DNA of 61,681 nt, filler included, from Sphacelaria rigidula (taxonomy: Eukaryota), in NCBI GenBank assembly GCA_964200075.2. It is 6 parts of 6 records of this genome, joined end to end, with 100 filler letters (N's around TTAATTAATTAA, not from the genome) between each part and the next. Parts side by side here need not be neighbours in the genome. Positions count along the whole stretch, not along the records: positions 10,298 to 20,494 come from CAXNAA020006948.1; 5 more parts are not named here. One strand, given 5' to 3'. This document shows, one piece after another, positions 1 through 61,681 of the stretch (position 1 is its first letter; the number at the start of each line of letters is the position of its first letter). Both the position numbers and the translations under genes were made by a program. Below the pieces are notes generated by a model, which did no database searches, was not told the DNA's origin, and was given only the letters and a program-made list of their open reading frames with translations.

Positions 1-236
1 GGGTCTTGTCCCAAGCCTCGGTCCTTCACCACAACAGCTTCCCCCCCCCCCCCGCGGCTGTGCTGTCTTGACTGTTTCATAAACGCAAGCACGGGGTATT
101 GCAGCACCATGTACGACAGGGGCAGTAGGCCATCAGTAGTAGAGTAGAGTACAGCAGTATGTACCGGAGGGCCAGGAGGAGGTCGTTAGTGTTGTACAGA
201 CACACACCACCAGACTGCTTTCGAAAACGCGGTTAA

Positions 237-334
237 CCCTTCGACCGCGACAGTAGGTCGTCTGCTGAATCGGCATCGATTTCCTGAGAAAAGTATTGTA
301 ATCGAGATGGACTATCCGCACCGCGGTACAAGGG
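237..334. mobile_element. 98-bp piggyBac-type MITE
   Basis: TTAA(233-236)|CCCTTCGACCGCG ... CGCGGTACAAGGG|TTAA(335-338). The 13-bp TIRs match at 11/13, the ends are CCC..GGG and TTAA is duplicated, which is the piggyBac signature. Confidence 0.65.
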
Positions 335-1703
335 TTAAACATAGAAATGAGGCTCAACTCCAAAATACTTTCTCTGACCTGGAGTCATGACAAGTTACTT
401 TCACTTGGACGACCTTATGCCCCCCGACCTCCCTGGTTTCTCGTCTTCCGTTCCCTCAAGGGTGTTTGCGAAAACACCATTTTCGGGCTAAAAAAAGGCG
501 CCCCTTTTTTCACCCCCAAATCGAGGGAAGAAGGTGCTCTCGCACATAGGGGGAACGGAAGATGGGAAACGCCCCCAAACAGTCCAGGGAGGTCGGGGGG
601 CTGGAGGTCGTCCATATGAAAGTAATTTGTCATGACTTCAGGCCAAGGAAAGCACTGATGTGGAGTTGAACCTCATTTTTGATGTTCAAATTCATTTTCG
701 GAAATGTTCTGTTGAACGATAGCTTCGAACTATATACGCGTGCAGCGGTGGCAGCATGAAGCAGCCGCAGCAGTGTGCAACAGAGGGCATACGTTAAGCT
801 ATCCTTGAGTTCAATGTGCGTGCACGTATCCTCGTACCAGTGCAGCACAGCCAGTACCGTACGGTACGACTAATACCCCGGTACAGAACGGACACAATCG
901 TAAAGTTGGTTCGATGGCTTATTTTCAGCAATCTGTACACTACTGTGTAACAGTCAGCACAGTATTGCACAAAAGTCGATACGTGGTGTACAGCGCCACA
1001 GCAGCATCCACGAGGGTGGCAAACATGACAAAAACAGGAGAAGCACCAATTGTAGCAAGCTGTAGCAAGTATATGCTCGTGGTGAGCTTGACCCTGATGT
1101 ATTAGGCCATTGATTGCATCTTCAGTGAGTGGTGTACTTGTACGTCGTCTAGGGTGTGTTTTAGCTCATCGGGATCACACTTTGGCGTTGCAGTTCTTCT
1201 ACTGTGGGAAGTGCGGACAGCGTTTTTTTCCGTGGCCTTTGTTGGAGGAGTTTCCCATTGTTTTCTTCAGGCCACTTGACCTCTAGCGGCTAGCGACGTG
1301 ATCAACGGCACTGTAGTCAGCGTTGTGCGTGGTTATCACGTGGGCCCTTCTAATGCCGTGGTTGGCGCTTCCAGTATTTTTGCCCTTGTGTGCATGCATG
1401 ATATCTCAGTCTCTTGTGTAAAAGGTGGACGGTATTCGCATTCAGCGATCATTTGGTACAGATGTTTGAGATGTTATTGCTGTTGCGTGGCCTCGGCGCA
1501 ATTTTTACAAGCATTCGCACGCACACCGCCGATGTCTGTGGTCCTCTGATGCACACTCGCCCCACCTACTTTTCAACTTCACGGCAAAAAATGTCCGAGC
1601 TGACTCAGGGATGAGCGTGTAAATGGGTTATCATCTAATCAAGCGCGCCACCCCATTGCTTGACCCTTTACCCTTGATTCCTCTGAAATTGTGACTACTG
1701 TAG

Positions 1704-4700
1704 ATCGAGGATGCGCTGGAAACGCTGGTGTCCCAGACAGGGAAGGCAGGCGGCGAAGCCGAGGCCTCGGTGGCAGGTACAGCACAAAGTCGGACCATAG
1801 AGTGACGGAGAATGATGGGAGACCAGTTTTTTGTATTTCGGATTACTCTTGACAACGCATCGGCCACGCCGCCCGCCGTAAGTCGCTCCGTTGAAGAGAT
1901 ATCGTGACATCTCTGTTACACGAGAACGTCCGGGGTACACCACCCAGCCTTTTGCAAAGATCATTGTGAATACGCTATTTATTTTTGCAGGAGTGTCTGC
2001 TGCAAGTTGTCTCGCGGCATAACCCGAGGGCTGAGGCATCTCCCTGAGTGTTGCTACAAATGCGCGCTGAAAGTGTTGTACGACGTATATGTGACACTAG
2101 ACCGTAGAGGACACGCGTTACCTGGTGACTGCCCGCGCAGCCCGTGAACGCTTTGCACCCCATGCTCCGTGCATGGACGACAGAGTTGCTTCTCGCGGAG
2201 TGCTGTTGAATACGAACATGCTCGCGTCCATTCATGGTAGTATTCCCGCGTGAGCTCTAACCCCCCAATGTGCGGGTACTGTGCCACTGCAACGACCTGT
2301 GCGCCCCAGGTGAGGTCGGTGTGCAGCTCATGCACCTATTCACTGAAGCCGCGACAGCGGCGACTCAACCCGGCGGACTCTCGTCTCCGATGGTACGGAG
2401 CACGTCCGCTCTGACCTCCGCCCGCGCCACCCAAGTCGCAGTGGCGCGGGCGTTGAACCGTGTGGCGGCGGCAAGTGACGCCTGTCGACGAACCGTCATC
2501 CGTTTGGCGAGGGACCCTCAGCTACTCGCGCGTTTGGTGTCCCTGTCGGCAGAAGAAATGGAGGTAGGAAACGTGGTGAAGTAGGACATATCCAAGAGTT
2601 GACGACTAGTACTGTTCGGTATCCGTGTGGAAACACAGAGAGTTGCGAGGTGACCAACAAGTACTGTCTAACCGGTTACATCCATTTTTTTTTCTGACCC
2701 GTTTCTCACGCCATATCTCGTACCTTATATGCACACTATCGCTTATGCTTCGTGATCGACACTGTAGGCTTGTTTGTCTGCCGCGATCCAACGGTGGTAG
2801 TTTCAGAGAACTAGAAAGTTTTTACTTCAACATGACTTGGTTGGTGATCCAAGTTCCTCGATCCTGCGATTAAGTGTTCTGGGTTGACTGTTGAAGTTAC
2901 GATGTACAGAAAACGGAGTTCGAGAACCACTTTAGTCGCAGCCAGCCAGCGCGTATGTCGGGCGCAAGTCAAGCGACCATGTAGGTGGCGTTTGGACGCT
3001 GTCATAATCGCAACAAACCCTGCGTGAAGCCTCTGCTCGACCCGCGCTTTGATGTGAACATGGGCATAGCGTGTGCGAGCTAGAGTGCAACTTGATCGCT
3101 TATTTGCCTCCGACCGTTTCCTTGTGTCCTGTTTGCCTTTACAGGCAATAGAGCTCGGCAATATCCCAGATGCGCTACCGGGTCTATCAACAAGCAGTCG
3201 CTGGTCGCTAGGCTCGTTGAGTATTCTTCCGACTTCGACAGGGCCAACATCTTGCATGTCCGATGATGCTGATGACGATCCAGAGACAAGCAATCAACAC
3301 CTGCAGCCATCATCTCCCCTCAGCAAGGACAACAGCACCGCTAACACCAACGCGTTCTTCCCTCCATCCCCATCACAATCATCCAGTGTCGTTGTGAGCT
3401 CGTGGCCACCGTCCCTCCTCGGCGGGCCGGGCACAACTTCGTCTTTTTTCGGTGGCAGCGGCGCCGTCGCAAGCTCCAGCGCTGGCCCGGGGTTCACCGA
3501 AGGGGGATCCGCGAGCAAGGCTACTTCGGTCGCCACAGGCAGCGGAGGTGGTACAGCTGGCCCCGTGCCAACCTCATGTCAGTTTCGATTAGACGATGTG
3601 CTAGAAGAGGAAGAGGAAGAGGAAGGACCGATAGATGCGGATCCGGAGAATTTTGAGGCCGAGGAAGATGCGGGATTGGAGTTGGGGATGGACGGGATTC
3701 CGGCGCCGACGGGGAGTAAATCGCCGCATCGAAGGAGGGTTCGAGGACGAAGCAGTAGCGATATGAGCGCCCGACGGTTGGACAGCTTTTCTGGAGCTTT
3801 TGGTGTGGCTGGCGGCGGTGGCGAAGGCGGGATCGGCGATGGCGGCGGCGTTGGGGCTGGAGGTGCAGGCGGGGAGTCGAGAGCGCGAAGTGAGCAGTCG
3901 CTTGGCGGGAGTTCGTGGCATGGGTCGAATCATGCTGCGAGGTCGGCGGGAGTGGTGGATGGAGGCGGTGGAGGGTGGGGGGTGCCCGATTACGATCTAT
4001 ACGCGTTCGTGCGGTGGTGAGGACTTATTTGGTGGCCGTGCCCCTTGATGTATTAGACTGTCGTGGTGTTTAGTTTGTTTCGGCTGTGGGTTTTGGCTCG
4101 TGTGGCTCGGTTGCATCCTGCTGTGTGATCGGGCGGGCCATAGCTGCACTCGTATGCTATGCTTCTACAGGTGTATGTATGGCCTTGCTCGTGAAAATGG
4201 TGTATTTGATGTCATCGAGTGTGGATAGCGTCCAGTTGCGCACATGTTTCCGTGTCTTGTGATTTGCATCCTCAAACAACTGGTATGACTTCAAAGCTTC
4301 TTCTGCAGCACTCGCTGCAGAAGAAGGTTGATTTCCTGAGCACTGAGGGTAGTGGAGGGCGTGTTCCTTTAATCCTGATGTAGAGCGTGTCGCTCTTCCG
4401 CACCTTCATTGATGGACACTGGGGAAAAGTCCCCGAGGCATCACAAAGCCAGTGTTTGAACTTACAAATATTTAGTTGAATGCCAACTCTGACAGGCGAT
4501 CACTCAACTGACTGGCTAAATAACTAGCGTGATGTTTCTTCCGTTTCATGGCGTGAAAACTAGGACACGAGGCCGTTTCAGCGGACTGAGCAAACAGTGT
4601 AAAACTATGTGGAATCGTGTCTGCAGGTACAACGCCGAAGACAGGCGGGAGATGAGGGAAGGTGTTCGTCGACGAGTGTCCAAGGCGCTGGCTCCGTTTG

Positions 4701-4807
4701 TGAAGGCACGGAACAAGAGCACAGCCAAGCAGGCGCAGAAACGAGAAAAATATTTGCGGCAGGCACAGAAACGCGAGGCGGAGGCCAGTGCTGCTAAAGA
4801 AAAGTGA
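1704..4807 (+). pseudogene. Degenerate intron-containing hAT-like transposase relic
   Basis: hAT-like motifs occur in the expected order: ITLDNAS (1851-1862), LLDPRF (~3033-3050) and W...FPE...SFNPDVERV (~4280-4390). Exon-like segments have AG/GT ends (1704-1877, 1991-), with in-frame stops (e.g. TGA 1803). Includes the Ser/Gly/Glu-rich ORF 3073-4020 and the basic helical tail 4529-4807. Confidence 0.45.
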
Positions 4808-5954
4808 GGGATGGTCGTGCACCGCTGTGGTACAGTACAAATAAATGTACAAATTTCTGCCTAGCTGAAACGTCGGACCTGAGGTGGCCCGCTTCTCACA
4901 CAGTTGCCGGTAACAAGGGGACTATGCCTCAGAAAACGCGAGTGTGATGGCCCAGCTGCTGATAAACCACGCAATATCTTGATCTAGGCGCTTTGTGTCT
5001 ACGTATATTGGTGTGGTGGTTTCTTCGGCCGAATAGTCGCATCTTGGCTTGGACGCATTCCGTAGGGATACGCCCTAGTTCGGACATGAGCGAGAGTTTG
5101 ATGCAGGCCAGGCATACGATTCGGACCTATTTTCCATGAATATCCACAAAATAACGAACACGTGTCAAGTTTCAATCTCCGACAGCCCGACGGGCGTAAG
5201 TGACGTTAACTTGCACGCCATGTATGGACCTCGATATGGAAACTTCAAATACCTCTGACTCGCTACAGATAGCACGCTGTGCGCCCAACCTATTAATTGT
5301 AGCAATACCTGCCTGCACCTGACAGGGAGGGGCTTTTATGAACAATTTCAGGAAGGCATCGGGGCGATTCCGAGATCAATCCGTTTTGCACACGCGTTGA
5401 AGGCTTAAAAGGTATTCTGCCCTCGGCTCCGAATTTCTCTGCGAGAAAAACACTCGATTTTCCACGAAATCGTCGTCGACGCTTGGGCATACACAAAGCA
5501 CCAAGCAGCGGTCCACAACTTGGGAACATCTGCCGAACTGAAGGTGTCCAAAAATTCCGGTTTTTTGTTCGGGACATGTCGAGAATTGTATGTGGTTGCC
5601 CCGTCTGCTGTCCTGTCCCAAAGCCAATGAATCGAGCAACGGCCGTTTGGTGTGATATTTGTCAAGTGGACACGGCCAACACCGTGACGCGCGCCCAACT
5701 CATTCGTATCACAGAACATGAAGGTGGTCACGCACCGTTCGGTTTCCCGGATCGTCGTGAATATATGCCACATTTGATGTCACGATTCGATTAGTCACTG
5801 TACTGAATGTTTTGATCACGTGGATATGAAGATTTCCGAGTCACCACCACCAAGGCTTTGGTGAGATTGAGCGTATAGCATTGGACAGAGTCATCTTTTT
5901 CATGTCCACTTGAAGAGTTACTACGTGACCCTATGTCCCCACAGTGGCGGTCAA

Positions 5955-6105
5955 AGGGTGAAGATTCCGACGAGTTAGTCGTTTGATGTATATTCTGAAA
6001 GCAAATAGACGCCAATATACGATTCTTTGAAATCGCGACGGGTCAAAATACTCAACACTCGCACTCAACGTATTGATCGGAAGAACATTTTCGGAGTGCA
6101 TGGGA
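5955..6105 (+). repeat. Dispersed repeat, homologous to 13110-13173 plus 13577-13665
   Basis: AAGATTCCGACGAGTTAGTCGTTTGATGT matches 13114; TACGATTCTTTGAAATCGCGACGGG...ATCGGAAGAACATTTTCGGAGTGC matches 13578-13660. Confidence 0.7.
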
Positions 6106-8826
6106 TTATGAACTACAGGTATTCATAACCTGACCGACGTACAGCGGCGCATTAATGAGGGGAATATTTACATGGTTGATGCACCCGTTCCATATTTTTC
6201 ATTTTCTTATAAGTATAATAGCTCCACAACTCGGATCGTTCCCATGGTTACTCGTCAGTGTTCCGCCTAGTAATGGAACACACGAAAACAACCATCTTCT
6301 GATCAAGAGCTGACTCTCCATCATCAGCTACACTCAATCTCGCGAAAACTTGTCCACCGCGACATGGTTTGGGCATCACGCGTTGAATCTCAAGCCCGTC
6401 ATTTTGGAGGTCCTTTTCGGCATGAGACGCCAGCGCCCCCGTGTCACTCATGTCCCGTTGCGCTACCGTTTATCGGAGTTGTAGCTTATGAGCTCGTGTG
6501 GCGAAAATTGAGTTGTCGATAGTAAAACATGATGGCAAGCAATCCCATTGGCCAACGATTATTTCCCCCGTAGTGACTTGCCCCTCGAAGCACGAAAGCG
6601 ACGCGATGGGTCCACCCAACAAAAAGAAGGAACCTGTTTCCCATAGGAGACTCGATTTTGTCTTGTTCGATATTGTGGGTTTTCATCGGAGACAGGTCCG
6701 CATTGCATGCCAGGTCCACAGCTAACCGTATGCCTCGACAATTACCAATTGGCAGGCAAATCATCGCGCTTTGATATGAGTCAATTCCTCGCCTGACCAT
6801 ATGCCTCGTCATGCCCTGAAACCGCGCAACCGCAGGGCGGCGACCGATGCCCTCGAGCGCTGTCGAGCGCACGCGGAACGCTGTGCCGAGCGCGCATCCA
6901 CAACCGTGGACAGCTGGTTGGGACAGCGTCGGCGGAGATGGGAGGCAGGAAGGATGCGGTGCGAGGAACTCGCACCACCGGCAGGGGCCAGGACAAAGGT
7001 ACGGGGAGAGTCTGTTGCTGTCCCCGCCACAGAAAACGCCTCCGCTGCTACCGTTGATGGTGTCACGCTGTTGAGCGAATGGAGTGAGTCGCACGGGGGG
7101 GGTGGGGCGGTTTTGGGTGGGGGTGGAGTTGGGAATGTCCGATCAGAGCGGGGGTATTCTGCGTTGGATTGGGATTGGGGAAAAGAGGGACAGGATAGAT
7201 TGAGCTTCGAACATTTCTTCGAAACATTCGCGGGGTGCGGGGGTGAGCAGACGGCGGAGTGTGGTTTATAGTGAGAATGGGGAACTAACTCATGAGGCAG
7301 GTGGGTACGATATTGTGATCAAATGTTTTCTGCTTTCTGCGCGAAGCCGGTTTTTTGTGCTTGTCTGCGCGCTCGTGGCGCGATGGTTAAAATGAAGTGT
7401 TTTCATGTGATGTACTCTAGGCTGGGTCTTGTTTGTATCCGTACGTGTTCATTGTGGATTAGCTGTACGTAGTACGCGGTTCGTGATGCCGCTGTTCATG
7501 CGAGCGCAGTTCGTCTGTGTTGTGTGGTGGTTTGATATTTTTGCTGCACGCGCTTTTGAGATCTTGAGGGTTGGAGCGCGATGAAAAACCCTGCGCTTTA
7601 CGCAGGTGCTTGTAGCTGTTTGATTACGTGGAGGCGGCAATTGACGCTATCGTATTTGCTATTATAGTTTCGTGTTGCAAATTGTGGGTCGATCGAGAAT
7701 ACAGTAGCTGCCTCGGTCTGCGGTAGTGCTGTGTTTTTTACGCCTGTAGGCCATTAGGTTTTATGTTGGGGTGCTGTATGTGTGGCGTAGTCCGCATGCG
7801 CTGCTGCTTGTTCTTGGTAGTTTGATGCGAATCAGACAGGGGTTTCCGGCTTCTCATGTTCGGGTTATGTAAAAAGTAGTAGTTATGAGTATACGTCCGT
7901 GCGCGTAAACACACCATTGAGTTGACCACGCTGTTACGAATCGCTATTTTTATTCAGTTTATCGATTTTGTCATCGTATTTAGCTGTCAAGCTGTCTCGA
8001 ACCCGGGTTGGTTTACGCTCGAACATCATGTTGGTGTGAAGTGATTTTGCAGGGCTGGAGAGCAAGAAGGGGACCGGAGGGGGTTGGACACACAGTAAAT
8101 AAGCCAGGCCAGTTTATGAACAGTACCTATATAGTGCCTCCATGACTGTCGTGTTCGATCACCTGATCACGTGAGGCACAATAAAAGTGTATAGTCTATT
8201 TCCCCCCTCTTGAAGAGTATTCAAAATCAGCTGACGCGCCAGCTCTGAGGTGCTGCACTTTTGAAAAGACACAAGTCAACTGGTGACTGCTGTGTGAGTG
8301 CTGACATGAGGACTGTTATCCGAGTCATGCCCAACCCAGCACAGTACCGTGATCAATTCTCATGGCTCTGAAATGTTTGATGAATTGTGCTCGAAATGGT
8401 GGCAACTTCTCTCCATCCTGGATGACTGATTCTCCGCAGCGGGAACGTAACCCTCCTGACCAAAATCAGCAGTGGTCCCCAGTGTCCGTGCCGGCTGGTG
8501 ATCGCCCTTTCTCCGCAAACCTGGCCGAAACAAAGCAAAAAAGGTCAAGAGAGTCGGCCGAAGCGGGAAGCAAGATCATGATGGGTAGTTTCGGGTGTTA
8601 CTGTGTTGCCTGATGCATGACATAAAATTCTTCAAGCTGTTGTAGAGACCGCACCTTATGACGGCAGGACACCTGTTCAACACTTGAAGACACTGGTAGG
8701 GGATCATAATTGTGGAACGGTGATGACTGGTTCGGATTACACGTTGTTACATCTGTGTGTACATGAGATGGGACCCGTTGTTTGGATGCAACGCTGAGCC
8801 CAGCCCGGGTTCCACCGAGTGTGAAC

Positions 8827-9079
8827 GAGTGATGCTACGGTAGGGTTGTACTTTTTGAGCGAAAATGTTTCTCGGGGTGTTGCAAGCATCATTTTGAGAA
8901 TCGGCATCATTTTCACTTCAAGAAGACTGAATATGATGCCGATTCACGATAAGGCCCCTGTGTACATCTCCATGTCCTGTCCCCTGAGATTTGTGTTGCA
9001 CGGTAAGTCCCACATATTTGAGCTCCTACAAAAACGAGACCCAGAAACAAAAAGTGCAACCCCTATCGTAGGATTGGTG
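8827..9079. mobile_element. ~253-bp MITE, GAG-ended (Sola-like) family
   Basis: Left end GAGTGATGCTACGGTAGGGTTGTACTTTTTG; right end reverse-complemented CACCAATCCTACGATAGGGGTTGCACTTTTTG. Flanks GAAC/GAAG form an imperfect 4-bp TSD. Same terminal core and length as 59334-59591 and 61160-61414. Confidence 0.6.
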
Positions 9080-9662
9080 GAAGCCGCATGCTAATCGCGA
9101 GTAAATATACTGTATACAACAGTGTGCCTTAGTATGCTGTTACACATGGAGGTCGGTGGGCAGATGAAATTTCAAGGGCGCAACAAACAACATCCGCGGC
9201 GTGGTTTTGGCACCCACCTATTCCAACCAAGAGGCATTGGTATGCACATTGATTAAGCGCCATATGGTGGCTCCTACAGATTTGAACACTGCTGGTTCGC
9301 GGTCATGCTCGCAACAGCTTCCTGAGGGTTTTTTCAAGTAGTTTTGCCTCACCCTGAACACACGCCAATCATCTTTCGACATGTTTCACATCTTTTTTTG
9401 CCTACAGTAGTTGATCAGCTATCTGACTGTGGTGGTATAGTTGTTGCTACTCCTCACAATTGCACAGGTTTCCCAGCCAAAAAAGGATTTCGAAAAAGCA
9501 ACTTGCACGAAATTTTGGTCAAGATTTCGCATATAAATAGTTGCGCGTATTTTGGTAAAGAGGTGTTGACGTACAACAGGATGCGCGAAATTTCGACTGA
9601 TAGTTGTCTATAGGATTAGTTGTGTCATATTGTCATCCACTGGATAGTATACTGGAGTATAC

Positions 9663-10037
9663 ACCGATCGCCCCGGTGGCTCAGTTGGTAACCTCGTAAC
9701 CTTCTGATGGTTGAGTAGTGGTGTTCGACTCCCGGAGCGATCTGGAATCTTTTCTCACACCATGCCCAACAGTGGAGTGGAGAGCGACTATGTCGTGGGT
9801 ACACAAAATTCGACTTAGCGATCGACGAGGGAAGGGGACTGCTGAACCCCTCTCGCGATAAAAAATAAAGGTAAGCACCGCAGAGGGAAGGTGGAATATA
9901 AAAAACAAATAAAAAGGAAAAAGCTCCTGTGTTGACCTTCCTCCTGTATGACCCCGGCTGATGCGCCCACAGAATATACCGAAAGGTGTAGGCTGGTGCC
10001 CAGAATAAATGGGACGACAACACAACAACAACACACA
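9663..10037 (+). mobile_element. tRNA-derived SINE, family A, near full length
   Basis: A box TGGCTCAGTTGG (9677), B box GTTCGACTCCC (9723), a body of ~300 bp shared with 49622-49997, 32049-32325 and 39395-39545, and an (ACA)n/CA-rich tail. Confidence 0.8.
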
Positions 10038-10197
10038 TTGGATGTCTACAGGTAACCATAACAGTTGCACAGGTTTCTCATCCGGCAGTTGTTGCTTTTG
10101 TGCAGCTAGTTGCGCAATTCCCTTATAACAGCCAATCATCTATATTGAGGATGGTGCTATTGATTGAGGATGAGAACCCGGAGGATTAAAATCTTCG

Positions 10198-10297
10198 NNN
10201 NNNNNNNNNNNNNNNNNNNNNNNNNNNNNNNNNNNNNNNNNTTAATTAATTAANNNNNNNNNNNNNNNNNNNNNNNNNNNNNNNNNNNNNNNNNNNN
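10198..10297. other. Artificial contig spacer (N...TTAATTAATTAA...N)
   Basis: 100-bp N run with a six-frame-stop linker at 10242-10253. Confidence 0.98.
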
Positions 10298-10400
10298 TTG
10301 TTGTCTTCACATTACAAACCTTTCCGATATCTGCGCGGTACATTGGTACTGAGCATCTTACGCGGACGCCTTCCGTGTTCACAGGCTAGCAGAAGAAACC
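10298..10400 (-). mobile_element. 3' end fragment of the RTE-like LINE family
   Basis: TTGTTGTCTTCACAT...TCACAGGCTA matches the LINE tail at 21590-21690 and 50805-50905. Confidence 0.7.
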
Positions 10401-10499
10401 AAAATAAAATAAAATATATCCAGAGTGAAAAAACTCACAAATTATACTATACGTAGTATTTAGATGATGAGACACTCATGACGCAGTGTATAAGCCATG

Positions 10500-10790
10500 G
10501 CTGCCCCTGGAAGTGGCGATACCAGAAAATGGGGCTCATCGGAGGCTGTTATCCAAATGCAAGATAATCAGCACGCTTCGGGCCGAACGATCTTAGCAGG
10601 ATGCAGCTCACCCTCTATGCATGTGACTTGCCGAACACACCGTGGCGCTTTGCGCTTGGTGATTGATTGCGAGCCTGGTCCGGCGCAAACCCGGCGTTCT
10701 CCGTCCCGGCTTTATAGGGATGCGAGGTCAAAGGTCATATCTCTATGCCATGCAAGATCATGAGTACACCCCCTCCCCCCCCCCCCCCTC
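10500..10790 (+). repeat. Dispersed repeat ending in CATGAGTACACCCCC
   Basis: Colinear with 52530-52793; a rearranged partial copy lies on the - strand at 41189-41290. Confidence 0.8.
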
Positions 10791-11223
10791 CTGTTATAGG
10801 GGTACGGGTGAAGTTGCGAGTAAGAGTCGAGCCCCTAGTTGCCATTTGACGTGACATCTCTCAGGTACAAGCTGTTGTTGAAAGTCACGCTGAAGTCCTG
10901 TGTAACTTGTGTGGTGGCATTGGAACTCCCCTCTTCTTTACGTTTTGCGTGTTTCGAGCTCGCCCGGTATTTGCAACTCTTCCGGCGGTACGTTATTCCT
11001 AGCGTGCGTTCTCTTTTCAGCATGCGCGTCTCGTACTCGGAACGCCATTCGTCTAGAAATGTTCGTAGAGCCGTTGAATAACCCTGAATATACTTTCGTC
11101 ATGGACGATGGGTTCTGCACGTTGCGTCCAAACTGTGTGTCCGCCTGTGGTGGTAACGTGTCGCAGTCCTTGCAACCATGTTCTCATTAGATGTGTTTGT
11201 TCGGCGGTGCCGGACTTTTCCAG

Positions 11224-11399
11224 ATTTTATGTCAGTTCGGGAAGGAGATCCTGTACCTCAAGTCCCGCATGGGCTTCGTGAAGCTAGCCCTCAGGAATGA
11301 TATTCCTCTTGTGCCGGGATACGTGTTTGGCGCAAACGACGAATACCATACCTCTACATTTCTTCAGAGCTTACGGCTCAGCGTGGTCCGCCGACTCAG
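11224..11399 (+). CDS. DGAT2/MGAT (DAGAT family) acyltransferase, penultimate exon
   Basis: ttccag|ILCQFGKEILYLKSRMGFVKLALRNDIPLVPGYVFGAND...RL AG|gtatgc. Carries the RxGFVKLAL...LVPxYxFG motifs of DGAT2. Phase 2 joins the next exon. Confidence 0.88.
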
Positions 11400-11552
11400 G
11401 TATGCGTACTGCACCAACCTCTATGGTGCACTCGGCTAGCCTTGTTGCTTCCCACTAAACCGTCTAATTGCCGCTCTTCTCGTCCCCACTAAACCGTCTA
11501 ATCGCTTCTGATGAACCATTGCGCTGATCAACATACCTTGGATGTTGTACAG

Positions 11553-11850
11553 GGTTGCCTTGCCCCTGTTCTGGGGGCGATTTGGGCTAATGATCCCGCG
11601 TCAGGTTCCTCTTCGCGTAGTCTTCGGAGCGCCCATCTCGTTCGGTAAACAAGGCGGTGGTTCAGCTGGCGATAGTAGCGGTAGCGGCAGTAGTAATAGA
11701 GGCGGGGGCGATGCAACAGGGGGTTTGCGGGATGTGAGCGACGAGGAATTGAAGGAGGCCCATGCGGCATACATTGTTGCCGTAAAGAAGCTGTTCGATG
11801 ACAACAAAGCCCGATTTGGATACGCCGAGCGAGAGCTGCAAATACTGTGA
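11553..11850 (+). CDS. DGAT2/MGAT acyltransferase, last exon
   Basis: gtacag|G VALPLFWGRFGLMIPRQVPLRVVFGAPI...AHAAYIVAVKKLFDDNKARFGYAERELQIL*. Typical DGAT2 C-terminus. Upstream exons were not found in this contig. Confidence 0.9.
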
Positions 11851-13173
11851 AGATGTTCTTGTTCATACAGGATACGTGCATAAAAATACTGGTGCCTAAA
11901 CCAGTCATCGTTGACAGTTTTGTAGATGTTCGTACTTGCCATGTTAACGGTGCCGGTCACGGTGTTTTCTCGCCTCGTGATGTGGAGTTAGATGAGCCTT
12001 CGATATTCACCGAAGCTGGTTCCTGAATCGTGTAGTATTGATTTTCAAGCAAAACGGGGTCAAGTTAGCGGTAGTTGTCGTGAGCGTTGAACCTTCAAAG
12101 TGATGGCAGTTTTCAATTGTCACCTGTTTGGCAATTTTTGTATCGTCACCTGCTGTTCGTTCCGACGTGTCGAGCCTGGCACCGTGTTCGCCCTCGTGCC
12201 TTTATCGTGATGGTCGGGGAGTGACTTGTGCCGTGTTTGTTCGTTCCATCACCTCTGTGCGTCAACGAAAGAGGTTAAAAGTGCAAATTTTGCCCATATT
12301 GCTGAAGGAATCGACGGACAGCGGGGACTCTTCACCTCACCCAGGACGCTTTGTGTTTGAGGCATTAGTGATAGCTTCTTACTAGGGTGTGACGAGACTT
12401 GTGATACTCTGTGTGTGCATAAAGTGGAGGGGTATTACTGGAATATACCAGACCTGGGTGGTGGGGTGGGGTGAACTGGCACAAGAGGGGCGGGAGGCCC
12501 TGTCTCCATGACGGACGACAGTCACCCGAGCAGGGATCGAAGGTGGCGACCTTCAAGACGAAAAGTCCAGTGGTTGTAACTAGGCTGTCAGAAATGAAGC
12601 GGTAACCATCATGACACCATCGCGAACACCCCATGTACTACGAGATGGGCCAGCCAACAATTCCTCTGGGCGGTGGAGCAGTTTTTGCTCTCTTGACCCC
12701 TTTGATATCGGGCCTTCAGAACGACCAATGAGGCTGGTGAGGAATGAGTGCCTGGCGTCTGCATGAAACAGTGGCATGTTGCTGAAAATTCGCGTATGTA
12801 ACTGCAGGGTTATGAAGAAGATCGCAAGCCGCCGGTTGCCACTTGTGGCTACGGATGATATTATTGTCCTCATCACCTTGACACACAGCCCTTTGTGGTC
12901 GGGGTGGGCCGCCATTGCTCTCTTCGTTGCATGCGGCAAATTCTCTTCGAGGGGTATGGGCGTTGCGGCGCACATACATGGAGTACAACACAGTGCATGG
13001 CCAACCCCGCCGTGGTAGTGGGGGGTTTGTCCCAAAAGGGTTAATGACGGCGTGATTTTCACATGAAAAGTTAGTGCATACACAAGATTGCGAACCTTGG
13101 CAGTCGAAGCGTTAAGATTCCGAAGAGTTAGTCGTTGGATGTGTAATCCTAAAGGAGGCGAAAACCGACATAC

Positions 13174-13576
13174 TGTGAACTAGGGTCGCTAGGCGTGGGC
13201 AGTAGAGTTACGGGTTCGGAAGAAGAACGTCGTCGTACCCTGCTGACGTAGGATCTCCAAAGCGAGGCGTAATTCTCTCTCATCGTTCAGACAAGGATTT
13301 TGGCCGTGATCAATGGTGAAGAAGAAAAACAATGGACCGAGCCAGTACGGCCGTACCGTGAACGGTCAACCAGGGTTCATACGGTGACGCTATTATTCCG
13401 AGCTCTTCCTACCGGAGACCCCGTTGCCTACGTTCCCAAAGATCCAGTTTCACAGGTTTGAACGTTTCGAGTCCGCTCATGTATGTTACTGGCGGACCCC
13501 GTTCCTGAGCCTGTCTTTCAGGCTTACAAGTGTGTTGTGGTGTTCATTACACTCATACATGTGCATGGTCTCCACA
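13174..13576. mobile_element. Probable solo LTR (403 bp)
   Basis: TGTG...CACA ends flanked by ATAC/ATAC (13170-13173, 13577-13580). It interrupts a repeat whose uninterrupted homologue is at 5955-6105. Confidence 0.7.
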
Positions 13577-16500
13577 ATACGATTTTTTGTAATCGCGATG
13601 GGCAAATATCTTACACTCACTCTCAACGTGATAATCGGAAGAAAATTTTCAGAATGCGTACCAATTTTATGTGTTACGTGCAATGTTTTCTTTTTTCTTT
13701 TGGAAACCTCATCAGCAGATCTGATTGGTTTGTTTGTTCCTCGCCCCGATCAACTCGGGGGTACGCTATTTCTCGTTTGTTCCTTCACGTCTTTTTTTTT
13801 TTTCATTTGATGTCATTTTTTTTTGTTTTTGAGTCTCGGAAGGGAGTAAGGAATAGCAGGGTTGGCATTGTTGGCATTGTAAAGGCAAGCCTACGGTTGT
13901 GACCATGGGTCTGAGAGATGGGGCTAAAGTGCAGGAAAAAAATAATCATGATCATAATCGAAGTTATAATAATAATCAGGTCGCGTCTTATAGACTGACG
14001 AAAATCCTCTCTGAGAGCTTACCTTTTGAACCTTTCATCACGGATTCTTGGCGGAATACGATTCTTGGCGGAATACGGGCCTTGGCGGATTGGGCCTCCT
14101 GGGAAAGATTTGCTATATTTTCCGCGAGGATTCCAGCGCGCTTGTCCGATCTTTCTTACGCCCAGTTTCACTTTTGGCCGTATCCTGGATGTTTCAGTCG
14201 TCCCAACAAACTTCGTGTTGTCGGGGAAAAGTACGTATTTTTCCCGACAACAGGACGATTTTGGGGACGACTAAAAAAATTCAGGATCCGATCGAAAGTG
14301 AAAGGGCGGGGCGTACAAACAAGCGGGAAAGTGCACTAGAGGAATGTTGGGATCGTTGATATCCTCATTCCCATTATATTAATGTCAATGTTGAAGAAAC
14401 CGTATCGTTCCCTACTCTTAGTCGTATAACTAATAATGACTTTTAAATGAGTGATGCCGCGATAGACCCCTCAGAAAAGTGGCTGGTTTGGGGAGGCAAA
14501 AGCTACATGTGAATCAAAATGACATAAAAATTGAGCACAGCGAGATGCTGGGATATTCAGTGCTTGGGATCGTTTTCGCCAATGTCGCCAAAATGAGGCG
14601 CTTCTGTTACGGACAAACGGTATAGTAGCCTTTCTGGCTTGTCCGTGCACTAGTTCCTTTTTACTACTGTCTTGATTGTTATGGTTACCATGATCGCTGC
14701 TCAAGCACTGTGATGACGAATCTTCACAAGACGGGGTATGAAGTGAAATTTCCTACTTCAACCAAACATGCTGCATATTCACCCACGTGCAATACAGTAT
14801 GCAGTGATTTGTACGTACTCGCTCACCATTTATCGCAGGGCAAAACAGTTTTCCAGCACAAGGGATGATCAGTTTAACGAGGAACAGCTCATCCTGAATG
14901 TCAGGGTGTCTTGTTCACAGCTTCAGGCGATGGTATTTCTCTCTTGCACTGGTGGTTTTGAAACTCGTGTCTCAGGTCACTTCGTTCCCTTCCATAGGAG
15001 TAAAAACCAGGGGGCCGGCTTTCACCGATTCTGAAAGAACCGAGTTCAAGTCGGATGTAAAGAGGCATGTTTGTGTAACCGTCTTCATACGGGCTAAAAC
15101 ATGTTCCCCCCTGACTGCGGTACATTGCCAGTTCCCGCAGTCAGCCCTCCGGGACTTTTCCATCAGAACAGATGGGCCCATCATTGTACTGCCCTTCCTC
15201 CATGTATGCCGCGATCCATAACACTCAGCCCCCATTTCTGTCACGCCAGCAAGGGTTGAGTCACCGGCACGAGGTATCTTTTTTCACTCAGCACACCAAG
15301 AATATCTACACGAGTATTTGATCTCTCACCCATCCATCCCCCCAACTGGAATGTGGCAGACCGTCTGTCGTCCTTGATTTGCAGACGTCGGGTAAAATCA
15401 ACGACTGCAATTATACCCCCTAGCTTCCGATTATCAGATCTTGCCGCAAGGGCGCAGCCGTCCTTGCTCGCGTGTGTGTGAGAGAGCACAGTAGCGGTGA
15501 TGGGAACATCACCCTGCTTTTCGACGACGTATTCTACTGCGCACAGAGGCACTTTCTATCCAAGCAAAGAGGCAGAGATAAATCGATATTCGCATTGGTG
15601 AGCGCCACAGGCAGGAGACGACAACCGGGGCATCCCACGATGTTGTTTCCGCGACTTTGCTACAATAACCCGCCTGCCCACACGTGATAACCTGGGTATG
15701 TGCTGGTACTGCAACAGGATGCCAACCTCTGCAGCGATTGGGAATCGCCGAACGAGGATGCACAAAGGACACTTGCGAGGAGCTTCCTCTCCGCCGTTGC
15801 TCCTCTGGTGATATGGTCATCGACACGCATGTGCACGGCATTCATTCTGTGCACCTCACCACACCGGCGTAACTACAACAGAAACTCTGCTTGCGAAGAT
15901 GCATTTCCGTGGTGATATCGTTTGGCGTGAGGTCTCGAATTTTCGAAGGCGAGTTGAATCCCATCCTAGTGTTCAACCCCAAAATTCAGAATCGGCCGTT
16001 AACTCTCCGATTGCATACGAGGACGGATGGCTCATGACCAGGATTGGTCGATGTTCGGTTCAGTATCTTGCACGCCACATTCCACCCCGGTCTTGGCGCT
16101 CAAAACTTGAAACTCGGAATATGACATTCCTGGCAAGTGGCGACCATGATGGAATATGTTTGTGCTGTGTGTTCTTGACTTATGGCCGTGTTAATGCGAT
16201 AACGGCTATTTTATTTTCATCGCAATAACCTAAAGTGACTAACACGACAAGAGGTGGTGGGAGTGTCTGCGAGAGACTCCTGCGACACGCATTCTTGCAT
16301 TGCAAGTCAACCCTGTGACATTCCACATACCATGCTGAAGTTAAAGGCAAAACATGTGTTGCAATTTGTCCACAACTACGCTCCCCATGACACATTTGGA
16401 AAGTACAGTATTTCCTTCATGATAACTTCCCGATGACCCAAGTAATGCGTGGATTATTGTGTCTTGTCAAATTCCCGTGTGGAATGTCAAAGTACGTAAA

Positions 16501-16824
16501 AATCTGGAGCAAATATCAAACACCATCATGAGGTAGAGTGACCGTACGTCATCGTCAAAATGTACACTCCACGCCCCAAGGGCTTCTGTGCTCTTGGTCT
16601 TTTTATCCTCCATGCCATCCCTGAAAGTCCAATAGTTGACATCATGTATTGAGGTCGCGACCATAAGCAGCATGCATTTTTCACCACGAACCCCTGGGCT
16701 CACGCGTGGAATGAACAGCAATGAACAGATGGCAAGGATCTTCACACGCAGCTTGCGTATGTACTCCCCTGGCATGATTCCAAAAATATAACGCTGAAAT
16801 CGAGGGAAACGTCTAAAAAACATT

Positions 16825-17760
16825 GCCTTTGAAATCCTCGTAGGTCATCGGAAAAAAATACTCATGACCAAAGCCTCATTGTTGCTGTGCTTGGTCGTGC
16901 TCCAGGCCAAGTTGTGAAGTTCAACCATCGACATTGGCGCGATGATAGGTGAGCAAGAATGTGACTGGGACGAATTTGGGCGCAGTATATTGCGGGCCAT
17001 TTACGAGCCCGATTTTAGCCATCGCGATTTGAATTTCAGAGGGAGCATTCGTTGCCGCATGATGAAAAGGGTGGGACACGTTCGTCTCTCTTTTATGTTG
17101 ACGAGTGAGGGACATTTTTCAACAGGAAGTATCACCTTTACTTCACGAGAATGAGGTGAATGACCTACCCCGTCAAGGCCCTCATTGGCTCCGTAGTTTC
17201 GACATGCTCCTGCAATTCTCAATACTCGATCTGAACTACGCTTACGATAATAATTGAACTCATTTACTGAGCTCGGGTCCGAGATCGATGTGCGTTCTTC
17301 ACCACCAACCCCAGGGCATGTGCACGAAAACAACAAAGCAATGAACGGGTCCCAAGAACGTCATCAAGTGTGTCGCACATGTGCTGACGGCTGGCGACTC
17401 TCCTTTATGATTCCCAAAAATAACCTACGAAATCCGAGCCAAATATAAAATATATATATTCATCTTTGAAATCCTCGCATACTATTCACAAAAGCGCCTT
17501 CGCGTCCTCAAACATTTTTTATTGTTGAGTGTTGTGTGCTGTGCGTCCACATGCCAATTTGGAAGCTCAACCGTCGACGTTGGCGCGAAAATATGTGAAT
17601 GAGAGTCGGTGCCGGGCTATTTTCGGCACAGCATATGGCGGGCCAGTCAGGCCGGTGTTGGCATTCACCATAAACAACCGACCGCGCGCGCACACCGGAA
17701 GACCGGAAGAAATATATTCCACTTCCTTGACGACATCAGGACCTTCTCCTGCGGCCAAAA
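16825..17760. repeat. Diverged tandem duplication, period ~640 bp
   Basis: TTTGAAATCCTCG at 16829 and 17465; TCAACC[A/G]TCGAC[A/G]TTGGCGCGA at 16921 and 17567. The minus-strand peptides of both units end in TYxRANVDG*. Confidence 0.65.
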
Positions 17761-18037
17761 CCATTTGTCTCGATGACAACGAGCGTACGTCAACACAAAA
17801 TAAAAAGAGCTGGTTTGTCTTGTTCGCCGTTGGCCCCTTCAAATTTTGATGCTCGACAAGAAGTCAAACTCAAGTGCGTGCTGAGACGGAGAGGTCAAGG
17901 CCTAAAACAGTGCGCATTCCAGCACTAACCCCCCCCCCGCACACCAGCCGCGGTCGCTGGACAACACATATTCAAATGTTGGAGTCGGAACGAGACGACG
18001 CTTCACCGGAAAGTAAATGTTTTATCGTACCGAGTAT

Positions 18038-18441
18038 CAGACAATTATATAAAATGGGGTTGTATGCTTGAATGAGATTCAAGCCCAAACGAATGCTTTC
18101 CCCACACTTACAGTGACGGTGCTAAATGACTTTTTTGTCGGTATAATGCCTCTCGATCGCGTAGATACTTCTTCTTAGCATTTTCCCGCCTCTGTGAAGT
18201 TACAGCGCTGAGCGAAACCCTCGTTTTCCCTGACGACACTCCGCAAAATCAGGGATGATGAGGGTTTTGCTCAGAGCTGTAAACTCAGAGTCGGTGCAAT
18301 ATGCTGAAAAACTATCTACGCGATCGAGGGGCATTAGAACGACAAAAAAATCATTGGACACCATCACTGAAGGTGTAGGGAAGGCACTCGTTGGACTTGG
18401 ACCTCGTTTTAGCATACAACCTCATGTTACAGAACTGTCTG
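18038..18441. repeat. Imperfect fold-back, arms ~195 bp, loop ~15 nt
   Basis: 18038-18233 is the diverged reverse complement of 18249-18441 (e.g. CTCGATCGCGTAGATA / TATCTACGCGATCGAG). Confidence 0.8.
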
Positions 18442-18894
18442 TTGAGTCCCATCAACGATCAAAGATGCCTTTGTGTTGGCCAATGACAACTATTTCCGAC
18501 CACGCGGCATTCCATAACCGCACACCACCATTATTCCGCTAACCCATATAGCAAGAACATCGCGGGCGTCGCATTTTCAATGAGAGGCCGGCCATCAGGG
18601 ACTGCACCTGGTGTGCACGGTTCCCCCCCCCCCACATACACACGCACAAAAACCAATAGCCCCCTCCCGCGCAGTGATGAGAGTTTTTTTTTTTTTATGC
18701 GCTGCCATCATGGGATCTCTGCAGCTCTGGGCGACGAAAGGGGGAGGCGAGATAGCGGGGATCTGACGCACTGCTCGTGGTTGTATGAAATGGTTGGGCG
18801 AGTCCCACGCAGGTGATCTCCGCATCATATTTCTCTCGGAGATGTTGGTTGAATATCACTGCTGCTGACGGACCACCCAGATCTACCAAGAAGT

Positions 18895-20393
18895 CTACAT
18901 GTCGCCGTTTCCGATCCAACCGGGACGCGTTCCGGCGTTCACTCCCGTGGAAGCCACGCGCCAAGTCACATCGCGCGCGGCGGACACTGCCTGCTCCTTC
19001 GTGGGATTCCGATGGGACCCCATGCCGGCCCGGAGGTGGGTAAACCGATGCTCGAGGATATCCTGCAGATAACGGCACAGAGAGAACAAATCTTGTCGTA
19101 AGTGACCCAGCTCAGCAGGCGTAGACTGCAGCACTTAGCAAAACAGCCGACGTCACCACGCGCCGTACGAGATAATGATTTCAACTCCCCACCTGACTGA
19201 AAACACGGGGGTGCAGGAATCGCCTCCTTCCCCCCTCGTCCACCCACTCCTCGTGAGAGAAAATATAACGGCACATGGCGATGAAGCCTAGGATCGCGAG
19301 GCGAAGGTCAAACCACGACTGCTCAGTGATGAAGGCGAAACTAGCAGAGTCCGGGCACACCGCCTCCAGTCCCTCCTGCCAGCTGTGGAAAAAATCCAAG
19401 ATCTCCAGCAGTCTTCCTATATGCGCGGAGGTGGCCGAGGAGATGTACCCTGCATCTTTCGCGACCCCCTTCTTGATCTCCACCTTCCTCCGCCCATACA
19501 AGCCTGGTATCCATTGTGGACATTAAAAAACAAGAACAAAAAAAGGAAGAAAAAATAGCCAGCGAACTCCGCCGTCTCACGCACATACCTTGTTCCCCCG
19601 TTCGACAGATGTAACTGCATCCGACCTCACGGCAACGCTTAACTAAATTATGGCACGAAGTGGATAGCGATGGGCTCGGAGCGACAAACCCCTAAGCCCT
19701 GCAGTCGAGTGGTGACACTCACCGTTAAAGATGTCTGTGAAGTCGTTCGTGTATTTCGCCAACAAGGCATAGCACCATTGAGGACCGTTGACATCAGTCT
19801 GACGACGCTGCGCTGACTCCAGCATCGTCACAGCGGTACCGGACAGACACTGCGAGGTGAAGACAGGGAATATGTACGGGTCTTCGTTGATGGAAAGTGA
19901 CGATGGCAGATGGCACGAAACACACTCGGAGGGGCGCAAGCAGTGACAATGGATGAAGAGGCGGCACCCAAACACGCACCTTGTCGGAGAGGCCGACGTT
20001 TATGCAGGTACGATTGCTTCTCGAAACCTGCTCGGAGGTGCGACTCCTGAACCTTGTCCACTCCCCTACTTGGTCCTCCGGGCGATCACCCCCCAATCTC
20101 AGCTCTTCGTGGTTGTACGCGTCACCGAGTGTCTTCAGGGAGAACTCGCCGTACGACACTTCGCCTGTGACAGGATGGGGCCAATACATCCCCAAGTGGC
20201 GCTGTTTGCCTTCCACGTCACTATGCGACACGGCATTCACCATCTTCTTCACGACGTGCTGTGAATCCGAAAGGTTGAAAACTTCATGATTGTGGTACGG
20301 GTGACGAAACGCCACGGGGAAATCGGCGAATATGTTTTCAAGGTCGCTGTCTGCTCGTGCCCATTTCCCAAAGGTTTCCGTACCGAACCGTGA
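18895..20393 (-). CDS. P-element/THAP9-like transposase, four spliced 3' exons (20393-19980, 19849-19723, 19503-19193, 19062-18895); 5' part lies beyond the contig end
   Basis: Three GT-AG introns with matching phases (0,1,0) give an open 339-codon frame. Motifs: LSDSQHVVKKMVNA (DxxH..K..N), INVGLSDKCLS, DFTDIFN, and RVFSQDILEHRFTHLRAGMGSHRNPT (the QDxLExxF...NPT catalytic-Glu block). Confidence 0.8.
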
Positions 20394-20494
20394 CTGAAAT
20401 GACCGGCTTCGGTGCCGCGGCCATGGACGCAGGAAATAACACAAGTGGGGTGGAGTCGAGGCGGGTGAACAGTAGTGCCGGCAGACGGGGGGGG

Positions 20495-20594
20495 NNNNNN
20501 NNNNNNNNNNNNNNNNNNNNNNNNNNNNNNNNNNNNNNTTAATTAATTAANNNNNNNNNNNNNNNNNNNNNNNNNNNNNNNNNNNNNNNNNNNN
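20495..20594. other. Artificial contig spacer
   Basis: 100-bp N run with TTAATTAATTAA. Confidence 0.98.
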
Positions 20595-20739
20595 TCGAGG
20601 GGGGAGGGTGTCAGCACTTTCCGTCGCTGGTTCAGACCCCGCTTGCGATCGACAGGACGGATATACGAACTGCAGCTGATGCGGGTTCTCAATTGATAAA
20701 AAACGGCTCGGATTTTACAAGCGCGTTGCACTACAGTAG

Positions 20740-21390
20740 TATCCTTCGACAGCCCCACCGCGAAACCAGTTCTCAACACAGCCACAGCGGAAGTGGCCAT
20801 ACAAGGCGTGATAGCTGGTTCAGACTGGATGACACGTCTCGCATGGGCGCTACTGGTGAAACAACCCCAAGCGTGGGACTCACCCTTGCCCCTGTTGTGT
20901 GTGTGAGCAGCTTTATTGTGGGGCATCCGTTTTATCCAACAGACGACTGTACTGTTGTGATGCTGTACTCTGGTGTGCTGGTATATCTCAGCAGACTGCT
21001 GAATGATGCTGCGTTTCAAAGATCGCTGGCGTCTGTCGTCGTATTGGATCGTTTCGCTGACGGCTGTCGTCGCCGGCGCAACAGTATGAAGTCTCTCTCA
21101 GATACTCAACAAGAGGCGCTCGAAACCTCGATGACTAGTAGAAGCATGTTTTCAAGATGCTTTGTTACGTGTTCCGTAGCGCGTAGACGCAGGTCCTGCT
21201 AAAAAAATACCGCACAATGACGGTGGTTTTTCTGCTGGACTGCTCATCATCATGCTTGCGCTGCCGTACTGAAACTTCTGGGTTAGGGTTTCAGGGTCGA
21301 AACCGCTTGCGGATCCCGAGTCTATTGGACAAAACAAATGAAATTTCGATGGCGACTTCAACCTCACCCGAATATTGAATCTCAAAAACG
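20740..21390 (+). repeat. Dispersed repeat, probable transposon relic; inverted homologue at 39555-40175
   Basis: Conceptual peptides align: RLKSPSKFHLFCPIDSGSASGF vs RLKSPSKFHLFRSIGSGYASGF, and FRLDDTSRMGATGETT vs FRLDEAPLMGATGEKK. Confidence 0.75.
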
Positions 21391-21550
21391 AATCCAGGCT
21401 GTTTTCCCTTCTGGGTGGCGTGTTATCTTCGTAGATGACGGTCAAGGCTCTTCACGATGCCGTCGGAGCCAACACAGCAGCGGCAGATCGGTGCAATGAG
21501 AAATTTGTTGCAGTGGAGGTGGCGGCGGGCAGCCTGTTGACTCAGCTGTC

Positions 21551-21551
21551 G

Positions 21552-21583
<32 letters not shown>

Positions 21584-22890
21584 GATGTTGATGTTGTCTT
21601 CACATCAAAAACGTCCCGACATCTGCGTAGTACTCGGTACTGGGTATCTGATGCGGAGGCCTTCCGAGGTCACAGGCTAACTACCCAAAGTAGGGTGTAA
21701 GAAAATGAAGAAATATAACCGGATCCGGAAAAGTTCACATAGACATGATGCGAAAAAAAATAGTAAAGCAAAAAACAAAGAAGCAAACCCTAACCTCATA
21801 AGTTCCGATGCTGCAGACGATCATAAGGGCTACTGGAGGCAGGGCCCAACAGTCCACTCAACACGCGACGCCAAACAGGGATGGAACCAAACTCAGGGAC
21901 CAAGGTCATCAACCATAGCGATGAAGACCGTAGGGATCCACGTGGTACCTCTTGAGGGACAGCCATGTGTAAGAATATACTAGGCATGACAGGAAAAGCA
22001 CCACATAACAACACACCATCTCGGGGGAGGGATACATGGAAGACAGCAATGAGTAGAAAAAAGGAAGGATGCAAGGGAAGATGGTGGGGAGTCCTACCAC
22101 TTCCGCCGTGCCCAGTTCGGTACAAGCTGGCTATACGTCCTTCCATCTCCTCCCTGCTCTCCACAAAGATCCCGTTTAATCGCATGTATTCGGCTGACCT
22201 TCCCCTCGTTCTTGTGCCAAGAGGTCATAAACCTCTCAGCCCCCTGCAGCATCTCCGTATGCCACAGTAGTCCCCTTTCCCTCTTCGCTGCTGAGGGCCA
22301 GAAGACACTTTCATCTCCAAACATCCGCCGGTTGTCGTCAGTAGAGCCTTTCATGGCTCCGAGTGCTTGAAGATCGTCCCTCCTACACCTCAGCCAGTTT
22401 TGCTCCGGGCACCCTTGTCCTGGATCCTTCCCTGCACAACTGCTCCTAACGCCAGCCGCTTCGGTAGTCGTCCGTCCGGTTGTCTAGCCAAGGTTCGAAC
22501 GAACAGAAGTCGTCGTTGCCGGACGATAGCTTCAGCACTTTGGCGTTCGGTCTTCTCGAGGGTCTGGGCTTACGGTGACTCTCGGCATGTGCCACGCACG
22601 TGGCGGTACCCGATAAGTCGCAGGAGGAGCCGGTAGTGTACCGTCCTCACTAACAGGTGGTGCCCGCGGCGCGGGGCCCAAGTCGTGCATCCGTACAGTA
22701 GGGCCTCCATCGTTTCCGCTTCCGCAGTCTGACCTGGAGTCTCCACGGTGATTTCGTTGGGTCAAAGAGCTCCCGGGAAACCTTTCTGATGCACGCCCAC
22801 GCTGCTCTGCTCCGGTTACGGTTATTGATCTCTTGTGCAAGCTCGTCATCTTCTTTAATGAGGCCACCCAAGTGTCGAAGCTTCGTGGTT
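21551..22890 (-). mobile_element. 5'-truncated, frameshifted RTE-like LINE (RT C-terminus, 3' UTR, (CAA)n tail)
   Basis: HLGGLIKEDDELAQEINNR...AAWACIRKVSRELFD...LQVRLRK, then LLYGCTTW-like and RLARQPDGRLPKRLAFG segments. The (TTG)n run at 21551-21597 is the 3' tail. Confidence 0.8.
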
Positions 22891-25508
22891 TATGAAACTG
22901 TGTGGACCGCTATTAGACTTCGCTAACAATAGCTGATTTCTACGCTGTTAGCTACTGTGCTACTGTAGCTATTGTTAATCACGTAGTGTGTTTGCCGACA
23001 TCCTACCGGCCTTGATTCTATATATTCATTGTTTCCGTTTCTATTCCGATTTCTGCCTTGAAGAAGGTGACGGTATCTTTCACGTCTTCCGGTCGCTCAA
23101 CCAGTGGTTGACATTGCTGGGCGTAGCTCTGGATAGACTGCGTCGTCTTCTTTTCTTTTAGCCGCGAAAGTCTTCCTGTGTTCCTTAGGCTAAGCTTGTA
23201 TTATTTGGTTCATATAGTCGACAGGTTCACTTACGATTCGTGCTGTGTGGATTCCCAGGCATAACTCATAGCCCTGGATCGACGCATGCCGAAGAAATAC
23301 ACACACAAAAAAATCGGAACACCTTACGTCACCAAGGTGTCTAGTTCCCGTACCGATGAGTACCACGGTGGTCAGTCACCATTCAACAGTGACCGTGCAT
23401 CACCAAGTTCGCTGGTTCCTGTACCGATGAGTACCGGGTGGCCATTTACCTTCCAAAAATTACTGCGCATTACCAAGTTAGCCGGATACCGTGGTAGACG
23501 GTACCGAGCTGAAGGAGACATCCTGAAGTGAACCTTGCATTTTTGCATTCTATTTTCAGCGGCAGAGCGTGCATCAGCAGGTTGGTCTGTAATTCATAGC
23601 GGTGTACTCATCTCGGGTTGATTCGGGAAACTGAAAAGGTTGTCGTGGGGCGAAGGAATGCTGGCTGGTCCAGCTCGTACATCGCTTGTGTTCAGCGCGA
23701 CGATGTTTTGTTTGTCAGGAAGCTTGTAAAATCAAAGGTACGTCGGAAAAAAAGCAGTGTCCACCGCATTGACACTGCTCCACACGTATTGGTCTCGACA
23801 AGGAGTCTCGTGATAGATGCTCGACAAATGAGCCTGGATCGATTCGATCTAGGGTGAAGTAGTTGATTCAACGATTTCTTGATTTGATGTAGCACACTTA
23901 CTGATCCGCGACGAGACCAATTCGGCCGTGTCCCTAAGACGGACATACCAACGGTACGAGCTGCGCCAGCCTGAAAACCGCTCTCGATCTCCGAGGAAAA
24001 CGCAAGTCTGGGTAAGAAAGAAACTGCGGCCACCACAAAAATGCATAGGTGTGCTGAAACCGTCTTAACGAGTACTGCATGTCATTTCAAGGTGTCATAC
24101 CACACCTAGCTCTCTTTTCGGGCGTGAAACGACTTACAAACCCCAAAAAAACACTTTTCTAGATTTTTGTTTCCTTCCTGCTATAAGGAGCGGCCTTAGG
24201 AGCGTTTTAGTGACAAATTCGCATTAGTTTTAGCCATTATCTCCGTTTCTCAGCTCACTTTCTGATGTGTGATTTGAACATGAGAATGGAGAATCGCGAG
24301 AGCATGCCGAAAACACGAAAGAGGGTTGGCCTTTATTTTTCAGATTGGTGAGTTGACGTCGGTCTCGTGAAAACATACTTCCTACCATACAAAAACGTGC
24401 TTAACCCATGGAAAAAACCAACTTGCCCCCCTTTTATTTGCTCGTTATGCCGTACCAATTTTCCACACTAAAGTTCAAAGCACAACCACCAAACCTGGGC
24501 CTGCGAATGGCCTACGAAAATACCGTTCCAACATTCGACCGGCCCATGTTCAAAGTCACCCATCGTCACCTCAATTTTCAAGACTTGAACGCTCACAATG
24601 GGCATGAAGAATGAACAGGGCGTGAAAAATAAACTTACGTTGGGACAACAAGATGGGTTCCCCTTCACGAGGTAAAGGCAATGATTAAGATCCGGTCTTC
24701 CGTATAATGTCCGTTAGCCCATGCAAAAAGAAACGCTTGCTGTCCAGACGCGCTTTCTTTACTATGTCCTGTTCATTCTCCATACCAAATGTAGAATTCC
24801 AACTCTCAAAATTGACGTGAGAATGTGCCTGCACCCTGCAGATCCGCTCCTAGACTAGCCCAGCTTGTAGAGAAACCCTTACCAGAGACAACTCAACATT
24901 AGAGAGAGCTGTAAAATGGGGAGTTTGATCGGAGTAATTTGACAAAAAGAGACGAAATAATATGAGGGGAATTGAGAGGATTTTGAGTAGACACAAGGAA
25001 AGTCTAGGTGGTTGTTTCCGCCAGTGCCCGAAGATCTTGGTAGGCTTTTAAGGGCATATTTCGGCCGAAAATCAATCACACACCGAAATGGGATAATATA
25101 GAAGTGCTGTAATTAGGCCCACTGCCCAGAACCACAACAGTGTCGCTTTCAACTTTCACGATGCTACGAACAACTCAACACTTGCCGAAGCTCGGAAAGA
25201 GTCAGGCCACGAGACGAATACTTTGTATACACGTACAATCACCCACTTTGAAACGCGCGCACGGCTACAGATAGCCTAACTCCATTACAATACAAGATGT
25301 TGCCATCGAGTGCCTCTGGGTTCCGTGTTTGGTTAACACCAACGGTGTCAAACGATGTGTGTATAGTGTTTGCATCTCCAAGTGTGCATTTTCGGCACCT
25401 TGTGTGCTATGTGCTTTTGCGAAAACATACGGGACAATTTTTGTTATCATATAACTTTACATATTCTGAATGCTGGAGCTCTTTTGAACCGAAGCAACAG
25501 CAAGTTAC

Positions 25509-25528
25509 GAATTACGATGATGATGATA

Positions 25529-25578
<50 letters not shown>

Positions 25579-25621
25579 AATGATGATAATGACGACGACG
25601 ACGACGACGATGACGAATTAC

Positions 25622-25660
<39 letters not shown>

Positions 25661-25705
25661 AATGATGATGATAATGATGATGATAATGACGACGACGACG
25701 ACGAC

Positions 25706-25744
<39 letters not shown>

Positions 25745-25960
25745 ATGAATAGTGATGATGATAGTAATGATAAGAATAGTACTAATGGTACTAATGATAC
25801 CAATATTATTAATAACGACAACGATAACAATAACAACAGTAACAAGAACGAAAACAACAACAAGAAAACAATAACCAATACCACAATAATTATGATAACA
25901 AAGATAAATTATGAGAAATAATTATAATGATGATGGTGACTATGATAATAACGACAATAA
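25509..25960. repeat. (GAT/GAC)n microsatellite grading into AAT/AAC low-complexity DNA
   Basis: Directly visible. GAATTACGATGATGAT starts both blocks (25509, 25616). Confidence 0.95.
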
Positions 25961-25967
25961 TGAAAAT

Positions 25968-26218
25968 AGCTAATGCTATGATAGACCCCCCCAAACTAGC
26001 CCAAAAGTGTCACGAAGAAAATAGCCATACAGCGCATGATGCTTGGTTTCAGGCTGCCCGAAGCGCTTCACAAGGGCGGTATTGACGAAAATGACCCCAA
26101 ACGTGGGAATCCCCAGCTGCTCGTTGTGCTCGGCTTTTTCCATTTCGGTTCACCGGTAGGTCTTGCCTCCCCTAACCTGCCACTTTTGTTTTAGGGGAGG
26201 GTACCGTAGAATTGTCTA
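25968..26218 (-). mobile_element. ~250-bp MITE, inverted homologue of 60696-60900
   Basis: ATGCTATGATAGACCCCCC...AAAGTGTCACGAAGAAAATAGCCATACAGCGC matches the reverse complement of 60800-60890. The other end, GGTACCGTAGAATTGTCT, is the inverted terminal repeat. Confidence 0.65.
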
Positions 26219-26489
26219 ATGATAAGGACAATGGCGAGCAATGATGACAGCGGTTAAATTAATAGCAGTGATGCTGACGAAATATAATGATAGTATTAAT
26301 AGCACCAATTGTACTGGTAGTAAATACAATACTACTAATAATAGTAATAGCAACAATAATTACAATAATGATAATGGTACAAGTGTAGTATAATAGTAAT
26401 CATTACAGTGCTCATCTTATTCTCAATAGTCGTAATGCTAATGGGAATAAAATTAGTAGTGATGACAATTGTAATAGTCGTAAAATCAA

Positions 26490-26850
26490 AAGCTTCCAGT
26501 CATGTGTTTATATACTAGCGCATACCTAAATTATTTTAACCCTTCTATCGTAAACTCATGAGTTTCATCCCATACAAACAGGATTGGGCCCAGAACTTAA
26601 CATATATATATATAACACATAATAAAATTGGTATTATAAATTTCGTACGTCTTCTCTTTTGAACAATTCTTGACGCTTTGATGTCTCGCATTCAAACCAC
26701 CACTTTGACAATCATAGGAGAATATAATATTCTGCTTCTTTCACAAATGCTGCTATAATAACCCCGTCAGACGCGATGAGTCCAAGTCTCATCGGCCCTT
26801 CTCATTTTCCCATAAAATTAAAATTCCTCTGTGAAAAGTCCACAGAAGAT
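26490..26850 (+). pseudogene. tatC: NUMT: decayed mitochondrial tatC 3' part
   Basis: AT-rich. HRRI*YSASFTNAAIITPSDAMSP (core at 26749-26781) resembles the TatC AAIITPPD..SQ motif. Convergent with the nad1 remnant. Confidence 0.55.
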
Positions 26851-26884
26851 ACGGTTTGTTACGTACTTCAATTCAGTTTGATCA

Positions 26885-27345
26885 AAAACCAATAGTTACC
26901 AATGAACTAGTAATTAAAACAGAACACCTATAGGCAAAGGAAAATTATCATAGATAGGTCGATCATAGCGATCACGAGGAAAAATTGGTCGAGTTCAAAC
27001 AAACGATTATAACGAAAATGCACTTTTTTTTGACAAACTGAATTTACCAAGGAATACTAGATATACTGCAAATGGGTAACCAATCGTGTAAAACAAGATA
27101 ACGCTTGATGAACTCATAAATATCAAGTGAGAGTACCCGCCTAAAATACAGAATCCCTTTCTATTGCAGAGTATCCAACGTCATACCCCGACACCAACCC
27201 GGCTTCTGCTTCTGTCAAATCAAACGGATAACGATTATTTTCTGCTAGACAAAAAATAAAGAACAAAACACATGTAGGCGAAAGAGGAAAAGCTATCCAA
27301 ACCTCTGTTCGAGGAATAGCAATTTGCCTTCAATTTGCTGAACAC
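26885..27345 (-). pseudogene. nad1: NUMT: decayed mitochondrial nad1 3' half
   Basis: Minus-strand translation EVWIAFPLSPTCVLFFIFCLAENNRYPFDLTEAEAGLVSGYDVGYS ... RPIFPRDRYD matches the Nad1 [27 protein letters not shown] and RxxFPRYRYD motifs. Stops and frameshifts are present. Confidence 0.85.
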
Positions 27346-28439
27346 AACCGTGCCCACCGACATACGTATTCGTGCTTCGTACCTGTATTTCGCTGGAACC
27401 CCTTCCAACCCTTGTGTTTGACAGCATTGTAAACGCCGGAATATCAAATTGATACTTCCAGACACGCCTGGCTCTGGTATCGCAGACAAGCTACACACCC
27501 AACACCCAGACCAGCAAAATGAAGCATACACAGGCCCATCCCTGTATACCCATATCGATTGACATTTAATGCAACACGGCTTGGATTGTGTACACTAATC
27601 GTTGCGTCGCATGGTGAGGGAGGATATCATGGTTAACGAGGGAGCGAGAAAATGTACCCCCACCAGGTCAGTTCGATAACATCAGTCTACCCACATCTGC
27701 TTTCGCATGTGCCCGCTGAGTACGCGTAGCGCTGTGCACCACGACCCTCCCAGAGCGGGATGTGCGCGGTTCGATACCGGCGGAGAGTCCTAGGGCTCGT
27801 GATCTTTGGAAAGCTCTGCCACGCGTGTGTCTACATGTATCATACAAATACACAGCGTGACGGGTTTGGAGAAGCGCAAGGTGGCATGTTTGCACGCGGT
27901 GGATGCCTACAGTATAGCCTGACGAGGAGAATTCAACATGGAGCGATCTCTAAAACCGATGAATCATGAATCCGCCCTAGTCCTTCACCAGCTGATCCAA
28001 ATTGTTGTAGAAAGTCAGCCTAGTCCATCCCTGTGCTGCCAGTCCTTCCTGTTTGGTACACGCACGTCGATCTAGCTAGTGAGGCGTCTGGTTGGCACGA
28101 CCAAGAGAGGCTCATGAACGGATCATATTGACCCTCGTCACCCCCCTCCGCCAGTCGCCATTCCTTTCTACTCTCGTCTCGTATGTTCTGGTTGCATTTG
28201 CAGGGCGGTGAGCAAGCCAATGCTGTGAGGAGTGAAGCGTTGTGGACCATAAACAAATAGCGTTCCACTGACTACGTTTGTAGAGATAGTACTGAAGCAT
28301 TAAAAGAAGTACATGAAATGGCGTGAAGTAAGCACAAGCATTCAGTTCATGATGACGTCAGCGACAGAACCAGCGACCAACGTTTCCTCAGCAATTTTCA
28401 CATCAATATTCGCAAAGACGTTCACAGTCACTGCTGCCG

Positions 28440-29180
28440 TTCACCTTGCGCGTGCATGATCAATCTTGGATTTGCAGATCAGGTGAACCAGAGGGTAAAA
28501 CAGCCGACGAGGGCGCTCCTGGGCTTCGTAATCCCACGGGAAAAGCGGACAGCAGTGATGCCGCCAGGCCCGAGCAATCGTGAGTAAAAACGAGGGAGGT
28601 ACGAATCTTGATGGGCTTGAGTTCATCATAATCTCAGCAGGACAGACACATGCAAAACCTAACCGGCAATCCATGACAGGGTTTTTGGTTCGTTGGGCGT
28701 TCACTGAACGTGCTTTTACGGCACCTGTCCATCTCGCAAGATATATTTTAACTTGGTGTAAGAACGAGTTGTATGCATCGGTTGACCGTGCCGTCTTGGT
28801 CGGCATGGCACTCATTGCGAACCCTCCTTCCTTTTCGGGGATGGGTGTATCTCCAAAAGCCATTATTCCCCGCCCACCCCTTCGGCTATACCTCACCCGT
28901 CCTACAAGCAAACGTTTTCAGTTTTTATCTGAGGTAGCAACCACGTACGTTTTGTTTCTGATTACATTTCTGGATACTGTTGCCCATCCTTGGGTTAAAC
29001 TGAAAGCTTCACTGCAGCTTGCCAAGTCCACAGTGAGTCGCTCGCGCACATTGTAGAGTAATAGGTGCGAAACATCACGCTCAGACAGTGGTTTGGTAGG
29101 CACTTCATCTCGGCTCATCGGGCCGTCAAGAACCACCAAGAAAACGAGTGTATTTATTGGAGCATGACCCGCCTTCATAT
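28440..29180 (-). pseudogene. PIF/Harbinger-like (DDE_Tnp_4) transposase relic
   Basis: Degenerate motifs in order: VVLDG, MAFGDTP, DAYNSFLHQVKIYLARWTGAVKAR (compare FN...R..IE..FG.LK.RW). Confidence 0.5.
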
Positions 29181-30791
29181 GTGTTTAGCTGTCTGACGCT
29201 TCGAATCATCATCGTTGCAAATCAAGTTGGCTGTTTTCCCTTACTTTGTCTTCGGTTACGGTGTTGAAGGTATAGAACTACGGTATTCGTGCAAGCGTTA
29301 CACGATGCGGTATTTAATTATCGCAGATGGACTACGGGATACGATGTACTGCAGTATCTCTTAAGCGCGGTACAGTACGGTACGACCATACTATGATGAA
29401 GTACGGGAGTAAACGACTGTGTAACTGCCGTAGCAAAGTCATATTCTGCTGTTATCGCGGAAATCAGGAAGCTCTCCACTCCACTGCGGTGATCGCAGCT
29501 CTCGGTATGCCCTACGCACACCGGAACTGTACCACCTTTGCGCACATACTAGTTGCAAGTCAATGGATCAACACTGTAACCGCGACGATCATCGTGTAGG
29601 AACATCAAGGAGCTGAGAGAAGCAAACAATTAGTCACGACGCAAAAACACTTGAAAACGACTCGGGAAATCGTGAAAGAGAGTCCGTGGATCCGAACTTC
29701 ATCATGTACACTTTACGACGTCATATTTACCTTCGAGTTATACGCCATGAACCTTCGATAGGTGCTGTTCAGGTGCGTTCTTGATATCTGCGAACTACTC
29801 TTCCGCAATACATTCACGATGCGATCCTGGCGATTCTCGGTACAGTAAGGTACCACGAAATCGCGGCACAATTTTCATGGTGGGTGGAAAATATTATCCT
29901 GCGATACCGTAGCTGAGGGATCTCGCACCGCGGTAAAAACACCGGGGACAACCGTCATTTTTGTGCTTTGTTACCCCCGAAGCTCCTGCGTTGGATTATT
30001 TTTGCACCGCACCCCTCACGAACGCGCCGGGCTGGGTCGATAGGGGGAACATCGTGGTCCAACCCAAACCAAGCGAAGGATTTCGAAGATGCAATCGGAG
30101 AGAAACAGAGATGATGAGTGTCTCACAGAAACCGACTGGTATTTCATCTCTTGGACGGAGAGAAGGGATCTAAACACTGGCTCTAAACACATGCTCCTGC
30201 TTTCATCCTGTTCGGGGCGGTGAAGTACGTAGTTCTGCAGTAGCCTCGGACGTGCATTACGATTGATTTGGGCTTTTTGGGGGGGGTCCAGCGGCATCGA
30301 GTATGTGACAGATGTTCCTCGTTCTTTCGAGATTGGCAGGCACTGGTACGGATTCAACAGGTTGCGTTTGGGATTTCTCGTCACAATCATTTTCTGATGT
30401 AGCATTAGATATCTCTGGTGCTATTTCCCCCCAGATTCGCGGAACAGGACCCCTTTCAATGACTCTATTACCTGTTCATACTCCAACGACAATTTCGAGA
30501 TGCTATAGATCGAAGGCGCAGAAGACGAAATATAAAAGCAATCCTCAACTCATTGACGATGACGAACGTGTATCGGTCGCATCAGACAGCACTATAACAG
30601 ATGCTCAAAAACAAGTTTGCATCGGTTTGAGTCAAAGCAACGTCAAACAGCCTGGATCCTTTTTTGAGGTTCAACATTTTGATGAGTTTCAACTCGAAAA
30701 CAGTGTTTCCCCTGACCTTAAGTCATGGCCAATGAATTTCACATGAACGACCTCATGCCCCCCAACCTCCTTAAAACTAGTTTTGGTGGTT

Positions 30792-30891
30792 NNNNNNNNN
30801 NNNNNNNNNNNNNNNNNNNNNNNNNNNNNNNNNNNTTAATTAATTAANNNNNNNNNNNNNNNNNNNNNNNNNNNNNNNNNNNNNNNNNNNN
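30792..30891. other. Artificial contig spacer
   Basis: 100-bp N run with TTAATTAATTAA. Confidence 0.98.
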
Positions 30892-32048
30892 TACAGGATG
30901 CCCTTGTCCCGTGGTCATCATCCAGGATCCAATATATACTCAACCGTTACGGCGTGATTTCGCCACAACCCTCATTTTTAGATGGACCTCATTTTCCAGG
31001 ATCCACTGTTCGCTGCTCTGTACCTATTTCTCTATGCGTGACGCGACCAGTACTATATCCGTTGCTTGAGCCAACCATCAATAATGCGACCACCGCCCAT
31101 TGGTGGTGGAAGAGCCTAGCTTGATCCTGACACCCCGAGATCGCAACAGTACAACAGTGTTCCACAGCCCACCGGATCACATAAAACCGACGCGCTGTGA
31201 GTTGTGCGTCCAGTTATTGTGTCGATGCGGAGAGACTCGGGAACCATTTTCGGCGAGAAAGGGGCGTGGTCGTTGTGGCGTCCGTGAAGGGCAAACGAGC
31301 GGGAAAAGAGCCGAATGTGCGGGCACCATGGTTGGAGTTGGCGCGTAGACTCCCTTGCGCGCGATGTGCCGGATCTAGTACAGTGCAGAGAGCGATGGCC
31401 TAGCAACGGTACGTTCTCGGCCGATCGGTGGCCCAGAGAAGGTACGATTGAAAACGAATTCCTAGATCAGGTATGTATACCTTGGCAAAATTTGGCCTAC
31501 AAAAGGTAAGCGGTTTCTGGAGGCGAGACGTTCGCGTTTGCGTGGCGAGATCTCTCGAGTAACATGTTTTTCCCCGTTTGTTTCCGACGCCCGGGTGCCA
31601 ATGACCCCCCCGAATGATGTGCATGAAGCATCCGTAGTAAAAACGGTGAAAATGGCGTGTTTGGCTGTTTTCGCGTTGCTGGCCATTTTTCGCACCTTTT
31701 TTAGGCATAAAACGAGAAGGGATACCTCTTCTAGGCCATTGCCCTTTTTTGCGCCACACAGTACGCTTCACGGGGTTCCAGGGAAACTGCGCAGTGTTTC
31801 TCGCGGGGATTTGGCTGTGGGGTATTTTGTTTTTGTCGGCACACAGTACGCTTCACAGGATTTCTTCACCCCATGTACTGCTCATTGTTCTTAATATGCT
31901 GTTCAGTATTCTCACGCACATACAATATGCTTCACGTTACAGCGCGGCCACGGCACTGGCGGAAAAATCGGTTGAAATATGATAGGGGTGGGTCTCGAAC
32001 TCGCGCTCTTGAGGTGGAGGGAATAAGGCAGTGAGCATTGAATCACCT

Positions 32049-32325
32049 GTGTGTGTTGTCGTCCCATTTATTCTGGGCGCCAGTCTCCCCCTTTCGGGTA
32101 TGTGGGCGCATCAGCCGGGGTTACACAGGAGGAAGGTCAACACAGGAGCTTTTTATTTTTCATTCGTTTTAGTACCCCACCTTCCTTCTGCGGTGCTTCC
32201 CCTTATTTATTTTTTTATCGCGAGAGGGGTTCAGCGGTCCCTTTCCCTCGTCGACCGTTGAGTCGAATTTTGTGTACCCACGACATAGTCGCTCTCCACT
32301 TTTGGGCATGGTGTAAGAAAAAATC
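32049..32325 (-). mobile_element. SINE family A, 5'-truncated copy
   Basis: Reverse complement of 9750-10035 (GTCGTCCCATTTATTCTGGGC...GTACCCACGACATAGTCGCTCTCCACT). Confidence 0.85.
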
Positions 32326-33289
32326 ACCTACGACTTCTTATTAAAATGTCTGGTATTTTTGTGCTTCTGATGGATATCAACCAAAAGCTTCGTGAACGGA
32401 AGCATGATTTCGCTGAGCACGTAACTTGAAAAGGATTGCCTCTTGGCAAATTCGGGGAAAGAATACTCTCCATGCAGGGTGTAAATTTACCTCTAGAGTT
32501 TGAACTTTATTGGAACCCCAGCCATCTTGTACTTGAATATTACAGCATAGACCATGACCGACCCGAGATATTCAGTTCGATCGGACCATGCGATTGAAAA
32601 TTTGAAGAACCCATGCAACAACAATTGTTCCCAGCTACCACACAACCCTACTTCAGCAAAGAGCACGAATCGGGCACAGGGATAATATACGCACTGCCGT
32701 GGTTGGGTATGATGTATTTCTTGTTGGTGCATGGAAACTTGAGCATCTTCTTTCTTAGTTGCGTCATCGCACGGCGACGGATCGAACCACGCGGGATATA
32801 CAGCAGTCCCGCGGGAAATATAACGGCGCGGCTTATATTGCATATGCACGAAAGCTGTTGAGAATTCTATCATTCAGCCCAATTGATATACGAATTGGGG
32901 GGCAGGAGGATGAATTATTTTCAACAATGTTTGCTACATCTCGAATCCCATCCGCTGATTACGGTGCAGTATGTGGGGCTTGCACGGCTGAGGCTGTTCA
33001 CAATAAGTTTGTTTTTGGCCAATTTCTGAAGGAATTGGCGGACAACAGTAACAATAACTCCGGCTCGAGCGCAAACAAAACAACAGCTATGGGAGTCAAG
33101 CAAACACTGTCATCGTATATCCTACATCACCTACTGTATCAACTGCTGCATCGACTATACTGTACTTTCTAAAATGCAACAAGCTCAAGAAACCAGCAGT
33201 TTGGTAGCATCAACAGTAACTGATACATGCCCGTCACCAGGGGGGTTAGGTTTCTCCTATTTTTCTGGTCCTGCGAAGAAGTACAACGC

Positions 33290-33610
33290 TTGAACACCCG
33301 GGTTTTTTTTTCCCCCTCACACTTTGAAGCCCTCCCCTTCCTCAGGATGAGTCCGTGGTCTCAAGGGATCAACCCATCTCTCTTCCGGTACGTGCCTTTC
33401 ATTTTGTTCTCGTGGATTGGGTCAGTCAGCACTCCCGCACCGCGTCAACTCACGTTACACAAACCTAGTCGACCACTTTGTTCACTCACGTTCTCACGTT
33501 TTCCACGGTGAAAATCATACAGTACGAAGAAAACAACCAACGCATCGGGGATCGAACCCCCGTTCTCTCCACCCCAATGGCGGCAGTCGGACTATTACAC
33601 CACCGGGGCG
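33290..33610 (-). mobile_element. Probable tRNA-derived SINE, family B
   Basis: Minus strand starts GCCCCGGTGGTGTAATAG (A-box-like) ... GGTTCGATCCCC (B box). The body is unrelated to family A and the 3' end is approximate. Confidence 0.5.
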
Positions 33611-33689
33611 CGGCAGTTTTTGTACCATTCAATATGGTTTGTGATTCATGAGCTTCCCACCACTACTTGGACGATCAGCTCCTGTCTAG

Positions 33690-34900
33690 TATTGACGAGG
33701 AGATCTTTGACTATCCATGTGAAACTTGATCCTCCCATTCGAATCCTTACAGCAGGACGCCATCCACTTTGCGGAGCAGGAAAAGGGGTGCTCCACTCCA
33801 TCGTCTGCGATCAGCAGGGGAATCAGCACTCCGTCCGCCTTCTAGCCGTGACTGTTCCCGGCCGGAGGAAACATATTATCCCACCTCGTGAAGCATTGAC
33901 AAAAGGTGTTTTGACCGTGTTTTCCGCCAACTCTCACGTAGACCTTGGAAAATTAAACAATCCAATACACACTGAAAACAAGGGTATGCTTCACTGCACC
34001 AACATGAAGATTATTCGGGACTCAAGAACTCTCAACACAAACACCGGGTCAGGACCTACGACCAAGGTATTTATGGGGATGGGCACAGCATTATCAGCAG
34101 CAGTATCTCCACCGGACATCAAGCCGACAGGAGCAGTCAAGATAGCGGAACCACCTCCGACAACTTCCGGCGAAGCAGTAAAAATAGCGTGTGGTTCACC
34201 GGGGAAAATGAGAAAGAGTCCAAATTGCAGTAAATATATATCTTCATGGGTCAAGCCTGTAACTGCACACAACAGAGCAGATAGTGGACAAAAGGCGAAC
34301 TTTTGCAAAAAACAAACGCGTCGTCTTTAGCAGGCGTGGAGATTACGGCAGGGCTACAGAAACTAACGCTATCCCGCCTTTCAGGACAAAACGATTGACA
34401 ACTTCACGGCAGAAGAACCGCGATCATCTTCCTCATCGCCGTCATTAGTACCGTCATCAGCCGCAGCCGCAGCCGCAGCCGCAGCCGCAGCAGCATCCAG
34501 AGGCACGTCTTCAGTGCGCTTGAGCATTACCAGAAACATCGGTTCCCTCGGCGTACAGCAGGCACCACAGCATTTCAAGTCACGCGTGTGACGTTACTTG
34601 AACTTCCTGTGTTTTGTTTGAAACGGAACACTTCGTGCGATCAGGTCGCCGTACTTCACTGCTTCCAGAATTTTCACACCACTACTACACACTACAGCAA
34701 CTACGATTGAGTGGGGGTGTGGACAGAGGCGAGAAGCTACAACATCACCACGGAGAATGGACCGAACGAGATCAACGAACACATGTGGATAAATAGCACC
34801 CTGTATAACGAACTGCACAGGGCTCTCCACAGTCTTCGTGAAAACCCCTGTGCAGCATTCGCAAACCCTAGTACCTGAAATAGCATTTTGCATAGCGTTT
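33690..34900 (+). mobile_element. Ty1/copia pol relic (protease/integrase region)
   Basis: IRILTAGRHPLCGAGKGVLHSIVCDQQG...VTVPGRRKHII resembles the copia protease-adjacent TAxG..L...G.G...VPGL.xNL pattern. VDRGE at ~34718 resembles integrase xDxGGEY. Confidence 0.5.
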
Positions 34901-35007
34901 TGTCGAAACCCTGCAAGCAACCCTGTGGAGAGGCCTTTCCAATTTTGAAAATTCCAAATTATTTTGGTATAAAATCTCTCTCTCTCTATATATATATATA
35001 TTTAATA

Positions 35008-35090
35008 GCTTCTGCTGCTGTCCGAGAAAAATTCCTTTTTGCCCGATTCAAATCGGGCAAAAAGGAATTTTCTCGGACAGCAGCAGAAGC
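35008..35090. repeat. Near-perfect palindrome, 40/41-bp arms, 2-nt centre
   Basis: GCTTCTGCTGCTGTCCGAGAAAAATTCCTTTTTGCCCGATT-ca-AATCGGGCAAAAAGGAATTTTCTCGGACAGCAGCAGAAGC, with a single indel. Confidence 0.95.
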
Positions 35091-36099
35091 CATTCAAAAC
35101 AAATCATTTTCTCTCCCAATTTATTTCGGCGAAAAAATGATTTATTTCGAACGGCAGAAGAACCTATACAAAACCGATCCTTTTTTCGCCCATTTAAATC
35201 GGGCAAAAAAAGGATCTATTTCAAACAGCTTTTTCTGCCGCGCAGATCCCATACACGCTGGCAGATTTGGAATTTTAATAGCAGAAGAAGCTCGAAATAA
35301 ATCTTCACTTTGCCCTCCAATTCATCCAGAAATTGGGCAAAAATGTATTTATTGCAAACAGCGTCAGCTGGGCATATCCCGCGTACTGCACCGTTATCAG
35401 CGTATGGGACCCGACACGCAGAAAAAAATGTTGGAGGCAATTCATCCTTTTGCCCCCCAGTCCATGTATACATGGGCTGAAGTGTGGAGGATACCTCTTT
35501 GCAGTGACATATCAGAGACTGATGCCACACATGTATGAAGACCCAGCGCAAGCAGGGAGAAGGTGGGAACGGTCCGGAACGACCAGATTACCGAGGATCC
35601 TATAATGCCGACGTAGCTAGACAACTTGGGGTGATGCCAGGAAGAGCCTAATATAGGATGGTCCAACATCCCCCAAGGTCCTGGTCGCCCCTGGCGACCA
35701 CTTCTAGTCTGACCCCACTTCTTGCCTACATATACAAGAGGAAATCATCGCCAGCCTCGGAGTTCCTTCGGCATCAGGACGGCAGTCTGCCCCCGTAGGT
35801 CTCTGACTACTCTAGCGGTACGCCTTCCTCGCACTGGCGACACCAGAACAGAACTCAAGCAAGACAGGCCTTAGAAGTAATAAATTGGAAAGAGAACCGA
35901 CTGCTCCCCAACACCGGAAATAACTAGGTCCCCCAAGAAACGCTACTCTAGGTGAAACGTATGGGTCATGTGCTTAATATGAACATGCATGCCGTAGCCA
36001 TAAGACCACTGTAGGAGGGGACGGGGGGAAGGACCCCGGGTACCCTATTTGAGGAAGGGGATACCCCCCTGATCGATGGATGATGGCGATGGTAGTTGC

Positions 36100-37092
36100 T
36101 GTTAGTGCGCGCAGTGGTTTCAAAACACACATTCATGTAAATAAAACATGCTGCTTGCTGCTGTGTTCGACACCACGTACACTGCGTATCAGCCGCAGCG
36201 TGACTCTTTTGGTGGTACTACCTGCTCACTGCACAGCGGCAGGGTGCAGGGTGACGAAGCACACCGCAGGATGTCACATCCTTAGCATGTCCCTGTCCTG
36301 CATTGATCCGCGCTGCCCTATGCAATTCGCCACATCATGAACGCAGCCGCTTGTACCTGTGGCCAACGTGTTCGCGGGATATCACCCTCTATATATTCTA
36401 TACTGTGCGAAAATAGATAGATCTGCTTCGCATCGCGCCTCCAATTTCCCTATCCTTTCTTACATTGGAATGGAATGGAAAAGGGACAGAACAGACAGAC
36501 GCCCTCACAGTGTTGTTTCTTTTCGATAATATGGAAGCTTTCATCACGGTGAGGTGTGCGTTCTAGTAGTTGAAGTTATGTTCCGCAGTTTCAGTTATCT
36601 CGAGCTCAGACAGGAGGTCATGATGGGAAGAGGGTTGGGCACTGTTAGCTTCAGCAGCTCGCTTCACGGGCGATGTCGCACATGGGAGAAAGCTGCATGA
36701 CGCATGACATTCGTCAAAGCACACGTCGCAAGCGTTTTTTGCTGAAAAACTTCATGTATACACTAGAACAGGGCGAGTTGGTGCAGGGTTCTCTTGATAC
36801 GGGTCCCACTCTGTGCGCATCGGTCTTGAAACACACATCCTCGTCTGTTGTGCAAGAAATATGCTGTTTGCTGCTGTGTGTTCGACACTGCGTACCAACC
36901 GCGACGTTACACCTTCGGTGGTACCACCTGCTCATTGCACAGCGGCAGGGTGCGGGGCGACAAAGCACACTACAGGACGCCACATCCTCAGCCTACCCCT
37001 GTGATGTATTGATTTCGCGCTGCCCTATGCAGTTCGCCACATCATGGGCGCAACCGCTTGTATCCGCGGTCAACGTGCACGCGGGATATCAT
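36100..37092. repeat. Two diverged direct copies (~36100-36385, ~36812-37092), possibly a Harbinger-like transposase 3' end on the - strand
   Basis: Shared blocks TGCACAGCGGCAGGGTGC and TGCCCTATGCA[A/G]TTCGCCACATCATG. The minus-strand peptide YKMISRVHVDRGYKRLR weakly resembles the Harbinger/ISL2EU R..VE.....K motif. Confidence 0.65.
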
Positions 37093-39394
37093 TTTGTAAA
37101 GCGCTTCGTGTTGTAGCTATAACGTGCGTTTCCCCCAGGTTGCGCACGCAGGAGTGAAAGACCGCCTCTGCTGCTGTCATGGCTGCATGTATCTTGAGCG
37201 AAGCTGTATGGTAACACAGCCGCCATGGCGAGAAAGCCGCCTGTAGCAGTTGATACCCTGGAGGTTTTTACACACTGTTGTTGTCTCGAAGTGTAGCGTT
37301 GCACTTACCGACTTGAGGTACGAGTATTATACAAATTATAGTCGGCAATATATTTCATACTGTGTGCAGTACACTTCTAACACCGTGTTTGTACCGACTG
37401 TAAAATCTTCGTCCAGGGTCTGGGAAATTTCAACATGATGCAGGATCTGATTCATTTTTACATATAATCTGGCGCGGTGAGATGGTGAAAAAATCCACTA
37501 CATCTGGGCGAACTGCAGGTGAGGCAATCGCCAAAATATTCACCTGTGAACTCTGCAACNNNNNNNNNNCATAACTACCTTGCCGGCTGCCAGATTGTCA
37601 GGATCTTGAATCCACTAGCATTGCTACTGTCCGTACGGGGATGTTGCCCACTTGTCTTTTTTAATTCGGGAGCCCACATTTTTTCAATCTGCGACGGTTA
37701 TATACGAGCAATTCGAGAGCCAAGTTTTTGAATTTGAGAGCGCCACCTGTACAAACCCGCCCGCACATAGACGAGCACGTGTGATGCTTAGCGGGCAGGC
37801 GAACAGCACGCACATAGTTGACATGAACACAGCTACACACATAGAGGACATGCTCAGCGGGCAGGGTACACTTGTAACCATAACCTTGTTTGGTTTTGAG
37901 AAACGTCGATCCTGAGGTGTTTCGAACTACGATGCTGACCTCTAAGGCCGTGTTTGAACGAAACAAGGGGAATGATGATCATTTCGTGATAGTGATAGTG
38001 AAGTGACGGTTCATAACTCCATTTTCAAGAGAAATCATGCCCCGTTCTGATCGATCATGCTAGGTTGGGAAACAAGTGATAGATGAACTGTGAAACAGCA
38101 CGGGAACAGACCAGCGACTTCAAGGAGGGCGGCAATCACGCGCAAGGAGGTATGGGTAGTGTCGCAGGTCGAAACGCGGACTGCGTTCCGCACGAGAAGG
38201 AGAAGAAGCAACAACACCAGTATCAGCAGCATCTTTACTACCAGTAGATGTACGCGGCTGGGGGTGAGTCTAAATCAGCCGGTGCTGATACTGCTGCTGC
38301 TGCTGCTGCTGCTGCCGTTTTTCCTCATGGGAGAAACGGTCCGCGTTTCAATCGTGCTACAACGCCCACGCACCTTACGCACGGGACCGCATTTGGATTT
38401 CCGTCAAACAAGGGCTGTCTCGTGTGGATGATGAGCTAGCGCTAGAACAATGCGCGTGAGTGGTGGGTGTCTATGCGTCGCAGAAATCCAATGCGTCACA
38501 GAAATCCAATGCTGAATCTGGAATAGCCTGAGACAAGAACCAATTTGAAAATTGGACTGACCGATGCTGCGTCGTTTTTTTAAATCTGGAGCCCACGCAG
38601 CAGATTTGAACGACACGGCAGTAACGAAACAACTCACGCAGAAATGGGGGGAAGAACTATTACATGAGACATCAAGGCAGACAGCTCCTGTCATCAAACG
38701 GTTGGGATAGAGCAGCTCCGTGCCGGATCAGTTTGTTCGCCCCAACGTGCACGCGTCCGCCTTGCGTATCTCCTCCGATCCCAGCACCCGGCTATAGCTG
38801 AAGTACGGGCGGAGACACAGCTGCACAGTCGTCACGCGATCGTTTCATCGTTTCACCTTTGTGTACAGATAGTACCTAGTGTGCAGCACTTTGATCTCAT
38901 CTCACTTCTGTGCTTACCGGAACACCGCATGCAGCACTACAACTGTTCAGGCATTCTCCCGCGCACATCACACCATGTTCGTCGTAGAGTGTACAAATGC
39001 ACAACAGCACAGCGACAACTATAGCATAGAAATCATGGGTGTGGGAAGTGCCTTGTTCGTTGCAACAAGAGAAGCTGATGCATACTGTATACAGTTCGTG
39101 TTAAGGTTTTAAAAAGCACTGCAGAAACTGTGCTGTGCTGTGTTGTATTCAGGTTAGCACTCTGTACTCCATATACCACTGCAGACTTGTGTTGTGTTAA
39201 GTCTAGTACCCTTTACTCCATATAATGTGGTCGCGTTTTTTTTAACAAGCTCTGCTTGTTTTTTTTCAAGTTCTGGTTGTTTTTTAAAGGTATTCCGAAA
39301 ACAACGAGACAGTCTTCTGTCACAGAAATCCAATGCCGAATCTGGAATAGCCTGAGAAAACAACCAACTTGAAAATGGGAAAGATCGAACTCAT

Positions 39395-39545
39395 GGTCGA
39401 CGAGAGAAAGGGGCTGCTGAACCCCTCTCGCGATGAAAAAAAAAAGCAAGCATCACAGAATGAAGGTGGAAAACTAAACCAAACAAAAGAAGAACTTCTG
39501 TGTTGGCCTTCCTGTGTGACTCCGGCTGGTGCGTCCACATATACC
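39395..39545 (+). mobile_element. SINE family A internal fragment
   Basis: GTCGACGAG...TGCTGAACCCCTCTCGCGAT...GAAGGTGGA...CCGGCTG matches 9820-9970. Confidence 0.75.
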
Positions 39546-39554
39546 TATAAACAG

Positions 39555-40175
39555 CGTGGAATCGAATTTGAGGTTCATCATTTGGGAAAGGCTGAAGTCC
39601 CCATCAAAGTTTCATTTGTTTCGTTCAATAGGCTCGGGATACGCAAGCGGTTTTGGCCATGTAACCCTAACCCAGAAGTTTATATACAGCAGCCCAAGCA
39701 TGATGAGCAGTTCAAAAGAAAAAACGCCGTCATGGTGCGGCATATTTTCAACAGGACGTGCCTCTGAGCGCTGCAGGACACGTGGCAAGGCGACGTCCCC
39801 GTCGTGCAACTGCCGCTGACGTAAGTACGGTGCTGGCCGTTTGCGTGCATGCATATTTTCGAAGTGAATAGCAAGGGAAATGTAGCAGCGAGGTACTCGC
39901 CTGCTGTGCAGACAAGAGCGTGAGCTACCGCACCTCTGTAATGTCTACTAAGCTCCTGGCAGCCCGGGGGAAAATACAGTCAGATGGGTGACCGAACAAA
40001 AATAAAACTGGACACACACACAACGAGATGGTGGAAACTCCCACGGTTGTTTTTTTTTCGCCAGTAGCGCCCATGAGAGGTGCTTCATCCAGTCTGAACA
40101 AGATATCACGTCTTATATGGTCACTTTCTTCCTGGCAGAGTTGGGAACTGGTGTCGGGGTGGGCTGCATCGCTGC
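39555..40175 (-). repeat. Dispersed repeat homologous to 20740-21390
   Basis: See 20740-21390. Confidence 0.75.
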
Positions 40176-40387
40176 ATCGGGCAGCGTGGTTGCGACCCGT
40201 TTTTTGTTTTTGAGAACCCGCAGATGAGGTAGCAAAAACCCAGCACATACAGCCTCCCCCCACCCCCCGCCATCGTTGTACCTTTGCACAACTATGTACA
40301 TATATATGCAGAAGATGTGCTTAATCACTCACTCGCAGTAGTGTCCAGCATTGCGTAGGAGGAGGTGTGCGGGAGAGGTACGGCCCC

Positions 40388-41021
40388 ATCTATTATTGCA
40401 CACAGTAGTAGCAGCTCCCGCCACCGGGTTGGCGAGCCTACAGCCCGCGAAACCCTCATAATAATGCAGTACAGTAGTATGCCCAGGGTCAGTTGTATGG
40501 TTTGTATAGTTCTTCGAAGTAACCTCTCCTCTAGGTCCCAAAGGGGGTCTGAACTGCCCAGGGAAAGTGCTGGCACACTCTTCCTCAGATATGATTTGTA
40601 ACAACTGTGGGGGTTAGGATTAGTTCGCAGGGAAAGTCCTGAAGGGACGGATGGTTTTGTTGGGAAGCAGTCGTTCATTGTAACGAGTATAAACCGTTCA
40701 AGCAAGGAATATTCGATTCTGAACGGGAAAAGATGTACTATAGTGCCCCTGAGCACTATTCTACATGCTTCATTTCGAGCGATGTTCCCCAAGTACCCCC
40801 ACAGTTGTCACAAATCATATCTGAGGAAGAGTGTGCCAGCACTTTCCCTGGGCAGTTCAGACCCCCTTTGGGACCTAGAGGAGAGGTTACTTCGAAACAC
40901 TATACAAACCATACAACTGACCCTGAGCATACTACTGTACTGCATTTTTAGGGGGGTTTCGCGGGTTGTAGGCTCGCCAACCCGGTGGCGGGAACTGCTA
41001 CTACTGTGTGCAATAATAGAT
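40388..41021. repeat. Long inverted repeat: 227-bp arms (40388-40614, 40795-41021) around a 180-bp spacer
   Basis: The arms are near-identical reverse complements; the same conceptual peptide KSYLRKSVPALSLGSSDPLWDLEERLLR appears on both strands. Confidence 0.95.
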
Positions 41022-41088
41022 AACAGTAAATTGTGCGAATTGAGGTTTAACTATGAGATGAGGCTCAAGTGGGCAACCCGACTTGCGA

Positions 41089-41188
41089 NNNNNNNNNNNN
41101 NNNNNNNNNNNNNNNNNNNNNNNNNNNNNNNNTTAATTAATTAANNNNNNNNNNNNNNNNNNNNNNNNNNNNNNNNNNNNNNNNNNNN
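41089..41188. other. Artificial contig spacer
   Basis: 100-bp N run with TTAATTAATTAA. Confidence 0.98.
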
Positions 41189-41493
41189 CATCCCTACAAA
41201 GCCGGAACGGAGCACGCCGGGTTTTCGCCGAACCAGGGGGGGGGTGTACTCATGATCATGCATGCCATAGCCGGACCAGGGGGGGGAGTACGTCTATCTA
41301 TAATGGTCGTCGCCACGGCTGAATCATGACTCGTAGCGGGTCGCTTAATGTGAGACGATCAATCAATCAATCATATCCTACCAACCGCTATAATGACACA
41401 CTGATGGTACAGTACATTGTCTTATGTGGTACCTACGTGTAACAAGTCCATTTGCTGATGATACAGCGAGAGGCGTTGCACAACGGTCGTCAC

Positions 41494-44400
41494 CTTCCTG
41501 GCTTCGAGCACTCTCGCTAGCTCGCGCCGTGCCTGTACCTCGAGAGCCCGCGCCTGGTCCCGAGCCAGTAACGCATCTTCGACCTGACGATGTCATCATG
41601 AAACGAAAAAAGAATACTGGCAATCAAGCTCGAACACCAAAATTCGACGGAGCTGGGCGTTGTGCATGTTTCAGAACACATTTGGTGACCGTACGTGGAC
41701 ATGTAGCTTGGCCGGTGGCCGAGCCTTCAGATACATGTGCACTGACGAACGGGTCAGGGCAGCATATCTTCCTGGCGACAATATATAGCGTCCTTCGTGT
41801 CTGCCGACCTATCTCCAGGTGACCGTGTATGTGTACGAATGCGGGGAGCATGTTGTTGCGCTAGCAGTCCACCTGTACGTACAATCCTTCGGACACGGTA
41901 TCTCTCCTTCTCTCCCTCTTTTCTTCGCGTTTCCGTGACACTCACGACGAGGCCGTTGCTGGAGGGATCGATGAATATATCCCCCTCAGAACTGGTTCCG
42001 TCTTGAAAGGGATGAGGGTCAATGGTCAAACGACTAAGGTAAGCAACACATGAGTACGCCCGTCATCCCCAACACCTGCCTGGCATTTTTTTTTATCGAG
42101 AGCTGTATCAGCAGTTCCGGGGCCTCTCCACTTTCGTTAATGTTTCTGTCGACTCATGTCCCTACGCTTTCCCCGACAGGAACTAGAACAAAATAATATT
42201 ACTGTCGGGACTTGAACTCCCTGCTACTACACCACCGAGGCTGGCCGATCATGTCCGAGTCCAACCACGGTGGCGCGGATAGGAGATCATATGCGTGTAC
42301 TGTACAATTCGTCGGATGTCAACGATGAAAGAGAACAAGCACCCATCTTGCAGTAGCTTCATGTGTACACATATTTACATCAGTCTCAGTAGGTGACCCG
42401 GTTTAACATTCACCTGTTCAACTCAGAGCACATCCAAAACCCACACCCATTACGAGATCGGGAAACCTGGATTTCTCCGTGCTCATTCGCCACGCGGTAT
42501 TTCGTCACTGCCTGCAAGGGAAACAGCAACTTGTGCTGCGCTTTCAAGTTATCCTCGTGTATTTTTGGTTCGGCAGTTTCCTCATCCGAATTTTTCGAAA
42601 CCACACTTTGTTTTTTTTGTTTTTTACGTATTTGTCTACTATATCGTTCTGTTCGACTTTTACTGTTCCTTCTTGCTCTCCAGCGAGTTTTTCAGTCTTG
42701 TTCTGCCTCGGGTAGGTCGATCATGTGACCATGGCTGTATCCCTGGGGGGTCGGTTTAGAGTGCGACAATCAATCCATCAAATCAATCAATGAAAACTCT
42801 GAAACGTGTCGAGTGCTAGAGGGCGGGTCGGGCTCTCACCTTTTTCTTGCTTTCCTTGGCGAGGCTGGCGGTCGAGTCTTCTCTTGCAGAAAGTTCCGCG
42901 ATTTGCCTCTCCATGCCCGACATCACCTGTCCACGTAACAGCAGAATCAAAATAGGGACGCGGATGGGGGCTAAGAAAAACGGCTAGAACACACCAGAAG
43001 AAATGCAGGGACGCAAAACACGAGAGAAAGTCCCGAACGCTCCTTTTACCCCCAGCATCTAGTGACATCGGCGTTTTATTGTCCTCTTGTCTTCTGATCA
43101 TGCATATGTATGCCTATATATATATATATATATGTATACTTATGAATTCAAGTATTCCGCCATTTTGCATACCTTCTTTTGTTTCTACCTTATTTTTATA
43201 ACGTCATGACGTCACTTGGAAGAATTATTTCCAGTTATATTTCCGGCGTCGGGATACCGGAAAAAGGCAGGCAATATACCGTACCATGCGGCGTCAGCCA
43301 ATTTATACAACAGTATCATACTTGTGTGTACTTTCGGTAAAAACACAGCAATCGAGCTTACCGTGAGCATGCCTTCGGCGTCTCGCCTGGTAGATTCGAG
43401 CTCTCTCTGAAGCTTCCTCGCTCTGTCCCCGTTGCCGTCAGCCTCTTGACTCCGAGCTGCGAGTAGCCCTACCTTGCCCGGAAGTTCGACGCGTGTTTGT
43501 GCCGAGGGAATGGGGGATGTCCCACCAGGAGACCCATCAGGAGGGATTTCACCCATGTATCAGTGTTCGACTTTGAGGGGACGGCAGGAGAAGAATCGAA
43601 GACCAGCTCGCGACTCACGTCTCGTTTTCATTAAAGCCGAAGAGGTAATGTTTATAACGCATTCAAGAGCGAAAGTGAGCATGTGTTCTGACAAGAACCA
43701 CAAGTACCAGTCATGAGGAAAGCTGCCGGCAGAGAACGGCTGAACAGGAAACGGCCGTCGCCCCAACCAACACCAGAAGGGTGAACACAGAGGGGCGAGA
43801 AGCTGGGGGGCATCGCGAACAATCAAGCGTGCGTTGGGGGGGATATCTCCTACATTCGGGTAGTATTTTGAAAACTCGGATTTCACGTACCCAAAACTTG
43901 CGTAGAGCAATGAAATCGCACCCAACAGTACCTAAATACTTGGTAGAGTTCTACGGTCGTGCTTCACTTTACCCAACATTTCGGTAGAGGTCGGAGATGG
44001 GATCATCACAACACATTTTGGGTAGAATTTGAAGAGTGGGCCATCACAACACAAGGCGTTTGTTCGGGAGAGCAAATACCCGGGTATTTACCCTACCCAA
44101 CCCACTCTTGAGAACAAAAAAACATAATCGGCTTCGGTACAACGAGCAGACAGCAGACGCCAGCTAAGATTGTCAAAAAGGCGTCAGTGAAGGGAACACG
44201 CAGGTCGAAGCGATCATGCTCTGTGGTTTCGTCCTTTTGTTACAAAACGGCCGAATACCGAACCGGCTGAACATACAGATAACAGAGTGTCCCCAATGCC
44301 TGCTAGTTCCCCATGAAACCGAGAGGTCGTGGGTGGAAACGCAAACACAAACCGACCCAGAACATTCGGCGAGAGGGCGACGACATTCGCGAGAGACGTG

Positions 44401-47400
44401 ACTTGCCTTGTAGCTCGGTGATACGTTTCCCGGCGGCATGCACCCTTTCCGCCGTGACATCCGCGTCGCTTTCCACCTGCCGCTCCAGGCCGGCTTTCGC
44501 GGCCTCCAAATCCGTCAGATTCGAGGCCAACTGCCTCGCATCTTCCTTAGACATTCGTAGTTGTTCTTCAACCTTGTGTTGTTTGTTTTGCCGAACGCAT
44601 CGGAAGGGAAACGACGACGGGAAGAGCAGAGAAACGTCATTTTGCAGGGAAATTAGAAGCTATATACTTGTTCTTTCAGAGTCGAGGAAATGAACGGGGC
44701 GGGGGGGGGGGGCGTACTCATTCATTGCTTGCCTCAGCCGTTTGACCATTGACCACACATCCTCTTTCGAGACGGAGCACCGTTCCTACTCCTCATAGAG
44801 AGACACCTCCGACACTCCGGCGCTCATTACGTTTCTTCCATACATTACACAGAAACCTTTTACATGCATTATCCTTGGGGGGGGGGGGCGTGTAAAAGAC
44901 AAGACAGAGAAGAACTGTTTCGGAAAAAGAATGTAGGCGTGTTGTGTTCTTTCTCGAAACAAGCTTCGGGGGAGAGCACACGAAGTGAAACAACAGATGG
45001 GCAAGAGAAACAGCGCGTGCCACGAAAGCAAAAGGCGGTTGGTGTATCAGCATCGTGTTGGTAGGAACAGTAAACAGCAAAAATCCATCACCACTAAAAC
45101 AACGACGTGGCGGACACACGAGTATTCTTCCATGAGATAAAATATTGGTCGGCGCACGGTGGCAGCACCGCGTTAGCACAGGGACAACAGCAGCAACCCG
45201 GTATGACGTAGGAGCTCTTTGGCCGTCAAGGAGTGTATCCGTCTGTGGAATCGGCATCATGTGTACAGGGAAAACGACTCCCAGACTCAGGTATTCATGC
45301 TCGGGTGCTAAAAGGGTGAAGTTCATGACGTGGTGGATGACCTATGTTTATTTGTTTTCTCACCTCGGACAGAGCGGACTCTCTTTCCGACAAGGCGTTG
45401 ACGGCCTTCATCAATTCGCCCTCCGCGTGGGCCTTCTCTCTCTGCAGTCGAGGCACCTGCTCCTCCAGCGACCTTTCGACGGAAATAGAAATGTAGACGA
45501 ATCCATAGTAGTTGTGTTGAAGATCAACAACAAACAGGAAACTGCGGGCGGGGAGTCGCAACTACTGCAAAACTGCGGCAAAACAAAAAGCCATCGTAGA
45601 ACAATATAGAAAGACGGCGCCCATGGTATGTCAGTGAAAAAATGAGTTGGAAAATGGCCGGAGAAAAACGAACAAGGCATCGAAAGAAAACCAGCAGATA
45701 TATATACATATATATATATATATATAAGTTGCAGCACCGCGGAGATTATATTTGAGGAAATGCACACCGCGCACGCTCCGGGAGCGACGCCTCATCATGG
45801 GTAAGAGGAGCAGACCCGAACCTACTGGAGAAGAGTTAGATTGTATAGCGGAAGATGACCTAGCGACACACCGTACAGCGGAGGATGAACTAGCGCTACA
45901 TGTCGCATACTGCGGTTGTAGCTATTGCTAAAACACTGGGTAGTGAATATCGTTGCGTGGTCGGTGTCAGCTCAGTTCTCGATGCCATGGATCATGGCAC
46001 ATGTACTTCGTTCGTTCAGTGGTCTATTGTACCATACTTCGTGCAGCCGAAGATCCGGAGCAAGCGAAGACACTGGACACAGCAATGGATGGTTTTCCAT
46101 CTTGACGGGGCTCGCTGCCTCTGTTCCTCTCCATCTCAACCCAATAGTGTCGAGGTCCTGCGTTACTGGCCGCAGAATATTGGATAAGGAATATTGAAAA
46201 TTCGTGCATCTAGTGGAGCAAGTGAGGGTGTCATCGTATCGCCGCACTATACCGCAGCGGCAGCGGCGCTTACCTTAGGCCTAGGCCCGCCTCGCTGAGT
46301 GCGTTCGTAAGCGCAACCATTTGTGTCTCTCGCTCGTCGAAATCCTGATGAACCACGTCCAGTTCTTTCGCCATGGCCGACGTCTTTCAAAATGTGTGTC
46401 AACACACGAACAGCAGCAGCAGCGGGGGCAGACACGACCACAGCAGAAACGACAACAGCAATGACAGCGATACAATCGATGCGAAAAGTAAGTGGCTCAT
46501 CCACAGTCCATGTACGAGCAAATCGGCATACAGTAGTACCCTTTATCGTCCGTACTGCTTGCACATGGAGAAAAAAAAACGTTGTGGAAAGAAATCACTT
46601 CGCATTTGACAAACATACCGTAAACCCTACACGTATGTGTACCTGGTCAGCCATTATGGTATTCTCCGCCATGAGGATATTTATTCTCTCGTTCAACTCC
46701 CCCACCATCTCCCTCGCACCAATTCCGCCCAGCCCACCCGCCGCCCCCGTCTGCTGTACCAGGTCATCCAACTCTCGCACGTGCTGCTCCCTGAGCTAGG
46801 ATACGGTACCGCACAGGACCGATTTGGCGACAAGCTCAGGCGTAAGCGGGGTTTGACAGTTAGCTGCAGAAGCTGAGGTAGTAATATCACCGTTGGACTA
46901 TACTATAATAGAGTGATGAGCCTGTGGCGGAAGGTTGGAGATTATATAAATGAAGCGAACTGTTCTCTTCTGGGACATATCTCAGATGTGATGCATGAGA
47001 GGTTCGTTCATGGCGCTAAATAATAAAAACGGGCGAGACGCATGATGTGTTTCCTATAAATTTTCCTTGGCAAGATTAATTCCCTCGGAACAGCTTCGGA
47101 GATGATGTCGCCCATGAAAAAGCAGTTGAAGAACTTGCCTCATGTCATCTTCGATGTAATTTTTCTTCGGTCAATCAAAGCAACCGGCCCATTGTTTTCG
47201 ACCAAAATTCCGAACTCCCGATTAAATTGTTTTTCTTAATCCTTAGCGAGTACATTTACAGAAATTCCCTAGGACGAATTTACTGCAGCAAATACCAAAT
47301 ACAACGCGCGTGGATGACGTCCACTGTCGGCCAAGGAATGTTGACCAAATCATATATCATGAGTTTTTCTTCTGGCCAATTGAAAATCTGCGTGCCGCTT

Positions 47401-48975
47401 TACTTCCTGTCAGTCGGGACGTATACCCGGTGGGGGCTTCTTCTTTCGTCTTGATATCCCCAGTGGCTGTGGGGGTGATGTCCATTTTCAGTGGGGCTCT
47501 CCCTCGAGTACCATATGGCGCGAACAGAATATTCTCCCTTGTGTGTGAGATCTCGCACAAGTGCGATTCAGTGTAACTACTGGAAATACCAAAGCGAGTG
47601 GGACTTTGTTGCAGCGATTCGAGTCGAAGGATCTTGGGGCGCAAGAGTATTGTACCGCGCTACAGTGGGACCCCTGCACCACGGGCGACTGCTGAATCTT
47701 GTGCCTGCAGGAGTCATCGTGAGTGAAAATCCGTCAACAGAATGATCATTGGAAACCTCTAGACTGCACTGGTGTTCGCACGTAACACTCAGGTTTCATG
47801 GGCATCATCGGCAAGCACACGCTGATCAAAAACGCAAAATACGTTACGGCGCAGTACCCTTAAATGTTGGGTGTCTCACCTGGTCGTTCTCATCCACCAG
47901 CTGTTGGGTGCGGCTGGCGAGCTCTTCCATGCTTCCCTTCTGACTACTCACCTGTCCTTCGAGATCCTGAACGACCAAGCAGAAACGAGCGGCGACGAAC
48001 GCACGACATGGCGGACGGAAGAACTAAGATGAGTCCTAGTGTAGAGAGAGCAGAGTACCGCGAGTATTGACCGAGTGATTCTGAAATCTCCACATGACAT
48101 ATGTTGACCGTTCCTCCACGTAGGTCTGAAAAAGACATCCTGCAAATAAGCATGAGGAAGTTAGCCGATCATGACAGACCACGTCCCTCATGATACACGC
48201 ACAAACGTCCTCAATAAAAACGCCATTCCCACCCTTTGCCTCCCCCGCTTTCGATTCAGTCAGGCAAAGCTAGAATCCCTTGCTCCTGAAGTGGTGCAAA
48301 GCGTCCGTCGTGTTGCGAAACTCACAAGGTAGGTGTTGTTCTCAAAGAACATGGACACGGTCGTTTTTGCTCAAGAAGCACGACGACTGACAAAACCTCA
48401 CCTGTATTCTGGCATCGTAGGCAGCGAGTAGGGGAGACATCACCTCCGAAGATGTCACCCACGGGGGCAACTCGTCCTCTATACCATCCCGGCGTATCCC
48501 CCCCGCCCCCGCACTATTCACGTCACCAGAAAAACCCTCTCTTGTCCCATGATCCTCACCCCCTTCATTTTCAGCCGCCGCCGCCGCAGCCGCAGCTGCG
48601 GCTTGAGGGTGGCGAATCTGATGCCTTTTCAGCTCTGCGCTCACTCGTCGGACCTGGGATCATGGGAGCAAGTTTCATTTGAGCGTTGAGTGTCGCCTTT
48701 CCGGATAATTTAATCTTCGCCTGATGAGTAGATGGGAGTTTGCATGGTGAAAATCTCAAGTCTTGGCCCCGCATAGAACATTCACCCATATTTACTCCCA
48801 ATATGTTCTCTCCAACACGGCTCACGCTTACAAATATTGTACGAATACCAAATAATGGTGGGGTTTTCAAGTAACGATTTTTTACCTGATTCTCGAGGAA
48901 GACGTTTTCCTTCCGCAAGCGCGCCAGCTCTTGCTCGTACAGCCGCTTGTTCGCGAGAGCATCCACTACCAGTGC
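41494..48975 (-). CDS. CEP89: CEP89-like centriolar coiled-coil protein, partial; exons 48975-48886, 48653-48402, 47966-47880, 46795-46643, 46383-46274, 45472-45364, 44572-44407, 43468-43362, 42926-42840, 41583-41494
   Basis: The exons splice in phase into one uninterrupted coiled-coil frame (AG acceptors, GT donors, one GC donor). ELPPWVTSSEVMSPLLAAYDARI followed by QQLVDENDQL and ILMAENTIMADQ resembles, from recall, the CEP89 PPWL...SPLLLAYE / VxEN / LEEN pattern. The gene continues beyond the contig end. Confidence 0.75.
44696..44890 (+). repeat. Dispersed repeat in an intron, homologous to 51538-51720
   Basis: Poly-G followed by ...TTGCTTGCC...CTTTCGAG...CACCGTT[C/T]CTACTCCT...TTACGTTTCTTCCA in both copies. 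Confidence 0.75.
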
Positions 48976-49621
48976 CTGTGATGCGCCCCCCCACCCAGTC
49001 GATACAGCACAAGGCAGCCGCAGGTGCACGGGCACAAACTCAAAGACATTCAAGTTCTCCTTGCCCAGTCGGTAGCGGGGGCGAAACGCATCCCCGCCTC
49101 TTGTCGACGAGAAGGTCAGCGTAGACCAATATTATTTACGCACTGGATTGCCGCGGGCTACTGTAAGGTCTAGTATTCTGGTGAACGTTGTCATATATTG
49201 TTCAATTATCGAATTCTCATATCGCTCAACCATCGGAATTATCGTATCTGCGACCATCGCGCTTATTGCGTCTCTCATCGACCTAGTGTATGTTCAGTGC
49301 CCCCGGCCTAACTTACGGCTCCCAGATCCGCGATTATCTCACTAGATCTTGTTCGCGTCTGAATAACGGCAGGCCTGCTCGTGTGGTTTCGTGTACAGCG
49401 CGTGGCGGAGAACACCACCCCGTACTGGAGACAACAGGGTATTACCTATTATAGGATCATTCCCGAAGCGTGTGGCGACTCACGCCCCCAAATTCGTGTA
49501 CATGAATGACATCCTTGGACGGTCCAGAGCCTTGCCTCTGCAAAAATCGAGGTTGTTTGCGAAGCTCACCGCGGGGGTTGTGATTTGATTGATAGTACGC
49601 CAATTTGTATACCGTACATGT

Positions 49622-49997
49622 GCCGATCCCCCCCGGCGGCTCAGTTGGTATCCTCGAAACCTTCTGACGGTTGGGAGGTGGGTTCAAATCTCGGTGAGGG
49701 CACACGATCTGGGATTTTTCTCACATCATGCCCAACAGTGGAGAGCGACCATGTCGTGGGCACACAGGGTTCGATTTTGCGGTCGACGAGGAAAAGAGAC
49801 CGCTGAACCCTCCCCGCGATAAAAAAAAAAGACAAGCACCGCAGAAAGAAGGTGGAGTGCTAAACAAAATAAAGATGAACTCCTGTGTTGTCCTTCGTCC
49901 TGGGTGATCCCGGCTGATACGTCCGCATATAGATATCGAAAGGTGTACACTGGCGTCCAGAATAGATGGGATGGCAACACACATACGCACATACAAT
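49622..49997 (+). mobile_element. tRNA-derived SINE, family A, near full length
   Basis: CGGCTCAGTTGG A box and GGTTCAAATCTC B box (49681); body colinear with 9663-10037; CA-rich tail. Confidence 0.8.
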
Positions 49998-50185
49998 TGT
50001 ACCGTAAACCATACTGACTTCAAGAGCATGTTGAGTGCGATGCATGCATGGTACTACTGTACAGAATCAATGTGTGCTGTTACCGACTGCTCCCACAGAG
50101 TGCTTTTTCGACATGGTGCAAGACTGCTTATCGAGTCTACTATTGCGCGAAAAATCAAGGGCGTCGCTTTGTTCGTGTAAACTTC

Positions 50186-50701
50186 CAAGGATGTGTTCTG
50201 CAGGGTACGGTTTTCTGTATACCCGGGGTATTTTTCCGGGTATTTACCGTACCTGACACTTTTATACCGGTACCCGACAGTTCTGTAAAGTCTGTGAGAC
50301 TTTCATACCCTTACCCGATAGTTCTGTGAGTTCTCTAAGTCTCCCGTACCGTAACCGGGGGCATGGGTATGCTCTTGATAAGATACCCGACTGCGGGTAC
50401 GGTGTTCTGTGCAACCTCCATACCCTACTCGACAGTTTCTGTGAGTTCTGTACATGATGTATGCCCGTACCCGGAGCGCGGGTATGGCCTTAAAGAAATG
50501 CGCGATTGGCGGTACGGTTTTCTGTAAGGCTCCCGTACCGTACCCGACAAGTTCTGTAATTTCTGTAAGACTTTCAAACCTGTACTCGATAGTTGTGTAA
50601 TTTCTGTAAGACTGTCATACCGGCACCCGATATTTCTGTAGGTTCTGTAAGGAATCCCATACCCAATAGAACATACCCATACCCTACAGACCACAACCTT
50701 G
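50186..50701. mobile_element. 516-bp MITE with 25-bp TIRs and a perfect 8-bp TSD (P-like or hAT-like)
   Basis: TAAACTTC|CAAGGATGTGTTCTGCAGGGTACGG ... CCATACCCTACAGACCACAACCTTG|TAAACTTC. The interior is packed with TACCCGA/TTCTGTAAG sub-repeats. Confidence 0.9.
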
Positions 50702-50804
50702 TAAACTTCCTTTCGTCGATTCGGGGCAAGGTGGCCGGGGAATAGCTTAAACCAGGTCGAACCCGCCGGCGACGACTTCACGACCGAAAATACAAAATCA
50801 AATT

Positions 50805-51250
50805 ATTGATGTTGTCTTCACATTAAAAACCGTTCCGATATCTGCCTAGTAGTCCGTACTGGACATCTAATGCGGACGCCTTGCGTGCTCACAGGCTAAC
50901 TACCCAAAATATGGTACAATGGAATCAAATAGAAATAAAACAGGACCCAGGAGAATTTACACAGACGCGATACACTTAAAAGAAAGAAGTACTGCTGACC
51001 TCATGAGTCCCGGGGCTGCAAACGATCATTCGGACTTCTGGAGGCAGAGCCCAATGTTCCCATTCGACAAGCGGGGCCAAACAGAAAGGAGCCCAACTCA
51101 GGAACCAGTGATCACCAACCATAGTAATAAGATGGTCCCATCTTTGAACCTCTAGAGAGACAACCATATGCACGAGTATACCAGGGATACCAGGGAAAAC
51201 ACCACATGACAGCGCATCACCTCGGGGAAGGGATACAATGGAAGGCAGGG
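50805..51250 (-). mobile_element. RTE-like LINE 3' UTR copy
   Basis: Colinear with 21590-22050 (TCTTCACAT...TCACAGGCTAACTACCCAAA...GCTGCA.ACGATCAT...CCAACTCAGG...GGGATACA). Confidence 0.8.
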
Positions 51251-51385
51251 ATTATTATACAGTAGTCAGCGTCAGAAGTATGCAGAATCCGTCAATTCTT
51301 CGTTTCTCAAAGATTGTCCAAATTTGTTTTGCTTGTCTCCGCTCATCACAGTGACTGTTGGATGCCAAGAAATGGGCATCCGGAG

Positions 51386-51485
51386 NNNNNNNNNNNNNNN
51401 NNNNNNNNNNNNNNNNNNNNNNNNNNNNNTTAATTAATTAANNNNNNNNNNNNNNNNNNNNNNNNNNNNNNNNNNNNNNNNNNNN
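51386..51485. other. Artificial contig spacer
   Basis: 100-bp N run with TTAATTAATTAA. Confidence 0.98.
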
Positions 51486-52529
51486 TTTCTTCCCGCCGTG
51501 GTGCTTTGTCCTTTCTGCGTTCGCTGTGGGGGGTTCGTGTGGGGGGGGGGGGGGCGGCACTCACTCACTTGTTGCTTGCCGTAGTCGTTCGATCATTGAA
51601 CACGCGTCCCTTTCGAGGCGAAACACCGTTTCTACTCCTATTAGAGACATCTCCAATATTTCGGTGCCCGTTACGTTTCTTCCACGCACTACGCGAAAAC
51701 CTCCTGCACATCTTATCCCCGTCCTGTTTCGCCGTTTGTGGCAACCATCTATCATCTAGTATAGCTATTGTTTTCTCGCTACTGTGCATCAAACGATTCT
51801 GAGACACCTTCGTTCATGTCCCGTATTTCCCCCTCTAGCACGTCCCATTCCTCTTTGTATAGTTCACATTCTGCAACTATATGGAAGGGGGCGGGGGGTA
51901 TACGTGCCCAGAAAATTCTCTCCCGACAGCCCCTTGATCCCCCTCGTAGGATGTGGCGTAGAAGTCAAGAAGACACATCCTGAATCAAGTAGATATTATT
52001 AAGGCTTTGGAGGCACGCGGACCTCAAGCTGTTGCCACCAATGCAAAAGCATCTTAGTATTATGGTATTACAAGTATCCTGCATATTGAGTTTGTGTTTC
52101 CTTGAAGAAAAGAGGAAACCTGACCCAACACTTACCCCGCAAGCAGGTTCGTGTGCCAATTAGCCGGAGGCTCGGCTAGACTGTCTCGCGACGGCCATCT
52201 GCGGTAGGCGCCTCGAGTGTTCGCAAGCTTTGCATAAGACAGTGTTGGCGTCCGACCCACGATAAACCTCGAAAAAAGGCACGAGGGTCAACGGGTGATG
52301 TCCCTAAATAGCCGAGTCTCAATCTACTCCCGATGCCTCCTTTTGCTCCGCGCGTGTTTTGTTATTGTACTACCCCCTTGCCCGAACCCATGCGGCAGGG
52401 GCGTGCTTTGTTGCTGTTTGTTCTCATTTGTTTTCGGTACCGTACTAGATCTTCGTAAGGCCTGTTTCCCTTTTGTGTCTGTTTCCCTTTTATGCATGTT
52501 CCTTTCTTTACCTTTGTGGCTGCCTATTC

Positions 52530-52793
52530 TGAAAGTGGCGACTCCAGAAAAGGAAGCAAGACATCGGAGGCTGTCATCCATGTGCGAGATAATCAGTACG
52601 CTTCGGGCCGAAGAATTTGAGCAGGATGCAACTCACCCTTCATGTGACTCGCCGAACACACCACGGCACTTCGTGCTTGGTGATTGCGAGCTTGGTCCGG
52701 CAAAATCCCGGCGTGCTGCTCCGCCCCGGCTTTGTAGGGATGCGAGGTCAATGATCATATTACTGTGGCATGCATGATCATGAGTACACCCCC
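52530..52793 (+). repeat. Dispersed repeat homologous to 10500-10790
   Basis: CATCGGAGGCTGT...CGCTTCGGGCCGAA...GGGATGCGAGGTCAA...CATGAGTACACCCC. Confidence 0.8.
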
Positions 52794-53285
52794 TTACCTT
52801 TGTTCCTCCTGTCTTCGCTTGCAATTCAAATTTGTTCTCTCTTTCTTCTTTATCCTTGCCCTTTGTCGACTTTCCACAAGAAAATGTTTCCGTTTTTTTC
52901 TTGGGTACTTCAATACTCCGATTTTTACCACGGCTGGATTCGTAACGCCACAGGTAATGTGTATGTTGGTCGATCGATCGATCGACGCGATCACAGTCAT
53001 AAATATTAGATATCTGGGCCACCGTTTTCTGTGATGACGGATAGAAAACATTTGCAGGCTATCCAGTAGTTGTGCGTCTTTAGCTTCGGACGGTAACTGA
53101 GTGGTGTGATCTCTATATTCGAGAAGTGTGACCATTCGGCATTCCAACAACATCAAGCCCGCGACGCGGGCGGCTACCTCTTCCACGAGTGCATTCCGTC
53201 TGGCGGATTTCAAAGCGTTGATGCAGTCAAACACACGTGAACAGTTTGCTCTCGCCGCAGGGTATACGAGTGGTGCCTTGTAGAG

Positions 53286-53383
53286 GGTCGCCACAGGATC
53301 GCCACAGGGTTCTATACCTTATAGACGGTGGCCACAGGGTCGTGACAGGGTTCTATATAATGTTGAGGGCCGCCACAGGGTCT
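53286..53383. repeat. Short degenerate GCCACAGGGT tandem cluster
   Basis: About five GCCACAGG[G/A]T-like units within 100 bp. Confidence 0.7.
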
Positions 53384-54765
53384 TTACGTTGAGAAGGTAT
53401 TCCCAAGGTGTAGCAAAGTGTCCACGTGTAAAGGGCAAGTAGCCAGTGCTCTATCTGGGGATGCGTTCTCACGGGCAGATGCATTATCTCGCCCTACCCT
53501 ACATCGCCACGTCGTATCCCCGGCCTGCTATATAATTTGGATGTAATGAGGCCTACTTGCCCCCAAGACGACAGTCACACTACACCTTTGTTCTGTACGT
53601 TCTCAGAAACAGAGGCTCGAGCCGTATTGCACGGGTTGTAGGCACAGCTATGCAGCAACAAATCAGCCCAAATCCAAACCACAGTAAGCAGTTCAATCCA
53701 GGTTTTCACATAAATGAATCACCCACTTAGGCCGTGTCTTATCAGATTATTTTCGACTCGAAAACATACGGTGGAATCGAACTTGCTTTTACCTGATACG
53801 TCCACGGCATTCATGTTCTTTACCATCTGAGAAAATAAAGAGCGTGGGCGAATCAGAAACGAGGGAATTCGATTCGACCGCACGCTTTCGACACGAAAAC
53901 AATTTGATAAGACACGGCCTTATATATAACAGTACAAACCAGAGCCAATAGTCCCCGCAGCTATGAGGCTTACTGGTACGGACTCACTTGGAACCTCAGA
54001 GCAATGGCGGCCAAAGCTGATGGTGTTCGGGTACCCAAAGAGAGTGATCATGGGACTGAGGGTATCGATAAAAACTACCTTACACCCAGAATTATATCCA
54101 TACCCAGTCATGATACAAGAACGAAAAGCCGAAGACAGGCATCCGTAAACCGAGACAATGCTGAATACTATATTCGTGAGATTCAGAGTTGTGACGAAAT
54201 CATGCCTTCATGTTGAGTAGATGGTGATGATTGGATGATGACTTGGGATCTGTAGTGATGAGATGGATGATGACATATACACAGGGATGGTACCCTGATG
54301 TGGTTTATGGAGCGTATGTGCCTGGGAGGCACTCCGGGAATGATAAGGTGTTTTGAAGGCTGACAACTGAGATCTTGAGGCCAGTGGAACTGGGGAGTCC
54401 CTTAACGGCATTTAGACGCTGCAGTACTAGCAACCTGCTGGCGTCACAATATCGATATAAGTACAAGGAGTGCTAGTCGTGCTAGTTGTGCTATCGTTAA
54501 GAGACTACTGGAAATGTTTCAGGAGGTAAGAGTCTGGACAGCTTGTGAGAGCTTCGGGCATAGAGCTTCACGGACGCGTGAGGAGGTTTCAAGCTGAGGT
54601 AGCTACAAAGGCGGCTAGCCCGTGATTGATCCAGAGTGGAGGCTTGCTGGAGCTGCGTGCAGCGGGTGTTTATAGAACCCCAGGGCTGTGTGGAGCGGCG
54701 AAGAAGGCACGGTGTGAATTGTAAGTTCGAGAAGATTTCAGAAATCTTCGATTTTCCGCTCGAAA

Positions 54766-57700
54766 ATGTCGACTACCGAGGTACCGGCAATAAAGCCAGC
54801 AGAGGCGACTGTAACCTCAGTCGTTCTAAGGGAAGAGTTGCGGCCGCCCAGTTACGGGAATTTGTATTCCGAGGGTGCTTCTCGATCATTCTACACGAAA
54901 TACGTGGAGTACAAGAGGAGGGTGGAGCATGCGAATGCGGGGGGTGCGGTAAGGCATCAGGTGGTTTCTATGGCGCAACTAGTGCCTACCCCCCTTTAAC
55001 GCGTCTTCGCGAGAAGGTTCCATGAAAAGCATACCATGACGCCGCTGCAGTTGGCCGTAGCGATAAAGAAGCACGCAGGGCATGCGACAGGCGCGGAGGT
55101 AGAGCTTACTCAGGCGTCCGCGGCCGTGGCGAGGGCTGTCGCAATGAACCACAAGGGGAGGACCATGCGTGAGAGGATTGGGCCCATAATGAGTAAGGTG
55201 GAGGCGTATTTTTCGGAAAATCCCAAAGTAGACATGGTTTATCGTTCCTCCGATGGGAAATTTCGCTCAGGGCCCGCTGCGGTGATGACGAAAGCGATGG
55301 TGGAGGGTCTGGCACCGGCGGGAATTCAAGCAGGCCGTGCTTGTACAGTTGCAGCACGAAACAAACTAGAAGTCGGACCCGTATCTAGTCATGGATACCG
55401 TGGTGGCTGAAGCTCAAGCATGGCGGCGGGTCGAAGTATTCGGAAAATCTTCCACTTCGTCGCCGCAGTCTTCAAGCCCGTGTAACCGCAGATCAAAATC
55501 CGCAGGCAGTGCCGCCACCAATATTACTTGCTATCAGTGTGGCCAGGTAGGTCACATCGCACGGAAGTGCCCAACGCCTTCTGAGGGGGAGTCTGGGCAG
55601 ACGAGTGCCGCGCGCCCTCGCAATCACAAAGGAGGGAACGGTAATCGGGGTGGTGGCGGAGGCGGATCCTCCAGCGGTAGAAGTGTACAGTCGAGTTCCC
55701 AACAGCAGCAGCAGCAGGAGCAGCGGCGTCAGCAGGGGTCCGGTTCTGGGTCCGGCTCAGCCGCAGGGGCTGCTGCTCCACAACGGGCGGTGCAGGTGGG
55801 ACCGACCTCTCTAGTGTCGGGCTCGGTGCCGGTGCCGCCGGCAGCAGAGCAAGGCGAGACGTCTGCTGCGGAGCCGGCCGGTTTTCAGCTGAAATTTGGA
55901 TCCGCTGCTGCGTCGGCCGGAGGACCGCTGCAATTTGGTTCTGCGGGTGGGGCTTCGTACCCGCCAGCGGTGCCGGTGACCCCAGCGGGGGCGTCTATGC
56001 CTGCGCCGCGCGCGCAGCCGTGGCGCCAAGTGGGGATCACGACCCATCAGTCGGCGGAGCAAGTGCCGGTTGAAGATCAAGACAATTATATCCCTGCAGA
56101 GTTATATCTCCCCGATCAACGGGCGCGGGGCGCCATCTCGGTCAACGCGGTGTTGGATTCAGGCGCCCACTTCACGAGCGTGTCGGTGTTAATTGTGGAG
56201 ATGCTGGAGCGTCTACTCCCCGGTGAGCAAATCCGAATTCCGTTCTCGCTCGGGGCGCGACAGGCCATCACCGCATCGGGGCAACGTATAAGTGTGACGG
56301 AGCGGACAATTCCCCTACACTTGGCTTTCAGGACGACCTGGGGGTCAGCAAAATTACCCCCGATATCGTTTGTGATCATGCCGGGGACGGATAGTGTCGT
56401 TCTGTTGGGCTCACCGACGCTTTGGGGGCTCGGAGTCGATCCGTATGATCGGCTGTTAGAGTCCCTAAAAACGCAAATGCCGTCGCTCGGTTCGAGTGTC
56501 GAAATGCCTGCTTTTTTGGCCAGTCGCAGAGTGAGCTTGTCGGTTGATGCCCTCCGGGAGGCGGGGGGCAGGTGTCCGAGGAGCGTGATGAGGCGGTGGA
56601 ACGCTTGGTGGAGCTGGCGGAAGAAGAGTCCGCGCGAAAGGCTGCGCTCGAGGAAAGCGTGACGGATGCTGTGGCGAATGGCCTCACTATCTCAAAAGCG
56701 GAGCGCTTGCGTGGCATATTGTATCGCCACGTTAACGCGTTTCGTCGTGCGCTGAGGGGTGATCTTCCTGCGCGCGTGAAACCCATGAGGGTTACACTGA
56801 AGCCAGGGGCGGCCGCGGTGAAGGCAAAACCGAGGAGGTATGATCCGGTAAAGTCCAGTTGGTTAGCTACTTGCATGGGAGCTCTTGTGGCGTTTGGGTT
56901 GGTGTTCAGGAATCTACAGGCGGCGTGGCCCAGTCCAGCGATGGCGGTGCCGAAGAAGGACTCTTTCCGTCTTGTCAGCGATTACGGAGCCGTGAATGAT
57001 CAGGTGGAGAAGTCGCCGGGTGTCATGCCCAATCAGGAATCCGACATGATAGACCTGTTGAGTGCGCGATGTTGCGGTACGTTGGACCTCATACAGGGGT
57101 ACTGGCAGATGCCGTTGGCCGAAGAGGCGCAATAAATATTCACAATCACGACTCCATTTGGTATGTTTACCCCGCAACGAGTACCGCAAGGTGTGTTGAA
57201 TGCTACTTCCTATTTTTGAGGTGTCATGATAGACCTTTTACATGGCTTGAAATGCAAGATTTGGGTGGATGATGCCTTTTTCTTCGCGGATACGGAAGAC
57301 GAACTGTTGGATACGCTTGGTGCCATCTTGGTTCGTTCAGAGAGTGTTCGTCTGTTTGCAGCTGCCCACAAGTTTACCTTTTTTGCTGGTGAACTAGGGT
57401 GGTGTGGGACAGTATACTAACACGGACGCGTCTCGCATGACCCGGTCCGCTTGCAAGGTTTGTCTGACATGCGGCGTCCAGAAACAGCCGCAGAACTAAT
57501 GCAATTCCTGCACGCAATAAACTGGTTGCGTACCTCGTTGCCACGTATGGCCGAAGTAGTGGCGCCCTTGCACGTTTTTCTAGAGGAACTCATGGTGGGG
57601 GCTGCAAGGCGCACGAAGAGGGTGGCAAAAAATCGTGTTATTCCACCCGCCTCGTGGACGGAGGGCAGGCTGCAGGCACGGGCGGCAGCGAAGGATCTGG

Positions 57701-60280
57701 TGGCTCATGCCGTGACACTGTTCCATCCCCGCCCCGGTTGCCAGGTGCTGACGTTTCCGGATGCATCCGAGTGTCATTGGGGTAGTTTTGTAACGCAGGT
57801 GCCTGATGCAGAAATGCAACAACGGTTGCCGGTTGAAGACATGACGCATGAACCGCTGGCTTTTCTGAGTGGCAATTTCAAGGTTTTATAGATGCGTTGG
57901 GCAACCATTGACAAGTAAGGTTTTGCTATCGTGAGCACTTTTCGTCGTCTTGAGCATCTATTGTGGAATGGCGTACACATTTCCACGGATCACCGAAATC
58001 TAGCGTACATTTTCAACCCGGAAGCATGCGTGACCTCTATGTCGAAGACGTCGGCACAGCGATTGGAGGGGTGGGAAGGTGTATTAGGACAGTATGGGTA
58101 CACGAGTTGTCATATTTCGGGTGAGCGTAACGCGTGGGGTGACTTGCTGTCGCGCTGGGTAAATATTCCCACTTTGCCTGCGCGCGTTGTGGCTGGGTAT
58201 GGTCCGTGCGAACGTGATGACCCGATGCCGTCCAAATCTGTTGTCCGCCAAGCGCAACGAAAAGACCTTGGGGCTGAAGATGCGGATGTGCAATTTTTCA
58301 AGTCGGACGTTGATACTGCTATCTTGGACAATGAAGGCCTCTTTCGTGTGCATGTGCGTGGCCGAAACGTTTTGTGGATTCCGAGTTCTGACAAGCAGTT
58401 GCAGGTACGGCTGATAATTTGCGCGCACTTGCGCGGCGCCGGGCATCGTGGTGTGGCTGCGACGCTCGTGCGCTTGCAAGAGTTTTGTGTCTGACAGCAG
58501 ATAGAAACTAATGCGCGCGAATTTTTCCGCCAGTGTCTTCACTGTGCTGATTCGAGGGTGGGCGATGTTGTTCCCCGCCCGCTCGGTGAAACGATCCATG
58601 GGACCACGCCGAATGAAGTCGTTCATTATGACTTCTTGCACGTGGGCGAGAGTGGCCCGCTAGCTTCCCAAGGTTTGTCGGAGGATGCTGGGTTCCGATA
58701 CATTTTGGTCATCATGGATGATTTAAGCAATTTTGTGGCTCTGGAATCAGGAGCAGTGTGTACTGCTGAATCGACTGCTGCGTCTTTGCGGAATTGGCGC
58801 AAACCTTTGGGGGTGCCCCGTGTGTGGGCGAGTGATACCGCCACGCATTTCAAGAATACGATCTTGACTCGGTTGCGAGAGGCTTTGCGCGTTGATCACC
58901 GGTTTTCGGTAGCGTATTCTCCGTGGTCTAACGGTAGGTGCGAACGTATGGTAAAGGGAGTAGTTCGTGCTCTTCGCTCTATTCTTCTTGAGCAGCGTCG
59001 AGAGGTGACCGAGTGGGTGGATGTGATGCCCGCTGTGCACTGGTCGCTAAATACATCGTATCGCCGTCGGTACGATAGTACGCCGTATCACGTGATGTTT
59101 GGCCGTGACCCTCGGACGTCTTTCTCGGTGCTGGCGTCCTCGTCGGCAGGGGAATGGAAGTGTGATGTTCTGGAGTCTTGGACTTGCAAGAAAGCGATTG
59201 TTCGTGCGTTGCGGTCCATTTTGTCAGAACAAAGACGGCCGGTGTCTGAATGGGTTGATGTTTTGCCAGCCGCTCAGAGGGCGTTGAATGGTTCTTTTCG
59301 TGAACGCTACCGTAACACTTCGTATTGTGTGATGAGTGATGCTGCGATAGGGTCTGCACTTTTGGGGCCAAAACCGGCCTGATTCAGGGGTTCCTAAAAT
59401 TAGGAGCTACACAAGAATATGGGTCAGGATATCCCCGTTTGCAAATTCATTCGGGATATCCCTAGCAAAGTGGAAGAAAAACCCTGGCGTACTCTCACCT
59501 ATTTCGAAAGGCGTGTTTTGGATGAGATAAAGGGTTCCTAACAATTCTACTCTCAGGCCGTTAAAGGGCTGACCCTATCGCAGCATCACTCTGATGTTTG
59601 GGCGTGCGCCGCGTGCAGCGTTTCCGCGCTAGCTTCTGTCACTGGCGGCGAGTGGAAAGTCGATGTCATGGATGCTGATACGTTGCGTGACAAGGTTCGA
59701 CGCGTGGTTGACGAGCAAGTGCGGTTTTGTAACGAAGTGCAAGCTATTGTCGCGGTGTCTCGTGAAACCAAACTCAAGCTTGCTCAGGGCCAGGCTGTGT
59801 TACCCAAGTTTGCAGTTGGAGATTTCGTCTTGTATGCCCGTGTTCATAGGCATGGTGTGACGCCCAAGCTGATGTCCACATCGACAGGTCCGTGGCGAGT
59901 GGTCGGAGCCGATCACGCTCACGTGTATTCCGTGCAGAACATTGTTTCTGCCGTCGTACACTCGGCCCATGTCGCTCGTTTGCGTTTCTATGCTGACTCG
60001 CAGTTGCACAGCACTGCGGAACTAGAAAATGTATTTCAGCAGTCATTCGTATGCTTAAGGTGAATGTCGGATGAATGCTTTGGTGCACGTCGCTGAGGAT
60101 GACAACGGTGATGCCATTGTTTTGGTCGATTGGGATGGGTTCGGTGCTGAAGAACGTACGTGGGCGTCTCGTCGCAAGATTCATTGTTCTGCGCCTGATT
60201 TATTTTCAAGAATCTGCGTAAACTGCGGTTGACTCAGGCGCTGAAAGGAAATTAGCGTCGGAGTATGGTATTTCTTTTTG
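54766..60280 (+). mobile_element. Decayed Ty3/gypsy LTR retrotransposon: gag, protease, RT, RNase H, integrase, chromodomain
   Basis: Zinc knuckle CYQCGQVGHIARKC (~55529), protease VLDSGA (~56149), RT LDLIQGYWQ / RVPQG / WVDD, RNase H DASECHWG and TDHRNL, integrase GHRG..CLHC and SPWSNGRCER, chromo-like VLVDWDGFGAEERTW (~60118). Domain order is gypsy-type. Multiple stops and frameshifts. Possible PPT GGGGAGAGGGGA at ~60424; no LTR pair recognised. Confidence 0.93.
59334..59591. mobile_element. 258-bp MITE, 21-bp perfect TIRs, 4-bp TSD TGAT, inserted in the gypsy integrase
   Basis: TGAT|GAGTGATGCTGCGATAGGGTC ... GACCCTATCGCAGCATCACTC|TGAT. Removing it restores YCVMFGR. Confidence 0.93.
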
Positions 60281-60695
60281 ATCTGCGCATGCGATTTCGC
60301 CTTGGTTTTTGTTGGTTATCAAGCTCGTTCGTTTGTCTTGAACTCGCTTTGAGGGTGCTGTAGCCAAATAACACCAAGCAGTAAGGTGTCAGTATAACCG
60401 CATGCATGACTGGAGCAGTGGCAGGGGAGAGGGGATCCTGGATTGATTACCTTTTTTTGTATGGCCCCTTGCTGTCTGGCTCGTGATCTATTGAGGATCA
60501 CTCGGTGATAATAACAAGTTAGAAGAAAGGGCTTGTCGAACACGAGGCAAGTGATACTGGAGGAGTCCCTCGTTGAAAGCCCTTGTCCAGATCGTCTGGC
60601 AGAGGCTACAAGTCGGTATACCGGTGTTTGGCGATTGCCCCTTTACTCTGGAGAGAAACAACTGGCATTTCTGGGCTCGGTTCTCCAACCTCCTG

Positions 60696-60900
60696 AGACA
60701 CTTTCTACGATAGCCCCCCTCCCCCCCAAAGTGCATGGTTTCGGGAGGCAAAATCTTGACATAAATCGAAATGGGAAAAGCCGAGCACNNNNNNNNNNGC
60801 TCCATGCAGCCTGAACCCGAACATCAGGCGCTGTATAGCCATTTTTTTCGTGACACTTTCAGCTGGTCTTGGGGGGGGGGCTATCGTAGAAAGTGTTCTG
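60696..60900. mobile_element. MITE with an internal N gap, related to 25968-26218
   Basis: ACACTTTCTACGATAGCCCCC ... GGGGGCTATCGTAGAAAGTGT inverted ends. Confidence 0.75.
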
Positions 60901-61159
60901 AGGACCTCCAGTTTCCTTCGTGCCATGGAGGGGTGCCATTTCGCACAACTTAGAGCCTCAATTTTCTGTAGTCGTTCCCATGACAAGGGTTCGTTTCCAT
61001 TTTTCAGGATCGATCCCTCCCCTGTTGACCGTGTGTGAAGATAATCAATAGATGGATAACCCGTACACTGCCGGAATTTAATAAATAACAGTTCCGAGTA
61101 TAGAATCTCGAGATTAGCGGTAAAAACAGGTACGGTTAATCCTTACAACAAAGTGCGTA

Positions 61160-61414
61160 GAGCCATGCTACGGTAGGGGTGCACTTTTTGCGCGAAATAA
61201 TGTCTGGTTCAGGGCTCCTAAGATTTCTAGATGCACAAGAACATGGGTCAGGGCACCCCCGTTTGCAAGTTCATTTGGGGCATCCCTAGCACGTTGGACT
61301 AGTAATCCTAACGCACTCTCACATATTTCAAAAGCCGTGTTTCGGATGAGATAAAGGGCTCCTGACAATTCAAACCTAACAAAATATTTGTGCACTCCTA
61401 CCGTAGCATCCCTC
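61160..61414. mobile_element. 255-bp MITE, 4-bp TSD CGTA, same family as 59334-59591
   Basis: CGTA|GAGCCATGCTACGGTAGGGGTGCAC ... GTGCACTCCTACCGTAGCATCCCTC|CGTA. The interior aligns with the 59334 copy (GGATGAGATAAAGGG.TCCT.ACAATTC). Confidence 0.88.
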
Positions 61415-61681
61415 CGTAGTAGTACCCGAAGAGGTGGAATATTCATTGTAGACTGACCAATGCCGAGATAGCCCCCCCACAAAAAGTGCACCGGAGCCTA
61501 TCCGACAAACCGGCTGCGATCCCACTCTTGGGATCGTTTGTAGCAATTTCGCCCACATGAGAGGCGTGTAGCAGTCCGAAATCAGCTATAGCGCCCGAAG
61601 AGTCATCCTACGATAGGGGGTGGGGGTATTTTGGGCCATTTGTTGCTCGATATTTCGAGTCAGATCGTCGTTGAAAGCAGC

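Follow-up and report, generated by a model that had tools for sequence, protein, structure and literature searches.

The locus raises the question of whether a spliced gene on the minus strand of a DNA stretch from the alga Sphacelaria rigidula (positions 18895 to 20393) encodes an intact transposase of the P-element/THAP9 type, as the first-pass annotation had proposed, and whether it then belongs to a mobile element or has been taken over by the host. Positions refer to the window, i.e. the whole stretch of 61,681 nucleotides that was analysed. The gene is spliced, has an open C-terminal reading frame of 343 codons and is homologous to a protein family with two annotated brown-algal members. 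On balance, and with moderate confidence, we read the locus as the four 3'-terminal exons of a gene that is transcribed and spliced and codes for a highly divergent P/THAP9-type transposase from a brown-algal family of P-like DNA transposons.

Exon structure and transcription of the locus

The exon-intron structure was read from assembled contigs of sequencing runs. One contig each in the runs X5, X7 and X9 (from the studies P3, P3 and P1, respectively) skips the positions 19850-19979, 19504-19722 and 19063-19192, and all three skipped stretches have the borders CT..AC on the plus strand, which corresponds to GT..AG on the minus strand. Over the exons, these contigs have 0 mismatched letters, and the shorter flank of each joint measures 128-255 letters, whereas no joint-bearing contig was found in X1, a DNA-like run with the same organism code in which 30 of 30 bins are covered. 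The RNA type of X5 to X8 is a guess, and these runs were treated as RNA because, unlike X1, they contain contigs that lack all three introns at the exact GT..AG borders; a processed retrocopy confined to the RNA-like samples is an alternative explanation for such intron-less contigs. Since contig sizes and depths are nearly identical in X7 and X9, these two may be a single data set deposited twice, and the joints represent at most two independent studies. With this scope, the four exons, the GT-AG introns and their matching phases, which had been predicted from the sequence, are borne out. The features of the locus are as follows:

20407 to 20494, minus strand: 3' part of the intron before exon a, with its acceptor AG at 20408-20407; the preceding exon is outside the window
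19980 to 20406, minus strand: exon a, 427 nt, spanned by RNA-like contigs
20256 to 20267, minus strand: D(2)H motif, D-S-Q-H, read directly from the sequence as part of an SDSQH block
20164 to 20166, minus strand: alternative acceptor (AG 20166-20165, exon start 20164), from RNA-like contigs
19850 to 19979, minus strand: intron, 130 nt, GTGCGT...CAG, phase 0; joint 19849/19980 in X5, X7 and X9
19723 to 19849, minus strand: exon b, 127 nt, putative insertion domain, final residues F-T-D-I-F-N-G, from RNA-like contigs
19504 to 19722, minus strand: intron, 219 nt, GTGAGT...CAG, phase 1; joint 19502/19722, cut +1, in X5, X7 and X9
19193 to 19503, minus strand: exon c, 311 nt, remainder of the putative insertion domain, from RNA-like contigs
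19063 to 19192, minus strand: intron, 130 nt, GTGGGG...CAG, phase 0; joint 19061/19192, cut +1, in X5, X7 and X9
18895 to 19062, minus strand: coding part of exon d, 55 codons (D-I-L-E-H-R-F...) and TAG (18897-18895), from RNA-like contigs
18653 to 18894, minus strand: 3' UTR, at least this far, from RNA-like contigs with the three joints

The match of the RNA-like contigs to the window ends at 20406, where 30 letters missing from the window follow; exon a therefore starts at 20406, and there must be a fourth intron and additional exons. The exon start had been set at 20393, 13 nt downstream of the actual one, and the gene had been described as having three introns, a number that has to be corrected to at least four. 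Read in frame with exon a, the 30 letters encode A-T-C-C-D-G-G-S-E-H, which aligns to the 'CDGA.EH' block of the related proteins P0032, P0033, P0014 and P0024. The exons joined by their coordinates yield 343 codons from 20405 to the TAG with no stop across the four exons (counted from 20393, the 339 codons given earlier are recovered), and the coding part has a GC3 of 0.70 as opposed to a GC content of 0.49-0.55 in the introns. The description of the gene as intact thus holds for these C-terminal 343 codons and can be said of nothing beyond them. The 5' half had been regarded as cut off by the contig end, a view that the sequence does not bear out: the window is composed of six 10,197-nt pieces, two of which meet at position 20494 through the linker N44-TTAATTAATTAA-N44, and DNA contigs of X1 extend across this end.

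Exon a encodes the last part of the putative RNase H core, namely the strand that precedes D(2)H, then the D(2)H motif itself and the beginning of the putative insertion domain. Both sequence blocks highlighted in the first-pass annotation, DxxH and QDxLExxF, are found, the first as SDSQH at 20267-20256. The second is divided between two exons, with Q as the last codon of exon c (19195-19193) and D to F in exon d (19062-19042), where the codon of the candidate catalytic Glu occupies 19053-19051. The candidate for the second Asp of the triad (D2) is seen only in the 30-letter RNA end beyond 20406, and the position of the first Asp falls outside the window.

In X5, X7 and X9, the identical 30-letter end of the upstream exon is joined both at 20406 and at 20164. 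The 20164 acceptor is used in a minority of transcripts and changes the reading frame, which runs into a stop 14 codons later; the minor transcript would give a protein cut short just after the second Asp. At the 3' side, the joint-bearing contigs reach 18653 (X5), 18697 (X7) and 18684 (X9) and break at an A13/C-run. A loose end was also observed at 18488 in RNA-like contigs, with a minus-strand GT just beyond and 30 letters that are absent from the window, and might represent a 3'-UTR intron.

Relatives, copy number and the question of domestication

A phmmer search with exon a against a library of representatives clustered at 50% identity returned 31 proteins at E ≤ 1e-3, 27 of which were counted as family (35-99% identity). 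The other four (P0027, P0028, P0030 and P0031), of which P0031 alone was inspected, were discarded as spurious, being long or repeat proteins with 4-9 stretches on query residues 73-136. A profile search added P0032 from Ectocarpus sp. 13 (857 aa) and P0033 from Hapterophycus canaliculatus (608 aa), so that the family consists of about 27 fragments and two annotated proteins; the suggestion that the DNA comes from a brown alga is consistent with the origin of both named relatives (2 of 2). P0032 is collinear with exons a, b and c, with 42.6% identity over 148 aa (E 2.5e-28), 36.5% over 52 aa and 37% over 54 aa, respectively. In the exon-a alignment A1, conservation is 90-100% at the His of D(2)H and at the K-K-x-V-N next to it. 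The search for longer relatives gave no homologues of exon c and no relative covering the C-terminal Glu region, and the A1 profile found no relatives in metagenome and viral contigs. A scan of genome contigs gave none either. The locus L001, obtained in a scan with a window exon, was rejected as a chance match, as it has only an 8-residue pattern and no collinear similarity.

Because the representatives stem from clustering at 50% identity, many separate clusters stand behind them. Several members seem degraded: P0012, P0020 and P0024 look frame-shifted or decayed in A1, and P0020, P0022, P0024, P0025 and P0029 retain only 65-74% of the conserved columns. The gene most likely belongs to a P-like DNA transposon family of brown algae that is diverse and has decayed copies, and the many clusters together with the decayed members would fit a transposon family better than a single conserved host gene. 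The copy in the window seems to have a genomic copy number of about one and to be expressed still. The X1 depth in the gene is 54-57, the same as in the 3' flank, and therefore gives no sign of recent amplification; this applies outside the bins 19188-19335, where the depth is about 4-5 times that of the remainder of the gene. Two X1 contigs carry internal deletions ending at 19384-19387, which, like the raised depth of these bins, speaks for a transposon family and not for a single host gene. No second copy of the 3' flank was found within the window.

The strongest competing explanation, which we consider unlikely but serious, is a domesticated host gene, the brown-algal counterpart of vertebrate THAP9, in which the host has retained the transposase fold for a function of the cell and the locus no longer moves. 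The equal depth of gene and 3' flank is expected for one copy. Splicing is clean at no fewer than four introns, with no reads in the three window introns in X5, X7 and X9, and the word share of the gene is 0.61 in all five RNA-like runs (X5-X9), which is about the exon share. Furthermore, of the 15 members extending to the end of exon a, about 12 share one break point, with K followed by V from a read-through GT, and a common start, the S-R-S-F-Q acceptor read-through, is found in many members. In brown-algal genomes, two of the relatives have been annotated as genes. A precedent is human THAP9, which is described in PMC7776569 as active, single-copy and without terminal inverted repeats. However, conserved introns also occur in transposase genes carried by transposons, and the spread of the family over many clusters below 50% identity, with decayed members among them, argues for a transposon family instead.

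A broader reading, which we regard as rather improbable as a whole, is that brown algae carry a deep P-type lineage of their own which is missed by curated profiles and has a conserved multi-intron structure, and that the stably expressed single-copy gene in the window is either domesticated, as an algal analogue of THAP9, or self-regulated by alternative splicing. In the latter case, the 20164 acceptor would lead to a truncated repressor with DNA binding only, much as splicing controls the P element in Drosophila, where alternative splicing gives rise to a truncated product. The algal gene resembles that of the P element in having several introns and in the truncated product predicted from its alternative splicing. 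Tissue-specific splicing of introns has been described for the P element (PMC7776569).

It is very unlikely that the locus is a transcribed dead remnant in which only the C-terminal half has stayed open, while defects in the 5' half, in the catalytic residues or at the ends leave the product without enzyme function. Such a remnant would agree with the position of the 5' half outside the window, with the use of the frame-shifting acceptor by part of the transcripts and with the divergence of the window copy from the family at 6 of 41 conserved exon-a positions, among them a Trp that is the family majority residue. The 343 stop-free codons over four exons, the GC3 of 0.70, the in-frame joining of the upstream exon and the presence of D2 (in the RNA), D(2)H and E all speak against it.

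Relation to the P/THAP9 transposases

The assignment of the protein to the P/THAP9 (TNP-like) superfamily has support, but this support is soft. The support comes from embedding neighbours in the ESM Atlas, from motif cores of THAP9 and from a Pfam match below threshold, whereas curated cut-offs, PDB sequence searches and fold comparisons do not bear out the P/THAP9-like nature proposed in the first-pass annotation.

For the residues 470-857 of P0032, the Atlas match at rank 1 has a score of 0.95 with 196 of 256 features in common, and PF21787 and PF21788 are present in 25% and 15% of its cluster. At rank 4 (score 0.90), these values are 90% and 77%, with PF21789 at 14%, and all of the 10 best family matches have a family or clan in common. 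With exon a of the window as the query, 20 of 30 matches belong to the PF21788-bearing set, with scores of 0.95 and 180-182 features in common, and PF21788 (TNP-like_GBD) is found in 18-40% of the members among these neighbours, although the Pfam model of PF21788 itself has no match. The Atlas 'recognition' value of exon a is 1698, which is under the level that most known families reach.

None of the families PF21787, PF21788, PF21789, PF12017 and PF12596 reached its gathering threshold in the Pfam scans, which covered the genomic frame, single exons and the family proteins. The best match was PF21789 (TNP-like RNase H C-terminal) on 19065-19000 in the genomic frame, with 14.2 bits against a gathering cut-off of 24 and an E-value of 0.045 in a scan of 24,736 models; it vanishes when the 55 codons of exon d are scanned without the preceding residues. 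Among 149 control ORFs of the window, 8 match an unrelated family at E ≤ 0.05, which places the E-value of PF21789, taken alone, at noise level; none of the 149 matches a TNP-like family at E ≤ 1. No TNP-like family was found at E ≤ 10 in the 29 rows of alignment A2 (26 family proteins including P0032, and three separate exon translations of the window), and no Pfam family of any kind was found at E ≤ 1 in P0032 and P0033.

Likewise, the PDB sequence searches with the A1 profile and with P0032 did not find the solved P transposase and returned only designed repeat proteins and a zinc-finger stretch of 33 residues. The AF2 model of P0032 from the 29-row alignment is unusable (mean pLDDT 45.5). 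That of a 138-residue fragment of exon a is middling (pLDDT 67.9) and gave no fold match better than E 1.2 in Foldseek against the PDB and Z 2.8 in the wide VIA search; MarR-type repressors, the best Foldseek match for exon a, were rejected, since neither the E of 1.2 nor the Z of 2.8 is meaningful. Profile and structure comparisons, which had been recommended for the spliced protein and here covered exons and relatives, thus yielded neither a match above a gathering threshold nor one to the sequence or fold of the solved P transposase.

A further line of evidence is the order of the THAP9 motifs. Short cores of the published motifs (PMC10824691, Table 1), picked after the sequences had been seen, were scored against 5000 shuffles. 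In the window protein, the motif-7 core scores best at D(2)H (residue 48; 397 of 5000 shuffles reach the score), the motif-6 core in exon b (residue 178; 113 of 5000) and the motif-10 core in exon d (residue 286; 196 of 5000). In P0032, the HTH core is located at 419 (19 of 5000), followed by sites at 649 (142 of 5000) and 782 (95 of 5000), so that the best sites lie at the expected places and in the THAP9 order in both proteins. One of the five cores, that of motif 12, did not score at the place expected for it in either the window protein or P0032, and its best site in P0033, near the expected region, is not significant (2671 of 5000).

In the published signature of the P superfamily, two Asp residues are followed by D(2)H, a long insertion and then E, with [C/D](2)H shortly after the second D, such as D339 in DmTNP and D414 in hTHAP9 (PMC8230255). 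The algal D-S-Q-H is located 53 residues after D2 and agrees with this placement; in P0032, the candidate Asp residues are D486 and D598. The distances differ, however, from those given for P/THAP9 in PMC8230255, with 50-53 instead of 36-40 residues from D2 to D(2)H in the algal proteins and 245 instead of 192-199 residues from D(2)H to E. The DxxH motif had been taken as a hallmark of P/THAP9, a role for which it is too widespread, as C/DxxH is described as common to five superfamilies (PMC9587614).

For this reason, and in view of the deviating spacings and of a P identity unconfirmed by curated profiles, PDB sequences and folds, the protein might be a DDE transposase that looks like P but comes from a different C/DxxH superfamily (hAT, MuDR, Kolobok or Dada) or from an undescribed superfamily. 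This is the least probable of the alternatives: every named Atlas neighbour with an assigned family has TNP-like domains and not one has a hAT or MULE domain, PF21789 is the sole transposase-related Pfam match, hAT dimerisation and MULE domains are absent from the Pfam results, the HTH, D(2)H, F-D-I-F-N and S-Q-D-x-L-E cores of THAP9 match in order, and a CxxC-type zinc finger, which most Kolobok transposases have according to PMC9587614, was not seen in the stretch from D(2)H to E.

Proposed mechanism and comparison with known systems

In the favoured reading as a divergent P/THAP9-type transposase, the protein would have an RNase H-like catalytic core with the second Asp in the exon just outside the window (C-C-D-G-G in the RNA end). 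The D(2)H motif, 53 residues further on, would be followed by an insertion domain of about 245 residues, a putative counterpart of the GTP-binding insertion domain of the P transposase, and the catalytic Glu would sit in Q-D-I-L-E-H-R-F. The enzyme would bind the inverted ends of the element, excise it and paste it elsewhere. Transposition of the P element requires GTP and produces target duplications of 8 bp.

Compared with DmTNP (PDB 6P5A) and vertebrate THAP9, the algal protein shows its candidate elements in the same order, with D, D, D(2)H, a putative insertion domain and E, and D(2)H follows directly after the last strand of the putative core, as in the P superfamily. The motif cores of THAP9 (HTH, D(2)H helix, F-D-I-F-N and S-Q-D-x-L-E) are found at matching places, and of the Pfam families of the P superfamily (PF21787, PF21788, PF21789 and PF12017), the first three are carried by the Atlas neighbours. 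On the other hand, the sequence is too distant from P/THAP9 for HMMER, the host is a stramenopile alga instead of an animal, and GTP binding, a property of the roughly 190-aa insertion domain of DmTNP, is putative for the algal domain. The surroundings of the candidate Glu resemble THAP9 motif 10 and are presumably unlike the hAT dimerisation domain; Pfam and the Atlas give no signal for hAT, MuDR, Kolobok or Dada. Pfam finds no THAP domain in P0032, a partial gene model, and some annotated THAP9 orthologues also lack one (PMC10824691, section 3.2).

P-type elements outside Metazoa have been described from the rust fungus Melampsora larici-populina, in which P-1_MLP and P-2_MLP (Repbase) are autonomous and have 8-bp target site duplications (PMC3164196), so that an algal P-like element would be of a kind already on record outside animals. 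A literature survey that took in papers and the main text of the Phaeoexplorer preprint (bioRxiv) turned up no P element from a brown alga. In this main text, the terms transposase, THAP and DNA transposon have 0 occurrences, while its supplements may hold repeat annotations.

The result is a useful annotation and not a new kind of system. It offers a name and a likely mechanism for a brown-algal protein family deposited as 'unnamed protein product' and without a Pfam domain, at least one member of which is transcribed and spliced. If mobile, the element would be a candidate for a native cut-and-paste tool in brown-algal genetics; if domesticated, the gene would be an independent parallel to THAP9. 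Either outcome leaves the knowledge of how P-type transposases work unchanged.

The other transposase and pol sequences of the window had been described as full of stops, which was checked only loosely. One other mobile-element signal was seen, an LTR-retroelement at 55370-59379, in which the gag, RNase H and integrase matches lie in separate ORFs.

Exon structure and splicing of the transposase gene

Read on the minus strand, the locus has open stretches in three frames, and GT..AG sites allow these to be joined. Words of the locus were found in nine public sequencing runs: three contained 0.92-0.97 of the sampled words, an "algae metagenome" 0.73, and five small runs 0.61 each, which is near the exon share of the stretch. 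Contigs of the DNA-like run X1 (0.97) were compared with those of X5, X7 and X9 (0.61 each), whose RNA nature was only a guess. One contig in each of the latter omits 19850-19979, 19504-19722 and 19063-19192, all three skips being GT..AG on the minus strand, with 0 mismatching letters in the exon sequence and 128-255 letters flanking each joint on its shorter side. In X1, none of the three splice joints occurs, although all 30 bins are covered. Because X5, X7 and X9 lack three canonical introns exactly, whereas X1, a DNA-like run carrying the same organism code, does not, the three small runs are regarded as mRNA, and precise intron removal from mRNA best explains the contigs of the small runs. 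All three junctions of the first-pass annotation are therefore present in RNA-like data, with at most two independent studies to be counted, since X7 and X9 are apparently one data set filed twice.

Joined by coordinates, exons a to d (427, 127, 311 and 168 nt) yield 343 codons followed by TAG. The contigs match the window up to 20406 and then continue with 30 letters absent from it; the acceptor of exon a is the AG at 20408-20407, and the exon starts 13 nt upstream of 20393. At least one additional intron and exon lie upstream of 20406. The three-intron frame of 339 codons, counted from 20393, is thus borne out by the joints in three runs but is incomplete, as at least one further intron precedes it. 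In frame, the 30 upstream letters finish A-T-C-C-D-G-G-S-E-H, which aligns to "CDGA.EH" directly preceding R-S-F-Q in five related proteins (P0003, P0014, P0024, P0032 and P0033); judging from this alignment, the D of the C-C-D-G-G block is likely the second catalytic Asp.

The missing 5' half had been attributed to a contig end. However, the window of 61,681 bases is composed of six pieces, each 10,197 nt long except the last (10,196), with N44-TTAATTAATTAA-N44 linkers, of which there are five against 0 expected by chance:

10198-10297, 20495-20594, 30792-30891, 41089-41188, 51386-51485: linkers

As the pieces of about 10.2 kb are linked end to end, genomic adjacency of neighbouring pieces is not implied. 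Piece 2 (10298-20494) has the transposase locus at its right-hand end, so that the 5' cut at 20494 is a sampling boundary, and DNA contigs of one public run extend past it.

The RNA-like contigs contain a second acceptor:

20164-20166, minus strand: alternative 3' splice site in exon a (AG 20166-20165)

The same upstream exon letters are also joined at 20164 in all three runs (X5, X7, X9). This acceptor shifts the frame, with a stop after 14 codons, and the predicted product would be truncated just past the second Asp. From the contig depths (34.6 vs 39.5, 28.9 vs 32 and 28.9 vs 31.8), we infer that this is a minor form of roughly a tenth of the transcripts. Expression together with alternative splicing is the most interesting aspect of this transposase gene.

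Protein family and proposed P-type assignment

A phmmer search with exon a against 1.84 billion representatives yielded 31 proteins at E<=1e-3, among which there was no animal THAP9 or P transposase. P0001 (99% identical) is the same locus with the intron read through in a Logan contig, and 26 matches are short fragments of 35-64% identity. Another four, long or repeat proteins aligned in several stretches, were set aside. The exon-a family alignment shows strongly conserved H-x-x-K-K-x-V-N-A-L-W-H-S-D and F-S-L-K-T; the window copy retains 35 of 41 conserved columns and five members retain 65-74%, while P0012, P0020 and P0024 are frame-shifted or poorly conserved. In about 12 of the 15 members reaching the end of exon a, K is followed by V (donor GT read through), and S-R-S-F-Q (acceptor read through) is a common start of many members; these recurring ends and starts indicate that the intron positions are old within the family. 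Longer proteins were sought with a family profile, which retrieved P0032 (857 aa, Ectocarpus sp. 13 AM-2016), collinear with exons a, b and c, and P0033 (608 aa, Hapterophycus canaliculatus). Each is annotated as "unnamed protein product, partial", and their species names are the sole direct evidence that the sequence is brown-algal.

Several results speak against P/THAP9 likeness. P0032 and P0033 contain no Pfam domain even at E<=1, no P-related Pfam family matches the 29 aligned rows (26 family proteins and three exon translations) at E<=10, and no P transposase is among the matches of the PDB sequence searches. The AF2 model of P0032 is unusably poor (pLDDT 45.5), and fold searches with the exon-a model (pLDDT 67.9) gave no meaningful match. 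Pfam gave a single signal: PF21789 (TNP-like RNase H C-terminal domain) matches Q-D-I-L-E-H-R-F-T-H-L-R-A-G-M-G-S-H-R-N-P-T with E 0.045 and 14.2 bits, where the cut-off is 24. Taken library-wide, this E-value does not rise above noise; among 149 control ORFs of the window, 8 match some unrelated family at E<=0.05, and a scan of the 55 codons of the exon alone, leaving off the residues before them, no longer shows the match. In favour of the likeness, PF21789 is the only family named beforehand by the hypothesis, its match coincides exactly with the predicted Glu block, and TNP-like families have 0 matches in the 149 control ORFs.

In the ESM Atlas, all protein-language-model neighbours are TNP-like. 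Residues 470-857 of P0032 score 0.95 (196 and 193 shared features), then 0.90-0.86, in clusters that carry PF21787, PF21788, PF21789 and PF12017; for exon a, 20 of 30 matches are in PF21788 clusters at 0.95, with a low recognition value. Compared by eye with the THAP9 motifs in Table 1 of PMC10824691, the family agrees over a stretch that starts at the HTH block and ends with the Glu block. Five short THAP9 cores were scored ungapped against 5000 shuffles, and in the window protein three of them score best where they should and in the right order: the D(2)H helix core at 48 (score reached by 397/5000), F-D-I-F-N at 178 (113/5000) and S-Q-D-x-L-E at 286 (196/5000), figures that are generous because the cores were chosen with the sequences already seen. 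The HTH core, expected to be absent from the C-terminal half, scores at noise level (4746/5000), and the motif-12 core failed. In P0032, the HTH core lies at 419 (19/5000), and two further cores have their sites at 649 and 782. The layout is that of the published P signature, D, D, D(2)H, long insertion, E (PMC8230255), but with longer spacings; C/DxxH is common to P, hAT, MuDR, Kolobok and Dada (PMC9587614).

The proposed P/THAP9 likeness is therefore favoured by the Atlas neighbours, the motif cores and the sub-cut-off PF21789 match, but not by the Pfam, PDB sequence and fold searches; on the combined evidence we consider a P-type assignment probable. P-type elements are known outside animals, e.g. 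in rust fungi with 8-bp TSDs (PMC3164196), so the kind is not new. No published brown-algal P element was found in the literature searched; Repbase and the Phaeoexplorer preprint supplements could contain one. The protein would be a very divergent member of this kind.

Mobile element or host gene, and the flanks

Evidence points in two directions. The family falls into many clusters below 50% identity and includes decayed members, and X1 contains additional partial copies of 19188-19335 as well as two joints of deletion type; these points argue for a mobile transposon family. A settled, domesticated host gene is favoured by a DNA depth in X1 equal to that of the 3' flank (54-57), by introns that keep their positions in the family and are cleanly spliced out in each of the RNA-like runs, and by annotated gene models from two other species. 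Within exon c, the X1 depth over 19188-19409 is about 2-5 times that of the remaining gene, and two X1 contigs carry the joints 18841/19384 and 18950/19387, with only 30-33 letters on the shorter sides; excess depth and joints may come from incomplete or internally deleted relatives at other genomic sites.

Further features of the window are:

18038-18441: palindromic MITE-like element, 404 nt, very high copy, in the 3' flank of the transposase gene
11191-11436, 11515-11847, plus strand: diacylglycerol acyltransferase gene, two exons (PF03982, E 3.8e-9 and 5e-6)
55370-59379, plus strand: LTR-retroelement remains (zf-CCHC E 5.8e-7, RT RNase H E 4.9e-4, integrase core E 4.6e-6)

RNA-like contigs of X5 and X9 match rightwards from 18488, with 65-76 foreign letters leftwards that were not found in the window. 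A minus-strand GT at 18487-18486 adjoins this break, which may mark an intron in the 3' UTR or stem from a different locus with a shared repeat of about three copies. The MITE-like element is 76% self-complementary over 407 nt and has no second copy within the window; its k-mer depth reaches about 1e6 in bin 18300-18373 of X1, and it also occurs in the RNA-like runs. No link between this element and the transposase gene was found. The acyltransferase gene, an ordinary host gene, shares piece 2 with the transposase gene and lies about 7 kb past the 3' end of the latter, and the three domain matches of the LTR-retroelement lie in separate ORFs.
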